DNA from: Tubulanus polymorphus
Taxonomy: Eukaryota; Animalia; Nemertea
Assembly (NCBI RefSeq): GCF_964204645.1
Contig: NC_134029.1
Coordinates: 1,054,001 to 1,118,000, forward strand
Reading direction: 5' to 3'
Length of the DNA stretch: 64,000 bases
Positions 1 through 64,000 of this stretch are shown piece by piece; positions within the stretch are counted from its first letter, which is position 1, and each line of letters opens with the position of its first letter. The notes below the pieces were generated by a model, which did no database searches, was not told where the DNA came from, and saw only the letters and a program-made list of their open reading frames with translations. The position numbers and the translations under genes are program-made.

Positions 1-418
1 ACGGATGATATCCTTCTGCCCTGAGACTATGTTGGGATAATTTCGAAATGCCCTGCCCCATATGTTAAAAAAAAAACAGAATTCGTATTGTGGATTTTTT
101 TCTGAAATGTGATGCTATTTTAGTATATCAGTGGGGTGGGGTAAGGCTGTAATCTATCACATAGTGACTGAGGAGATTATAGTATCACGAACTGTAGATA
201 AAATCAGGTTAATGAGATATTTAGAAATACGTTACTGACATTATGTAATAGAGCTTAAATACAATCGGGCGAAATTATTCCAACATCTTGATATAATATA
301 TAAAACGTTGAACACTTTAAGTTACATCAGGCCCGCCGGCAACACATTTCAAAGGGAGTTCTTTATTCATTAAAAAAAAAATCGGATCGAATAAAGAAGT
401 ATTCAATCTAAAAGTCAA

Positions 419-495
419 GGTTCCCTATGAGTAGCTTCGAACCAGAGGGCTCGAGAGTAGGAATCCAGCGCGCTAACCACTAGACCACTGAACTC
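419..495 (-). mobile_element. tRNA-derived SINE head (degenerate)
   Basis: The minus strand has A-box TGGTCTAGTGG and B-box GGTTCGAAGC at tRNA-like spacing, without a complete cloverleaf. Confidence 0.55.
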
Positions 496-823
496 ATGTG
501 AATTACCGTGTTCAGAAGTGTGTCTAGTCAGTATGGTGACCAGTCAGATGTAGTGACCAGTCAGGTGTAGTGACTGATTGACAAAATGCTCCATTCGCCA
601 TAAACAATAGCTGAGATGGGAATGGCTGGAATGTCTCAATTTCTCGAAGGGGTCTTTTGGGAAACTAGAACATGAACAGATTCTCCGAAATATGATTAAA
701 TAAACTTAAGAATATAATATCTGATAATGTTCTTATCTATGAATTTATTTGGTAATCATAAATTCAAATTCTCCACATAGATTTATCATATATATATTTT
801 TTATCGTCTATGATTTATTTCAG

Positions 824-3800
824 ATATCGATTCATAAATTCAATGCTAAACACGCTCAATTCAGAGTTCAACCGAGATACAAGGTCAAATCAGAAGGTGA
901 TAACGTAAGTATTCAATATTTATCCAAACCCTAATGATATTTAACAGTGGTTCCGTCGGTCGCTGGTTGGTACTGCGTGGTTGGTGCACGATAGTGTTGG
1001 ACATATTTGTGGTTGCCTAAAAAATTTACTTCGACCGAGAATTTACGAAGACGCGGAAATGATGATCTCAATATTGATATTTCATGAGTTCAGAGAAATC
1101 GTTTGGGTTTCTGTGTTTTGTCATTCAATCTTGAGCGATAAGAAAAAAAACCCCCAAATTTATATTTATTTCTTTAATCGTATGATAAAGGTGTTTATAT
1201 ATGAATCAGCGAGTCCAGGTTCCATAGTCGAAACCATTTTTTCAATTTTGTCTCCAATCACCTTATTCCAATTGATTTTGATCTGTACTGTGGATTCGGA
1301 CCCTTCGCCCATCAGTTGCACTGTCCAAAAATGATCTTAAATCGTAGTCTAATCATCATTGCCTATGTGCAACTAGAGTCTCTCTGGAGCTTCTGGGTTT
1401 CCACAACTATTGTCTCATGATTTCCCAGCCGCTATGTGGAGATCTTTCCAATGTCAGTGCTGTTGATAAAATGTCCATGAATTATTGATACATCGGACTC
1501 AGTAAATTCTAGGATCCAAGAATCTTCAGGGATCATTATAAATCGGGATTCGGACCAAGCAACCCGATTAGTGCTAGGCATGGAATCCCAAAATTGATTC
1601 ATATATTGTATTTTTCTGTTGTTTCTAGGTACAAATATATGATCAGATAGTGTTAGAAAGTGTGAAATCGGCTGGTCAATGTTTCCATGCTAGTATACCC
1701 TGGCAGATAGACCACTTTCACTACGGGTGAGTTCTCCACGACCTACTTCACTTCGAAAAACGATTTCAACAACTGAAACTAAACTATCATCCACGAATTC
1801 AACTATTTCAATTATCAATTATTTCGAGGGTTAGAAAAAAACGAACATTCAAGCCTCCGGGAGTGATAACATTTGACACTCACCGGCCAGGTAGCCCATC
1901 GAGAATTACCAGCTCAATTCGAGATACCTCAGTCAGTATCTATAGTACAGGGTGGGTTTCCATTGAATTATCAAAAATGTATATATCAATCTACTCGAAG
2001 AGGGAAAAATGTACAACTTATAAAAGCACAATAGTCGTAAAATTAGCTTCAGCTTCGTGCTTTCATTTCAGTTCTGAACTGAATCTAGGAATCGAACGAA
2101 CAGGATTCACTCTGATAAAGAGTTTTAAGCCGTTGCCGGGAGAACAAGAATTTCTACGGGTAAATATTCATCACTAGGCATAGGCCTAGTACTGACCTGA
2201 ATAAAGTATAACACAGCCATGGATTAGGTTTAAAACCAGTCTAAGACCATCTTAGTTCTATAGCTAATCTAGAAAATCAAGATCAGTCCTAAGAAGATTT
2301 AAGATGACTTTTGAACTTGAGCCACGATTGTGCGACTTGGTTCTGAGTTGTAGCAGTAAAACGGCAGGTTATAGAAATATATGTTAACCAAGTCCAATAA
2401 CTGGTGTGAGTTCAGTTCGTTCGTTTGAAGAGTCAGTGTTTTTTACTGTTCACAGAAATAGGATCAAATAACAATATCTGATATCTGATACTATTACCAG
2501 TAGTGAATAATGTCGTTTATCTGTTGTGTTGACTGTATGATGTATGTTTCTAGGGTGGCTCCGTAATACGGTTATTTCACCGTGAATTAGAAGCTTATCT
2601 CGTCACTGAAGGTTTATTCGATGATGCCGTTTTACAAGATGGTAATTATTTCATTACATTAAAATCCTTTTCCACCACGGGTTCCAGTACAACGAATAAT
2701 GTTGCAAAATCATCGAGAAGTTTCTGAAGATCAGAATTCTATTTTCAGTTCATCTGAGACTTCGTCCTATTGATCAGATCAATCGCCCTCAATCTCTGCT
2801 TCCATCTACGTCTGGTCTCACATACTGGCAGGTCGAGGCTGAAGACAATATTCTAAATGGTAAATTATTCGAAACATCAGATATGAAATTTATGAAAAGA
2901 TGAATCCAAAAGTGTTAGAAACCAATTGAAAAATATAGCTGCAAAGCAGCGATAACGGGTTTTCTGGATGCATGTGATCGAAAGGAAAAATTAATTACCG
3001 GGTATTCGATGGAAAAAATAAAATGAGATGATTTGGATATTATCGGAGCAATCCTCTTTTTGGTTGAATGGTTTAACCCCAGTATAGTCCCCGTGATTTG
3101 GAAATTCTCGGAGCCCTCCTTTATTTACTTACTAAATGACGTCACAAACTGTTATTTCGCCGGTGCTTGTTGTCTAACAATTCAATTCAATTCTTTATTT
3201 ACAGTAACCTAATAAGTAATTTTAAGTTTCAAATAGGATGGAAAGTACATTCAGACAATCTGTTGGTTCAGAGAGACCGTTATTACAGTATAAATTTATA
3301 CATTTCGTTTCGAAGCTGTCAGTTGTCGAATCTGAATGAAGATGAATTTTATTTGACGAAATCGGCGGAAATTATATAATAATAATAATCAACAGAATTT
3401 CAAGAGGGTTTTCGACGAAAGTCAGAAAACCCTAATGATATTCATCTTAAAAATCATCTTGTAAAATATCTGAAAGTGAAATATCTATAGAGACAGAGTT
3501 TATTGATATATGTATATCTGACTGTAGGTAATGTATTGAGATGGGGACAACAGATTCGGTTACGTCACATGGTCACTAGACAGTATCTATGCGTTAATGC
3601 TGATCACGATGTTGATTTGACGAATAATGAAAGAGATCCCAGAGCTGTTTTCAGACTTCATCCAGTAAAAAAGGTCTCCGAATCTTCATGTCAATTCTTC
3701 TCTTTATTTTTCATATGAACAGTTCTTGATGTATTTTCTGTTTAATTTCTCTATTCTAAGGAAGTTGATGAAATAAAGTTGGGAAGTTACGCTCGAATTG

Positions 3801-6800
3801 AACACGAATTAACGGGACGATGGCTTCACGCGTTAAAGAATGACAAATACATTCACAAACAGAGGAAGCAATCGGCTTACGATCAGACTCTTAACGGGTT
3901 ACAGTGGGATGAAGCCGAACTGAGAAAGGTTTACATCAGTCTCATCGATAAGATTGTGGACCAAGTTCCCCAGTTCTAGATCCAGTTGCACAGCTCTGAG
4001 TTAAAATCTGATTAAACATTTGGAAATGAACTCATTTCAAATCAGAGCTAACTCAAACTCAGGATCCAGTTATACAGTTGTCTGATTCATTCTGGTTGAA
4101 ATCAGTTCATTTCCGATGTTTTAAACGTAAATTCAAGGATTACTATGGAACTGGATTCAGAACTGTGGACTAACACTGGGTCTTGAACAATAGAACTCAT
4201 CATTTTATGTTTCAATTCGCCGAAATTTAACCACCATCGGAAAATCATTTCTGAAATGTTTGTTTATAGATATCTACGGAGTGTGATCAACAATATGACG
4301 ATGCATTTTCATTGCAAGATGTTTCTGAAGAAGATTGTTATAATTTTAATTACATCGCCGGTTGTGTTCCGTTCATCAAAAACATGATTCTCGATGTAAA
4401 TATTGATGAAGATAATTTTCTCTAATGACTTAAAATCTATTAACATTTTTCGCTTAAAGATGTTTTTTTCCTTATTCAGTTACAATCGGGAAAATCATTG
4501 CTAGCAATGGAAGCTCATAAAGTGAATGCTGTAAGTAGTGATGATACTTGGAAATTGTCTCGTTGATTTTAGAATTTATTTGCGAGATTTTAGAATCTGA
4601 ATTTCTTTGTGTATCTTAGGGATTGAATCAGATAGTTCAGTTTCTTTACGTGAACGGGATTCCGGAGAAAAAACGTCAGAAATTGTTAAGAAATCTACGA
4701 GTTTTAGATTTGCTGATGGAAATACTGAAATTTCCTTTGCGTAATAAACGAGATCGAGTTTATTTGACGCCGATATTTCTGAACGCGTACGACGTATTAC
4801 ATACCTACATGGCCGGAAGTAGCCGCAAGAACGCTCTTTATATGGCTAAATATATGGGTTTCTTCTACACACAATTGCACCAGCGCGTAAGTCATCACAA
4901 ATACTCCTCTCGAAGTTGACCGATAAACTGGATCCAGTTCAACAGTTACATCTCAATCAGAGTAACAACTGTGGAACTGGGACCTGACGTATTCTCAATG
5001 AAGAAGATGATTAATTAGCAATCTCAGCATCGATGATATTAGAAATTAGTTTATCTGACAGTTTTGAGATTTATCTAAATCCCTTCTTCAGAAAGATAGA
5101 TAAACTTTGAAACATCGCCATTATGGGATCGGTCATCAACTCTCATCAGGGTTCATTAACGGGAAAGAAAAATTCATAATGAACGAAAGAGATGAACGGA
5201 CGTGTATTAATTTTCAGGGGCAGATCGGGTTGAACGTCGCTCAGATGATAATGGAATTGATCAAAGACAATAGAAAAGTCGTGGATCGACTCGGTCAAAC
5301 AGATATCGATATATTTGTGTCGCTTCTCAAGAAACATAAGGTGAATTTACATTTAAAAATCTGATAGTTAACCTGGTATCGTCGAACAAAATGTATCAGG
5401 TCAACTGATGCTCCCACATTTAGATCATAGGCCGTTTCAGATGAACTTGTAAAGTCAATGGAGAAATAAAGATGCTAACCTCCTCAATAGTACAAGATCT
5501 TAACACTGTCACTTGTTCTTCTGTGCTATATTGAATAAGTTTGAATTTTAATAACGGATATTTCTAGAATTATCGCTATTTGGATATGTTGAATGTACTG
5601 TGTGTTTGTGACGGAGTTGCGCTGCCTCATAATCAGAATTACATCGCTGATAAATGGCTGTCTGGTGACTTGGTAAATATACTTAATAAACCTATAAAAT
5701 ACTCTATATTTTGATAGATAATTTACTCTCTAAACTCTTGCGTTTTTCAAGTCTGGTTTATTCCTCACTGATTCTGGTTTAAACATTTGTCGTGAGACAA
5801 GAAGAGACATTATATACATTTCAACTAATGTCGGTAAAACCTGGAATCTTCTCTCGGAATTCTGTGATGTAAGTTCGCATTCACTAAAATACTTTCAGAA
5901 CAATTTCTGAAATGAAAATCTTAACAAATATTAATGATATTTTACAGAGAACGAATGTAATTTATTGTGAAGAAGAATATGAATTTCTAGTTCATCAGCT
6001 TCATTTACTAGTGAAACTCTGTTATGTAAGTTTTCTCTGGTTACTCTCAGTCTTAAAAACTTGATGGCACCAGAAAGTCTGATATATCTAATGAATATTT
6101 CATTTGTTCCAGAGGTTCCGTTGTAACTGTTTTATTTTGTGAAGCTGATTAAATGTTATGTTATTGTGTATAATAGGGCGGTAATCAGTACGTGATACAG
6201 AAAGTGACACAAGAAATGAAATTACTAACTTGGGAACAGGTTTTCTATTCGATGCGTTCTCCGTGTTTAACCGAGGCTTTACGTGCACAGTATTGCAGTC
6301 TGATGATTGGTTAGTATAATCTCTCATTCCGGCTTCCTGAAACCTGAAATAGTAAAATAACTAAAGCTGCACTTACGCATTTATCGGTTCAAATTAGTTC
6401 ATCATCGACGCTCAAATGATAACATTTTAACTGATACTTGGAACTGGATCCAGTTTTACTGTTGGTTGAGTTTGAGTATTGATTGTTGATATTAGTTCAT
6501 TTTCAATGTTTTAACTTCATATAATTCTAATCGGGAACTGTTGAACTGGATCCTGATGTGTTGCATATATTTGTAGGTTTGTTCATTGATGTGGGATTAA
6601 CAAGAAAAATGACCGATCATATCAGTTTAACATTTATCTATGATGAAGTGGATAATGTTGGATTCATGAACAGATTCATTGATATGGTAAGAAAAGAGTC
6701 GCCTGCCTGAGCTAGTTTCACACCCCTCAGCCATCAAACTGGTCATTATTCGATTTTACATGCCTATAACTGTTATATCAAACCCTGACCATCCCTTCAT

Positions 6801-9800
6801 AGTCGTGGAACAAACCTATTGCACACAAACACATGTCTCACACAAGATTCTATCATATAGATATTATTAATTTGAAGATTAACTATAATTTCAGGCTCGA
6901 AAGGAACTCGCTGATTTGTTCCCGGAATTAAAAGAATGGATAACTGGATTTCTAATTGATAATCAAGGATTGGTGGCTTCCAATCCCGAACACAACCAGC
7001 TCATTGCTCAAGTATTACGCCTGGTCCAGTATCTCATCGAGTACGGCTACTACGGCGATATGAATGACGTCAGAATGTTGTTACACCCGTTGTTGAATTT
7101 GTTGGACGGTCGTCAGGATAAACCTGTGCCGTTTACTAGATCTAAAGGACTTTCAGAGGATGAACTTCAACTGTTGGTTCATTATCAGCAAACTGCCAGA
7201 TATGAGCAATCGTTAGAGACTAAAGCAATAGTAGATGTGAAATTACAGTGAGTGAACAATATAATCATGATTCATAGAGATTTAATTTATTCACTTTCGA
7301 AATGGATTTACGATCTTTTTCAGAGCGATGGAAGTGATGGATCTTCTGTTAACCTATCAACATCATTCTGCATTAGAGGTGAGTTTAGAATCAGGAATTC
7401 CGTGGTCATTTTATAGATGACACTTTCAACACCAGGAACCCAATTTTCGGTGCTCAAATACTATTTGACTGTAGAGTTAAAATATTGGACCGGATCCTGG
7501 TTTTTACCCAATTATAAACACTGAGTATAAAGTGGCTCCAGGGGTATTGTTTAAGAGTCTGTTAATTACCCAGTATTAAACCAGAGAGATTGTGTTTTTC
7601 ATTTTTTAGGGATTCACATCATTATTCAAATCGGTAGAAAGACGAACTCAAATGAAACGTAATCACAGTTCATTGACTCCAATGTTGTACGAGACATTTC
7701 AGATGAAAAATGATATGATGTAAGTATAAAGTGAATTGATATTACATGTTCTCTCTCTATCTGTGTTTGTGTCACTGACTTCTCTTGAAGGCTCTGCAAA
7801 AAAGCGGCCCGAAAAGTTGAAGAGATATTTGAAAGAGTGACGTATTTTGATACGGGACAAATCACTGAGATATTGATGGTAAGTAATATGCGACATTAAC
7901 TGCATTCAATGAAGAGAGTTCTGAATAAGATTATATTTGAATATAATTTCAGGATTTGTCAAACTATAAATATGATCAGATGGTCACAAGATCGATGGCT
8001 CTATTGAACAGATTCTATTGTGGTCGTGCCAACCTATTCAAACGAGCTGTGCGCAGTCAGGTATTTATAATACAGCATTCAGTTCCACTGTTCATTTTTG
8101 AAACATTGAAATGAACTCATAATTACAACTCTAGGGTGAAAGGTAACTCACAAACCGAGAGTCTGAGAATCTGATAGAATACAGTTTGACTCATAAGTTC
8201 CCGAGACCAATTTGATCATTGCATTTTCCCCTTCATTGGACTGGAATTTTCTAAGTTCTTGATCTTACTAGAAATCAAAGATTCCTATTTACGTATAATA
8301 AAGAAGCTGAGTCCATACCATTTTACCAATATGGCTTTGGGATTCTCTACGTTCTTGACGTTGCTAGAAATCGTAGACTCGTTGGAACAAAAGACCGATA
8401 CTATTTCACTGTGATGTTTGTATAGGTGCTATTCACTGAGAAGTCTTGTAAAGTTCATCGTGAAGCTCTACTCTATATCCCTCAACTCAGGCGCTTGACT
8501 AAAACACGACTCGAGAATGAACAACTCCAACAGATGGGTGACATGTTCGATAAACTAGCGGAGTAAGTATCAATCAAACTCGAGATGATTTCAAGCAGAA
8601 ATACAGTTTTTCACAGTCAGTCCGATTTGTTTTGCAGTTTTTGTTATTATGAAAATAAGAAGGATCAGCCTCATCCTACTAACCAAACCATTCTGATCAA
8701 TAATGGTAAGTTAAAACAACAGTAACAGATTCTGCTGGGACCAGTTCCACAAACAAGAATTGCATGATAACCTTCCATCATCAATAACATCATTAATGTG
8801 TACCTTTGTGAGACCGGGTACCGACGGGTTAACTGTTTATCCAATGGCTAATGATATGAGATATTTGTAGAATTAATCTCTTTGTATATCGTGTTTTTAT
8901 AGGTATTTTATCTGTGATATTTGATTTGTTGTCTCAACAAACTCATCGCGATCTATCGAAAGACAGCGTCGAATATTGTAATGTGATCAGTAAATGTTTG
9001 CGTTGTTTGATGTTTCTGGCGAGTGGAAATAATCGCGTCCAGAAGCGCATATTTGAACGTCTCGATAGTTTGATCAGTATCGTCGGCGTTGAGCAGGAAC
9101 TATCATTATGTCTGAAACAGGTATCGGAACCGAGGAACCCTCGTTATTCCTAATTCGATTCATTTTCTGCCCTGTGCGTCTCGTCTCGAGTCCAGCGTGA
9201 TTAGGATTAAGTTGTCAGTAAAGAACTTAGAACTTACCTGGGCCAGCTTCATCTGTTAACTCAATATAGTTATCATTTATCAATTAGTTATTGATTTACT
9301 ATCTTTGAGTCTACAGTCAAAATAATCTGAAGGTTTTGAAATATTTTCAGGCATTTGTTGGAAGTGAATCACTATGTTTGAAAGTCAGCACTCAGACGAT
9401 AGAAAAACTCGTTAAAATCGCAGCCGATCAAAGAGAAAAAGCTCCCGGATTATTAGAGTTATTACACGCGTTAGTGAAAGTGGAAGATTTAGATTTACCG
9501 TTAAAACGTAATCAGATGTACGTCATGAAACATATAATGCATAATTATCATCGAGTTGCTTACGTCATCGATCAACCTACAGAAACCAGGTAATAATAAC
9601 TGTTCATTTCTGAACAGATTAAATCCTTTACTGCAGTGTTCTTACAGATATTCACCCAAGCCAAGTCCAAAGATTTTCCGATTAAATCTTTAGGATATCT
9701 TAAGGGAGGGCTGTTTCTTATCAAAAGGTAACTCGTGCCACTCGTCACCAGCAAGAACAACATTACACTGAAAATTCAAATTCCCTGACATTGGACAATA

Positions 9801-12800
9801 TAAATGTTGGCCTGGATCCACAGTATTCGGATAAAATTTCAACATTTACAGTGACTATTTTGACTATAGGGTAAAACTTACCAAGAACTGTGGAACTGAG
9901 TCCAGCCTACTACAAGGTCCTTAGATTAGAAGTTTTGAGTTGAACCCTTGATTATCAATTTTCACTTTTAGAGAGCAGATATTGACAAATGAATACGGAG
10001 CGGCGCATCTCAGATATATGGTATCATTAGTCGATCTTCTCGCAACCTGTGCTGAGGTGAATAACTTCCCAAACAAATATGGGATTGGTCATCAACTCTC
10101 ATCAGGGTTCATTAACGGAAAAGAAAAATTCATTATGAACGAAAGAGATGAACGGACGTGTATTAATTTTCAGGGGCAGATCGGGTTGAACGTCGCTCAG
10201 ATGATAATGCACTAATAGAATCAATGATATACCTCTAAATATTCATCGAGGATTTGTTTTATTTCATGTCAAGGGTGAAAATCGATTCATTGAATCGTTA
10301 TGTCAGAAGTTTATTCGAATTGAAGATCTGTTCTGGGTTTTAAACCACCAAGCCGTCGATAACAATCTGAAGAGTCCGTTTTTACGGTACATGTTATGGG
10401 TTTATATGAACACAGCTGGGAGTATCATAGAAAGTGGAGCTGCAGAACTGCCTCATGAAAGGTACCGAGTTTATTACCCCAAAAAACTAAAACTGAAATT
10501 ACAACTATCTTGAAGGAAATAAGCCACAGTCAAATTCTAAACGAAATACTCATCACAATTTAAAATCATCTCTTTTTGAGAGTCGTCACCATGATAATGA
10601 TCCCAACTACTATGACTTGACTATCTGAATACTATAATGAAGAGTTTTCATTTTTCAGTTCAACCTGGGAATACATGGCGACACTCGTTACTGATATCAA
10701 CTGTTTAACAGTTTTCATCATTGAAAACAAGGATTCAATTGAACATCTATTATCGAAACCTCCTGCAATCAGGTCAGTTTCATAATCATCATCATCGATT
10801 CCTGTGTGAAAAATCAGGCTATTAATCATACGTTTTCACTTTGTTTTATTTCAGTCAAATCGGTAACAATCAGGCTGAGAAAATGAGGTGCAATATGCAT
10901 TATCTGTTTGACGGAGTGATGCCATTCCTTACAGTCAGTATTCAATCTATCAATTGAAGATTTCTTCAGTTCATATATCTGACCATTTCGAGATTTACTT
11001 TAAAATTTCATCGTCAGAGAAACAGCAGTTATTTTTGGATACTGATTCTCTGAAGACAAGATTTAGATAAATCTTGATAATTTCAGAAAAATAGACTGTA
11101 GAAATGATCAAATGTGTGATTGCTAATTATCTTTTACACTGAGAATACATTAGTTTATCTGTTAATGATCAATCTCTCTCCCTTAATCTCTCTCCCTCTT
11201 TCCTGATATATTTTGATGCATCAGTCACATTCAGTACGGTACTGTCTGTCTTTATGGTTTTAGGTTTTCTTCAGAAAGTTCTATTCTATTGATAAAGAGC
11301 TTTACCCGGATGAAGGACCAATAGTTGATAAACTCGCTCATGCATTGATGGTACGAACATTTTTAATAAGCGAAAAAAACAATTCATACTACTATAAAAT
11401 GAGATGTTGTTATGTCTTTTATGGATTTTTGGTTCACTGAACTCACTTAGGATTTACTATAGTTATTTGTTTGTTTACAGGTATTTGCAGAAGCAATTGG
11501 ATTTCTAATCACAAATCCAACACATTTGAGAATCATTATCAGTTGTGCGTTGTCAATAGTTCCACAATCTACTCTTCCTTCAAGGGTAAATCATTATCCG
11601 AACTATCTCGAACACAACTTCTGAAAACCCTTCTATACAGTGTCTTCTTATTTCATGCAGGTTCTGGAGGAGTTCTTGGAGAAGTTTGGAGCCGGAAATT
11701 CAAAACTGAAAGACTCAATTAACGATGCTTTGTACAATGTACGTATGAGGACCACGGTGCTCAAAGTGAAGTTTGTATGACCTCATTCTAATCTTCCTTG
11801 ATTTATTTGATGTTTAGGATTATCGTGAATATTATGCCGAGGAAGAGGAAATGAACGCTAAATTGCACGCGTTTGCTGGTAATTTCCGTGGCGCTTACGG
11901 AGGAGAGAACACAGTGGCGGCTCAACTGAAACATGCTCCGAAATGTGCCCTGAACAGAGGTTAGTAGTTGATCGAGTCTGAAGGCTTTAAATGCTACAAC
12001 CATAACATCGCTTTCTTCTGGTTTCCGTTGACAAATGACTGGCTATAATTCATTTGAAGTAAAAACAATAATACTAAAGAAAAGTTAAGAGTGTATGTTG
12101 ACAGAATACGATCAGGATCAGAATCTAACATGTTAAGACCAGATTATTGAGAAGAAGGATGGTCTATATTTTGACAGAATACACAGAAATAGGTGGTGAT
12201 GAAGAACTGCCTTTAGGAGAAGAATTCCAGAGTTTTGTCCAATGTTTTATCAATCCACAAGCGAAAACACTTGATGAGCAGTATGAGACAGCAGGCAAAT
12301 TACTGCAGCAACTTGTGTACGTATCCCAAAAAACCTCATTCTTGGTTCATGTATATTGCCTACTTCGTGTTTTCAAAGAGGACAACAATTCAAAATTAAC
12401 CATTTTAAGCTTAAACCTTTTCATGAAACTGAACTCTGCAATCTGAACAAATATCTGATGTTTAAACAATGATTTTCTCTTGTGACAATAAGGATCTCAT
12501 TCCTGAATTCACGAAGCACGGAACAGAAACGTTTAGATCAAGAGGAGTTGGATTTACGATGTCTACAATTACTGAGAGCAATGATTCACAACGAGGAACG
12601 AAAACTACCGGATAAATGGGACGAGAACAAGAAATCAACGAAAGAGTAAATATACAGTTTATACATCAAACTCATTACAGAGTCTCAGCAGAAAGTAGTT
12701 GACAATGTGTTTATATTGTTTGTAGACAACTAGAGAGAATAAGAGAACTGCAGGATGTGTTCAATCGAATGGAAGCTTTGTGTAAAGTTCTTCCTCACGT

Positions 12801-15800
12801 CGCCAGGCAGAACGATACACTGGTCAGAGAAGTGTTGAGTTTCATCTCGGATATGTTGTTTAATGCCAACAAAGTTTCGCAGGTCGCTAGAATGAAACCT
12901 TCTCTGTCGGAATGATACCGCATTTAAGCGCTCTCGGTGATCTTAATTTTCATGGTTTGATTTCAGGATTCTTTGTATGATTATTTTATGAGTACAAGAG
13001 AAGAAAATTTCTTCTTCGCAATCAAGAACAGAATGCATATGTCGGCTATAGCCACAAAAGAGAAGTAAGATAAGCGACTCTTCTACGAAAGTTCGTGATA
13101 TTTCTGGTAGATGACGTTGATGTCACTGAAATTCTTTAATTCATAGGCGGGCGCTACTCTCTCAGCATCGGGCGAGGACCGAGGAAAACATGGCCCACGC
13201 AAAGAGTCTCCAAGCGACCATGACAGCGGGCCGAGTCGCCCTGCAGCGATTACAAAACCTCGAAAATACCAAACGAACGAAGCTACTCAGACAAATCAGT
13301 ATCTTCAACAAATCGCCGGATAAAAAACAACCGAAAAAGGGCATCCACTTGCGAAAATTCAAAAAGTCAAACCGCGCCCAGCTGTACGCGGACAGTGAGA
13401 CAGGTTCTAATGGAATGCTCGTATCAAATGGAAAGACGGGAATTGAAAACAGCGCGATGACGCCTGAGGATTCGATAGAGATGACTGCTATTAAAGTTGA
13501 CACTCAGGTATAGCGAAACAGAAACAGCAGATTGATCCAATAGTTTTGCCAGCAATTTACCTTGATATCTATTGAATTTATCTCGCAGGCTCCACCGGCA
13601 GAAGTAGCTACAGCAGCAGCATCATCCAATCAGCCAAAACCAGAAGATGATCAAGATCTACAATACAGAGATGATGGATATATTCAACTGGTATTAAAGG
13701 TTCTAGCAAGAATTTGTGATGGTCAATTTACTCCTATGCAGGTAAGAGAAATGTATGATTAAACACTTTGTTCATCAAATCAGAAATGTTATCCAAGTAT
13801 CGGAAATGTCATCTTAGTTCTTCGCATATTTTCAGGATTATCTTCGAGAACAGCCTGATAACATCAAATCATTCAATCTGATCGCTGAAACTGTACAATA
13901 CATGTGTCAAGTTTATGCGAATATTAACCCGTCAACGATTGACTTGATAAATCAGTTGTTAGAAAGTCTCAATGAATGCGTTAGTGTAAGTATCACTGGA
14001 AATCATCTAGCTGAAAATATCCAACATTTGAAGCTTATCGTGGTTACAGTTTAATGGTTTATTTTTAGGGAAATGAAGAGAACCGAATCGCTATATTTGA
14101 CAATAAGATCGTCGATTATATAAATTTCATCTTGCGAACTGGACAATTTGCGAAGTGCATGCTTCCTAAAGCTCTCGAACTGCTGGAGAATATCGGAAAT
14201 TTATTGATGAGTTTAATCGAAGAAAATCATCCCGACGCATTAGAGATCGCTAAGGTATAATTCAGCTGACATTTCAGCATCTCAGCGTTTCCCCAAGAAC
14301 CATCTCAGTGTCTGATGTACCACAGGATCGTAGAGCCACAGCCCAACCACTTCCAGGGCTGGGTGAACTCAACGATACTTTCATTTACAACGTTTTCATA
14401 TACATTTGATCTGAATTTCAGGAAGTCGCTGATTGTCTGGATAAAGATGCCTTACTGCGGTTTATGAGTGAATGCTATGTGCTTTCAAGGGTATGATCTG
14501 GACTCTTGTCACCTGTAGTCTGTCTGAGCCTCATAGAGCTATTTACAAAGTTGATGAATCAATTCTTTTTTCAGCCTTCAGAAAAATCCAGTTTTGTCAA
14601 AGCCAAGAAACTACGCGAAAAGGCGCTGAAACAAACTAAAAAGTTGTCGAGTTTGAAAAAACCGGTTGTCGATCAACCCGAAGAACTTCCAACGAATAAA
14701 ATCGTTCTTCCGAAGCGAGACGATGAAATCTTAATGCCAGGAATCAGAGAACACCTCGTTACCGTCGGATTCAAATATTTCTTCTTGTTCCGAAGAATAA
14801 CGGATATAGCACCAAAATATAACAAACGAATCAGTAAGTGACAGTCAAACAGTTACCGAGAGAGTTCATTGCTACATCTGAGTTTACCTTATCTATCGAT
14901 ATTTATAGAACTGACAGAACAACAAGCTATTGCTTACAACTTCTTCGATAAAAACTCGATGTCTGTTGAAATATTGAAAGAAGGCCATTTACAACGAATG
15001 CGTTTCCCGGTTGAAAATAAGGTCAGTGAAATTGACACATGCAGCCAGTTTCACGGTTTCAGGGTTTACAAATTTGATTCTGAGAACTGTAAAACTGTGT
15101 TCTGTATTTGACAGAAGTAGATCTAGTGCCCAATGTAATTGATCGATTGTTTGTTGTTGATGTTATAGAACGTATTACGTGATGAAGTGAAGGAGAAATT
15201 AAAGTGGTCCGTCGATAGATCGAGTCCCAGCAGTAAAATACGTGATTTAATGATCTGGTCTAAAGACATCCTGAAAGATATTTACTATCAGAGAAAGGTT
15301 CTATCAAACAAACTGGCATTCTTCTTCATGAAGTTCTGGTAAGAATAAACTTGACATTTACTACCTTTGAGTTTGTTCCTTTTCGCATGAAAAGTAAGAA
15401 TTCAGCTTTCAAAATGTCGAGTTTTAATAATCCATTGCTGGGAATTCAAGGGGAAATTGTAGACCCAGAACATTTACCCTGCCCAAATGCATGCGCTCCT
15501 ATGAGGAAACTGATATCTATCACAAGTCCTATAAGACACATGTCATATAGAAACTATAAGTGTTTTTTGTTAATAGGTTGTTGTGGAATTATATGTGTAT
15601 ATTCATGAGTTTATGCATAAACATAATGATGCTCGTAACGTGGAACGCGAAAGCAACGATTGATGAAACACCGGAGAATGCAACTTCATTACCGGTCGGA
15701 CTTTACGAGTAAGTGGTATATACCTCACTCACACTGCTTAATAGTTCCATGAATCTTGGAGTAATCATGTGATCACTCCAATTAAGCATTATCGACTGAG

Positions 15801-18800
15801 ATTTGAAGCAGTTTCACAGTTAACTCACCAACAGAATTCATCTTCCTCACAGAAATCTGATTAACACTGTATGATTTTTTCAGTCCTCGGCCGCTGATAA
15901 ACTTCAAGTATTACATGGTGACACTTTATGCATTTGCTGGAATTCACAATGTGTTATCATTGTTTGTTGTGATCAGTTACTTTTTGCTCAATCATCCGTT
16001 GTTTCCAACATTCTCGTGGTTACGGTAAGTTGATTTTCACATTTTGCGGCCGATCCGTGAAGCAACTGAGCCTCGGTTTCTGTACGGTTTCTCTCTGATT
16101 ATTTTAGAAAATGCTGCTGTAAAAGAACTGACGACGAAGCTCGAAATGTTCAAGAAACTCAGAGCAAAAAGATGAAAAAGAAATCGAAACTTGACACTCA
16201 ATTCCTGAGTTTCAAAACTCTGTATTACTTGGTAAGTATAATGGAGACATCAGGTGATGGTCTCAGGTCTTAGAATCCAGAACATGATTTCATTTTCTGA
16301 ATTGTCTATTTTCAAACAGTTATATCTGAGTCATTTGAGTTAAAGCGTTTTTGATAATTCTGTATATAATAGATCGCTGGTTGATTCGTAAGTATCTGAT
16401 AATTACTGCAGTATTACGTAGATCTATTTCTATCTGGGAAATTAAGGGTTTATGTTAAGGTGGAAGAAAGCTATAACGTTCGTACTATATGAATAGTTAT
16501 AAGCTGGAAATGCTTGTTCTCAGAGTGGTGAATATGGGACTGAATTTATATCTTACGTATTCTAACTCTCAAAGCTGATATGGAACGGTGGTGTTGTAGG
16601 ATACGCGTGATGGGTTCTTTCAGTATTAGCCTCTAAGTTTGATCTTTTATTCCTTCTCATGTGATATATTTATGTTTGTAGGTATTCCTTGGTTTCTCGA
16701 TAGCTGGAACGGCGTTCAGTGAATATTTCTTCTGTTTTCACTTACTAAACATTGTCAACAACAATCAACTTCTTGCTAGAGTTATTTCGGCAGTGACTCT
16801 GAACGGTCGGTACCAATAACTCCATTCCTCTCATTGAGAATACATCTAAATTCTGTACTGTTTTTCTGTTGAATATTTCAGGTAAATCTCTGTTATGGGT
16901 CGGAGTTCTCGGAATTGTGATATTTTATATCTACGCGCTAATAGCGTTTGCATTTTTCCGTTCACTCTTCAACCCTGCTGATAACTGGTACTGTAAAAAC
17001 TTGTTCCAGTGTTCAATCACTATTATCAGATACGGACTCGTCGGAGACATGTTTGAGGTCACTATTACAGCTTTTTCCTCATCGTCTTGTCCCGGTTGCC
17101 TAATCACGGTTTTCTGAATGGTTTTATTCTCTGTTTTAGAATATGCCTATAACGGACAGTGAAAAGTACTTTGCTCGGTTTGGAATGTACGTGATTTTCA
17201 ACATTTCATTCTTCATATTCATTACGACAATCGGATTGAACATAATCTTCGGTATAATTGTCGACACATTCTCAGAACTGAGAGATTTGAAGGTAAGAAT
17301 TCATAAAATGAAGCGACAGAGAGAAGACAGTGAAGAGGATGGACTGATGATATATGTTTCTATATTGCAGTGGACTGCAGAACGCGATATGAGAGACAGC
17401 TGTTTTGTTTGTAGTCGCAGTAGTTATGACTTTGAACATTATGGAAAGGTAAGCATTGAGAAAACTGTATCTGTATTAAAACTTTGTCCCTTTTTGGGGA
17501 AAATAAGCAATTGCTCAAAATATGCAATGTAACAGCTTTTTGGATCAGAATCGTTCAGGGGCAATTGCATATAGCCATGGCTTGAGCCCAACAGTGGTCA
17601 TGTGGTATAGGTTATGAGCTTGGCTAACCAAGATTGGTGGACTGGTCTTAAATTTAAGTCATGACTGTGCAACTGGCTCCTGGATACTCACGTGCTTTAG
17701 GCTGAAGCCTCAGCAGATGCCTATGTAATTACCTAATGTTCATGGATGTTTGGTTTATTCCTAGGGATTTCAACATCACATCAGACATGAACACAATATG
17801 TGGGCGTATATATTCTTCTTTATTCACCTGGCTGACACTAAACCAACCGATTATACCGCTTTAGAGTTATACGTCTATAAACTGGTTAGTCTACCAACAC
17901 TTACAATGCATGACACAACTCTTAACGAATTGATTGTCACAAACATTTCACTTTCAGCTTGAAAAAGAAAACTATGATTTCTTTCCGCTGAATCGAGCTT
18001 TGTGTTTGACCGATATGGAAAACGATCAACAAGAAACAAAATTCGATGAATTATTGCATTACGTGTCGTCTATATTTCATAAACAAAAGGAAGAGGTAAA
18101 ACTTGTTAGCGAAACCCTTTACTAACCAGTCTGGCTGTGTATAGCCCAACATAAACTGGCAAAGGGGCATTGTCGTTGTTGCACTTAGCTCACAAAAGCC
18201 CCCTAATAAACAGCCCCGCTCACGACAGCAGCAGCAGTGGAATACCATAAGATTCAAAATAACGAGTTTTTTTCTTTTCTCTTTTTAGGAGCTGAAAAAG
18301 AAACACGAAGCTGAACGATTGAAACAAGAGAAATGGGAAGAAGAGCATCGTCTGATCTTCTACAACAATACCGCTGGCGGTAACCATAGCGATTATCATT
18401 TATCGGCGTCAGTGGACGAACACGTGTCGTTACCGCTTCCTCCTCCGCCTCCTCCGGTGATGATGATAATGACATCGGATGATGATGGTGATGATGAAGT
18501 TGACGGGAAACCGAAAGCTGCCCATATTGAGATTTCGTACGACGACGGGAATGAATCGTTAGATCCGTACAAACCGGAACCGAAATATGATTCATCTGAT
18601 TCCGACGAGGATCAGGAGGGGCTTCATGAACTCGGGGTAACGCCACCTGGTGGTGGTGTAGCTGCGCCTGCTGCAGACGACCAGATACCTGCTGCAGCTG
18701 CTGCTGATGTTTATTCAGAAACGACCGGTCCGGCTAGTAGTACTCCCGATATCCACGCAGCTGATTCAGATTCTGATTCAGATTCTGATTCAGATGTGCG

Positions 18801-18894
18801 GAGTGATCAAACTCAAAGTACGTTCTCTTTAGCGACGGAAGACGCTGAAATAGATCCGAATGAACTTCCAATCGGGCAACAAACTAAACTATAA
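824..18894 (+). CDS. ITPR: Divergent inositol 1,4,5-trisphosphate receptor-like Ca2+-release channel (multi-exon, 5' end outside window)
   Basis: GT-AG exons join in frame, e.g. 824-904 ([13 protein letters not shown]), 1629-1726, 2072-2159, 2554-2641 ([11 protein letters not shown]), 2749-2859, 3528-3673 ([17 protein letters not shown]), 4620-4886 (KRQKLLRN...[10 protein letters not shown]), 5218-5340, 10274-10461 ([11 protein letters not shown]), the RIH-associated [18 protein letters not shown]5 plus pore exon 16882-17057, TM6 [19 protein letters not shown], Zn-finger CFVC...[11 protein letters not shown], and last exon 18289-18894. These match IP3R family motifs. Confidence 0.93.
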
Positions 18895-19994
18895 ACTGAG
18901 GAGAATCCGCAACTCATCCAGCTTCATAGCGTTTCGGTATTAAAATATTGAAAACGAACTGATTTTTAGGAGTCAAACTGAACCGAACTATCTGGAACTG
19001 GAGCGAGGTTCATGAAGTATATATACATATGCAAATTCAACTATTCGTGTCCCTCCCACCATCTATATTTGCATATGTACCAGTATTTGAAGGTTGTCTG
19101 TAGTTCATCTCAAAGATGACTCGATTATTATAGACTTTCACTTTAGCGAAGTCCATTTTGCTATCGCACATGAAACGTTCTTCATTTTATAAAAAATAAC
19201 TTCCGAACGAAGCTTAGTTTCTCTTCGGAACTTGAAAAACATTCAATGCAGTAATAAAATCTATCCCTATTGAATTTCATCGGAATGCGTTGCTTATTTA
19301 TCAATTTAGTAATTTATTTGTCTTTGAACTACATTTTGTTTCGGAAGAATACATGCACCGTCACGTATATTCATGCTTCACACACGTGCGCGCACATAAG
19401 ACTTATCATCCTCCCCCGCAGGGACTCGAACCTGATAGCGTCGAGATTGCCACGAGTCGTTTTTTAGTCATGCATAGTTTTAGTTTTGAAAATAATGTAT
19501 TATAGTCACAACAACGTAGTATGATGATGACAGTTTGTGTACCATTGCAATCGAATATAATAAAATCGCACATTTATTAAAAAAAATTAAAACTTAGCTT
19601 TATTCGCCGCAACTACGTTCAGTCAGGATAGCCGTAAACTGGAGCTGGTTGCTCGAAGTAGTTCCGTTAATAATTCCATGTTTGAAGTAAGTTTTGTGGA
19701 ACTCTGATATGAGCCCCTGTGGAATAAAAAATACCATTGGGATCCATGGGTGAAACCGATTGGTCAACACCAACGGCCATGAACCAGTTTCATAACTCTT
19801 AAATTCGATTTAATGTCTTCATTAATTCAGTTTATATTAAATCGATTTATATTAAATCGATTTAGGCCTTAGAGTTGTTAAATTAAACTTAACTCAACGA
19901 ATGACAAATTTCAAAATCATATTTATTCTCATACAACAATTATACGAAATGCCAGGAGTGCTCGAGGAATTATAATGTAAGCTCCTCAAACACG

Positions 19995-20179
19995 TGGACT
20001 TTCAAAAAACAACTAGTCCAACCACCATAGGCGTATAAACTATAAACTTTAAACAAGAGTTTATACGCCCATGGTCCAACCATAGACTCTAAAACCAAAA
20101 AGTCTATGGCCCAACCATGGACGCAATAGTCCATGGCCCCCGCACTAAAACCAGAGATAAACCTGGCCAAATACTCTGG
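19995..20179. other. Array of five consecutive stem-loops
   Basis: Inverted repeats at 19995-20020 (6 bp), 20025-20074 (17 bp, one mismatch), 20080-20109 (9 bp), 20115-20136 (8 bp) and 20151-20179. The first four are separated by 4-5-nt ACCA/YCCAA linkers. Confidence 0.75.
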
Positions 20180-20527
20180 AAAGCGTTGGATTAAGTAATC
20201 AATCTTATAATAATTTACATTTTTTACATCATTTTATTTTCACATATCAATTTATTAACTTTTAGCTTATTTTTCACAAATTTCAATAGTAATTTTATTT
20301 CTATTACTATATATGTAATTGTGCTAACTTTAAAACCACAACAAAAGTTACATGTAAGGTATTTATCTAAGTCTTTATCTACGATACATTTCCACTACAG
20401 CTGATGATGCAATGATTTAAAGAAGATATCCTGTAATGACAAATATTTCATTTGGAATTTATCATAACAATTTCCATCAAAAATGAACTTACATTTCAAG
20501 TTTGCTGGGTTCAGTATCGGTTCTTTC

Positions 20528-20835
20528 TTTCTGCCTTTTTCAAAACATCTAGTATATCTATATTAGAAGATTAACTTTTTTCTGCCTATTTCAATATATC
20601 TAGATTTTGGATATCTATATTAGAAGATTAACTTTTTTTCTGCCTATTTGAATACATCTAGATTTTGGATATCTATATTACAAGGTTAACTTTTTTTTCT
20701 GCCTATTTGAATACATCTAGATTTTGGATATCTATATTACAAGGTTAACTTTTTTTCTGCCTATTTCAAAACATCTGGATTTTGGATATCTATATTGCAA
20801 GGTTAACTGTTTTCTGCCTATTTCAAATCATCTAG
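20528..20835. repeat. ~60-bp minisatellite, ~5 copies
   Basis: Unit TTTTTTCTGCCTATTTxAAxACATCTAGATTTTGGATATCTATATTAxAAGxTTAAC repeated in tandem. Confidence 0.9.
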
Positions 20836-22907
20836 CGTCTTAGTCTTCTAGATATCTAAAGCAATCCGTTAATTAGTAATCATACTAGCTACATTTTAAT
20901 TGTCAGTTGAATTCATCACTATTTGAATTCATCAGAAATTAAGATAGAAGCACATTTAAGTGCTAAATTAGAAATTCCCTTAAAGCCGAATTGCTATATA
21001 ATTTTTATTTCCCTTTTACAGTACACTGTGTATAAGGACCGAAAGACCTTGTTATGACTGGACCTCCCTGGTGCGGTGCAAGTCATGATGCTTGAATATA
21101 GATTGAAGGAGAGGGGTTAGTAAAAGATAGCTATTAGCAAGAGGAATAAGACCTAAGTTTAGGACATCCTGTCAAAATAAGGCTCTCAATCTGACATACA
21201 CAGTGAAATTGAAATATTCCCCCTTCCAAATTCAGGAATGTATTTTGCACAGATTTGTTTTATCTCCCTTCGATCGGAGGTAAATCTGCGTTAAATGATT
21301 TTGGCAATATGTATCAAAACTAATACAGCTGTATGACAACACAATAGGTTCACTTTAGATACAGATAAATAAATGTGCTCAGATACACATGTATCAGCTT
21401 TAAATGTCCATGGACCTGAATTAAAAGATAATTTTACATAACATATTGAATTTACCTTAATCGTAGATATCTAAGTAATACGTTAATGAGTAAATCATCT
21501 TAGATTCTAATTGTCAGTTAAACAATATCTATTATGCGTCACTTGACACACAGTAATGCTTTTATTTGAATCAGTTAGGTTTTGGTAAATTTTGGCAATA
21601 TTGAAGCGCACGAACAGTCGCGGTAAGCACGGCAGTTGGAGATGTAAATACTGATCAGTCGATGAGACTGATTCATATATCAGCTATGTTTAAATTTTTA
21701 GTTTAATGACATTTATATTATGGACCTGTATTATGTACCGTATAAATAGTTTTTGATCATAGAAATATTGAATTCATCTATTATTGAATATCAAATTTTT
21801 ACATCTACAAATCAGCAAATAGTTAATATTTGTACATCAACACTGGTCTAACGTTATGTTCTATGTTTCCTAACTATGTGATATCTACACGGACAAATAG
21901 CCACAGTTGACTATGTTTAACTATGGTAAGTTGGAAGATTAAACTCACAATTCATGTTGAAACTATATCTCAGTTTAGGTTAACTCAACAGACCTATGAG
22001 TCCAAACAAGGCACTCAACACAACCATTTACCCCTAGTGACAAACCTAACTTGTCTTATCTATCGACCAAGGATCGAAGACCAAAATCGTGCATTAATGG
22101 AGCTTAGCTTTTATTCGACTCTCACATTGCATAAACATTATCAAATAGTTTCCTCGAGAACACTATATCATCCATCAGACTGGTTTGAAAAAGGTGATAA
22201 GCAAAAAAATCAATACTTTACTACAGAAGTCCACTATTGTCTTCGCCGCTCCTGGATCTCAGTGTTTATAACATGCACTATTATCTATGCTGCTCCTAAT
22301 AAGATACACTATTGTCTTTGCTGCTTTTAAAACAGTGTTTATCCTGAATCAGTGTTCATGAGATAATCCATTAGCTTTGTCGCTTGAATCAGTGTTTATA
22401 AGATTCACTATTGTCTCTGCTGCTCCTGATATTTAATGTTTTATAGAAATCAACCGCCGATTGTAGAAGAATCCATCATTGAGTGATTAATCCGTTGCTG
22501 GTTCCTCAACTTTTCATCTGGGCTTCTGCAGTTTCCATCAGCAAATGGGTCGATCAGTATTCATCTACTTGTAAGTGTCTTCTTCAGGCCAATTTTTCCG
22601 AGATGTAGTTTGGCTGAAACAAAGTGAAGAAAGCAAAACATTTCAGACAGATTTATCATAATTTACATGTCATTTAAAATTACAAGCCACCCTGTTTTTC
22701 ACAAAGTAAAATTCATTGACGTCAATTGCTGATTTAAACCCCAATAATTAATTGCAGTAGTAGGACTAGTTCATCACTGTTTAAGACTAGTGAAGATAAA
22801 AGCCATGTGGACCGGTAAATAGATTTTGATGATAGCCACTTATGAAATGATGTTCATATGAGGACTGAAATTTCTATATACAGGTAATTTCATGTATATC
22901 AATTTAC

Positions 22908-24244
22908 CTTTAAAGATTGCTGGGTTCAGTTCTGGTCTTTTCTGTGCACCGTTCCAGTTTGTAGATTTTGGACGAGTAGTTGATCTCAAGCTGGGTTTTT
23001 TCTTATAGTTGAAATTCAGCTGCAATGATTAAAAGAAGATATCCAGTAATGACAAAATATTTAATTTAGAATTTATCATAATAATTTCCATAAAAAATCG
23101 ACTTACATTTCAAGTTTGCTGGGTTCAGTATCGGTTAGAACAATTGGTTGATGCATTTGATTCAAGCTTGGATTGTTCATTGGGCGGAGCTTATCTGTAG
23201 ATATTTGATGAGTCGTTGATTTAAAGCTGGGCAGTTAGATAGGATTTAGCTGAAATGAGCAAACAAAGATATCCTGTAATGACAAAATATTTCATTTAGA
23301 ATTTATCGACATAAATCCACATATATCCAGTTACCTTTTATGCTTGGGTCGTTATCAGCGATTATCTTATTAGTTTGTTAGTTAGTTGGCCTCATCTGTG
23401 CGCTGTTCCAGTTGGTCAATTTTGGAAGATTAGTTGATCTCAAGCTGGGTTTTTCTCATAGTTGAAATTTAGCTGCAATGATTAAAAGAAGATATCCTGT
23501 AATTACAAAATATTTCATTTAGAATTTATTGAAATAATTTCATGTATATTAAGTTACCTTTAATGATTGCTTGGTCCATAATCGGCGTGGATCATCTTAA
23601 GTTTGTTTGTTGATAAATTGGATTCTAGTTGGCCTCATCTGTGCACTGTTCCAGTTGGTCGATTTTGGATGAGTAGTTGATCTCAAGCTGGGTTTTTTCT
23701 TATAGTTGAAATTTAGCTGCAATGATTAAAAGAAGATATCCTGTAATGAAAAAATATTTCATTTAGAATTTATCGAAATAATTCCATGTATATCAAGTTA
23801 CCTTTAATGATTGCTTGGTTATCGGGGATTATCCTATTAGTTGGTTAGTTAGTTGGCCTCATCTGTGCCCTGTTCCAGTTGGTCGATTTTGGACGAGTAG
23901 TTGATCTCAAACTGGGTTTTTCTCATTGTTGAAATTTAGCTGCAATGATTAAAAGAAGATATCCTGTAATGACAAAATATTTCATTTAGAATTTATCGAA
24001 ATAATTCCATGTATATCAAGTTACCTTTAATGATTGCTTGGTTATCGGGGATTATCCTATTAGTTGGTTAGTTAGTTGGCCTCATCTGTGCCCTGTTCCA
24101 GTTGGTCGATTTTGGAGTAGTTGATCTCAAGCTGGGTTTTTTTCTTATAGTTGAAATTTAGCTGCAATGATTAAAAGAAGATATCCTGTAATGACAAAAT
24201 ATTTCATTTAGAATTTATCATAATAATTTCCATAAATAATATAC
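22908..24244 (-). repeat. Tandem array of ~220-245-bp exon+intron modules (probable spliced non-coding RNA or decayed repeat-protein gene)
   Basis: Six homologous 83-87-nt minus-strand GT..AG segments lie at 23020-23106, 23250-23334, 23473-23557, 23717-23801, 23940-24024 and 24162-24244. They are separated by related 112-159-nt exon-like blocks. Related copies occur at ~20400-20522 and ~24870-25030. Confidence 0.85.
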
Positions 24245-24319
24245 CTAGAATAGCCTACTCGGTTATATTCGTAACACCGAACAAATTATAAGCGAACATA
24301 CGATACCTAGTCAAATGAA

Positions 24320-24495
24320 ATGCTCGCCATTTTGTTTTGGGTTCCACATTGGGTTTTCCCAATGGGCTTTCCCAATTACATCAGAAATTCCCGGAATTTC
24401 CAACAAACAGCCAATCACATTCAATGTAGCTCAGGTAATGAGGTCAACTCAGATAAACAGAAGCGAGAAAATTTAGGGGGTTTATAAAGTGAGGA
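24320..24495. promoter_or_regulatory. Candidate bidirectional promoter with clustered NF-kB-like sites
   Basis: GGGTTTTCCC 24351-24360, GGGCTTTCCC 24364-24373, GAAATTCCC/GGAATTTCC 24384-24401, CCAAT 24411, TATAAA 24483-24488 (+), YY1-like CGCCATTTT ~24325. Confidence 0.45.
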
Positions 24496-25581
24496 CCCGT
24501 AGGTCGAAAAGTACATCGAGATGAGTCGCACAAAAAACGGCAACACTTCCAGGTAGGATTGAACTTTTATATCTTTCAATTCCAAGTATGCAAATTCTCA
24601 TGTATGAAAACGTGCCATTACTTAGTGCTAAAAAGCAGGGTTTTTACGTGTTTTTCAAGAATAATTCCCCTAAAAATAACTTGATCACTATGAAATTTTG
24701 TGGGCTCGAGAACTCATTATAAGCCAAACAATGACACCAAAAATCAACACTATTGGTTCAACAGCCAATGTTTGTGCCTTGTTGACACACCGGTACTCTA
24801 TTCATTTTCAATGAAAACTGCTTCTTCAGACCATTTGCATAGGCGAACCTACGGTTCACCAAAAATCAACTCACATTTCACGTTTGCTGGGTTTAGTATC
24901 GGTTAAAATGTTCTAAGTTCGTATCAAATATCAAATTACCTTTTATGATGGCTGGGTTCATTATCGGAGGATCTCCTAAGTTGGTTGGTTGAGTTTCATC
25001 CAAATTGGACCCTTCTGTGCACTGTCCTCTAATCGGCAGATCTTAGTTGATGAGCTCGCGTTTGACTTTTGAGTTGGTGTCCCTTACGATCGTGACACAC
25101 CTGCCAGGAGCGAAACAGGCGGAAATCGAAGTACAGATATAGTTGTGTGATCGTCAGTCGAATCTACATCATTTTTTTTCGATAATTTTACAATATTTGG
25201 TCTTTTTTTTCATATAAGTAGTCCGAAAGTTTACAAGGATGAAGATAATTTTGTCTAATTTTTTTTTGGAAATCGAAGTACAGATATAGTTGCGTGATCG
25301 TCGGTCGATTTTACTTAATCTTTTTTCAAAATCGAAGTACTTCTTTGTCTTCTTGGGTGTCGTCGAAGCTGAAATTGAGTATAAGAAAAAACATTTTGTA
25401 GTCACACATTTCTTCATCATTAATCCTAATTTATATGTGAATCAACTTAACTTTCAAGATTGCGGAGTTCACTATTCTTTTTTCGGCATCTTCTGTAGTC
25501 GCCTTCTACCATCTTCTTCTTCTTCAACTTCTTGGGAGTCCTGAAATGAAAAAAAAGAGAAGAGCGATGAAAACCTGGTAC

Positions 25582-26357
25582 GGAACAAAACTAATGTTCG
25601 AAAGCTTTTCAGCTCTCCGTCGCCGGTCACATGCCGAGAACACCAGACAAAGAGCCAGCCAGGAATATACTGCCCTCTACACGCCCTCACACAGAACGCG
25701 AAAACTAGGATGACGACGCCTCACATTCCCCATCTAACTGCAGGATGTACTGGGCGACATCAGTAACGGACACACCCGTAAAATTGCACGAAACACAAAT
25801 AGCGCAGTACAACCAGCTTGACCGGGTTGAGATTCAGGATCTCAACTAGCACTCAAAAGCGTGACAAGAGACTTCATCCACTGACCGAGGTTGTCACAAG
25901 GACACAATGAAACTAGCACTCACAAGCCGACGAGAGACTTCATCCACTGACCGAGGTTGTCACAAGGACACAATGAAAACTAGCACTCAAACTAGAAATC
26001 AAAGAGCGTGACAGTAGAATCATCCCTCAGCCGACTCAGAATACCAGAAACAAAGAGCGTGACAGTAGAATCATCCCTTATCCGGGCGGTCACAAGGACA
26101 CAATGAATGCTAGTAGCGTGACAATCCAGTATAACCGCTCCATTTGTATCCCGTGCAATCTCACAGATATGCCCGTCATTGACATCACTCAGCACACTTT
26201 GTAGATAGGTGGGGGCAGTGAGGCCTCGTCATCCTGGTTTTCGTGTTCCGTATGAGGGCGCGTAGAGGGCAGAATTTCCTGACCGACTCTTTGTCTGACA
26301 TCCTCGACACGTGACCGGCGAAGGAGAGCTGATGCTTTCGGACATAGGTTTTGTTCC
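25582..26357 (-). ncRNA. Long inverted repeat (arms 25582-25820 and 26122-26357, ~300-bp loop); candidate hairpin RNA
   Basis: The reverse complement of 26122-26357 aligns end to end with 25582-25820 at roughly 75-80% identity. Most transition differences would form G:U pairs in a minus-strand transcript. The repeat itself is certain; the RNA function is inferred. Confidence 0.65.
26122..26357 (-). mobile_element. Degenerate fragment of a non-LTR retrotransposon (RTE/L2-like) ORF2 C-terminus; second copy inverted at 25582-25820
   Basis: Minus-strand translation YVRKHQLSFAGHVSRMSDKESVRK, then after frameshifts RP..PTYLQSVLSDV..EIARD..KW. This resembles the RxxRLRW/FAGHVxRM...GRP..T...AxDRxxW motif at the end of LINE reverse transcriptase ORFs. 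Confidence 0.6.
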
Positions 26358-26699
26358 AGCAAACGTTGAAATTCGACAGAGAAATCGGCCCTGAAAAATA
26401 AAACGGGTTAGAACCTGCAAAAAAGAACGGGTTAATAAACACGGAACAGTACAGGACAGCACAGAGACGAACAGTAACACATAAAACATAAAGACGTCGT
26501 TCCTCAGGAAGCAGGAACAGGAGCAGGAGCGGGAGCGCAGCGAAAATCGCCAGGAGGAGAATCCACGGTAGCATGTTCACAGTGTGAGTAAGCTGAGGTG
26601 AATGGTCTATGCTTGTGTACACCGTGGTCAGCCGGTGACGTATTCAATAGCCCGTATAAATGATATCGACAACTCTTGAAAAGCCGCAATTGTGTCTCT

Positions 26700-26925
26700 G
26701 TTGAATGGATTTACATTGAGAGCTTATATAGAAGGTTCCACTGGGTTGAATACGCGCCAGTGTAGCCAGCTATACAATATCGTGGAACTTTATTAAGGCC
26801 ATAAAATAAATTACTTGATTCCCAACAGCTCCCCTATCCGAATTTAGCCGCCGCCTGGCAAAAAAACGTGTAGTTCACACCATGCACGTGGAAAGTGCTA
26901 TTTGAGTCATTAGGGAAAACCCCGG
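26700..26925 (-). promoter_or_regulatory. Candidate Pol II promoter (TATA, NF-kB-like, AP-1, E-box)
   Basis: Minus-strand CTATATAA at 26724-26731 with an Inr-like CCATTC ~20-25 nt downstream. GGGAAAACCC at 26913-26922, TGAGTCA at 26903-26909, CACGTG at 26885-26890. Confidence 0.45.
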
Positions 26926-27115
26926 CACTACCATCTCGTGATTAATCATCATTCATACGGTTATCACGGAGATCCCGGATTTCAATTAAAAAACTTCTTG
27001 ATTCAATTAGGGAAGTGTGTAATGAGACACTGTGACTTCCCTGATTCCATTGAGGCCGGGCTGTTTTTAATTACTTGAAGCATCCTCCGAAATTCTGCCA
27101 AAAACTTTATGATTG

Positions 27116-27225
27116 TACGGAAGCCCCTAGGTGACATACGAGAAAATTTTTTCACAATTTCGACTTATTATGTCGAAATTCGACTGTGAAAAAATTTTCT
27201 CGTATGTCACCTAGGGGCTTCCGTA
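27116..27225. mobile_element. MITE with ~40-bp TIRs and 6-bp TSD (TGATTG)
   Basis: TACGGAAGCCCCTAGGTGACATACGAGAAAATTTTTTCACA ... TGTGAAAAAATTTTCTCGTATGTCACCTAGGGGCTTCCGTA, flanked by TGATTG on both sides. Confidence 0.9.
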
Positions 27226-27288
27226 TGATTGCCATTCATAATTAATTTGAAAAAGCACATTTTTTTCTTAAATTTTGATACCGGTACT

Positions 27289-27426
27289 TACGAAAGCCTC
27301 TAGGTGACATGTACGAGATAATTTTTTCACAATTTCGACTTATTATGTCAAATTTCGACATTCTTACTTTCATAATAAGTCGAAATTGTGAAAAAAATTA
27401 TCTCATGTCACCTAGGGGCTTCAGTA
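27289..27426. mobile_element. Second, more diverged copy of the same MITE family
   Basis: TACGAAAGCCTCTAGGTGACAT ... ATGTCACCTAGGGGCTTCAGTA; no clear TSD. Confidence 0.8.
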
Positions 27427-28187
27427 CTGGATTTAACGGTACATCATCGTGTAAATTTAGGAAAGTCCATACTAAGAATATCGTTTCTTGTTATCAATGC
27501 AGTGCCTATAATCGCGTATATTGTATTACAAGCTTGATTTTCGTGTAAATTATGTCATAACTGTTTGTATTGTATTGCTACGATATAAAGTCTAATTATT
27601 CTGTGATTGAAATGATTATTATGAATATGATATTCCTAAATAACTTGCACAGACATATACTTTATAGAAATAAATCATGCGTGACCTCTGAACTCTGGTG
27701 GAATTTTCATTTCTGGTGGAATTTCTCCTCTCATCTCTGGTGGAATTTCTCCTGACCTAAATATAACCAACTCATCACAATTCAATTCAATTCATTTATG
27801 GATTTATTCATTTATTTATAAGTATTGTACAAAGTTTATATACAAGTTTTTACAATTGTCACTTCATCTTTAACAGACAATTAACAGACAGACACCAACA
27901 ACTCGGAATGAGTTCTCTCGTTAACTCATGCAATTCATTGAGTACTCTCATAATAACCGCAAAGACTCCAAGAGAGCTCTCCCACATCAGGTTTTCTTTT
28001 AACTCCGAGACTTCTCGTGAACTCAGAAGGACTCTTAAGAGAGATATTTAACTAAGCGAGAGTTCTTTAGTTTAAGTTCGTACAATTGTTGAATATTCTT
28101 GCGATGATGACAGATCACAGCCTGCACTTCGCTAGTAAAATGCATCGACATTGAAATGCAGCACTGATTCACACACAGCTGACTTGA

Positions 28188-28395
28188 ACACAATCTGGTT
28201 TCTAGATCCTCATTCATCGATCATAATCTGGTTTCTAGATACTCATTCATCGACGACCACAATCTGGTTTCTAGATCCTCATTCATCGACCACAATCTGG
28301 TTTCTAGATCCTCATTCATCGACCACAATCTGGTTTCTAGATCTTCATTCATCTATCACAATCTGGTTTCTAGATCATCATCTATCAATCACTAT
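28188..28395. repeat. 33-bp minisatellite (~6 copies) at the start of the INTS3 3' UTR
   Basis: Unit CACAATCTGGTTTCTAGATCCTCATTCATCGAC. The last degenerate unit overlaps the INTS3 stop codon region. Confidence 0.9.
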
Positions 28396-29270
28396 TGTCG
28401 TCTAAAGGATTTGTCGTTTTCCGTTTTTTCGACTTTGGCGGTTTGATTATTTCTTCATTCTGCGATGAAACGAAACGAATTCAATTCTTATTAAAATCAT
28501 TTTAAGAATGAATAGGAGTTTAAAATACGAATTCATTAAACTCACATCACTGCTGTCTGATGAACTATCTGATTCTTCAGTTATTGCTTTCCTCGGTTTG
28601 GAACCACCTTTAGGACTCGCGCACGATGCTTTCCGTCCGCGTAGAACTCGTGTCTGTTTTAAATCTTCAACATCTTCGACTAACGCGAGTAGATCACCGT
28701 ATCTGTGAGATATATACGAGAAATTAAACAACTCTTCAGATCAATGCAGGGTCCGATCTAAAGAATGAAAGCCACTCGTCCGGGGGGCAAGCATATCTGA
28801 AATTTCGCTTGCCCCCTCCAAAAGCTACTTGCCCTACCCACTTGCCCTACCCAGGCAGTCCTGATTGGTGTTACTATCATCCGTTGTATCGAGTGGGAAA
28901 AAAGCTTTTGTGACATGAAATTTCACTAGCCCGGTGGACAAGTGATAATGATAACCTACTTGCCCTGATGAGAATATACTTGTCCCGGGCAATCGGACAA
29001 GTGTTTAGATCGAACCCTGCAATGTGTTATAGGTGGATAATTGGACCCAGTTCCACAATTATGAGTTGAGAATGAACTAATTTCATCACCGAGTAAATTC
29101 TAACTGTGGAAATGGTTCTTGAACATCATTCTAATTGTTGAAAATAAGTTTGGCGAAAATAAGGGTGGCGAATAAGGTAGCTTTTTACTTACTTGGCTTT
29201 CAGTGATTCGCTCAGAGTTGATTGAACCTGTTGTAATCCTTGTTGAACCAATTCATGAGTTAAAACTACA

Positions 29271-29302
<32 letters not shown>

Positions 29303-32300
29303 GAAGATTAATACTTATAAATAGGGTAAATTCGTTTTCAGCGTAAATAGAAACTTACACGAGATATTACGACATGTTTGTCGTATATGATCCAAATGAG
29401 CTAAAATCTGCTCAATGTTTGGGTTCTCCTTTTTACCAGACGGATTTTGCTGCCTGAAAAAGGTTGCGTAATGACTTGAACAAAAAGGTTACGAGCTGTC
29501 CTTGGAATGCGAGGCGAGTGAATACCACCAAAGGGTTGGGTCCAAACTGTAAATTTCCCAAATGACTTAAGACAATTGATTGAACAAAGAGAAGTTTCTG
29601 TAACACAGCTGTAGGTCACAATGTGAACTAATAAATATGAACTCTACAACTGCAGAACCGACTCAAGTTTTGTAGATATTATTCAGATGCCTCGGCCCTA
29701 CACGCATGGTTTATTTCTAACCTTTGTCGTTTTCTGTTTGGCGTATTTGGAACGTTTTTTGTAAGTTGTGACAGTAATAATTCGGCCAACTTCTCTTCAC
29801 ATTCTTCAGCCCAATATTTCAATATCGAAACCGCGAAAAAATCATTCTTTTTACATTCGCGACACAAAATACATCTCAAAATCTCCGTATTCGGACTGAA
29901 ATTAGAAATTATACAAAATTAGATTCGATTCAGAAACGAGAATGAGTACAGAATACAGCATCGTGTGAATACAGAAATGTAAAATTTACCTGTTTCTTTT
30001 CAGTTGCAGTAGAATACATGAAAGTGCCTCGGCATGAGCTGAAAATACACAAATACGTTTAAAGATAGAATACGAAACGGTACTGTACATTAAATAGTAA
30101 AATACTCACCACCGAATTCCAGTTTTGGTAGAATCGGTAGAATATGTTCGACAGGAATGTTATGTGCAGCTATCAACTGCCACAGGAAATATTGTTCAAT
30201 AGTTTCCCATTCAAGACTATCATCTATAAAACATTAAACTATGTATCTTAGTATAATTGAGTTAGGGAGATTAATATGAGCTCAGAGTTTGTAAACTTAC
30301 TTAGAACAGCTAGAAATGAATCCTTCCTGAACATTATCAGATGACCCTGCAATATCTGACAGATTATATCCTGAAGCTGAAATAACAAAACACAAAATAC
30401 GAACTTCAAGCTCGCGTCGAAAACCGGCCGAATTTCAGCGAAGAGATGATTTATTACCTGAGGTCCGGCGATACTACCAACAATGAGATGTAGTAAATCA
30501 GTGTTGCCGATAGCGATATTAGGAAACTGCGTGTAAATATCCGGAATAAGAAACGTGAATAACCGAACGTCATCTTCTTGACACAACTACAAAAAAAAAA
30601 TACTTATAACTATATAGAAACACCTGACATAGTTCAGCAATGAAATGTGCGATTCAAACTTACATGCATATCTTCCATGAGAACAGTTGCTAAATCTTTA
30701 TCTAAACTTTTACAGAAATCGCGATAAGTCGACATTTTTTCATCATTCACTTTACTACAAAATACAACGTTTCAACCATTCATTAATTGTACCCTCCGTG
30801 AATATATCAGATAATCATTCGAAGCATTTTTAGATTAGAGATATTTTTCAACTCACCTGACTTTTAAAAAGTACAGTAAATTATAACCAATTCTTGGTTG
30901 TTTTTTATACATTTCGCTGAGTAGTAAAAGTAAAGGTTGTCGGCTGGGATCCTCTTCATGTGTCTGACTGAGATTTCTACAATATTCAAACCATTACATC
31001 TTACAACATCAGATCTCACTACTTTCAGAAATTATTCAGTCTATTCATCCGATTCTTACCTAAATAGTACAAACATTGGAGTTCCTATAGAATCTTCAAT
31101 TGATCTACAATTAAAATATCAAAACCATTTATATACAAAACTGCCAAAAATCATGCATCAAAAATCCCAACAACACCACAACAAATAATTTTGGTTCTGG
31201 GCAAACCGTTTGTAGTAGAGGTGTTCATCTATTTGAAGTTCACCACACTTTGAAAATTTGACTGACCACAAAAACAACTAGAACATTGTCAAATAACCAA
31301 TATCCTGAAATTCCAGTAGTTTTCCAGGCAAAGCCTTTTAAAATCCTGGAACTGATTTTACTCAAATTCCAGGAAATCCAGGTGTGCGAACCCTGTATCA
31401 TACCACCTCCCATTTATTAACTCAATAAGTACTACCTGGTATACAATAGAATCACCAGAATCCAGTTCCACAGTTGTGAGTTGAGATTTGACTAACTCAC
31501 GAGTTAACCCTAACTCATGACTGTGGAACTGGATCCTGTGATTTTAGTGCGCGAGTGAAACGGAATTGAAACGCTGTTTCTATCGAGCGATACTTACTCG
31601 TCGTCAATCTCAGGAGGAAACAGATTATTATTGAATTGACTAGATAAAATATGGCACAAACACAATCCGACAGGTTCAGCGGCGTCGATATCAAATATAT
31701 CGTCCTGAATAATCGACTGAACTAAAGAATCCATGAATTCACATTGCGTATCATTGTCTTTTTCCAACCACAATTGTTCGACATTGTTTTTAATATCGGG
31801 ACTATCGATCTGTTCGAGCACGTCACTGATATTCACGTCTGCTAACGTAGAAACACGAGTCGGACGATACTGTATCGATTCACTGGTTTTACCACCTGAA
31901 ACAACCATAAACATTATCATACATCATTTCACAATTCATCTGTTTAATATTACTCATCCAAAATTCCTCGATAATTCCCCAACCCTTGACCAAAAGTTCC
32001 CTGAATGAATGTTAAGATATCCTCACTGGGGCCAGTTTCTAATCAAAAAGTTCCTTGTGCCACTCGTCACCAACAAGAACAATTAGACACCAAAAATTCA
32101 AATTCTCTGATTAAATTTTGAGATATCCTCTGTGAGGGCTGTAAGAGTAACAGTTACCTATTAATGAAAGTGGTTCATCATCTTCATCGCTGAATTCAGC
32201 TTCTGTTCCGTTATTTGAATCATTTAAATGATTACCAATCAGAGCAGAACCCTGATCAACTACTAGTTCAATATCTTTACCATTAGTCGGTTCATCTTTA

Positions 32301-35195
32301 GCTGCAACACAATAACATAAAACGCTAATTAAACATAAACAGGGACGCAGCTGAGAGAGGAAAGAGTAGAGAGAAGATAGAACAGTCAGGTGGAAAGGGA
32401 AGAGAAAGGATTTATGGATAGGAAAGAAAGCAGGGAGAGGGAGCAGGAGAGTGAGAGGAAGGTCGGATCAGGGGAGAGGGATATGAACAGTTTTTCCAAA
32501 GAGATAGTGTTGTATTTTTTACCTTCCGGTGAACAGAATTCAGTAAAGTTTTCACGTATCATGTTGCGTAATTCACGATCAATTCGATTATTATCAAACA
32601 ATGGAGACAACGACCTAAATACAAATAAACAGATGAATCAGTTAAAACTGAACCGATGACCGACTCGGAGCCCGGAATAGACCAGTGGAACTGACCTGAT
32701 GACCGACTCAGAGAGTGGAGGAGACCAGTGGAACTGACCCAATGACCGACTCGGAGACCGGTGGGGACCAGTGGAACTGAACCGATGACCGACTCGGAGA
32801 CCGGAGGGGACCAGTGGAAATGACCCGATGACCGACTCGGAGAGTGGAGGGGACCGGTGGAACTGACCCGATGACCGACTCGGAGAGTGGAGGGGACCGG
32901 TGGAACTGACCCGATGACCGACTCGGAGACCGGAGGGGACCAGTGGAACTGACCCGATGACCGACTCGGAGAGTGGAGGGGACCAGTGGAACTGACCCGA
33001 TGACCGACTCGGAGACCGGAGGGGACCAGTGGAACTAACCCGATGACCGACTCGGAGAACGGTGGAACTTACTGTAAAACACGTTTATCTAAAATGGCGT
33101 AAAGAGCTGCATAGATTCCCTGTTTTACCTGACCAGCGAGTGGAGGGAAAAAATTACCCATTATCTACAAAATAAAACAATATTCTCTCTCATATCAATC
33201 AACAAGTAGAGAGGATCGAGACTTAGATCTTCAACTGTTGACTTCTAAATTCCTTTCTAGTCTTTCATCAACAAGTCTTTTACACTAGCCTTCGAGGTTG
33301 GCTCAGGGGGGGGGGGTTATGGTTGAAAAGTTATTGTTTCCAGTTCTTGTCTAGCTGATTAGATTGTCTATCATGTATTTGATGATGATAGCAATAGAAA
33401 CATCGAGAGAATGAAAGAAACTGATACTTACTCTACACATAAAGTCTAATAATGTGGCTGTTATTGGTAAATGTTGACGCATTGAATGATACATCACTAG
33501 AATAGCAGGTTCTGTGAGTGAAATACAGAAATCAAAACAATTAGCACCGAATGAAACCAGAATATACGAATCTAACTCCAGATCAGATAAATCAGCTTAC
33601 CGATATTCATAATGTTGTCTTTATCTTTTTCGAAAAATAACCAATCATAAAACAGTGATAATTTAGCATTTGATGCGGCAACATTCGACTGAAGAAAGAG
33701 AAAATACAATAAACATTGATGAGACTGATTCACACATTGATGAGACCGATTCACACATTGATGAGACTGATTCACACATTGATGAGACCGATTCACACAT
33801 TGATGAGACAGAAAGCTGCGATTGAGGATACTTACAGTACACGTCGTGAGTAACCAACCAATGACAGCCCAACGCGGGATGATATCAGAACACAGCACCT
33901 CATTAGACGGGTGTATCACAGCACAAATATAACGTATCAAATCAAACCGTAACGATTGACTCTCAGGAGTGGCTAGATACTGAAATTAAACACAAACATC
34001 AATTCATATACATATATGACTGCGGTAAGTCGGGTAAGTTTGGGATTCTTACAGATCAGGGAATCCAAAGTTCTCTATTTCCCTGACCCTTTATTGACTA
34101 AAAATTCCCTGATCAAATTACAAGATATCATCAGTGGGGACTGTTTCTTATCAAGAGGTTCCTTGCGCCTAAGTCCCCGATCTATAAGATCCCTGTAAGA
34201 TAAAGATTCACTTACTTGTCGTTGGAACCACTCCTGGTAGCGTTTTTGTTGACCAAATTTCACTTTACTCGTCAGAAAACACAGTTTAGTTTCCATATCA
34301 GGAGTTAAACGAGATACGAAGAATTTTCGCGAAGTTCTCATTTTCATCAATTGTTGAACACCTTCAAAATATAAACAGAAATCAGGTCAGAAAGTGTTAT
34401 CAAAATCCAGTTCAATAGTTCTTAGTTTGACTTAACGCTTTCAGTGCTGGCTAATTAATACCCTATAGTGCTGAAGATAATTTGAAAAATTTTAAGAAAT
34501 TCCACCCTAGTGTGTTGAATAACGGGAATACCACTATAATAGTGCGTCTACACCGCGGCGCAGTGTATCGTTAGTTACTAATATTTCACTATGTTTGACT
34601 GGTGCTGCCATCTTTCAAGAGAGATAATTAGTAATTACTAATTACATCAATACATTGCAGTGCGGTGTACTAGCAAAATCCATCACTGATTTGTACACCG
34701 CACTGCGGTGTAGACGCACTGAAAGGGTTAAAGAGTTAGAATTAATTCATCACAAATGCTTCAAAATCTTAGAGAATTAAATTCAACGAAGAACTGTGAA
34801 AACTGAGACCATTTTGATAAAAGATTTATTATTTACCAGTAAATGTAGGTGACAATGATTCTGCGTTGTGTAAAATATCTCTCCATAATTTCTCGAATTC
34901 CGGAATTCTAGCCACGTACTGCAATAACCGCACCAAATCGCGTCCTATCTGCATACACTCAGTGAACTAGAATAAAACACACAGTATTACCGTAATAAAA
35001 CATTCCAGTTAGCGATTGAATTCAACGTCGAAATATTTTACCTTTTCTCGAAGTAACGAGACGCAGAAATCGACCTCTCTTTGTCGTAAACTGCTCAGAT
35101 TTGGACTTCCGTGATCTAGTATTACTCGGAGATATGTGTATAGAGCTACTGTCATCAGTTGAGGTGTTACATCTAACCAACTCCTAAATATATAC

Positions 35196-35237
<42 letters not shown>

Positions 35238-37168
35238 TAATCAAACAAACGATAATGAATCATGCAAATCATTGAAAATCAAGTAAAACCAGTTCAACGC
35301 GATCAATGTTAGTTTCATTAACGCTTTCAGTGCTGACTAATTAATACCCTTTAGTCCTGAAGATAATTTGAAAATTCTGAAAAATTCCACCCTAGTGTGT
35401 TGAATAACGGGAATACCACTATAGTGCGTGTACACCGCGGCGCGGTATATCGATAGTTACTAATATTTCACTATGTTTGACAGGTGCTGCCATCTTTCAA
35501 GAGAGATAATTAGTAATTACTAATTAAATCAATACACCGCAGTGCGGTGTACTAGCAAAATCCATCACTGATTCGTACACTGCACTGCGGTGTAGACGCA
35601 CTGAAAGGGTTAAACTGGTTTTGACTGCGGTAACAAGGCGACCAAGTCTACACGACCCAATTCTACAGGTTCTATAATTCTATTTGGTTCAGATGTGACT
35701 CTTTCGACTTTATTTACTAAGGCAGAACTCAAAATTTATGAAAACAAAGACTAGGCCTAGAGTACTAGAAATTATCCAGACCATATTTTGGAGACGAGAA
35801 ACTGAAAATTTCAATAATTTTCCAAGCCTCGAAAAAATTTCAATAATTTTTGTACAAAGTGAACAGTATTGATTTACCTGTAATCCACTAGAATATCGAG
35901 AAGATTTTCAGTGAGCCAAATATTCTTAGGCGTAACATCACCACCTATAAATAATCACATAATGAATCATATATTAAGCGCCGAGCCGGTTTTGATAAAG
36001 AGGTTGTGTATTATTGATAGTGATAAGAGCGTACCAGCAATCTGACGTAATAACGAACAGCCAACAGTATCAGCACCAGTCGCTGAATTCTTTATCATTT
36101 CACGCGTAAACCATAAAATCTGTAATACACAAACAACTTCATTATTCAATCCTCAAGCTTACATAAAGCCAGTCAGTTCTAGAGGCAGTACTAGAATTAG
36201 TGTTTACCTGCGCTCTCACAGAGTCCTGAAGTTTCAACCATTTCTCATGAATCAATCGGTTAGTAATCGATATAACGGCATTTAAAGCATCGCGATTTAA
36301 AACTATCATATCGCGACAACTCTGTGAAAAAGAGAGACATAGAGATAATGAGTGTTTATAATGTTGTTAATGTTATTTGAACACAGTTCCCCGGTTCGTC
36401 CATACCTTCGAGGCTCCTTTCAGATCAGTAAGGATACTGTATAATAATCCAAACTGTATTTCTTCATACTGAGTTTGTCCTTTACAAATCTACGAAACAA
36501 AATGAACTCATATTGAATTTAGAGGTACATCCACCCTGATTCGAAAACCCAGGGTCTATTCAAATAGGGGTTCATAAAATGGATCCGGATCGACAGTTAT
36601 GAGATGAGATTTTACTGAAGAGATTACTTTAACGCACAACTGCGCAATTGGAATGATCCCAATTTGTCAAACAGGGGCGGAGCTGGATTTATTTACCTGC
36701 GCGTTTAAAACGTCGCTCGTCTCTCTGTCCGAGAGTCCATTGATCATAGACACCAAATTCTTATGAGCTCGACTCAATTTCTGTAATTAATAAATATCTA
36801 AATAAGTAATCGTTCATTCCTGGTAAATTAATATTGCTGACAAATATGGTTTCGATCAAACAACAATGCCATCTCTGAATGAAAGAACAAAATCAAGTAA
36901 ATAAAGAAATAAATTAAAATGAGCACAAATTATACAAATCATATGTTATTAATTACACCTTAGAAATTGATCTAACGAATAGTTTTTGCAGTTAGAGGAC
37001 AGTACTTATAGGTGTACTGTAGTAAATAAAATGAATTGTAGTTTGAATTGATGTGAGGATTGAGAGGAGAGAGGGAAGTCTACTGGTGATTTGTACCTCA
37101 TCAATATCATCTTTCTGATCTATAATCGATGATAAAAGAAGCTGAGATGATTCTTTATTGTTATCCAT
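28385..37168 (-). CDS. INTS3: Integrator complex subunit 3 (SOSS-A), multi-exon
   Basis: Spliced translation gives the INTS3 hallmarks [113 protein letters not shown] and [11 protein letters not shown] at 37168 ([14 protein letters not shown]); C-terminus [16 protein letters not shown] with stop at 28385-28387. Confidence 0.96.
28747..29019. mobile_element. CAGGG-terminated MITE with 5-bp TSD (CAATG) in an INTS3 intron
   Basis: CAATG|CAGGGTCCGATCTAAA ... TTTAGATCGAACCCTG|CAATG; internal CTTGCCC repeats. Confidence 0.85.
31459..31537. mobile_element. Representative of an abundant short palindromic MITE family (ATCCAGTTCCACAG ... CTGTGGAACTGGAT)
   Basis: TIR ATCCAGTTCCACAGT / ACTGTGGAACTGGAT. 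Related diverged copies at ~3980-4170, 4930-4985, 6445-6553, 17560-17680, 29043-29118, 43509-43605, 44437-44542 and 52815-52928. Confidence 0.75.
32646..33070. repeat. 43-bp minisatellite, ~10 copies, filling an INTS3 intron
   Basis: Unit GACCGACTCGGAGA(CC/GT)GGAGGGGACCAGTGGAACTGACCCGAT starts at 32658, 32701, 32744 ... 33045. Confidence 0.95.
33713..33810. repeat. 21-bp tandem repeat (~4.5 copies) in an INTS3 intron
   Basis: Unit ACATTGATGAGACYGATTCAC. Confidence 0.9.
34436..34727. mobile_element. Non-autonomous piggyBac-type element (copy 1), TTAA TSD
   Basis: TTAA|CGCTTTCAGTGC ... GCACTGAAAGGG|TTAA; closely similar to the copy at 35322-35609. Confidence 0.85.
35322..35609. mobile_element. 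Non-autonomous piggyBac-type element (copy 2), TTAA TSD
   Basis: TTAA|CGCTTTCAGTGC ... GCACTGAAAGGG|TTAA, same orientation as copy 1, different flanks. Confidence 0.85.
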
Positions 37169-37296
37169 GTCGTTAAAACAGATCACAACATTTCAAATCT
37201 TTCCCCACAGCGAAATATCGTTCTAAACACCAGTGAACTGATGTTTACAGCACGGCTACTCAACTCACACTGAATCCATAGTTCATCAGCGCCACC

Positions 37297-37520
37297 TGTG
37301 ACTCACTTACCGCAGGTGACTCCACCTCGATTACCACAGATCACTCCGACTCGCTTCCCACAGGAAACTCCGTCACCTCGCTTACCACAGTTCACTGCGT
37401 CCCACTTTCCACAGGTGACTCCTCGTTCCCGCGGATTACTCCGATACACTCGCTTACCACAGGTCACTCATTAGGGATAAATTCCCGGAGTTCCCGGAGT
37501 TCTATTAACCCGGAAGTAAT
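37297..37520. promoter_or_regulatory. INTS3 promoter/5' UTR region, head-to-head with ACSBG
   Basis: GC-richer patch upstream of the INTS3 ATG, with ETS-like CCGGAAGT (37510-37517), tandem TTCCCGGAG, and a degenerate ~28-30-bp repeat (CTCGCTTACCACAG). Confidence 0.45.
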
Positions 37521-38786
37521 CGTAACGTGCACGTAATAAAAAAGATAACAAAACGACGTAATATGAATAACACATGTTTATTGTGATTCTTTACTACATC
37601 TAAGATCTATAGGCCTAAAAACTGATTGACTTGAAATAAGGGAAGGATGAAACAGGTCACTGTCAGCTTCCACACCCGATCCTCCCAATCACACGGTCTA
37701 GGCCTACAGCCAAAAACGCGAAAATTCATTCATCTTCTCATGCCCCTGCCGTGGAATTAATCTTAAAAAACGAAAAGCTTGTCCCTATTGTCATGTTGTC
37801 CAGTGGAAATTTAGAATGTTTTTTCTCTTGAGAATTGAGAACATTATTGTGCTAAACCATTATTAGGCCTGTATATTGTTTGGTTTAGTTCTGCTGGTGA
37901 ATTTAATCAATAGCCGATAGGACTTGGTTAGTAGCCGTCAAAGTGTTTTCATAAGGTAGGCAGTTTTAAAGCAAGGTTCAAATGAAACGGACCATGGGAC
38001 ATAACTGTGTTTTCATGAATGAGTGATATTTCAACCAGGACCGAGTTGTTGGAGAGGGGTAGGGCTGACAACACTTACAGCACTACTTATTACAAGTCAA
38101 TGATTTGACATTTTAAGATAAGATCCTTTTGATAACGCTTTCACATAATAAGTCAGGTAAGTGGACAAGAAAAGTGTTGAGGGTAGAGGTTGAGGAGACA
38201 GAGGGGTTGGTGTATGAGAGGTTAGGGTGAGGAGGGGACTAGTGAGGACAGAGTGAGGGTGTAGGCCTAAGGAAATGAGAGATGTGAGGGATGAGGCTAG
38301 AATGAATGAGGGTGTAAGGAAATGAGTGATGGAACTGATTTCTAATTAAATTTGAAAAGTATTTTTGGAAATATTTACTAACATTGGCCAGAAATCTAAA
38401 AGGTATTTTCAAAAAATTTTTTGGGAAGGACCACCAAACACCCCCCTGCGCCATCAAATAAGTTCTGCTTTACCCAGTTTTTCACCTGGCCAAAAGAAAG
38501 GATGCATACGATCCTGCTCGATGATGGACTGAGAGTCTGAGTCAGAGTATAGTCGATACACAGACAAACAGGAAGATTAAGAAGGAAGTTAAATTCGAGT
38601 TTGAAATATTTGATCTGTCTGTGAACTCCACTCAGGTCACGTTTCAGTTCAATGTTTAAAGGTTTAAAATCTAGATAAATTTTAAGGTTAGGACAAGTTC
38701 ATTTTTGTGGGTAGTGAAACATGTTCAATTCTATTTCAGATCCAGTTAATTGAGGAATCGATGATCAGAATCAGAGGTGTTTAATC

Positions 38787-41700
38787 ATGACAGATTCAGT
38801 GATTACTATCAGCGATATCGACGCGAAAACAAACGCAAATTATATACAAAATCACAATGATAAAATGAACGGTAAAAATACAGATCATCAGAAAAATAAC
38901 GGGTGAGTTCACTTTTATAAACAGTTGTAGATGATCTTATCAAAATGATCACTTAAGTCAGAGTTGCCACTTTTAAAAAAACCCAATTACATTTCCGGAT
39001 TTTCGGGAGAAGTCAAATAACCACAAAAGAAAACATCGCGAAAAAAATAAAATCAATTCGGGATTCGACCCTAAACATCAAAACGTGACGGCTCCGTTTC
39101 TTTTTTGGCTCTGGTTTATAAATGAGGTGCCGCAGCCAATCGCTATTTGAAAAAAAAGATCTATTGCGCCAGAACGCATCTCCTGGCGTTCTAATTTCAA
39201 AAATATTTCTGACCAGACCCCCGACTTATTTTCCGGATTTTTAGCTTCACATAAGTGGCAACTCTGTTAAGTGAATCCAAAATGCAATTTGCGTTTGACT
39301 ACGAGAAACTATTTTAAAAGTGATTTGCACACATGACACTGGTGGATCATTTATGCTAAACGTACACTACCTGTGAATGAATGAAATATCACTGTAAACA
39401 TGTTTTAATCGTTCAGGTTTGAATTCACAAAATTCTTTCTATAATATGGTTGGGTGAGGGTGAGGGCAGTTAAAACCAAGGCACACATTGATATGGTGCC
39501 AAAATTAATCTAATGTGTCTTATGAGGTATTTTTTGTTGGGGCATCTCGAGGGTCCGGGTGTCACAGGGCATTAATTAGATCCTAAGTGATAATGATATT
39601 CGTATTTTTACAGATTGAGTTCATTTCGAGGTTTGTAAATAATTCATAAAAACTGTGATTATTAAATTCTCTTGCTTGCGCTCACTGACGGCAATATTCT
39701 CTAAATGTATTCACTTTTTTCATAAGCTTAATAATAAGATTTCTTTGAAAACTATTGAACATAATTTGCATGAATCTTGTGGTATTTTTTTAGTTTGCAT
39801 GTCGTATTTTTGGTAGTGAAATCGAACTGAAATGTTATTTTGGGGGTGAATGGAGATTTGTTCCGCTTGAAATCTTTCCTAGAAATAAGTTGTGCATTTT
39901 ATTGTATTGTAACTAAGTCGTGTAATTATCACTGGCATGACTGAACCAGTTCTTCTAGGAACGTTATTCTCTGTTGTTATAAAGTAGTAGTTATTTAAAA
40001 CTATGGGGCAGTATAATAGGTATAGTGAACGCTCTCTTCTAACAAACTTTATTTATATCGCTCAAAAATGTGCTATTAATGATATATATCATTTAAAAAA
40101 GCTTGCTTCTTAACTGATTTTATTTCCGAAAAAAATTTAGTTAATCGTAACTTAAAATCTCTTGTGATAATCTTTATTCATGTTATATATCACAAACTGG
40201 TATTGTTTTAACGATAAGTATAGAAACAATGTTTAATATGTTGTATTTCTGATGTTTGATTTGAACGTCTGGTTGTGTTAAGCGGCTTGTATTTGAGTTT
40301 CCTCAATTGCGATGATCTCTCGAGAAACCATTTTAAAAACGAACTAGGCGAGAAACTGTGTCGATTGAATCGTAAATTGCCGTTTCATTTACGCGGAATT
40401 CAAGTAAAACTGGTTTTGTAAAGACTCTTTGTTTAGCTAGTTGAAGAATGTGGAACAGTGTGTAGATATTAAGGGTTAGATATAAATCTATAGTTCACTA
40501 TATAGTTGTCTCGGCCGAGAGAAGTATTAAAGATTAGGATTATTCGACTAAAGCAGTGACAGTTTACGATGAATATCAAAAGAAAAGCGTATTCGATGAA
40601 CGATGTTTCTATACGAAAGAACTTTTTCTCTTCCAGCATCAGCGTGTTTGAAAATGGACACGCTCCGCCACAGAAAATGGACAGCCACATGGCTGAAAAA
40701 TATAGCAAATTTCTCCTGATAAGTGCTGGTAAGTGTTCGAATGATATAACTGTTTCTTTGAATGCAAATAAACTCAAGAAAAAACTCAGAATTATGAAGA
40801 AATACTCGCGAATGTTTCAACTCACTTCAGCAAATTTTTAATACAGTTTCGAAAATGGCTCATATACGTGTAAATGGCTCGGAATATTTTTGAACAAGAA
40901 AACTAACCAAGAGGTTAATTGATGCCTTGAAATACAACATGTGCATAGCATATATATGTGTTGCCGAAATCCTTTTTTGTTAAATTCTGGGTGGCCTCTA
41001 ATAAAGAAGATTTCATTTTTTGAAGAAGCTCTTTAAGTTTGTAGTCAATGAAGATGTAGAAGACTGAAGCTAAAACAACAGAGCTATAAAATGATTACTC
41101 TCTTAATATGTATTTGGAGTAGTCAACTACGCAGAATATTGTAGTAACCTATGATTAAACATTGTACGCAAAATAAAACAAGTTTTTAAGAATCACGAGT
41201 TGTCGACTTGGTCTGAAAGTGGGTCATCATGTTGTGTTACTATTTTCAGATACTGTAGCTCCAGCCGATAGAATGAATACTACTAAAGCCGATGAAGCAG
41301 TTCAGTTGAAGATATCAGACTCGGGACCGGCGTCTGTTAAACCTATAACTGTAATGACAATGGTCGCGAATATTGTACAGAAATATCCGCAACGTGTGGC
41401 ATTAGGTACTGACACAGTTATATACCGGTACCATAGAATATAGATATCAATAGATATCAGATAGTATTGTTTACAAAGATAAACCTCTGTGTCTCTTTAA
41501 TCAATGTCAAAATTCATATAAATCTCCGCATTTGTCATTCAACTGTTCCTGATTTTCAGCGCTTTTTTGTTACTATTTGTCCTGAGAAATAATGATTAAA
41601 TTTAATTGACTTGTGCAGAAATGTGAAAGCTTGCCCCCGATGCCTCCCTTGATTTTGAAAGTGTTCTCTCATATCTATCTCAGTGAAATATGTCTGGAAG

Positions 41701-44700
41701 AATTACTACTGCTAGAACTGTTCAGAGATTCAATTTCCAACCACTAGCGAATTCATTTATAAACTGTCAATTATGGCTGTAAACTGAATGAATTATAAAT
41801 GTTTGTTTTTTAGGTGTAAAGAATTCTAAAAGTGACAAAGAGTGGACGACGTATACATTCAGCCAATATTACGAAAATATCATCAAAACTGCGAAAGGAT
41901 TCATTAAGGTAAAAACAAAGAACATCTTCATTAATAAACCTTGCACAAACCTTTATGATTTTACTTGAAAATAATGCGATTGTTGATATTGATAACAGTT
42001 AGGACTGGAGCCATATCACGGAGTAGGAATCATCGGATTTAACTCACCGGAATGGTTCTTCTCTGATCTCGGTGCTATCTTTGCGGGGTAAGAATTCAGA
42101 TCTACCACTCACATCTCCCTCCTCCCACTCTCTGTCTCCCTCTAGCTCCAAATGTAAATGATTTCAGAGTTCATCAATCTAACTCCTGTTACATATGTAT
42201 ATTTACAGAGGTTTAGCTGTTGGTATTTATACGACTAACTCACCTGAAGCGTGTCACTATGTAGCTGATAACTGCGCCGCGAATATCATCGTCGTCGAAA
42301 ACAACGTCCAATTACAGAAAATACTTCAAGTTAAAGATAAATTACCACATTTAAAAGCGATCGTTCAATATAAAGGAGAATTAGAAGAGAAATTACCATT
42401 CGTTTATTCAGTAAGTGATTAAAAACAGTTTCTCTGATTGGTGAAAAAACAGTTTTGTTGAAATCAATCGTACTTCTGCTTCAAAACTGAATTCTATTCA
42501 TGGTGCTGTAGACTTGAGAGTCATATCTGAGTTGAATGGTTTTAACCATTGATAAAACACTCAGATGAAATCCCACAATAACAATGATAAGAGTTTGAAA
42601 GTGTCCTTTTGTTGAGCTAGTATTCATTCAATATTTCAACTATATTCTATAAAGTCATCTTCAGGAATACTGACGTTATAACAAAAAACTGATGAGATAT
42701 GCATAGAATTCAGAAAAAAAGTGACTGATTGAAAAATGAGATGGAATTCAAATGAATGATAATCTCTGAATTGATTAGAGCAGAGCTTACTCTAGTAAAA
42801 CGGCTAGATTCAAGTGAAGGCACTGATGTAATCAGTGTCGATAGTTTCTATGAAACGGCTAGATTCAGGTGAAGGCACTGATGTAATCAGTGTCGATAGT
42901 TTCTATGAAACGGCTAGATTCAAGTGAAGGCACTGATGTAATCAGTGTCGATAGTTTCTATGAAACGGCTAGATTCAAGTGAAGGCACTGATGTAATCAG
43001 TGGCGATAGTTTCTATGAAACGGCTAGATTCAAGTGAAGGCACTGATGTAATCAGTGTCGATAGTTTCTATATAACGGCTAGATTCAGGTGAAGGCACTG
43101 ATGTAATCAGTGGCGATAGTTTCTATGAAACGGCTAGATTCAAGTGAAGGCACTGATGTAATCAGTGGCGATAGTTTCTATGAAACGGCTAGATTCAAGT
43201 GAAGGCACTGATGTAATCAGTGTCGATAGTTTCTATGAAACGGCTAGATTCAAGTGAAGGCACTGATGTAATCAGTGTCGATAGTTTCTATGAAATCATG
43301 ATTTGTATGTGTTTTATATTTCAGTGGTCAGAATTAATGGATCTGAGTGAAACGGTTCCAGATTCCGATCTTGAAGAAAGAATTGTCAATCAGAATACGA
43401 ATAACTGCTGTACATTGATTTATACTGTAAGTATTTATATATCATTCCTGGAATCAGTTTCACTCTAGAGTTTAAACATTGCAAATGAAGAACTGTCCAA
43501 CTGAGTCCTGGATCAAGTTCCACAGTCTAACTAAGAGTTAGCTCTTAGTTGAAACTAGATAATTTTCAATAAGTTAACTCTTGACTTAGAAATTTGCAAC
43601 TGAGTTGAATATTATAGAATTTTCTGAGATTTATTGTAATATTGTTACAGTCTGGTACTACTGGAAATCCTAAAGGAGTGATGTTATCTCATGACAATGT
43701 GAGTATTATCTGTAAATGGATTCAAAATTACAGTTTAACAAATTCAGATTTATATCAATGAATATTTTGCGGTATGTTGTTTCTAGTTAACGTGGACGGC
43801 TGCTGTAACTACCGAAAGAGCTAAATTACGAATGGGTTCAGAGGTTACAGTGAGTTATCTTCCTCTCAGTCATATAGCAGCTCAACAACTAGATATACAC
43901 GGGCCTTTCATCTGTGGAACTACGGTTTACTTCGCTCAGCCAGACGCATTGAAGGTAAGTCATCAATTCATCTTTACTTACTGTTCATAAAATACCAGGG
44001 TTCTTAGAGGTCAGGTGAATTTGAATTTTTGGTGGCTTGTTGTTCCTAGCAGTGGGAAAATCTTGATAAATACAGCCCCAATCGGGGATACCTTATAATT
44101 TAATCATGGAATTTTAGGTGAAGGGTCGAGGGAAAATGAGCGAAATATTGGCCCTGGGGAATTTTTGATTCCCAAATTTTAAGGATTTTGTGTTTGAATG
44201 TTGTTTTTATTTGATTGTGTTTTTGTTCCAGGGAAGTTTAGGTGAAACGTTGAAAGAAGTACGTCCGACCTATTTCTTAGGCGTGCCACGAGTTTGGGAG
44301 AAAATACACGAAAAATTGATGGCAATTTCTAAAAATGTGACGGGAGTTAAACGCAAAATCGGCGCATGGGCGAAAGGCATCGGTCTCCGTGGTAACAAGA
44401 GTGCATTGAGCGGGTAAGACTTAGTCAGAATATCCGGGGCCAGTTGTTCAAAAGTTGGTTAGAATGAATGGTTGACATAAAGGTCATTGTTACTGTCGTA
44501 TTTATCTGCCGCTTATCTTCAACCACTTTTGAGCAACTGACCCTAGTATAATACGAGCAATCAGGGAAAGTTAAACTCTTAAAATTGATTTGATTTCTTC
44601 ATTTATACAGTCAGTTTATCTATGTAAGAACTGAGATAATCCTGTAGCTGATTGTATCATTGATTTACAGTCATCATTGCTCTAAAAATCATCTCAAAAA

Positions 44701-47001
44701 TAACATCATCATTCGTTAAATTCTATTATTACATTTTCCTAGAGGAAAGAGGTATGTTTACCATCTGATTGTAACTGAGTTTCACTAGTGTTTGTTTCTT
44801 TCACAAGGTTCAGGGATCACTTGATTGGATTTAGACTCTGGTGTGAGACAATCCTTCGTTATCAGGGGTTCATACCCAGTTGGTTGTATGAGTATTATAT
44901 CTATTTCAGGGGTTCATACCCGTTTGGTTGTATGAGTATTATATCTATTTCAGGGGTTCATACCCGTTTGGTTGGACGATCGCTAATGCGTTATTATTTA
45001 AGAAAGTTCGTCAAGGTCTCGGGTTCGATCGATGTCATGCGTTTATCTCGGGTGCTGCTCCGATCACGAAGGAAACTCTTGATTATTTCCTCAGCATAAA
45101 TATTCCTATAATGGAGGTTTATGGAATGAGTGAATGTACCGGTAAGGTATTAGCCAACCACGGGCTCAACTCTAGAGAGTATCGTCTCAGAATCTGAGAT
45201 CCTCAATTGTCAGTATCCCGCCACGTCAAAGTTTGGTGGTATCCAAGTTTGCTTTCGACTTAACTTCCTAATCAGGAAAACGCAGCAAGAAATATAATTA
45301 GATATCTTCTAATGGTGAAATCAGAAATTTCTTGTATCCTGTTGGGAGAGTTTCATTTCAATTTTTAGTGCCCCAACGAAAAATCAAGTACCAATACTGC
45401 CAATATCGAGCCTAGTTCACACTGTGTATTTCTGTTCCAGTCTTGTTGTTCTCTGTACTGTAAATCTATGTGTAATATTTGTTTGAATCAGGTCCACATA
45501 CGTTGAATACACCCAATGAATGTTGTGTGGGAAGTTGTGGCCGCGTCATTCCTGGTTTGAAAACAGTTTTAGCTGATCAGGATTCAGAAGGCAATGGAGA
45601 GGTATGATTGGTGAATTAGTTAAATCGGTTAATTTTCATTGAGTTGAATCTCAAGTGAAATCCTAATTGACGGTAACAGGGTGGCGCTTCTGACCTGCAA
45701 AACCTGGAAAACTTATGGAATTTTTAAAATCTAGAAAAAAAATCAGGGAAACCTCAGGGAATTTGACAAATTCTACCAAAAACCAGGAATTCAGGGAATT
45801 TGCATAATACTATTGACGACATATTTCTTGATCAGTAAGTGATTCACTGAAAAATGAATGAAAATGTAAAATTTTCTGGGAATTTGTAAATAGGCGGAAA
45901 GTAGCCAGGCACTCTGTGAATTCTCGCTCTAGGTTATGCTCATAGTATGATGTATATTGTATGTTACAGATTTGTATGGTCGGACGCCATGTTTTTATGG
46001 GCTATTTGAATATGGACGAAAAGACGTCAGAAACTGTTGATAACGAAGGCCAATTACATTCAGGAGACATCGGACGCCTCGATGAACATGGATTCCTTCA
46101 TATTACGGGCAGAATTAAAGGTATTTACATTCAATCGATTGAAGATGAAATGGCACTGAAAGAAGAATCCGACTTGAACCTTCACCACCGGTTGGGAAAG
46201 TAATCGATTTTGAATGTCGGATGTTTATATTTTGTAGAATTAATAATCACAGCGGGTGGTGAGAATATTCCTCCTGTTTTAATAGAAGATGCAGTTAAAG
46301 AGAAGTTGCCTGTGATTAGTAACTGTATGCTTATTGGAGATAAACGCAAATTCCTATCCATTCTTCTAACACTGAAGGTATGTAATGGGCACTATAGAAA
46401 TTAACTATTACTATGTTGTACTTAACCTTGAGAAGGTCGAGGATTTGAGAACGATGACTGAGACTGAGAGGGTGTCAAAGTTTGACAATCATTGTTCGAC
46501 TCAAGAGTTCAAATGTTTTTACGCTCTGATCAAATTTGGACCGTGTCCAGTCTATTAAAATTGTAAATCACATGTTCACTTAAATGTGAATGTTTTTTAG
46601 ACTGAAGTTGATGAAGCTACGGCTTACCCTAAAGATGAACTAACGCGGCCTGCATTGGACTGGTGTAAAGCAATCGGTAGCGATTTAAAAACCGTTGATG
46701 AAGCGAGGAAGAAAGAGGATGAGAAATTTGTGTCGGCGATTCAACAAGGAATTGACCTGGTAAATAAAGCGGCGACATCTCGAGCTCAAACCATTCAGAA
46801 ATGGGTGATTTTACCGAGAGATTTCTCTATACCTGGAGACGAATTAGGTACGAATTCTTATTTCGCTGATTTTCTGCTAATATTCCCTATTTCAACCGCG
46901 TCTAACCCGTTTAATTTGTGCTTTCAGGACCGACGCTGAAATTGAAGAGATCCGTTGTAGCTAAGATATACGCGGAGACTATTGATGCGTTATATACTTA
47001 A
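38787..47001 (+). CDS. ACSBG: Long-chain-fatty-acid--CoA ligase, bubblegum (ACSBG1/2-like) family, multi-exon
   Basis: Exons 38787-38902, 40637-40727, 41250-41405 and onward join in frame. Motifs: [26 protein letters not shown]-binding [98 protein letters not shown]. Stop TAA at 46999-47001. The start codon is less certain than the gene body. Confidence 0.93.
38959..39266. mobile_element. CAG-terminated MITE with 14-bp TIR and 6-bp TSD (TTAAGT) in an ACSBG intron
   Basis: TTAAGT|CAGAGTTGCCACTT ... AAGTGGCAACTCTG|TTAAGT. Confidence 0.85.
42798..43295. repeat. 55-bp minisatellite, 9 near-identical copies, in an ACSBG intron
   Basis: Unit AAACGGCTAGATTCAAGTGAAGGCACTGATGTAATCAGTGTCGATAGTTTCTATG starts at 42798, 42853 ... 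43238. Confidence 0.95.
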
Positions 47002-47010
47002 TCGTTTCTA

Positions 47011-47179
47011 CAGTAGACTGTGTCCAGAACGGTAGCGCTGGGACCGGTAAAATGTTACCAGTGTGGACAAGTAGATATTTTCACATTGACTAACAGCAGG
47101 GACAGAAAATCTTTTTATCCTTCTACCGTTTTGAACTGATTACGAAATAGATCGGCACCATTTTGGGCGGAGTCTACTG
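47011..47179. mobile_element. Possible Tc1/mariner-type MITE immediately after the ACSBG stop codon
   Basis: TA|CAGTAGACTG ... GAGTCTACTG imperfect TIRs; right TSD not perfect. Confidence 0.5.
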
Positions 47180-47334
47180 TTATAAACATTTGTTCATGTG
47201 TGTGTGTCCGTCCAAAATGTGGGGTAGGTTTAGAATCTATCCAGACTTGCTGCTACTACTGCTGCTGCTGAGTTCTAAACTGATGTAAATATCACAGAAA
47301 AAATGATTATTTACAAGTTTATGTGAATAGTAAA

Positions 47335-47542
47335 CAAGGGCGGATTTAGGAGCATAGACAGGTTCGACCTTTCAAATTTCGGATGTTGCCTCCAAAAATT
47401 AAGGAAAAATTTTTCGCAAAACGGACCGACACTTCTCCCATGCTTCAGTCATGTATGTGGCACTGAATCGACCCTTTTCAAATAAATAGCCGGGTAAATA
47501 GCCATTGAAATTTTTAGGTCAATAATCCTACATCCGTCCTTG
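47335..47542. mobile_element. MITE in the ACSBG 3' UTR
   Basis: CAAGGGCGGATTTAGGA ... TCCTACATCCGTCCTTG TIRs; flanks GTAAA / GCAAA (5-bp TSD with one mismatch). Confidence 0.65.
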
Positions 47543-48515
47543 GCAAACAAATGAATTATTACGATGAATTTTTTGTGCTAATTGAAAAGTTGTTTGTATA
47601 AGCTATTTGATTTATGTTAATTTATCCGATATTATTAATATCTAACCAAGAATTATTAAAACTCAGGAATTATATAGCGAGGGGTGGGTGAGATTGAAGG
47701 TTAACTGATGGCAGAGGTCTCCTCTATCAAACTACGGTCTACTAGATCCTTGTGTACATAGTATATTACTACATATATTCATTTCATGCATGAGTGTGTT
47801 TAATGTTTATGGTTTTTGACTTCAATTCATGTTCGTTCTCTTATATTTATTCTTTAATTCCCCATGACTGGTTTATATTATTTAAGGCTGTATTGTATAA
47901 AGTTCAGTTTGTTTCTAAGCTTCCCCATTATTACTCCAGTCACTTCCACGCAATATTTGTCAATACACTCAAACTTGCTTTGCCTAAAGTCATCTCTATC
48001 TTATAGTCGCTATTTTATTTCCAATTCAATTCACTTAGTGTAAGTTGTCATTTGGATAAGTCTTCGCATTACTGAAGTCGGCTCTTATTTTTGAGGCTCA
48101 ATTTGTATAGATTTCCAATTCAATTTACTAAGTGTAAGTCATACAAAGTTGTTAATGAGCTGGTCCCTACTATGACGACTTCAGAAGCAAGTTTCGCTGT
48201 ATCATAAACTGTAATTGATTTACTGTTTACTGACATTGTAATCGTGCCAAAAAACTCAAGATTTTTCATAGATACAATTCAACATTATTTCATTCTCATT
48301 CCTATTACGACATCGTGCTTAGCAAACTTGTTTGTGAGTAAAGAGTTATATTTTTGTAAGATAGTCTATTGACAGTTTTTTTGAAATGAGGTGAATATTT
48401 TTGAAATATATAAGTAAAGAAAAATCAATAAAGAAGTTAACAGAGCAACTGGGTCGTTAATATTGAAATTTGTCATCTTCAATTGGACGACTGGAGACAA
48501 TCATGTGGACCACAT

Positions 48516-48765
48516 CAGGGCTGGATTTAGGCACCTAGACCCCTGCTTTGGAATCAAGGTCGCCCTTTTCATCCGGATAGGAATCGTGAAAACCTATGAT
48601 TTAACACTCATCACCTCATTGAAATTGTATCTTCTCAGGGTTTATTTCTTCGAAGATGTCTAACCCTAGACAGAAGGACCCAGCTCGTGGCCGTGGACTG
48701 GATGCTATACCCAACAAGTGTTTTTCTTGGACCCGTGCCTTCCAACTTTCCTGGACCTGACCCTG
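48516..48765. mobile_element. CAGGG-terminated MITE with 5-bp TSD (CACAT)
   Basis: CACAT|CAGGGCTGGATTTAGG ... CCTGGACCTGACCCTG|CACAT; TIR imperfect. Confidence 0.6.
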
Positions 48766-49034
48766 CACATTCGACTTCTTGGAAGCACCCCTAACTATTC
48801 AATACCAGTTTTCAAAGATTGCCGTCATGTGCTGCCCCTATATATTACATTAGTGGTGAACATGTGAACTAATTCAGCAGAGGACTATTCCTACTGCGGC
48901 ATGCGAGTAATAGGAGTTTATTCACATCCGGCCAATGATAGAAGCTAGACTGGTTACCGGTCTCTACCTGGGACAGGCAACCAGTATATGATAGAAGCTG
49001 CCAGAGTAAAAGCGAGGATTTCTAGGATTGAGTC

Positions 49035-49118
49035 AATAGACTCATTGTTTGTTCCTCTCCACGGAAATCTTTAGTAAAAGGCGAAAGATTTAAGCGCGGT
49101 TGAAGAGAAACCAGAAAA
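49035..49118 (-). ncRNA. RNU5: U5 spliceosomal snRNA, 5' domain only (no Sm site or 3' stem-loop); variant or pseudogene
   Basis: The minus strand reads TCTGGTTTCTCTTCAACCGCGCTTAAATCTTTCGCCTTTTACTAAAGATTTCCGTGGAGAGGAACAAACAATGAGTCT. This is collinear with metazoan U5, including the invariant loop-1 GCCUUUUAC. The expected AAUUUUUG Sm site does not follow. Confidence 0.9.
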
Positions 49119-52100
49119 ACTTAAGCCACGTAGGCCTTCATCATACGTGGTCACCTCTGTAAGTTGCCATAAGAGATTACCGGAAAAAAACATCAAAACA
49201 AAACAACCATTCATTATTTATTTGCCTTCTTGACTATTGTAAACACACAATAGATTTCTTGATATACTTTATTCTATATGGACTCCGAGAATATTTCTGA
49301 TCATGATCAACTCAAACAACATTCATTTCATTCGATTTACATCATTTATCCTCCCACCAAAATCTTCCAACCACAGCATAAACTATGTTCAATCCTATGA
49401 ACATTAACGCTATTACTAACTTTTTATTTCACAAATCTTTCACATTATATATACAAAGTATTCTAATGTTTTTATGTACAAGTACTTTTCCACTGCAACG
49501 AAAGTCACGACACTACAAACACCAAACGTCGCCAAGTCATCGGAAAAAATCAGACTTTGAAAAGTCACACTTGGACACATGAAGTTTTAAGAATACTATC
49601 ATAATATCAGCTTGTGTAACCTTTGTTTTTATTTGATTGTGTTTTTCAACGCAGTAGTTGAGCTGCTAAAATGACATTATGAGATCCATAGGACACACTT
49701 GCATATCAGTTATCAAGAAACTCCTCTAATTAAATCAGTATCTTCTGAGCAATTGAAAAACACCACAGTAGAATTATTGATATAAAACTCACTATAAACG
49801 AACGAACGATTTAACTGATGTTTATCCATTTATCATCGACTACTGTCAAACTAGATCCCTGAGTTCAGACTTAGGGCCGAATAATGAATGCGGACGCAGT
49901 TTTCGGCTCGCTTGCGGGTGATTTTTCCAGCGCATTTTGCCGTTCGCTTATAAACATGTCACAAACTGTACACCTGGATTCTGGTTGTCGCGGGCAGCGG
50001 GTTAAGATATCAACAAATGTTTTTTCTTTGAACTGTAATTATGTCGCTTTGATAATTGTCGACGCGCAACTACACGCGTGGATTAGATGCTAAACATTCG
50101 GTTGGTCTGTTGGGTTGTGGTTAGTAACGCAAACCAATTTGATAGCAACGAACGTTAGATCCATTATTAATCCACAGTTACAGCGTAAACTCGACATCAC
50201 TAGCAATTATTACGCGTTCAGCGACGTCAACGTTGTGACTGATGCTGCAGAGCTGCAACCAATACGTTTTACTGAGAGAGAGAGAGAGAGAGCCTCCGTT
50301 TGACTCTTGTAAGTACAGTGTGAATGAGAGTTGATAAATCGATGAATTGATGTTGGTGGTGCTGATGCTGCAGCTGCTGCATCATAAACGACGTTTTGCT
50401 TCATCCAGTCTCATCTTCATTGCGTCACAGATTATGTCGTGATCGTGGCCGGTGACGGAGACAGCGGCGCGCGGAAATATAACTGTTTACATCAACGGAT
50501 TAAATCGTACCCTGCAGTTGTCCTATTCGTCCATATAATCCGATGCAGCCAGTCACCCTTTTCATGGATTAACTGAATGTTCGACGCTGAATATTGGACC
50601 GGGGCAGCCTAAAGTACCGCGCACACTGACTATAAAACCGTGAAAATGCTGCTATTGCTGCGGCAACTTCTCAGTTTTATGATCGCTAAATGGAAGCAGT
50701 TCGTCCCGCGTTCAGCTGCCGAAATTATCATCGGAGTATAACGAGCAAGGAAGAAGCTGCTGCCGCCACCGCAGACAGTCACGATGAATGCTTCATCGAA
50801 TGTGATGATGGTGGTCCATGGTAAATATAATCTGTATATTATGCATGTCTATTTCTATTCACTTAGTTTGATAGACGCGTCGGGTCCCTATAGTCTGTTC
50901 TGGTATAGTATAGGCCTATTATAATTTACATGTATATAGGCATACAAACCTGATATTGATGTTGAAATGACCAGCACACAATGTCCAACTGCTTGATATA
51001 TATGATACTCTGTTTTACGATGTATTGATGGGTTGCTAAAAAAGTATTCATAAACTCAAATTGAATCGAAGAAAGTGACTTGATTTTTTTTTGTTTACGC
51101 GCCAAAAGACTATGATTTGAAGATTTGAAAATATCTCAGCGTTTAGGCACAGAAAATAGTTGTTAAACTCATGATTTCAAATAGTTAAAATGTTGATTTC
51201 ATGAAATGCAGTCTTTTCTCATAGTCTCCGTTGCGTGTCTACGTAACTATTTTCTTCTGCCAAAGAAATCATTCATCTATTATTCATATATTACTAGAAC
51301 ACCATCATCGATTTTCTAATTCAAAAACCATTTACAATAAACGTAGTTCTTTGATTAACTAATTTGTAATCTTTATGATTCCACGTAGGTTTCCTGTTCA
51401 AACGTACTCTAAAAACCGTATTTGATTCGATTTGAGGTAAAAGCATATTGGATGTATTGAGCCAAAGGGGACATATCTATCCAATATATAGGCAGAAATT
51501 GCTACGAAAATGAATCTGTGAAAAAATGAACGATCCATATCGTGGCTGATGAGGTCATCTTGCAATTTTTAGCTGACTTTTTACGAAAAAATATTTTACA
51601 ACCTAAAATCAATGAATAACACGGAGAAAGAAACGTTTTTACGCGGCGAAAAATAATCGTGTTTTGAGGGTTACATTTTTTTGGTCATGAATCTGCTGCT
51701 AGAAAAAATAATGTATGATATCGGGAATCGCTTTTCAGCCACCACGTAATCGTGTTTTGAGGATGTAGAATTCTTTTCTTCCTGAATCACTGAATCAGTT
51801 ACAAGAAAGGATGAGGCATGATACCCATAATTAGCCACATAATACATCCATTCCGCCTTCAGAATTGAGTCAATCTTTTGTTGCATTTAAAAAAACTAAT
51901 TAAATTCTTGACTTAATTCAATTAAGATGTAATATTCACGCGAACAGTTATTGTATCAATCGCTTCAGTGGAGATTTTTTCCGTAAATTGGTTTCATCAG
52001 TTTGCATCAGTTCTCTCTTCTCGCCCCCGGTTAGAAACTATTCATCCATTGACTGGATGCATATACACACACACATATACATGACTCAATCCTAACTATC

Positions 52101-54096
52101 ATTACTCGTCGCATTCGCGTCAATATCGGGAAATATCGCGGCTCAAATGAATCTAAAAGCTTCATGTATCTGTACCCGCCCGTGTCCTCAGAATGAGACA
52201 AATATAGTACTTATAAATGGTCGACTCGATTTTAACTAAAAAATACGAACTTTCGCTACTAGTGTACGTTGTAGCTTCAGGTTATAACTGGCATTTCGCC
52301 ACGTGAAAGCCCGTATTTTTTGATGAAATCACTATTTGTCTCTATTTATGCACCGTACGAGAGATCGGTAGTTAGCGAGGAATTAATGTGATGCAGCGAA
52401 CAGTAGTAATCACCGGATAAATAAACATGGATGGATGTATTCTTTCAGAGCAACATCTAACAAAGAGCATATATTGTTTGTGGCCACCAGTATTTGCGCA
52501 AACGTTTCCAATTCTACCCCCAGGTGCCCAATTCAGTTGGTGGAAGATCTCGATGGTCGAGAGCGATTGTTTAGGTCCACGGGAGTTGTTTTCTATCCTC
52601 TCCCAGCTGTGACAAGTGGGCAACGAATACAACTAACACATGGGTTCCTGGTGGAGCTGCCCGACCAGACAGTATGGTAAAATAGATACCCAATTGGTAG
52701 TATAGGTCATGTTTTTGGTGTAGACATTAGTGACATCTTCTTGGGGGGGGGGGGGTCCATCATTAGTTGGTACAAGTGGGCAATGGCTAAATAATAATAG
52801 AAATTATGAATGTCGGGGCCGGTTCTACAGTTATGGCTTAGACTTGACCAGTCTAACACCGGATTAGTTCCATAGCTAATCCGCAACTTAAGACTTTTTG
52901 GGCCTCATTCTCGGCATGGAACCGGTCACTGGTGTTGCAGTTATAGTATCAGGCCTATGAACTAAAATCCAGACAGGGTGAAAAGATCGCTTCTGAAGAA
53001 TCTAAAGTGGCATATTTCAACAAGACTTCGTTCCCGAGTGGCGGTTGTATCCTTACAGACCGTCTGCTAGCAATTCACTGTGTCTTCTGACTGATCCGCT
53101 GTTTCATATAAACACTGATATAATTTGGATAGAGATGCATCTGATATCGGATATTTTTCTTGGTTAGTAAAAACTAGCCGCAGTCCGCATATTAACGAAG
53201 TCTTAACCATCCACCAGAGACCACCAGACTGATCAATAAAGCCGCAATAATACCAGGACTGTCTGTCCCAACTCGGACTGACGATAATTCGGGGGTATTA
53301 ATTTAGGTAACTAGTTTCAACTGATGGTTGAGATGGTAAGCTGGATAGAAAGGATTCATTGTATCTATCCTCAATTCACACGCAAACTCCGTATGCTGCC
53401 AGTTTAGAAAATGTAATTAGAGAAATTAAATTACTGCGCGGGAGTCTCGGTCAGCAGCGCGGCATACGCGTTATAACCAGTGTTAACTAATGCTAGTAAA
53501 TTATTCAAATCACATGTAGAGTTTTCACAGATACCGATATGGTCAACAGTTTGGTACAATATGCGCTCGATTCTCCGAAACCTTAGTCACTCCGTCCATG
53601 TATTCACCAGGACCCAGCGGCATCTGTGACTCAAGTCCAAAACTGAAGACAGTCATAGAAGTTGTAAGATTAGTTATAGAATCAAAATGAGCTGGGACTG
53701 GTCGTCAAGTCTCAAGTTACTAGAAATGAGTTTAGACTGGTCTGGTTGTTAGATTGACTATAGAACCAAATTCATAACTTTTACAAACTAAAGTCTTGTC
53801 CGTGCGACATTTCACTACAGTAGATCTGTACGCTAATCTAGAAAGAATAACTTGCCCGCGAACTAAAAAAATAGAAACTAAAAGCAAACGTGATATCTTT
53901 GAATTTGACAATCTTATCGGTGCAATATGAACGTATTTCGTAATATTTCGTAATATTCGAAATATTTCATTTATTTGATCAGATCAATGAATGTCAAGTT
54001 AGGAGTGAGTGACACATGACTGGCAAAAGTAAACACGGTATTGAAAATGAAAATGTTGACTGAGACAGTAAGATTTAATTAAGTCTTCTCTCTAAG

Positions 54097-54123
54097 AGCT
54101 GCTGCTGCTGCTGCTGCAGCTGA

Positions 54124-54162
<39 letters not shown>

Positions 54163-54175
54163 TGCCGCTGATCCT
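54097..54175. repeat. (GCT)n trinucleotide microsatellite
   Basis: Interrupted GCT/CTG run of ~25 units. Confidence 0.9.
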
Positions 54176-54757
54176 ATCGATGTATTTCTGTAATTAAATG
54201 ATTTTAGATATTCCAGTTGATTAATGATGACTATATACATATGTATAAATCTATCTCTAGTCGTCGCGAGTAATTTTATTGAAGTCCGATAGTTCTCACG
54301 ACGACGTCGCTCCCCCTCCCTCACCCCTCCCTCTCACCCCTCCCTCTCACCCATCCCTCTCATTCCTCTCCCTCGTCACTCGTCATGGCGAGTTTGACGA
54401 TATTGCAGTTTTACGCGTAGAAATGACGATCATTGCTACTTAGACTGTAATGAAATCCTGTCATGAAATGCCCCCAATAAAACATGTCTCGGCGTTGGTT
54501 TCGAAGTGCTCTTCAACACCAAAATATTTCCAAGTAATTCCCACACATTTACACCGAATTAGGTTCCCGAAAGATGCCTTTTACTGGTGGCGGAAATATT
54601 GCCCTTCTTGGAATTGAAATTCCTGGCAAGGGGCGTGATAAAACACCGATTGGATATCAACTATAGCAATAAACAACTAGTCACCACACCTGACTGGTCT
54701 CAGCAGCTAAATGGGCGCCTACACTCACCAGACAAACTTACAAAGATCTGTCAGCAC

Positions 54758-54830
54758 GACTTGTTGGTTTAGTGGTTAGCACGCAGTATTAGCAAACCGG
54801 AGTTCTCAGGATCGAATCCTGCTAGGTTCA
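54758..54830 (+). mobile_element. tRNA-derived SINE head (degenerate)
   Basis: A-box TGGTTTAGTGG and B-box GGATCGAATCC; no clean cloverleaf. Confidence 0.55.
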
Positions 54831-57800
54831 GGGTTGACTAATTAATTTTTTTCAGCCTTCTTCAGGTCGGTTGTGCAGTTTCAGCAAATATTTTTGAAAC
54901 AGTCCAGTGTTGACTGTGGTCTAATTGAATAACAAAACTTCGATTGGGATACCGCGTCGAATCGTATTCAGATTTCATTAACTGGACATTATGTTTTGCA
55001 TCAGCCTCAGTTCACCAATTAGATTTTAAGACAAACCCAAACTTTGTTTACGGCACTATAAAGGACTATGAAATTCAATTGATTGAATATGATAGATTGA
55101 ATATACATTTTTCAAGATTTTCTGGGGACAGAATGGCTTTTGCAATAGAGTGTTCAGAAACCGGGCATCCTTTGCCCTTTTCATAATCTTATACTGTCCC
55201 TTTTATTGGGACGAATATCACATACAATACAACCAGAACCCCAGTTTCGCAGTTCTCGTGTTTTTTCAAATCAGTTCATTTTCAATGTTTCGACCTCGGG
55301 GTCAAATCCTAATCGTGCTGGTCGAATCAGAGGTTGAAATAATGAGTGAAGAATCTGATGCATACAACCTTGAGTACATTCCCTGTAATCACGATGTGAC
55401 CGTTGCCGTTGCTGCTGCTGAGACAGAGCTCTTCACAGATAGATGACAGCACAGTTTACTGATCGACCACACCGACACACAACTCCCCACACGAATATAT
55501 GGTGATTTATTAAAGAAACAATTGTTAATATTCATCCCTCGAACTGCGGATATATACCCAAGAGGTCTACAAAATCAAATTAATCTTTAATCGGCTTTCA
55601 GGGATTATCAAGTTTCTTTCCGAGTTGTTGTCGTATTCAGCTCTCTCTAATACCCGGTCTGATAGGCTTTGTTGTTCGCGGGTAACTGGACACCTTCCGC
55701 ATAGATCCAGGGTCCGCCGGCTTTCCACTGGATCACCATAACACTGAACACAAAGCTTTTGATCGTGTTTTGATTATTTATGTTATTTACAATATTCCGC
55801 GCATCTCTAACTTATACTACGTATATAAGCTTATGTTCAGAAGAAAATGAAAGATTCAAATGATATTAGATATCTAAAAGATGTTATATTTGTTCAGACG
55901 GAAAATAATGAGACACTTTTTAATCCCTAGAATGGGAACACATACACTAAAATTTTCAATTCTTCAAAAGTTCCGGTATTCAACCTTAAAAGTATTTCAG
56001 GAAACTGTTCTTTTTTTATAAAACCAAATAAGATCCGCAAATTTTCTGTTGTTAAAAATAGAAGGAAATGTCAACTAAATCGGTTGGACGATTTGGCAAA
56101 ATCGAGGATTTAATATGAATTCGAAGTTTCATGATTCGCCTTTTGTGCAATGGCTTAAATTTCAAAATATGACTTTTATGAATGACGGCTTACTTCACTT
56201 GAACATTTGAATTCAATTGAACTCAGATTTGAAGAAGCCACACATATTTCTGTCGCGCCATTACTGTTGACTGAAGTACTCGAATTGTACGTATGAGTAC
56301 TGTGTGAGATACAGTACAGGAACAGTAGTGAGTGAGCCCTGTTTGTACCAGAGTCAGTCAGGTGACGTCACACACACTGTACACCGTACTCGACACTAAC
56401 ATGGCGCTGATCACTGGGAGAAGCAGGATGAGATGACAGCGCGATGAATATCATCGGTTTACTCGTCAATTTCGTCTCTTAATGAAGGATTATCAACATG
56501 TATTTAAAGTGCGAGTTATACTGGATAAATGTAGCTTAAAATAAGCGATGTCGTTACTTTGTGTTTGTGGTAAGTAATGCCGAAGAGATGGAGAGGGAAC
56601 GGGGAACTGTAGCACTGTGTACAGTTGGCATAAATCCAGCATCCGCAGTTCACTCACTGTCTCGTCGTGCTATGTTGTATCCACATTCAATCCCGTGTCA
56701 TCTATAACTGCAGCTGTTGCTGTATGTTAGTTACTGAAGGTTATGAATATTTTTGGTTCATCATCGTGATCTTATATTAGACTTAATAGACAGTGACCAG
56801 AAACCAATGACTCCGGTACCGGGTAGCAGCACATTGTGAATACCTCAACTGTACAAACTGACTATTACTGAATGAATAGGTCATTCTAAATCTTGAGATC
56901 TTCGAAATCTCATCACCTAAGGATCCCTCTTTAAATCCTATAGGCTACTAAATAGACCTATTCAAATTAAAGTTTTAGACCTTATCGAGTGGAGCACCAG
57001 ACATTGACTGTGTGGAACCCCATATTCTGAGTGTGAAGGGCTTAGTTTTGAATAGGTTATGATAAAGTATATTACTAGACTACAACTGTCTATCCCCAGA
57101 TAGGCTCCCAGGGGGTTGGGGGTCTTCTTATGATATGATATGATCTATGTTGTAGATAGTAAATTTTTATGAATAAAATAATGACACTTTTCATAAATTC
57201 TGCAGGGCGAAAGTCTACAAATTCAGTCTAATATACTTGTTACTGCTTGACTGAGTAGCTTTGTTTAATTAACCTTTCACAACCTAATTAAATGTTGACT
57301 CAAACTCAACACATATGAAATTTACTATTACTGTTTACAGAAGCAGTTGATTATATTTACATCATCAATACATTTACGTATTCTATAGAAAATACTGTAG
57401 ACATTTGTGTGAAAATAGAGAAACTGTGTGTAATTCATATTCTGAATTTAATTCATTCATTCATTCTATAATGTGTTCAGTATGAAAGGATCTTTCTATG
57501 AGTTTTATCTCATTTTATTTTTTTCTGAAGCACTCGATACTAACCAATACCAGTTAGAATTAAAGTGTTAAATGAATGATTATTCAGTCAGTTCAAATTT
57601 ACTAACCTGAAATACAATTATATGAATTATATGTTTTTGTACTAACTAAATATGTGCTTGTCACAGAAGTTTTAGAGAACACCTGAATTCTGTTATTATG
57701 AAGGCGGGTGTTTAGCTAACAACTGTTGTCATGTGAAGATACTGTTAATTATTGCCTTCCGTTCCAAGGATTCATTTCCCTCTTGAATTCATGCTGAATA

Positions 57801-58107
57801 TTAACAACATTTAAATGAATAGATACAATACACATTCAGGCTGTATTTGCCCAGTTTATTGTGTAAAACGGTCAAGGTTTTTTCTTTTGAAAATAACGAT
57901 AAACTTGCATCATTTTCAATAAATGAAATCTAGTAAAATTTTGATAACGCTGTGAGCTATATATGAACTCCACAAGTATTTTAAACTCAATCCACTAATC
58001 GGTAAAGTCTACAATCTTCTTAATGCACCAAATATGACTTAAACGTCTTCCAAGATTTTCTAGAGCAGGATCCATTTGTGCTTCCAGTTCTTGCCATGAG
58101 GGGATTT

Positions 58108-58246
58108 TAAATTCATTTCATTTCATTTCATTTATTTGACAAACCTATGATAATTTATAATACAAAGACAACAGGTTATAACGTTATAACATACGTTTGT
58201 CAGGGGATTCAAAAAATCCGTTAGGATTGTCCAGTTGAATCCCCGA
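58108..58246 (-). mobile_element. Probable 3' end of a LINE/SINE (stem-loop plus microsatellite tail)
   Basis: Stem GGGGATTCAA...TTGAATCCCC (58203-58244), followed on the minus strand by AATAAA and a (TGAAA)n tail, as in CR1/L2-type 3' ends. Confidence 0.45.
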
Positions 58247-59126
58247 ACAAATTTGGCCACTTCAAGATCTATCGCCCATGTACTGTCTTGAAACTAGGGG
58301 TCTCTGGACTACATAACTAACTCTTAACTTTTGTATCTTTATTATCAAGCAACTTGCTGCAGCTGTCATAGATGTGATGATCAATATGTTGATGATTCAT
58401 CATCCAAATGATATATTACACTTAGTAAATTGAATTGGAAAAACAAATTGAGACTGAAAACTAGATATGACTTCAGTAATGTGACGACTTATTGAAATGA
58501 TGACTTACACTTAATCAATAGAATTGGAAACAAAATTGAGGTTCAAAGATAAAGACAACATCAGTAATTATGTGATGACTTATCAGTTAAATGGTAATAA
58601 GTTTGTATTTCTAATTTTGTTAATTGTTTTATGTTTTTCAGTGAAGAAGGCCAGGTTGAGTGGAACACCAGGTATGTATGATCAATCAGAACACATTTCA
58701 CGTCAGGTTTCAAACATCTTCACGATGGATTATATCTATCTGTACAGACTTACCAGAGAAAGGTTTCATATATACATAATATATAAATAAAATCAATAAT
58801 CAATATCTATATATAGGTCATATATTAACGATTATTGATTAGATGATGACCACAGCATCTCGACAGTAGCGGTATCATCATCACTAGCCCCTCAGGTTTA
58901 TTACTCTGTTTATTACTCGCTAGTACACACATGTGCGTAGTGCGTCTAGTATCACTGACACATCATGTTCAATATTTTATACGTTTATATAAAGGTCATC
59001 ATTATAGATTTAGAATATTTGATTTATTATTAATACGACTAACGGATATAGGCTTAATTAATGAATCTTTCTTGAATGAGAATATGAGAACCTTTTCCTG
59101 TCTTTCTGTTCTTCCTTCCATTTCCT

Positions 59127-59703
59127 TTGGTTTGTGGTATGAGTGGTTTATGGTATGAGTGGTTTATGGTATGAGTGGTTTGTGGTATGGGTGGTTTGTG
59201 GTATGAGTGGTTTATGGTATGGGTGGTTTGTGGTATGAGTGGTGGTTTGTGGTATGAATGGTTTGTGGTATGAGTGGTGCTTTATGGTATGAGTGGTGAG
59301 TGGTTTGAGGTATGAGTAGTTTATGGTATGAGTGGTTTGTAGTATGAGTGGTATGGGTGGTTTATGGTATGAGTGGTGGTTTGTGGTATGAGTGATTTGT
59401 GGTATGAGTGGTGGTATGAGTGGTTTGTGGTATAAGTGGTTTGAGTGGTGATATGAGTGGTTTGAGTGGTGGTATGAGAGGTTTGAGTGGTGGTATGAGA
59501 GGTTTGAGTGGTGGTATGAGAGGTTTGAGTGGTGGTATGAGAGGTTTGAGTGGTGGTATGAGTGGTTTGTGGTATGAGTGGTTTGAGTGGTGGTATGAGT
59601 GGTTTGAGGGGTGGTATGAGAGGTTTGTGGTATGAGTGGTTTGAGTGGTGGTATGAGTGGTTTGAGTGGTTTGTGGTATGAGTGGTGGTATGAGAGGTTT
59701 GAG
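59127..59703. repeat. G/T-rich degenerate tandem repeat (GGTATGAGTGGTTT[GT/AT/GAGT])n
   Basis: Repeating 16-21-bp variants of TGGTATGAGTGGTTT; almost no C on the plus strand. Confidence 0.9.
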
Positions 59704-60212
59704 TACCGGTAGTTTAGCTATGATTACTGAATAAACAGTAATTATTTAGACATCGATGCTTTCTCTCGGTTCAAATAACGAAACCCAGTAAAAATTACTG
59801 ATGCACATCGCGTCCAATAAAGCATCGAATATTCCGCAAAATAGTCTCCATTTTGATTCGTTGTTCGTAATTGAGGACATGAGGAAACCTTAGTCGCAAA
59901 TCACGTCGCGGCAATTGTGACGTCATTGATGCCTCGTTGTTTGTATCCAGGGATACCATAACAATACAGAAAAAACTGATGGTTTTAAAGCGGAAATATA
60001 GATAGCTAAAACGAAACAAACTGGTTCGGTGGTTCGGTCGTTCGGTTGAATCATGTTGTAGTATCTGTCTATAACTGGTGGTGGGCGGTTTATCGATATC
60101 TGATAATCATCATTTCAACATCAATATAATATTATTGATTGAATTATCCTTAGATTCACCTGTTATTGATAAAACCATCATCTTTTACTGTCGCTCATTT
60201 CACTACAATATC

Positions 60213-63200
60213 CTACCTCACTTTAACTCCTTACCCCCTGTCTACCTCACTCTCACTCCTTACCCCCTGTCTACCTCACTCTCCCTCACTCTCACTCCTT
60301 ACCCCCTGTCTACCTCACTCTCACTCACTCCCACTCCTTACCCCCTGTCTACCTCACTCTCACTCACTCCCACTCCTTACCCCCTGTCTACCTCACTCTC
60401 ACTCACTCTCACTCCTTACCCCCTGTCTACCTCACTCTCACTCTCACTCCTTACCCCCTGTCTCCCTCACTCTCACTCACTCTCACTCCTTACCCCCTGT
60501 CTACCTCACTCTCACTCCTTACCCCCTGTCTACCTCACTCTCACTCTCACTCCTTACCCCCTGTCTACCTCACTCTCACTCACTCTCACTCCTTACCCCC
60601 TGTCTACCTCACTCTCACTCCTTACCCCCTGTCTACCTCACTCTCACTCACTCCCACTCCTTACCCCCTGTCTACCTCACTCTCACTCACTCCCACTCCT
60701 TACCCCCTGTCTACCTCACTCTCACTCACTCTCACTCCTTACCCCCTGTCTACCTCACTCTCACTCTCACTCCTTACCCCCTGTCTCCCTCACTCTCCCT
60801 CACTCTCACTCCTTACCCCCTGTCTACCTCACTCTCACTCTCACTCCTTACCCCCTGTCTACCTCACTCTCACTCACTCTCACTCCTTACCCCCTGTCTA
60901 CCTCACTCTCACTCTCACTCCTTACCCCCTGTCTACCTCACTCTCACTCACTCCCACTCCTTACCCCCTGTCTACCTCACTCTCCCTCACTCTCACTCCT
61001 TACCCCCTGTCTACCTCACTCTCACTCCTAACCCCCTGTCTACCTCACTCTCCCTCACTCTCACTCCTTACCCCCTGTCTACCTCACTCTCACTCTCACT
61101 CCTTACCCCCTGTCTACCTCACTCTCACTCCTTACCCCCTGCCTACCTCACTCTCACTCCTTACCCCCTGTCTACCTCACTCTCACTCACTCTCACTCCT
61201 TACCCCCTGTCTACCTCACTCTCCCTCACTCTCACTCCTTACTCCCTGTCTACCTCACTCTCCCTCACTCTCACTCCTTACCCCCTGTCTACCTCACTCT
61301 CCCTCACTCTCACTCCTTACCCCCTGTCTACCTCACTCTCACTCACTCTCACTCCTTACCCCCTGTCTACCTCACTCTCCCTCACTCTCACTCCTTACCC
61401 CCTGTCTACCTCACTCTCACTCTCACTCCTTACCCCTGTCTACCTCACTCTCCCTCACTCTCACTCCTTACCCCCTGTCTACCTCACTCTCACTCACTCT
61501 CACTCCTTACCCCCTGTCTACCTCACTCTCCCTCACTCTCACTCCTTACCCCCTGTCTACCTCACTCTCCCTCACTCTCACTCCTTACTCCCTGTCTACC
61601 TCACTCTCACTCCTTACCCCCTGTCTACCTCACTCTCCCTCCTTACTCCCTGTCTACCTCACTCTCACTCTCACTCCTTACCCCCTGTCTACCTCACTCT
61701 CACTCCTTACCCCCTGTCTACCTCACTCTCACTCACTCTCACTCCTTACCCCCTGTCTACCTCACTCTCCCTCACTCTCACTCCTTACTCCCTGTCTACC
61801 TCACTCTCACTCCTTACCCCCTGTCTACCTCACTCTCCCTCACTCTCACTCCTTACCCCCTGTCTACCTCACTCTCCCTCACTCTCACTCCTTACCCCCT
61901 GTCTACCTCACTCTCACTCACTCTCACTCCTTACTCCCTGTCTACCTCACTCTCCCTCACTCTCACTCCTTACCCCCTGTCTACCTCACTCTCACTCCTT
62001 ACCCCCTGTCTCCCTCACTCTCCCTCACTCTCACTCCTTACCCCCTGTCTACCTCACTCTCACTCACTCTCACTCCTTACCCCCTGTCTACCTCACTCTC
62101 CCTCACTCTCACTCCTTACCCCCTGTCTACCTCACTCTCCCTCACTCTCACTCCTTACCCCCTGTCTACCTCACTCTCACTCACTCTCACTCCTTACCCC
62201 CTGTCTACCTCACTCTCCCTCACTCTCACTCCTTACCCCCTGTCTACCTCACTCTCACTCACTCTCACTCCTTACCCCCTGTCTACCTCACTCTCCCTCA
62301 CTCTCACTCCTTACCCCCTGTCTACCTCACTCTCCCTCACTCTCACTCCTTACCCCCTGTCTACCTCACTCTCACTCACTCTCACTCCTTACCCCCTGTC
62401 TACCTCACTCTCCCTCACTCTCACTCCTTACCCCCTGTCTACCTCACTCTCACTCACTCTCACTCCTTACCCCCTGTCTACCTCACTCTCCCTCACTCTC
62501 ACTCCTTACCCCCTGTCTACCTCACTCTCACTCACTCTCACTCCTTACTCCCTGTCTACCTCACTCTCACTCACTCTCACTCCTTACCCCCTGTCTACCT
62601 CACTCTCCCTCACTCTCACTCCTTACCCCCTGTCTACCTCACTCTCCCTCACTCTCACTCCTTACCCCCTGTCTACCTCACTCTCACTCACTCTCACTCC
62701 TTACCCCCTGTCTACCTCACTCTCCCTCACTCTCACTCCTTACCCCCTGTCTACCTCACTCTCCCTCACTCTCACTCCTTACCCCCTGTCTACCTCACTC
62801 TCACTCACTCTCACTCCTTACCCCCTGTCTACCTCACTCTCACTCACTCCTTACCCCCTGTCTACCTCACTCTCCCTCACTCTCACTCCTTACCCCCTGT
62901 CTACCTCACTCTCTCTCACTCTCACTCCTTACCCCCTGTCTACCTCACTCTCACTCACTCTCACTCCTTACCCCCTGTCTACCTCACTCTCACTCACTCT
63001 CACTCCTTACCCCCTGTCTCCCTCACTCTCCCTCACTCTCACTCCTTACCCCCTGTCTACCTCACTCTCCCTCACTCTCACTCCTTACCCCCTGTCTACC
63101 TCACTCTCCCTCACTCTCACTCCTTACCCCCTGTCTACCTCACTCTCACTCACTCTCACTCCTTACCCCCTGTCTACCTCACTCTCTCTCACTCTCACTC

Positions 63201-63877
63201 CTTACCCCCTGTCTACCTCACTCTCACTCCTTACCCCCTGTCTACCTCACTCTCACTCACTCTCACTCCTTACCCCCTGTCTACCTCACTCTCCCTCACT
63301 CTCACTCCTTACCCCCTGTCTACCTCACTCTCCCTCACTCTCACTCCTTACTCCCTGTCTACCTCACTCTCACTCCTTACCCCCTGTCTACCTCACTCTC
63401 ACTCACTCTCACTCCTTACCCCCTGTCTACCTCACTCTCCCTCACTCTCACTCCTTACCCCCTGTCTACCTCACTCTCCCTCACTCTCACTCCTTACTCC
63501 CTGTCTACCTCACTCTCACTCCTACCCCCTGTCTACCTCACTCTCACTCACTCTCATCCTTACCCCCTGTCTACCTCACTCTCCCTCACTCTCACTCCTT
63601 ACCCCCTGTCTACCTCACTCTCTCTCACTCTCACTCCTTACCCCCTGTCTACCTCACTCTCACTCACTCTCACTCCTTACCCCCTGTCTACCTCACTCTC
63701 CCTCACTCTCACTCCTTACCCCCTGTCTACCTCACTCTCCCTCACTCTCACTCCTTACTCCCTGTCTACCTCACTCTCACTCCTTACCCCCTGTCTCCCT
63801 CACTCTCACTCCTTACCCCCTGTCTCCCTCACTCTCACTCCTTACCCCCTGTCTCCCTCACTCTCTACCCTACCCCG
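60213..63877. repeat. 3.6-kb C-rich minisatellite with 29/35/39-bp unit variants
   Basis: Core CTCACTCCTTACCCCCTGTCTACCTCACT plus optional CTCACT, CTCACTCACT or CTCCCTCACT; roughly 100 units. Confidence 0.97.
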
Positions 63878-64000
63878 GCACGGTTTAGGAAAAGGGCACC
63901 GACAAGGATCTGACTTGCCTTCAATGTCTTCTTGTAATAGCATGTTACCTTTTTTACATAGTAATATTATGTGTTCCTATGAGCAGTTTAGTTATTTATT

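Follow-up and report, generated by a model that had tools for sequence, protein, structure and literature searches.

The window analysed here, a 64,000-nt stretch of the Tubulanus polymorphus genome, contains a 776-bp module built of two inverted arms of ~238 bp each and a 301-bp centre (Table 1). GC content is 48% in the module and 32-40% in its surroundings. A repeat scan resolved the arm pair into three collinear inverted segments (25582-25605 with 26334-26357, 25609-25665 with 26276-26332, and 25667-25808 with 26134-26275), which are complementary at 75-88%, and found no further inverted repeat of 30 bp or more in 19800-25600. When the left arm was globally aligned with the reverse complement of the right arm, 181 of 236 positions matched (77%), with 3 gap columns and 52 substitutions. 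Written left/right, the substitutions comprise A/G 18, C/T 13, G/A 6, T/C 5, and 13 transversions. In a plus-strand RNA, an A/G or C/T difference puts A opposite C, whereas a minus-strand RNA has G opposite U at the same position. The transitions of the window copy thus include 31 that would pair as G:U in a minus-strand transcript and 11 that would do so in a plus-strand one (two-sided binomial p=0.0029).

These values agree closely with the first-pass annotation of this DNA, which had described inverted copies of ~240 bp, about 75-80% identical and with few indels, and had counted by hand 29 G:U differences, 11 A:C differences, and 8 transversions. The binomial test on G:U versus A:C transitions was its own proposal, as was the folding of both strands. 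The 776-nt minus strand has a minimum free energy of -451.1 kcal/mol (z -26) and the plus strand -341.5 kcal/mol (z -16), so that the predicted minus-strand fold is the better of the two by 110 kcal/mol. The predicted minus-strand duplex has 311 pairs involving 80% of the bases, and one in six of these pairs is G:U. Both the inverted repeat and its minus-strand G:U bias are confirmed.

The centre contains no inverted repeat at the DNA level, and the motifs it has in common are direct repeats. Its minus strand is nevertheless predicted to fold at -100.1 kcal/mol (z -3.2), with 3 of 500 dinucleotide shuffles as stable, a p-value that is optimistic because of the tandem repeats; the plus strand of the centre gives z +0.9. 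A search of the module against Rfam returned no match, and sub-threshold matches to miRNA families fell only on neighbouring perfect palindromes. The latter belong to a cluster of perfect and near-perfect short palindromes at 27113-27428 (41-nt arms at 100%, 26-nt arms at 100%) that has a MITE-like look. Elsewhere in the window, the plus strand has a 1240-aa "ORF" at 60166-63888 that is the translation of a tandem array of HSLSLLTPCLP-type units and matches no Pfam family; it is a satellite rather than a gene.

Table 1 Features of the hairpin module and of the repeat unit around it, in window coordinates
Feature	Coordinates	Strand	Basis and remarks
Full repeated unit, ~7 kb, mosaic, left part variable	19888..26857	-	Homology with other copies to 19888-19895 on the left and to 26857 on the right
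AATAAA, 34 nt before the left end of the unit	19922..19927	-	Read from the sequence
Tandem array, 58-bp units x 4.9, 93% matches	20523..20835	.	TRF
Tandem array, 223-bp units x 5.7	22941..24238	.	TRF; also in other copies
Core stretch (hairpin and near flanks), common to nearly all 30 fetched copies	25366..26857	-	BLAST of the window against 29 other copies
Left arm, 3' arm of the putative minus-strand hairpin	25582..25820	-	Repeat scan and arm-to-arm alignment
Centre ("loop"), 301 bp, slowest-changing part of the module	25821..26121	-	Short direct repeats: 66 bp x 2.2, 51 bp x 2, 20-25-nt motif x 3
Right arm, 5' arm of the putative minus-strand hairpin	26122..26357	-	Inverted copy of 25582-25820, 77% identity
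Open frame of 145 aa, or 128 aa if counted from the ATG at 26577; right flank into 5' arm	26185..26622	-	Orphan
TATA-like octamer, minus strand CTATATAA	26724..26731	-	Consensus match only; not a family feature

A dispersed and uniform repeat family

The 776 bp do not constitute "a gene" but a single copy of a repeat module whose copies are dispersed and highly uniform. We searched the window's own assembly (268 Mb, 77 contigs) and found that the module recurs at least 105-129 times at 96-99% identity. A 34-nt marker from the centre matched 105 places (61 forward and 44 reverse), a 35-nt marker from the right arm matched 125 places with up to 3 mismatches, and a 35-nt marker from the left arm matched 129; the reversed control of each marker matched none. 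The assembly search scored 40 full-length copies at 97-98% identity among 173 candidates. Among the places listed (100 of 125 for the right arm and 100 of 129 for the left), each right-arm place is paired with a left-arm place 599-724 bp off. All 12 large contigs carry copies, and on the six contigs of known length 48 of the 54 listed copies sit in the outer fifths. One copy (L004) lies 181,627 bases beyond the window. The single hairpin-RNA gene that had been proposed for this locus is therefore replaced by a family of dispersed, near-identical copies, each within a larger repeat.

The arm-marker spans fall at 698 bp for the main family, at 599-615 bp, and at 720-724 bp, and these differences indicate that sub-families with different centres exist. 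Examples with a longer or shorter centre, in which the main centre marker is missing, are found at C3:5616156-5616876 and C7:20029634-20030232. On contig C9, some copies contain the centre marker twice, 227-273 bp apart. A protein-level search also reached older relatives of the right side of the module, whose identity goes down to 54-70%. An RVT_1 search of the genome lists many reverse-transcriptase places, and judged by eye the best of these are mostly in the central parts of contigs, unlike the hairpin family.

The junction sequences on both sides of the hairpin are identical in all 29 other copies that we fetched, so the arms do not mark the ends of a mobile element. As every copy examined has the same flanks, a foldback element moving on its own was ruled out. 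Several copies share the window sequence leftward to ~19888, with both tandem arrays included. The 58-bp array has about five units in the window and extends over 1.5-3 kb in unit copies L031 and L039. Past both ends of the unit, the window differs from most copies, which share other sequence among themselves; the context is thus mosaic. In most of the copies L005-L029 the right end of the unit (26857) meets a run of T (of A on the minus strand), after which comes the shared sequence CTTAAATTCTAGAATAATTTATAAATTATACCGACCG..., which is absent in the window. The unit is thus usually joined there to another repeat. The ~7-kb repeat is apparently non-coding, and its spread looks DNA-based.

Divergence within the family rises outward from the centre. 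Median divergence from the family consensus is 0.66% for the centre and 1.3-1.7% for the arms; the right flank shows 2.9% near the module, and the far flanks show 4.3-4.9%, the flank values arising partly from two alternative flank versions. The 30 copies were picked by their similarity to the hairpin, which lowers the apparent divergence of the hairpin somewhat and does not explain the difference between centre and arms. Such a gradient is expected under selection and likewise under gene conversion centred on the palindrome.

Age of the wobble bias, possible origin of the arms, and sequencing runs

The strand-specific bias claimed for the window copy is a property of the whole family. Between the two arms of the 30-copy consensus there are 32 transitions that are G:U on the minus strand, 9 that are G:U on the plus strand, and 14 transversions (p=0.0004). 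Because the bias sits in the family consensus, it was fixed in the founder before amplification. Both transition classes contribute, A/G at 20:6 (p=0.009) and C/T at 12:3 (p=0.035), so the asymmetry concerns the minus strand over both arms rather than one arm or one type of mutation. Copies lie in both orientations (61/44), which means that no present-day strand effect from outside is behind the family-wide bias. Transcription-associated mutation over the whole unit was considered and rejected, as A exceeds T only within ~25500-26750 and the skew is reversed elsewhere.

Changes that arose after amplification are more symmetrical. At consensus Watson-Crick pairs, 29 transitions would give G:U on the minus strand and 19 on the plus strand (p=0.19), and the frequency spectra of the two kinds of variant in the arms are equal. 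The first-pass annotation had proposed looking for orthologous or paralogous loci with compensatory changes; the paralogous copies show a single compensatory double change. Counting the later variants on an RNAalifold structure gives 33:17 (p=0.03), a count that is partly circular because the structure was chosen to fit the sequences. Given the non-significant 29:19, the equal spectra, and the one compensatory change, present-day selection on pairing appears weak at best. The wobble bias alone is no proof of present-day function.

We then considered where the arms may have come from. In frames that are broken in both arms, the arms have an AGHV.RM / GR.R look that may resemble a LINE ORF2 C-terminal tail. 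A phmmer search of the translated right arm for RT-bearing LINE ORF2 proteins among 1.84 billion representatives gave 3 spurious matches (LIM repeats, repeat proteins), none with an RT domain. No LINE tail was found in the 300 kb examined, where a scan for AGHV-type motifs hit family copies only, and the fetched loci contain no long RT frames. Searches for a parent element by tblastx and blastn against the window and 12 ten-kb loci likewise returned family copies only. For a 29-nt arm segment reconstructed with mixed states, GCCGGTCACGTGCCGAGRATGCCAGACAA, the genome contains no match at up to 1 mismatch, and no solo arm copy usable as an outgroup was found among the listed 35-mer places (100 of 125; 100 of 129). 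As for a target homologous to the arms, none was found in searches that were saturated by the family itself, all 150 scored protein-level matches being family copies.

To look at the module in sequencing data, 3,601 nt of the window were compared at a 90% identity threshold with four runs, all of them contigs of unrecorded kind. The DNA-like run X2 contains the hairpin and the adjoining repeats at similar depth (~500-3,700). Two runs from 2014, X5 and X6, cover 25147-26719 with a depth of 67-150 over the hairpin, and the adjoining high-copy repeats are nearly absent from them (depth 0-3 over 24300-25146). Transcripts of the module would give this pattern in X5 and X6, whose kind is unrecorded; flank divergence at the 90% threshold could also produce it. 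Run X7, which we guessed to be RNA, has no match to the compared sequence. The differences between the run contigs and the window are mostly also present in the DNA-like X2 and thus reflect variation among copies, not RNA editing. Published 2014 data for Tubulanus polymorphus are cDNA (PMC4986456). The specimen behind those published data was Pacific and may be a different species.

The gene-like signals that had been called on the minus strand give weak independent evidence of strand. The TATA-like octamer put forward as a TATA box does exist in the window, and it occurs in only 2 of 30 copies; 3 more have a TATAAG variant, and the majority have GGAACCTCATAATGTA or similar. Similarly, a pyrimidine tract followed by CAG is present at ~26391, as claimed for the acceptor, and is a consensus match only. 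This motif falls within the minus-strand open frame 26185-26622. Splice sites were part of the same claim: splice-like motifs are in the sequence, no GT-AG spliced joint was seen, and the contigs of X5 and X6 are unspliced across 26300-26617.

Competing explanations

We tentatively favour a reading, at somewhat short of even confidence, in which a founder formed a minus-strand RNA hairpin whose pairing was maintained by wobble pairs as the palindrome in the DNA eroded; amplification followed. Perfect palindromes are unstable in DNA, and in engineered hairpin transgenes they are self-silencing. The founder would have been transcribed on the minus strand into a long hairpin of ~300 predicted pairs, and changes that preserve RNA pairing as wobble would have been tolerated in it while they broke the palindrome in the DNA. 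The likeliest product would be long double-stranded RNA for small-RNA production. After amplification, drift would largely govern today's copies, in which the module changes at a slower rate than the flanks; this slow change could come from gene conversion rather than from selection. We count in favour of the founder hairpin the 32:9 consensus, the advantage of the minus-strand fold of the module over the plus-strand one, the minus-only fold of the centre, the outward-rising divergence, and the depth pattern of X5 and X6. Neither an ADAR context nor a CpG context is present at the biased sites; for C-to-U at CpG, the figures are 12/32 against 26/96. Counted against it are the 29:19 of the later changes, the scarcity of the TATA-like octamer in the family, the absence of an arm target from our searches, and the empty run X7.

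The strongest rival, which we consider rather unlikely, is a passive DNA palindrome carried in a repeat with no RNA function. The bias would then be the frozen scar of a strand-specific mutation burst in the founder or of long-term strand-biased mutation, and the low divergence of centre and arms would reflect ectopic gene conversion initiated at the palindrome. Several observations fit this account: the amplified copies change symmetrically with the same spectra, divergence rises smoothly away from the palindrome centre as conversion tracts would give, the copies lie in distal chromosome regions with mosaic flanks, and the module is richer in GC than its surroundings. However, both transition classes are biased to the same strand without a deaminase or CpG context, the skew is local to the module and does not extend over the rest of the unit, and the centre beats its shuffles on the minus strand only. 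If the module is only a passive palindrome, it would still be a clean case of a strand-specific bias frozen into a repeat family before amplification.

A bolder version of the founder hairpin, in which the family is nature's equivalent of the engineered G:U hairpin, seems unlikely to us. Here the ~130 dispersed copies near chromosome ends would be copies of a dsRNA gene in which selection preserved a ~300-pair RNA duplex on one strand by way of wobble pairs as it eroded the DNA palindrome, and they would feed a small-RNA pathway, possibly one directed against the source element of the arms.

The first-pass annotation had itself offered an alternative, in which ADAR hyper-edited both arms of a minus-strand hairpin from A to I and the product was reverse transcribed and integrated. 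All 32 biased sites (20 from the 5' arm, 12 from the 3' arm) can be expressed formally as minus-strand A-to-G changes, and reading them in this way would imply an ancestral GC of ~45%, nearer the 32-40% of the genome. ADAR disfavours a G as 5' neighbour. A 5' G nevertheless precedes 9 of the 32 candidate sites, compared with 19 of 85 unedited A in A:U pairs (odds ratio 1.36), so there is no depletion. The hallmarks of a retrocopy are also missing: no poly(A) stands at the AATAAA-proximal end of the unit in 3 copies, no target-site duplications were seen, and the unit includes sequence upstream of the putative start. The lack of poly(A) together with this upstream sequence leaves retrocopying unsupported, and we regard the editing scenario as improbable.

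Slightly more improbable still is a small protein-coding gene family with the 128-aa frame as its product, the left arm being an antisense copy of its 3' part within the same transcript. This open frame, 26185-26622, stays open for ~140-190 aa in most of 150 copies. Its pN/pS is 0.63, against 0.97 and 1.19 in control frames (about 1), and 0 of 88 changes make a stop. The predicted protein has a hydrophobic N-terminus. However, the difference from the control frames is weak, and the in-frame length changes sit in a CTG/CTC-type repeat. No Pfam family matches the frame, and 5.8 billion proteins include no homologue, not even one called from this repeat family. As a gene the frame is doubtful. 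Finally, it is scarcely credible that the locus is a single-copy Pol II gene for a hairpin RNA, equipped with a TATA box and introns: the minus strand of the window copy does have the TATA-like octamer and motifs resembling splice sites, but the family is dispersed, the octamer is rare in it, and no spliced joint was seen.

Comparison with known systems

Several known systems resemble the module in part. Inverted-repeat dsRNA substrates of ADAR, such as inverted Alu pairs, also form a long intramolecular duplex from inverted copies of a repeat, whereas the differences between the arms here are in the DNA, are family-wide, and come without 5'-G depletion. Foldback and MITE-like transposons are multi-copy and, like the module, have long inverted repeats that match imperfectly, with short tandem repeats lying between them. 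In such elements the inverted repeats are termini flanked by target-site duplications and unrelated DNA. In the copies examined here, by contrast, homology continues past the arms in all 29 other copies, and neither target-site duplications nor a copy in a foreign context were seen.

Drosophila hpRNA genes, which are sources of endogenous siRNAs, are similar in that they contain a long inverted repeat from which one transcript could fold into a duplex of hundreds of bp. Some hpRNA loci are also repeated. The extended intramolecular RNA duplex of such genes has its counterpart in the predicted minus-strand fold (-451 kcal/mol). The discrete locus, whether single or a local cluster, does not: 105-129 copies lie on 12 contigs. 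The module further differs from hpRNA genes in that its more than 100 dispersed copies are embedded in a larger repeat and known from DNA sequence, and in that its bias is one-stranded. A full-text literature search turned up no description of one-strand wobble bias for natural hairpin loci or hpRNA genes. Should the module prove to be transcribed and diced, a nemertean would have a source of small RNAs of the hpRNA type, present in more than 100 amplified copies. We know of no hpRNA-type small-RNA source from the phylum Nemertea.

In mammals, expressed and structurally stable inverted duplicates occur genome-wide and have been proposed as sources of hairpin RNA (PMC5398296). Most of these duplicates are short loci unrelated to one another, whereas the module forms one amplified family with a strand-specific bias.

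For the wobble bias, the engineered G:U hairpin transgene is the nearest parallel in mechanism. In the G:U hpRNA transgenes of Zhang et al. 2022, C-to-T changes break the inverted repeat in the DNA while the RNA duplex stays active (PMC9263138), and in plants this design prevents self-silencing of the hairpin locus (PMC9263138). The likeness lies in a duplex that is kept by G:U pairs while the DNA inverted repeat is broken (PMC9263138). The two differ in that engineering alters all C residues in the sense arm alone, whereas here 32 wobble pairs are distributed over both arms of a natural animal repeat. If transcription and dicing of the module do take place, the family would also be a natural example of a principle that has so far been shown by engineering, namely that G:U pairs can preserve an RNA hairpin while the corresponding inverted repeat in the DNA, itself unstable or self-silencing, is broken.
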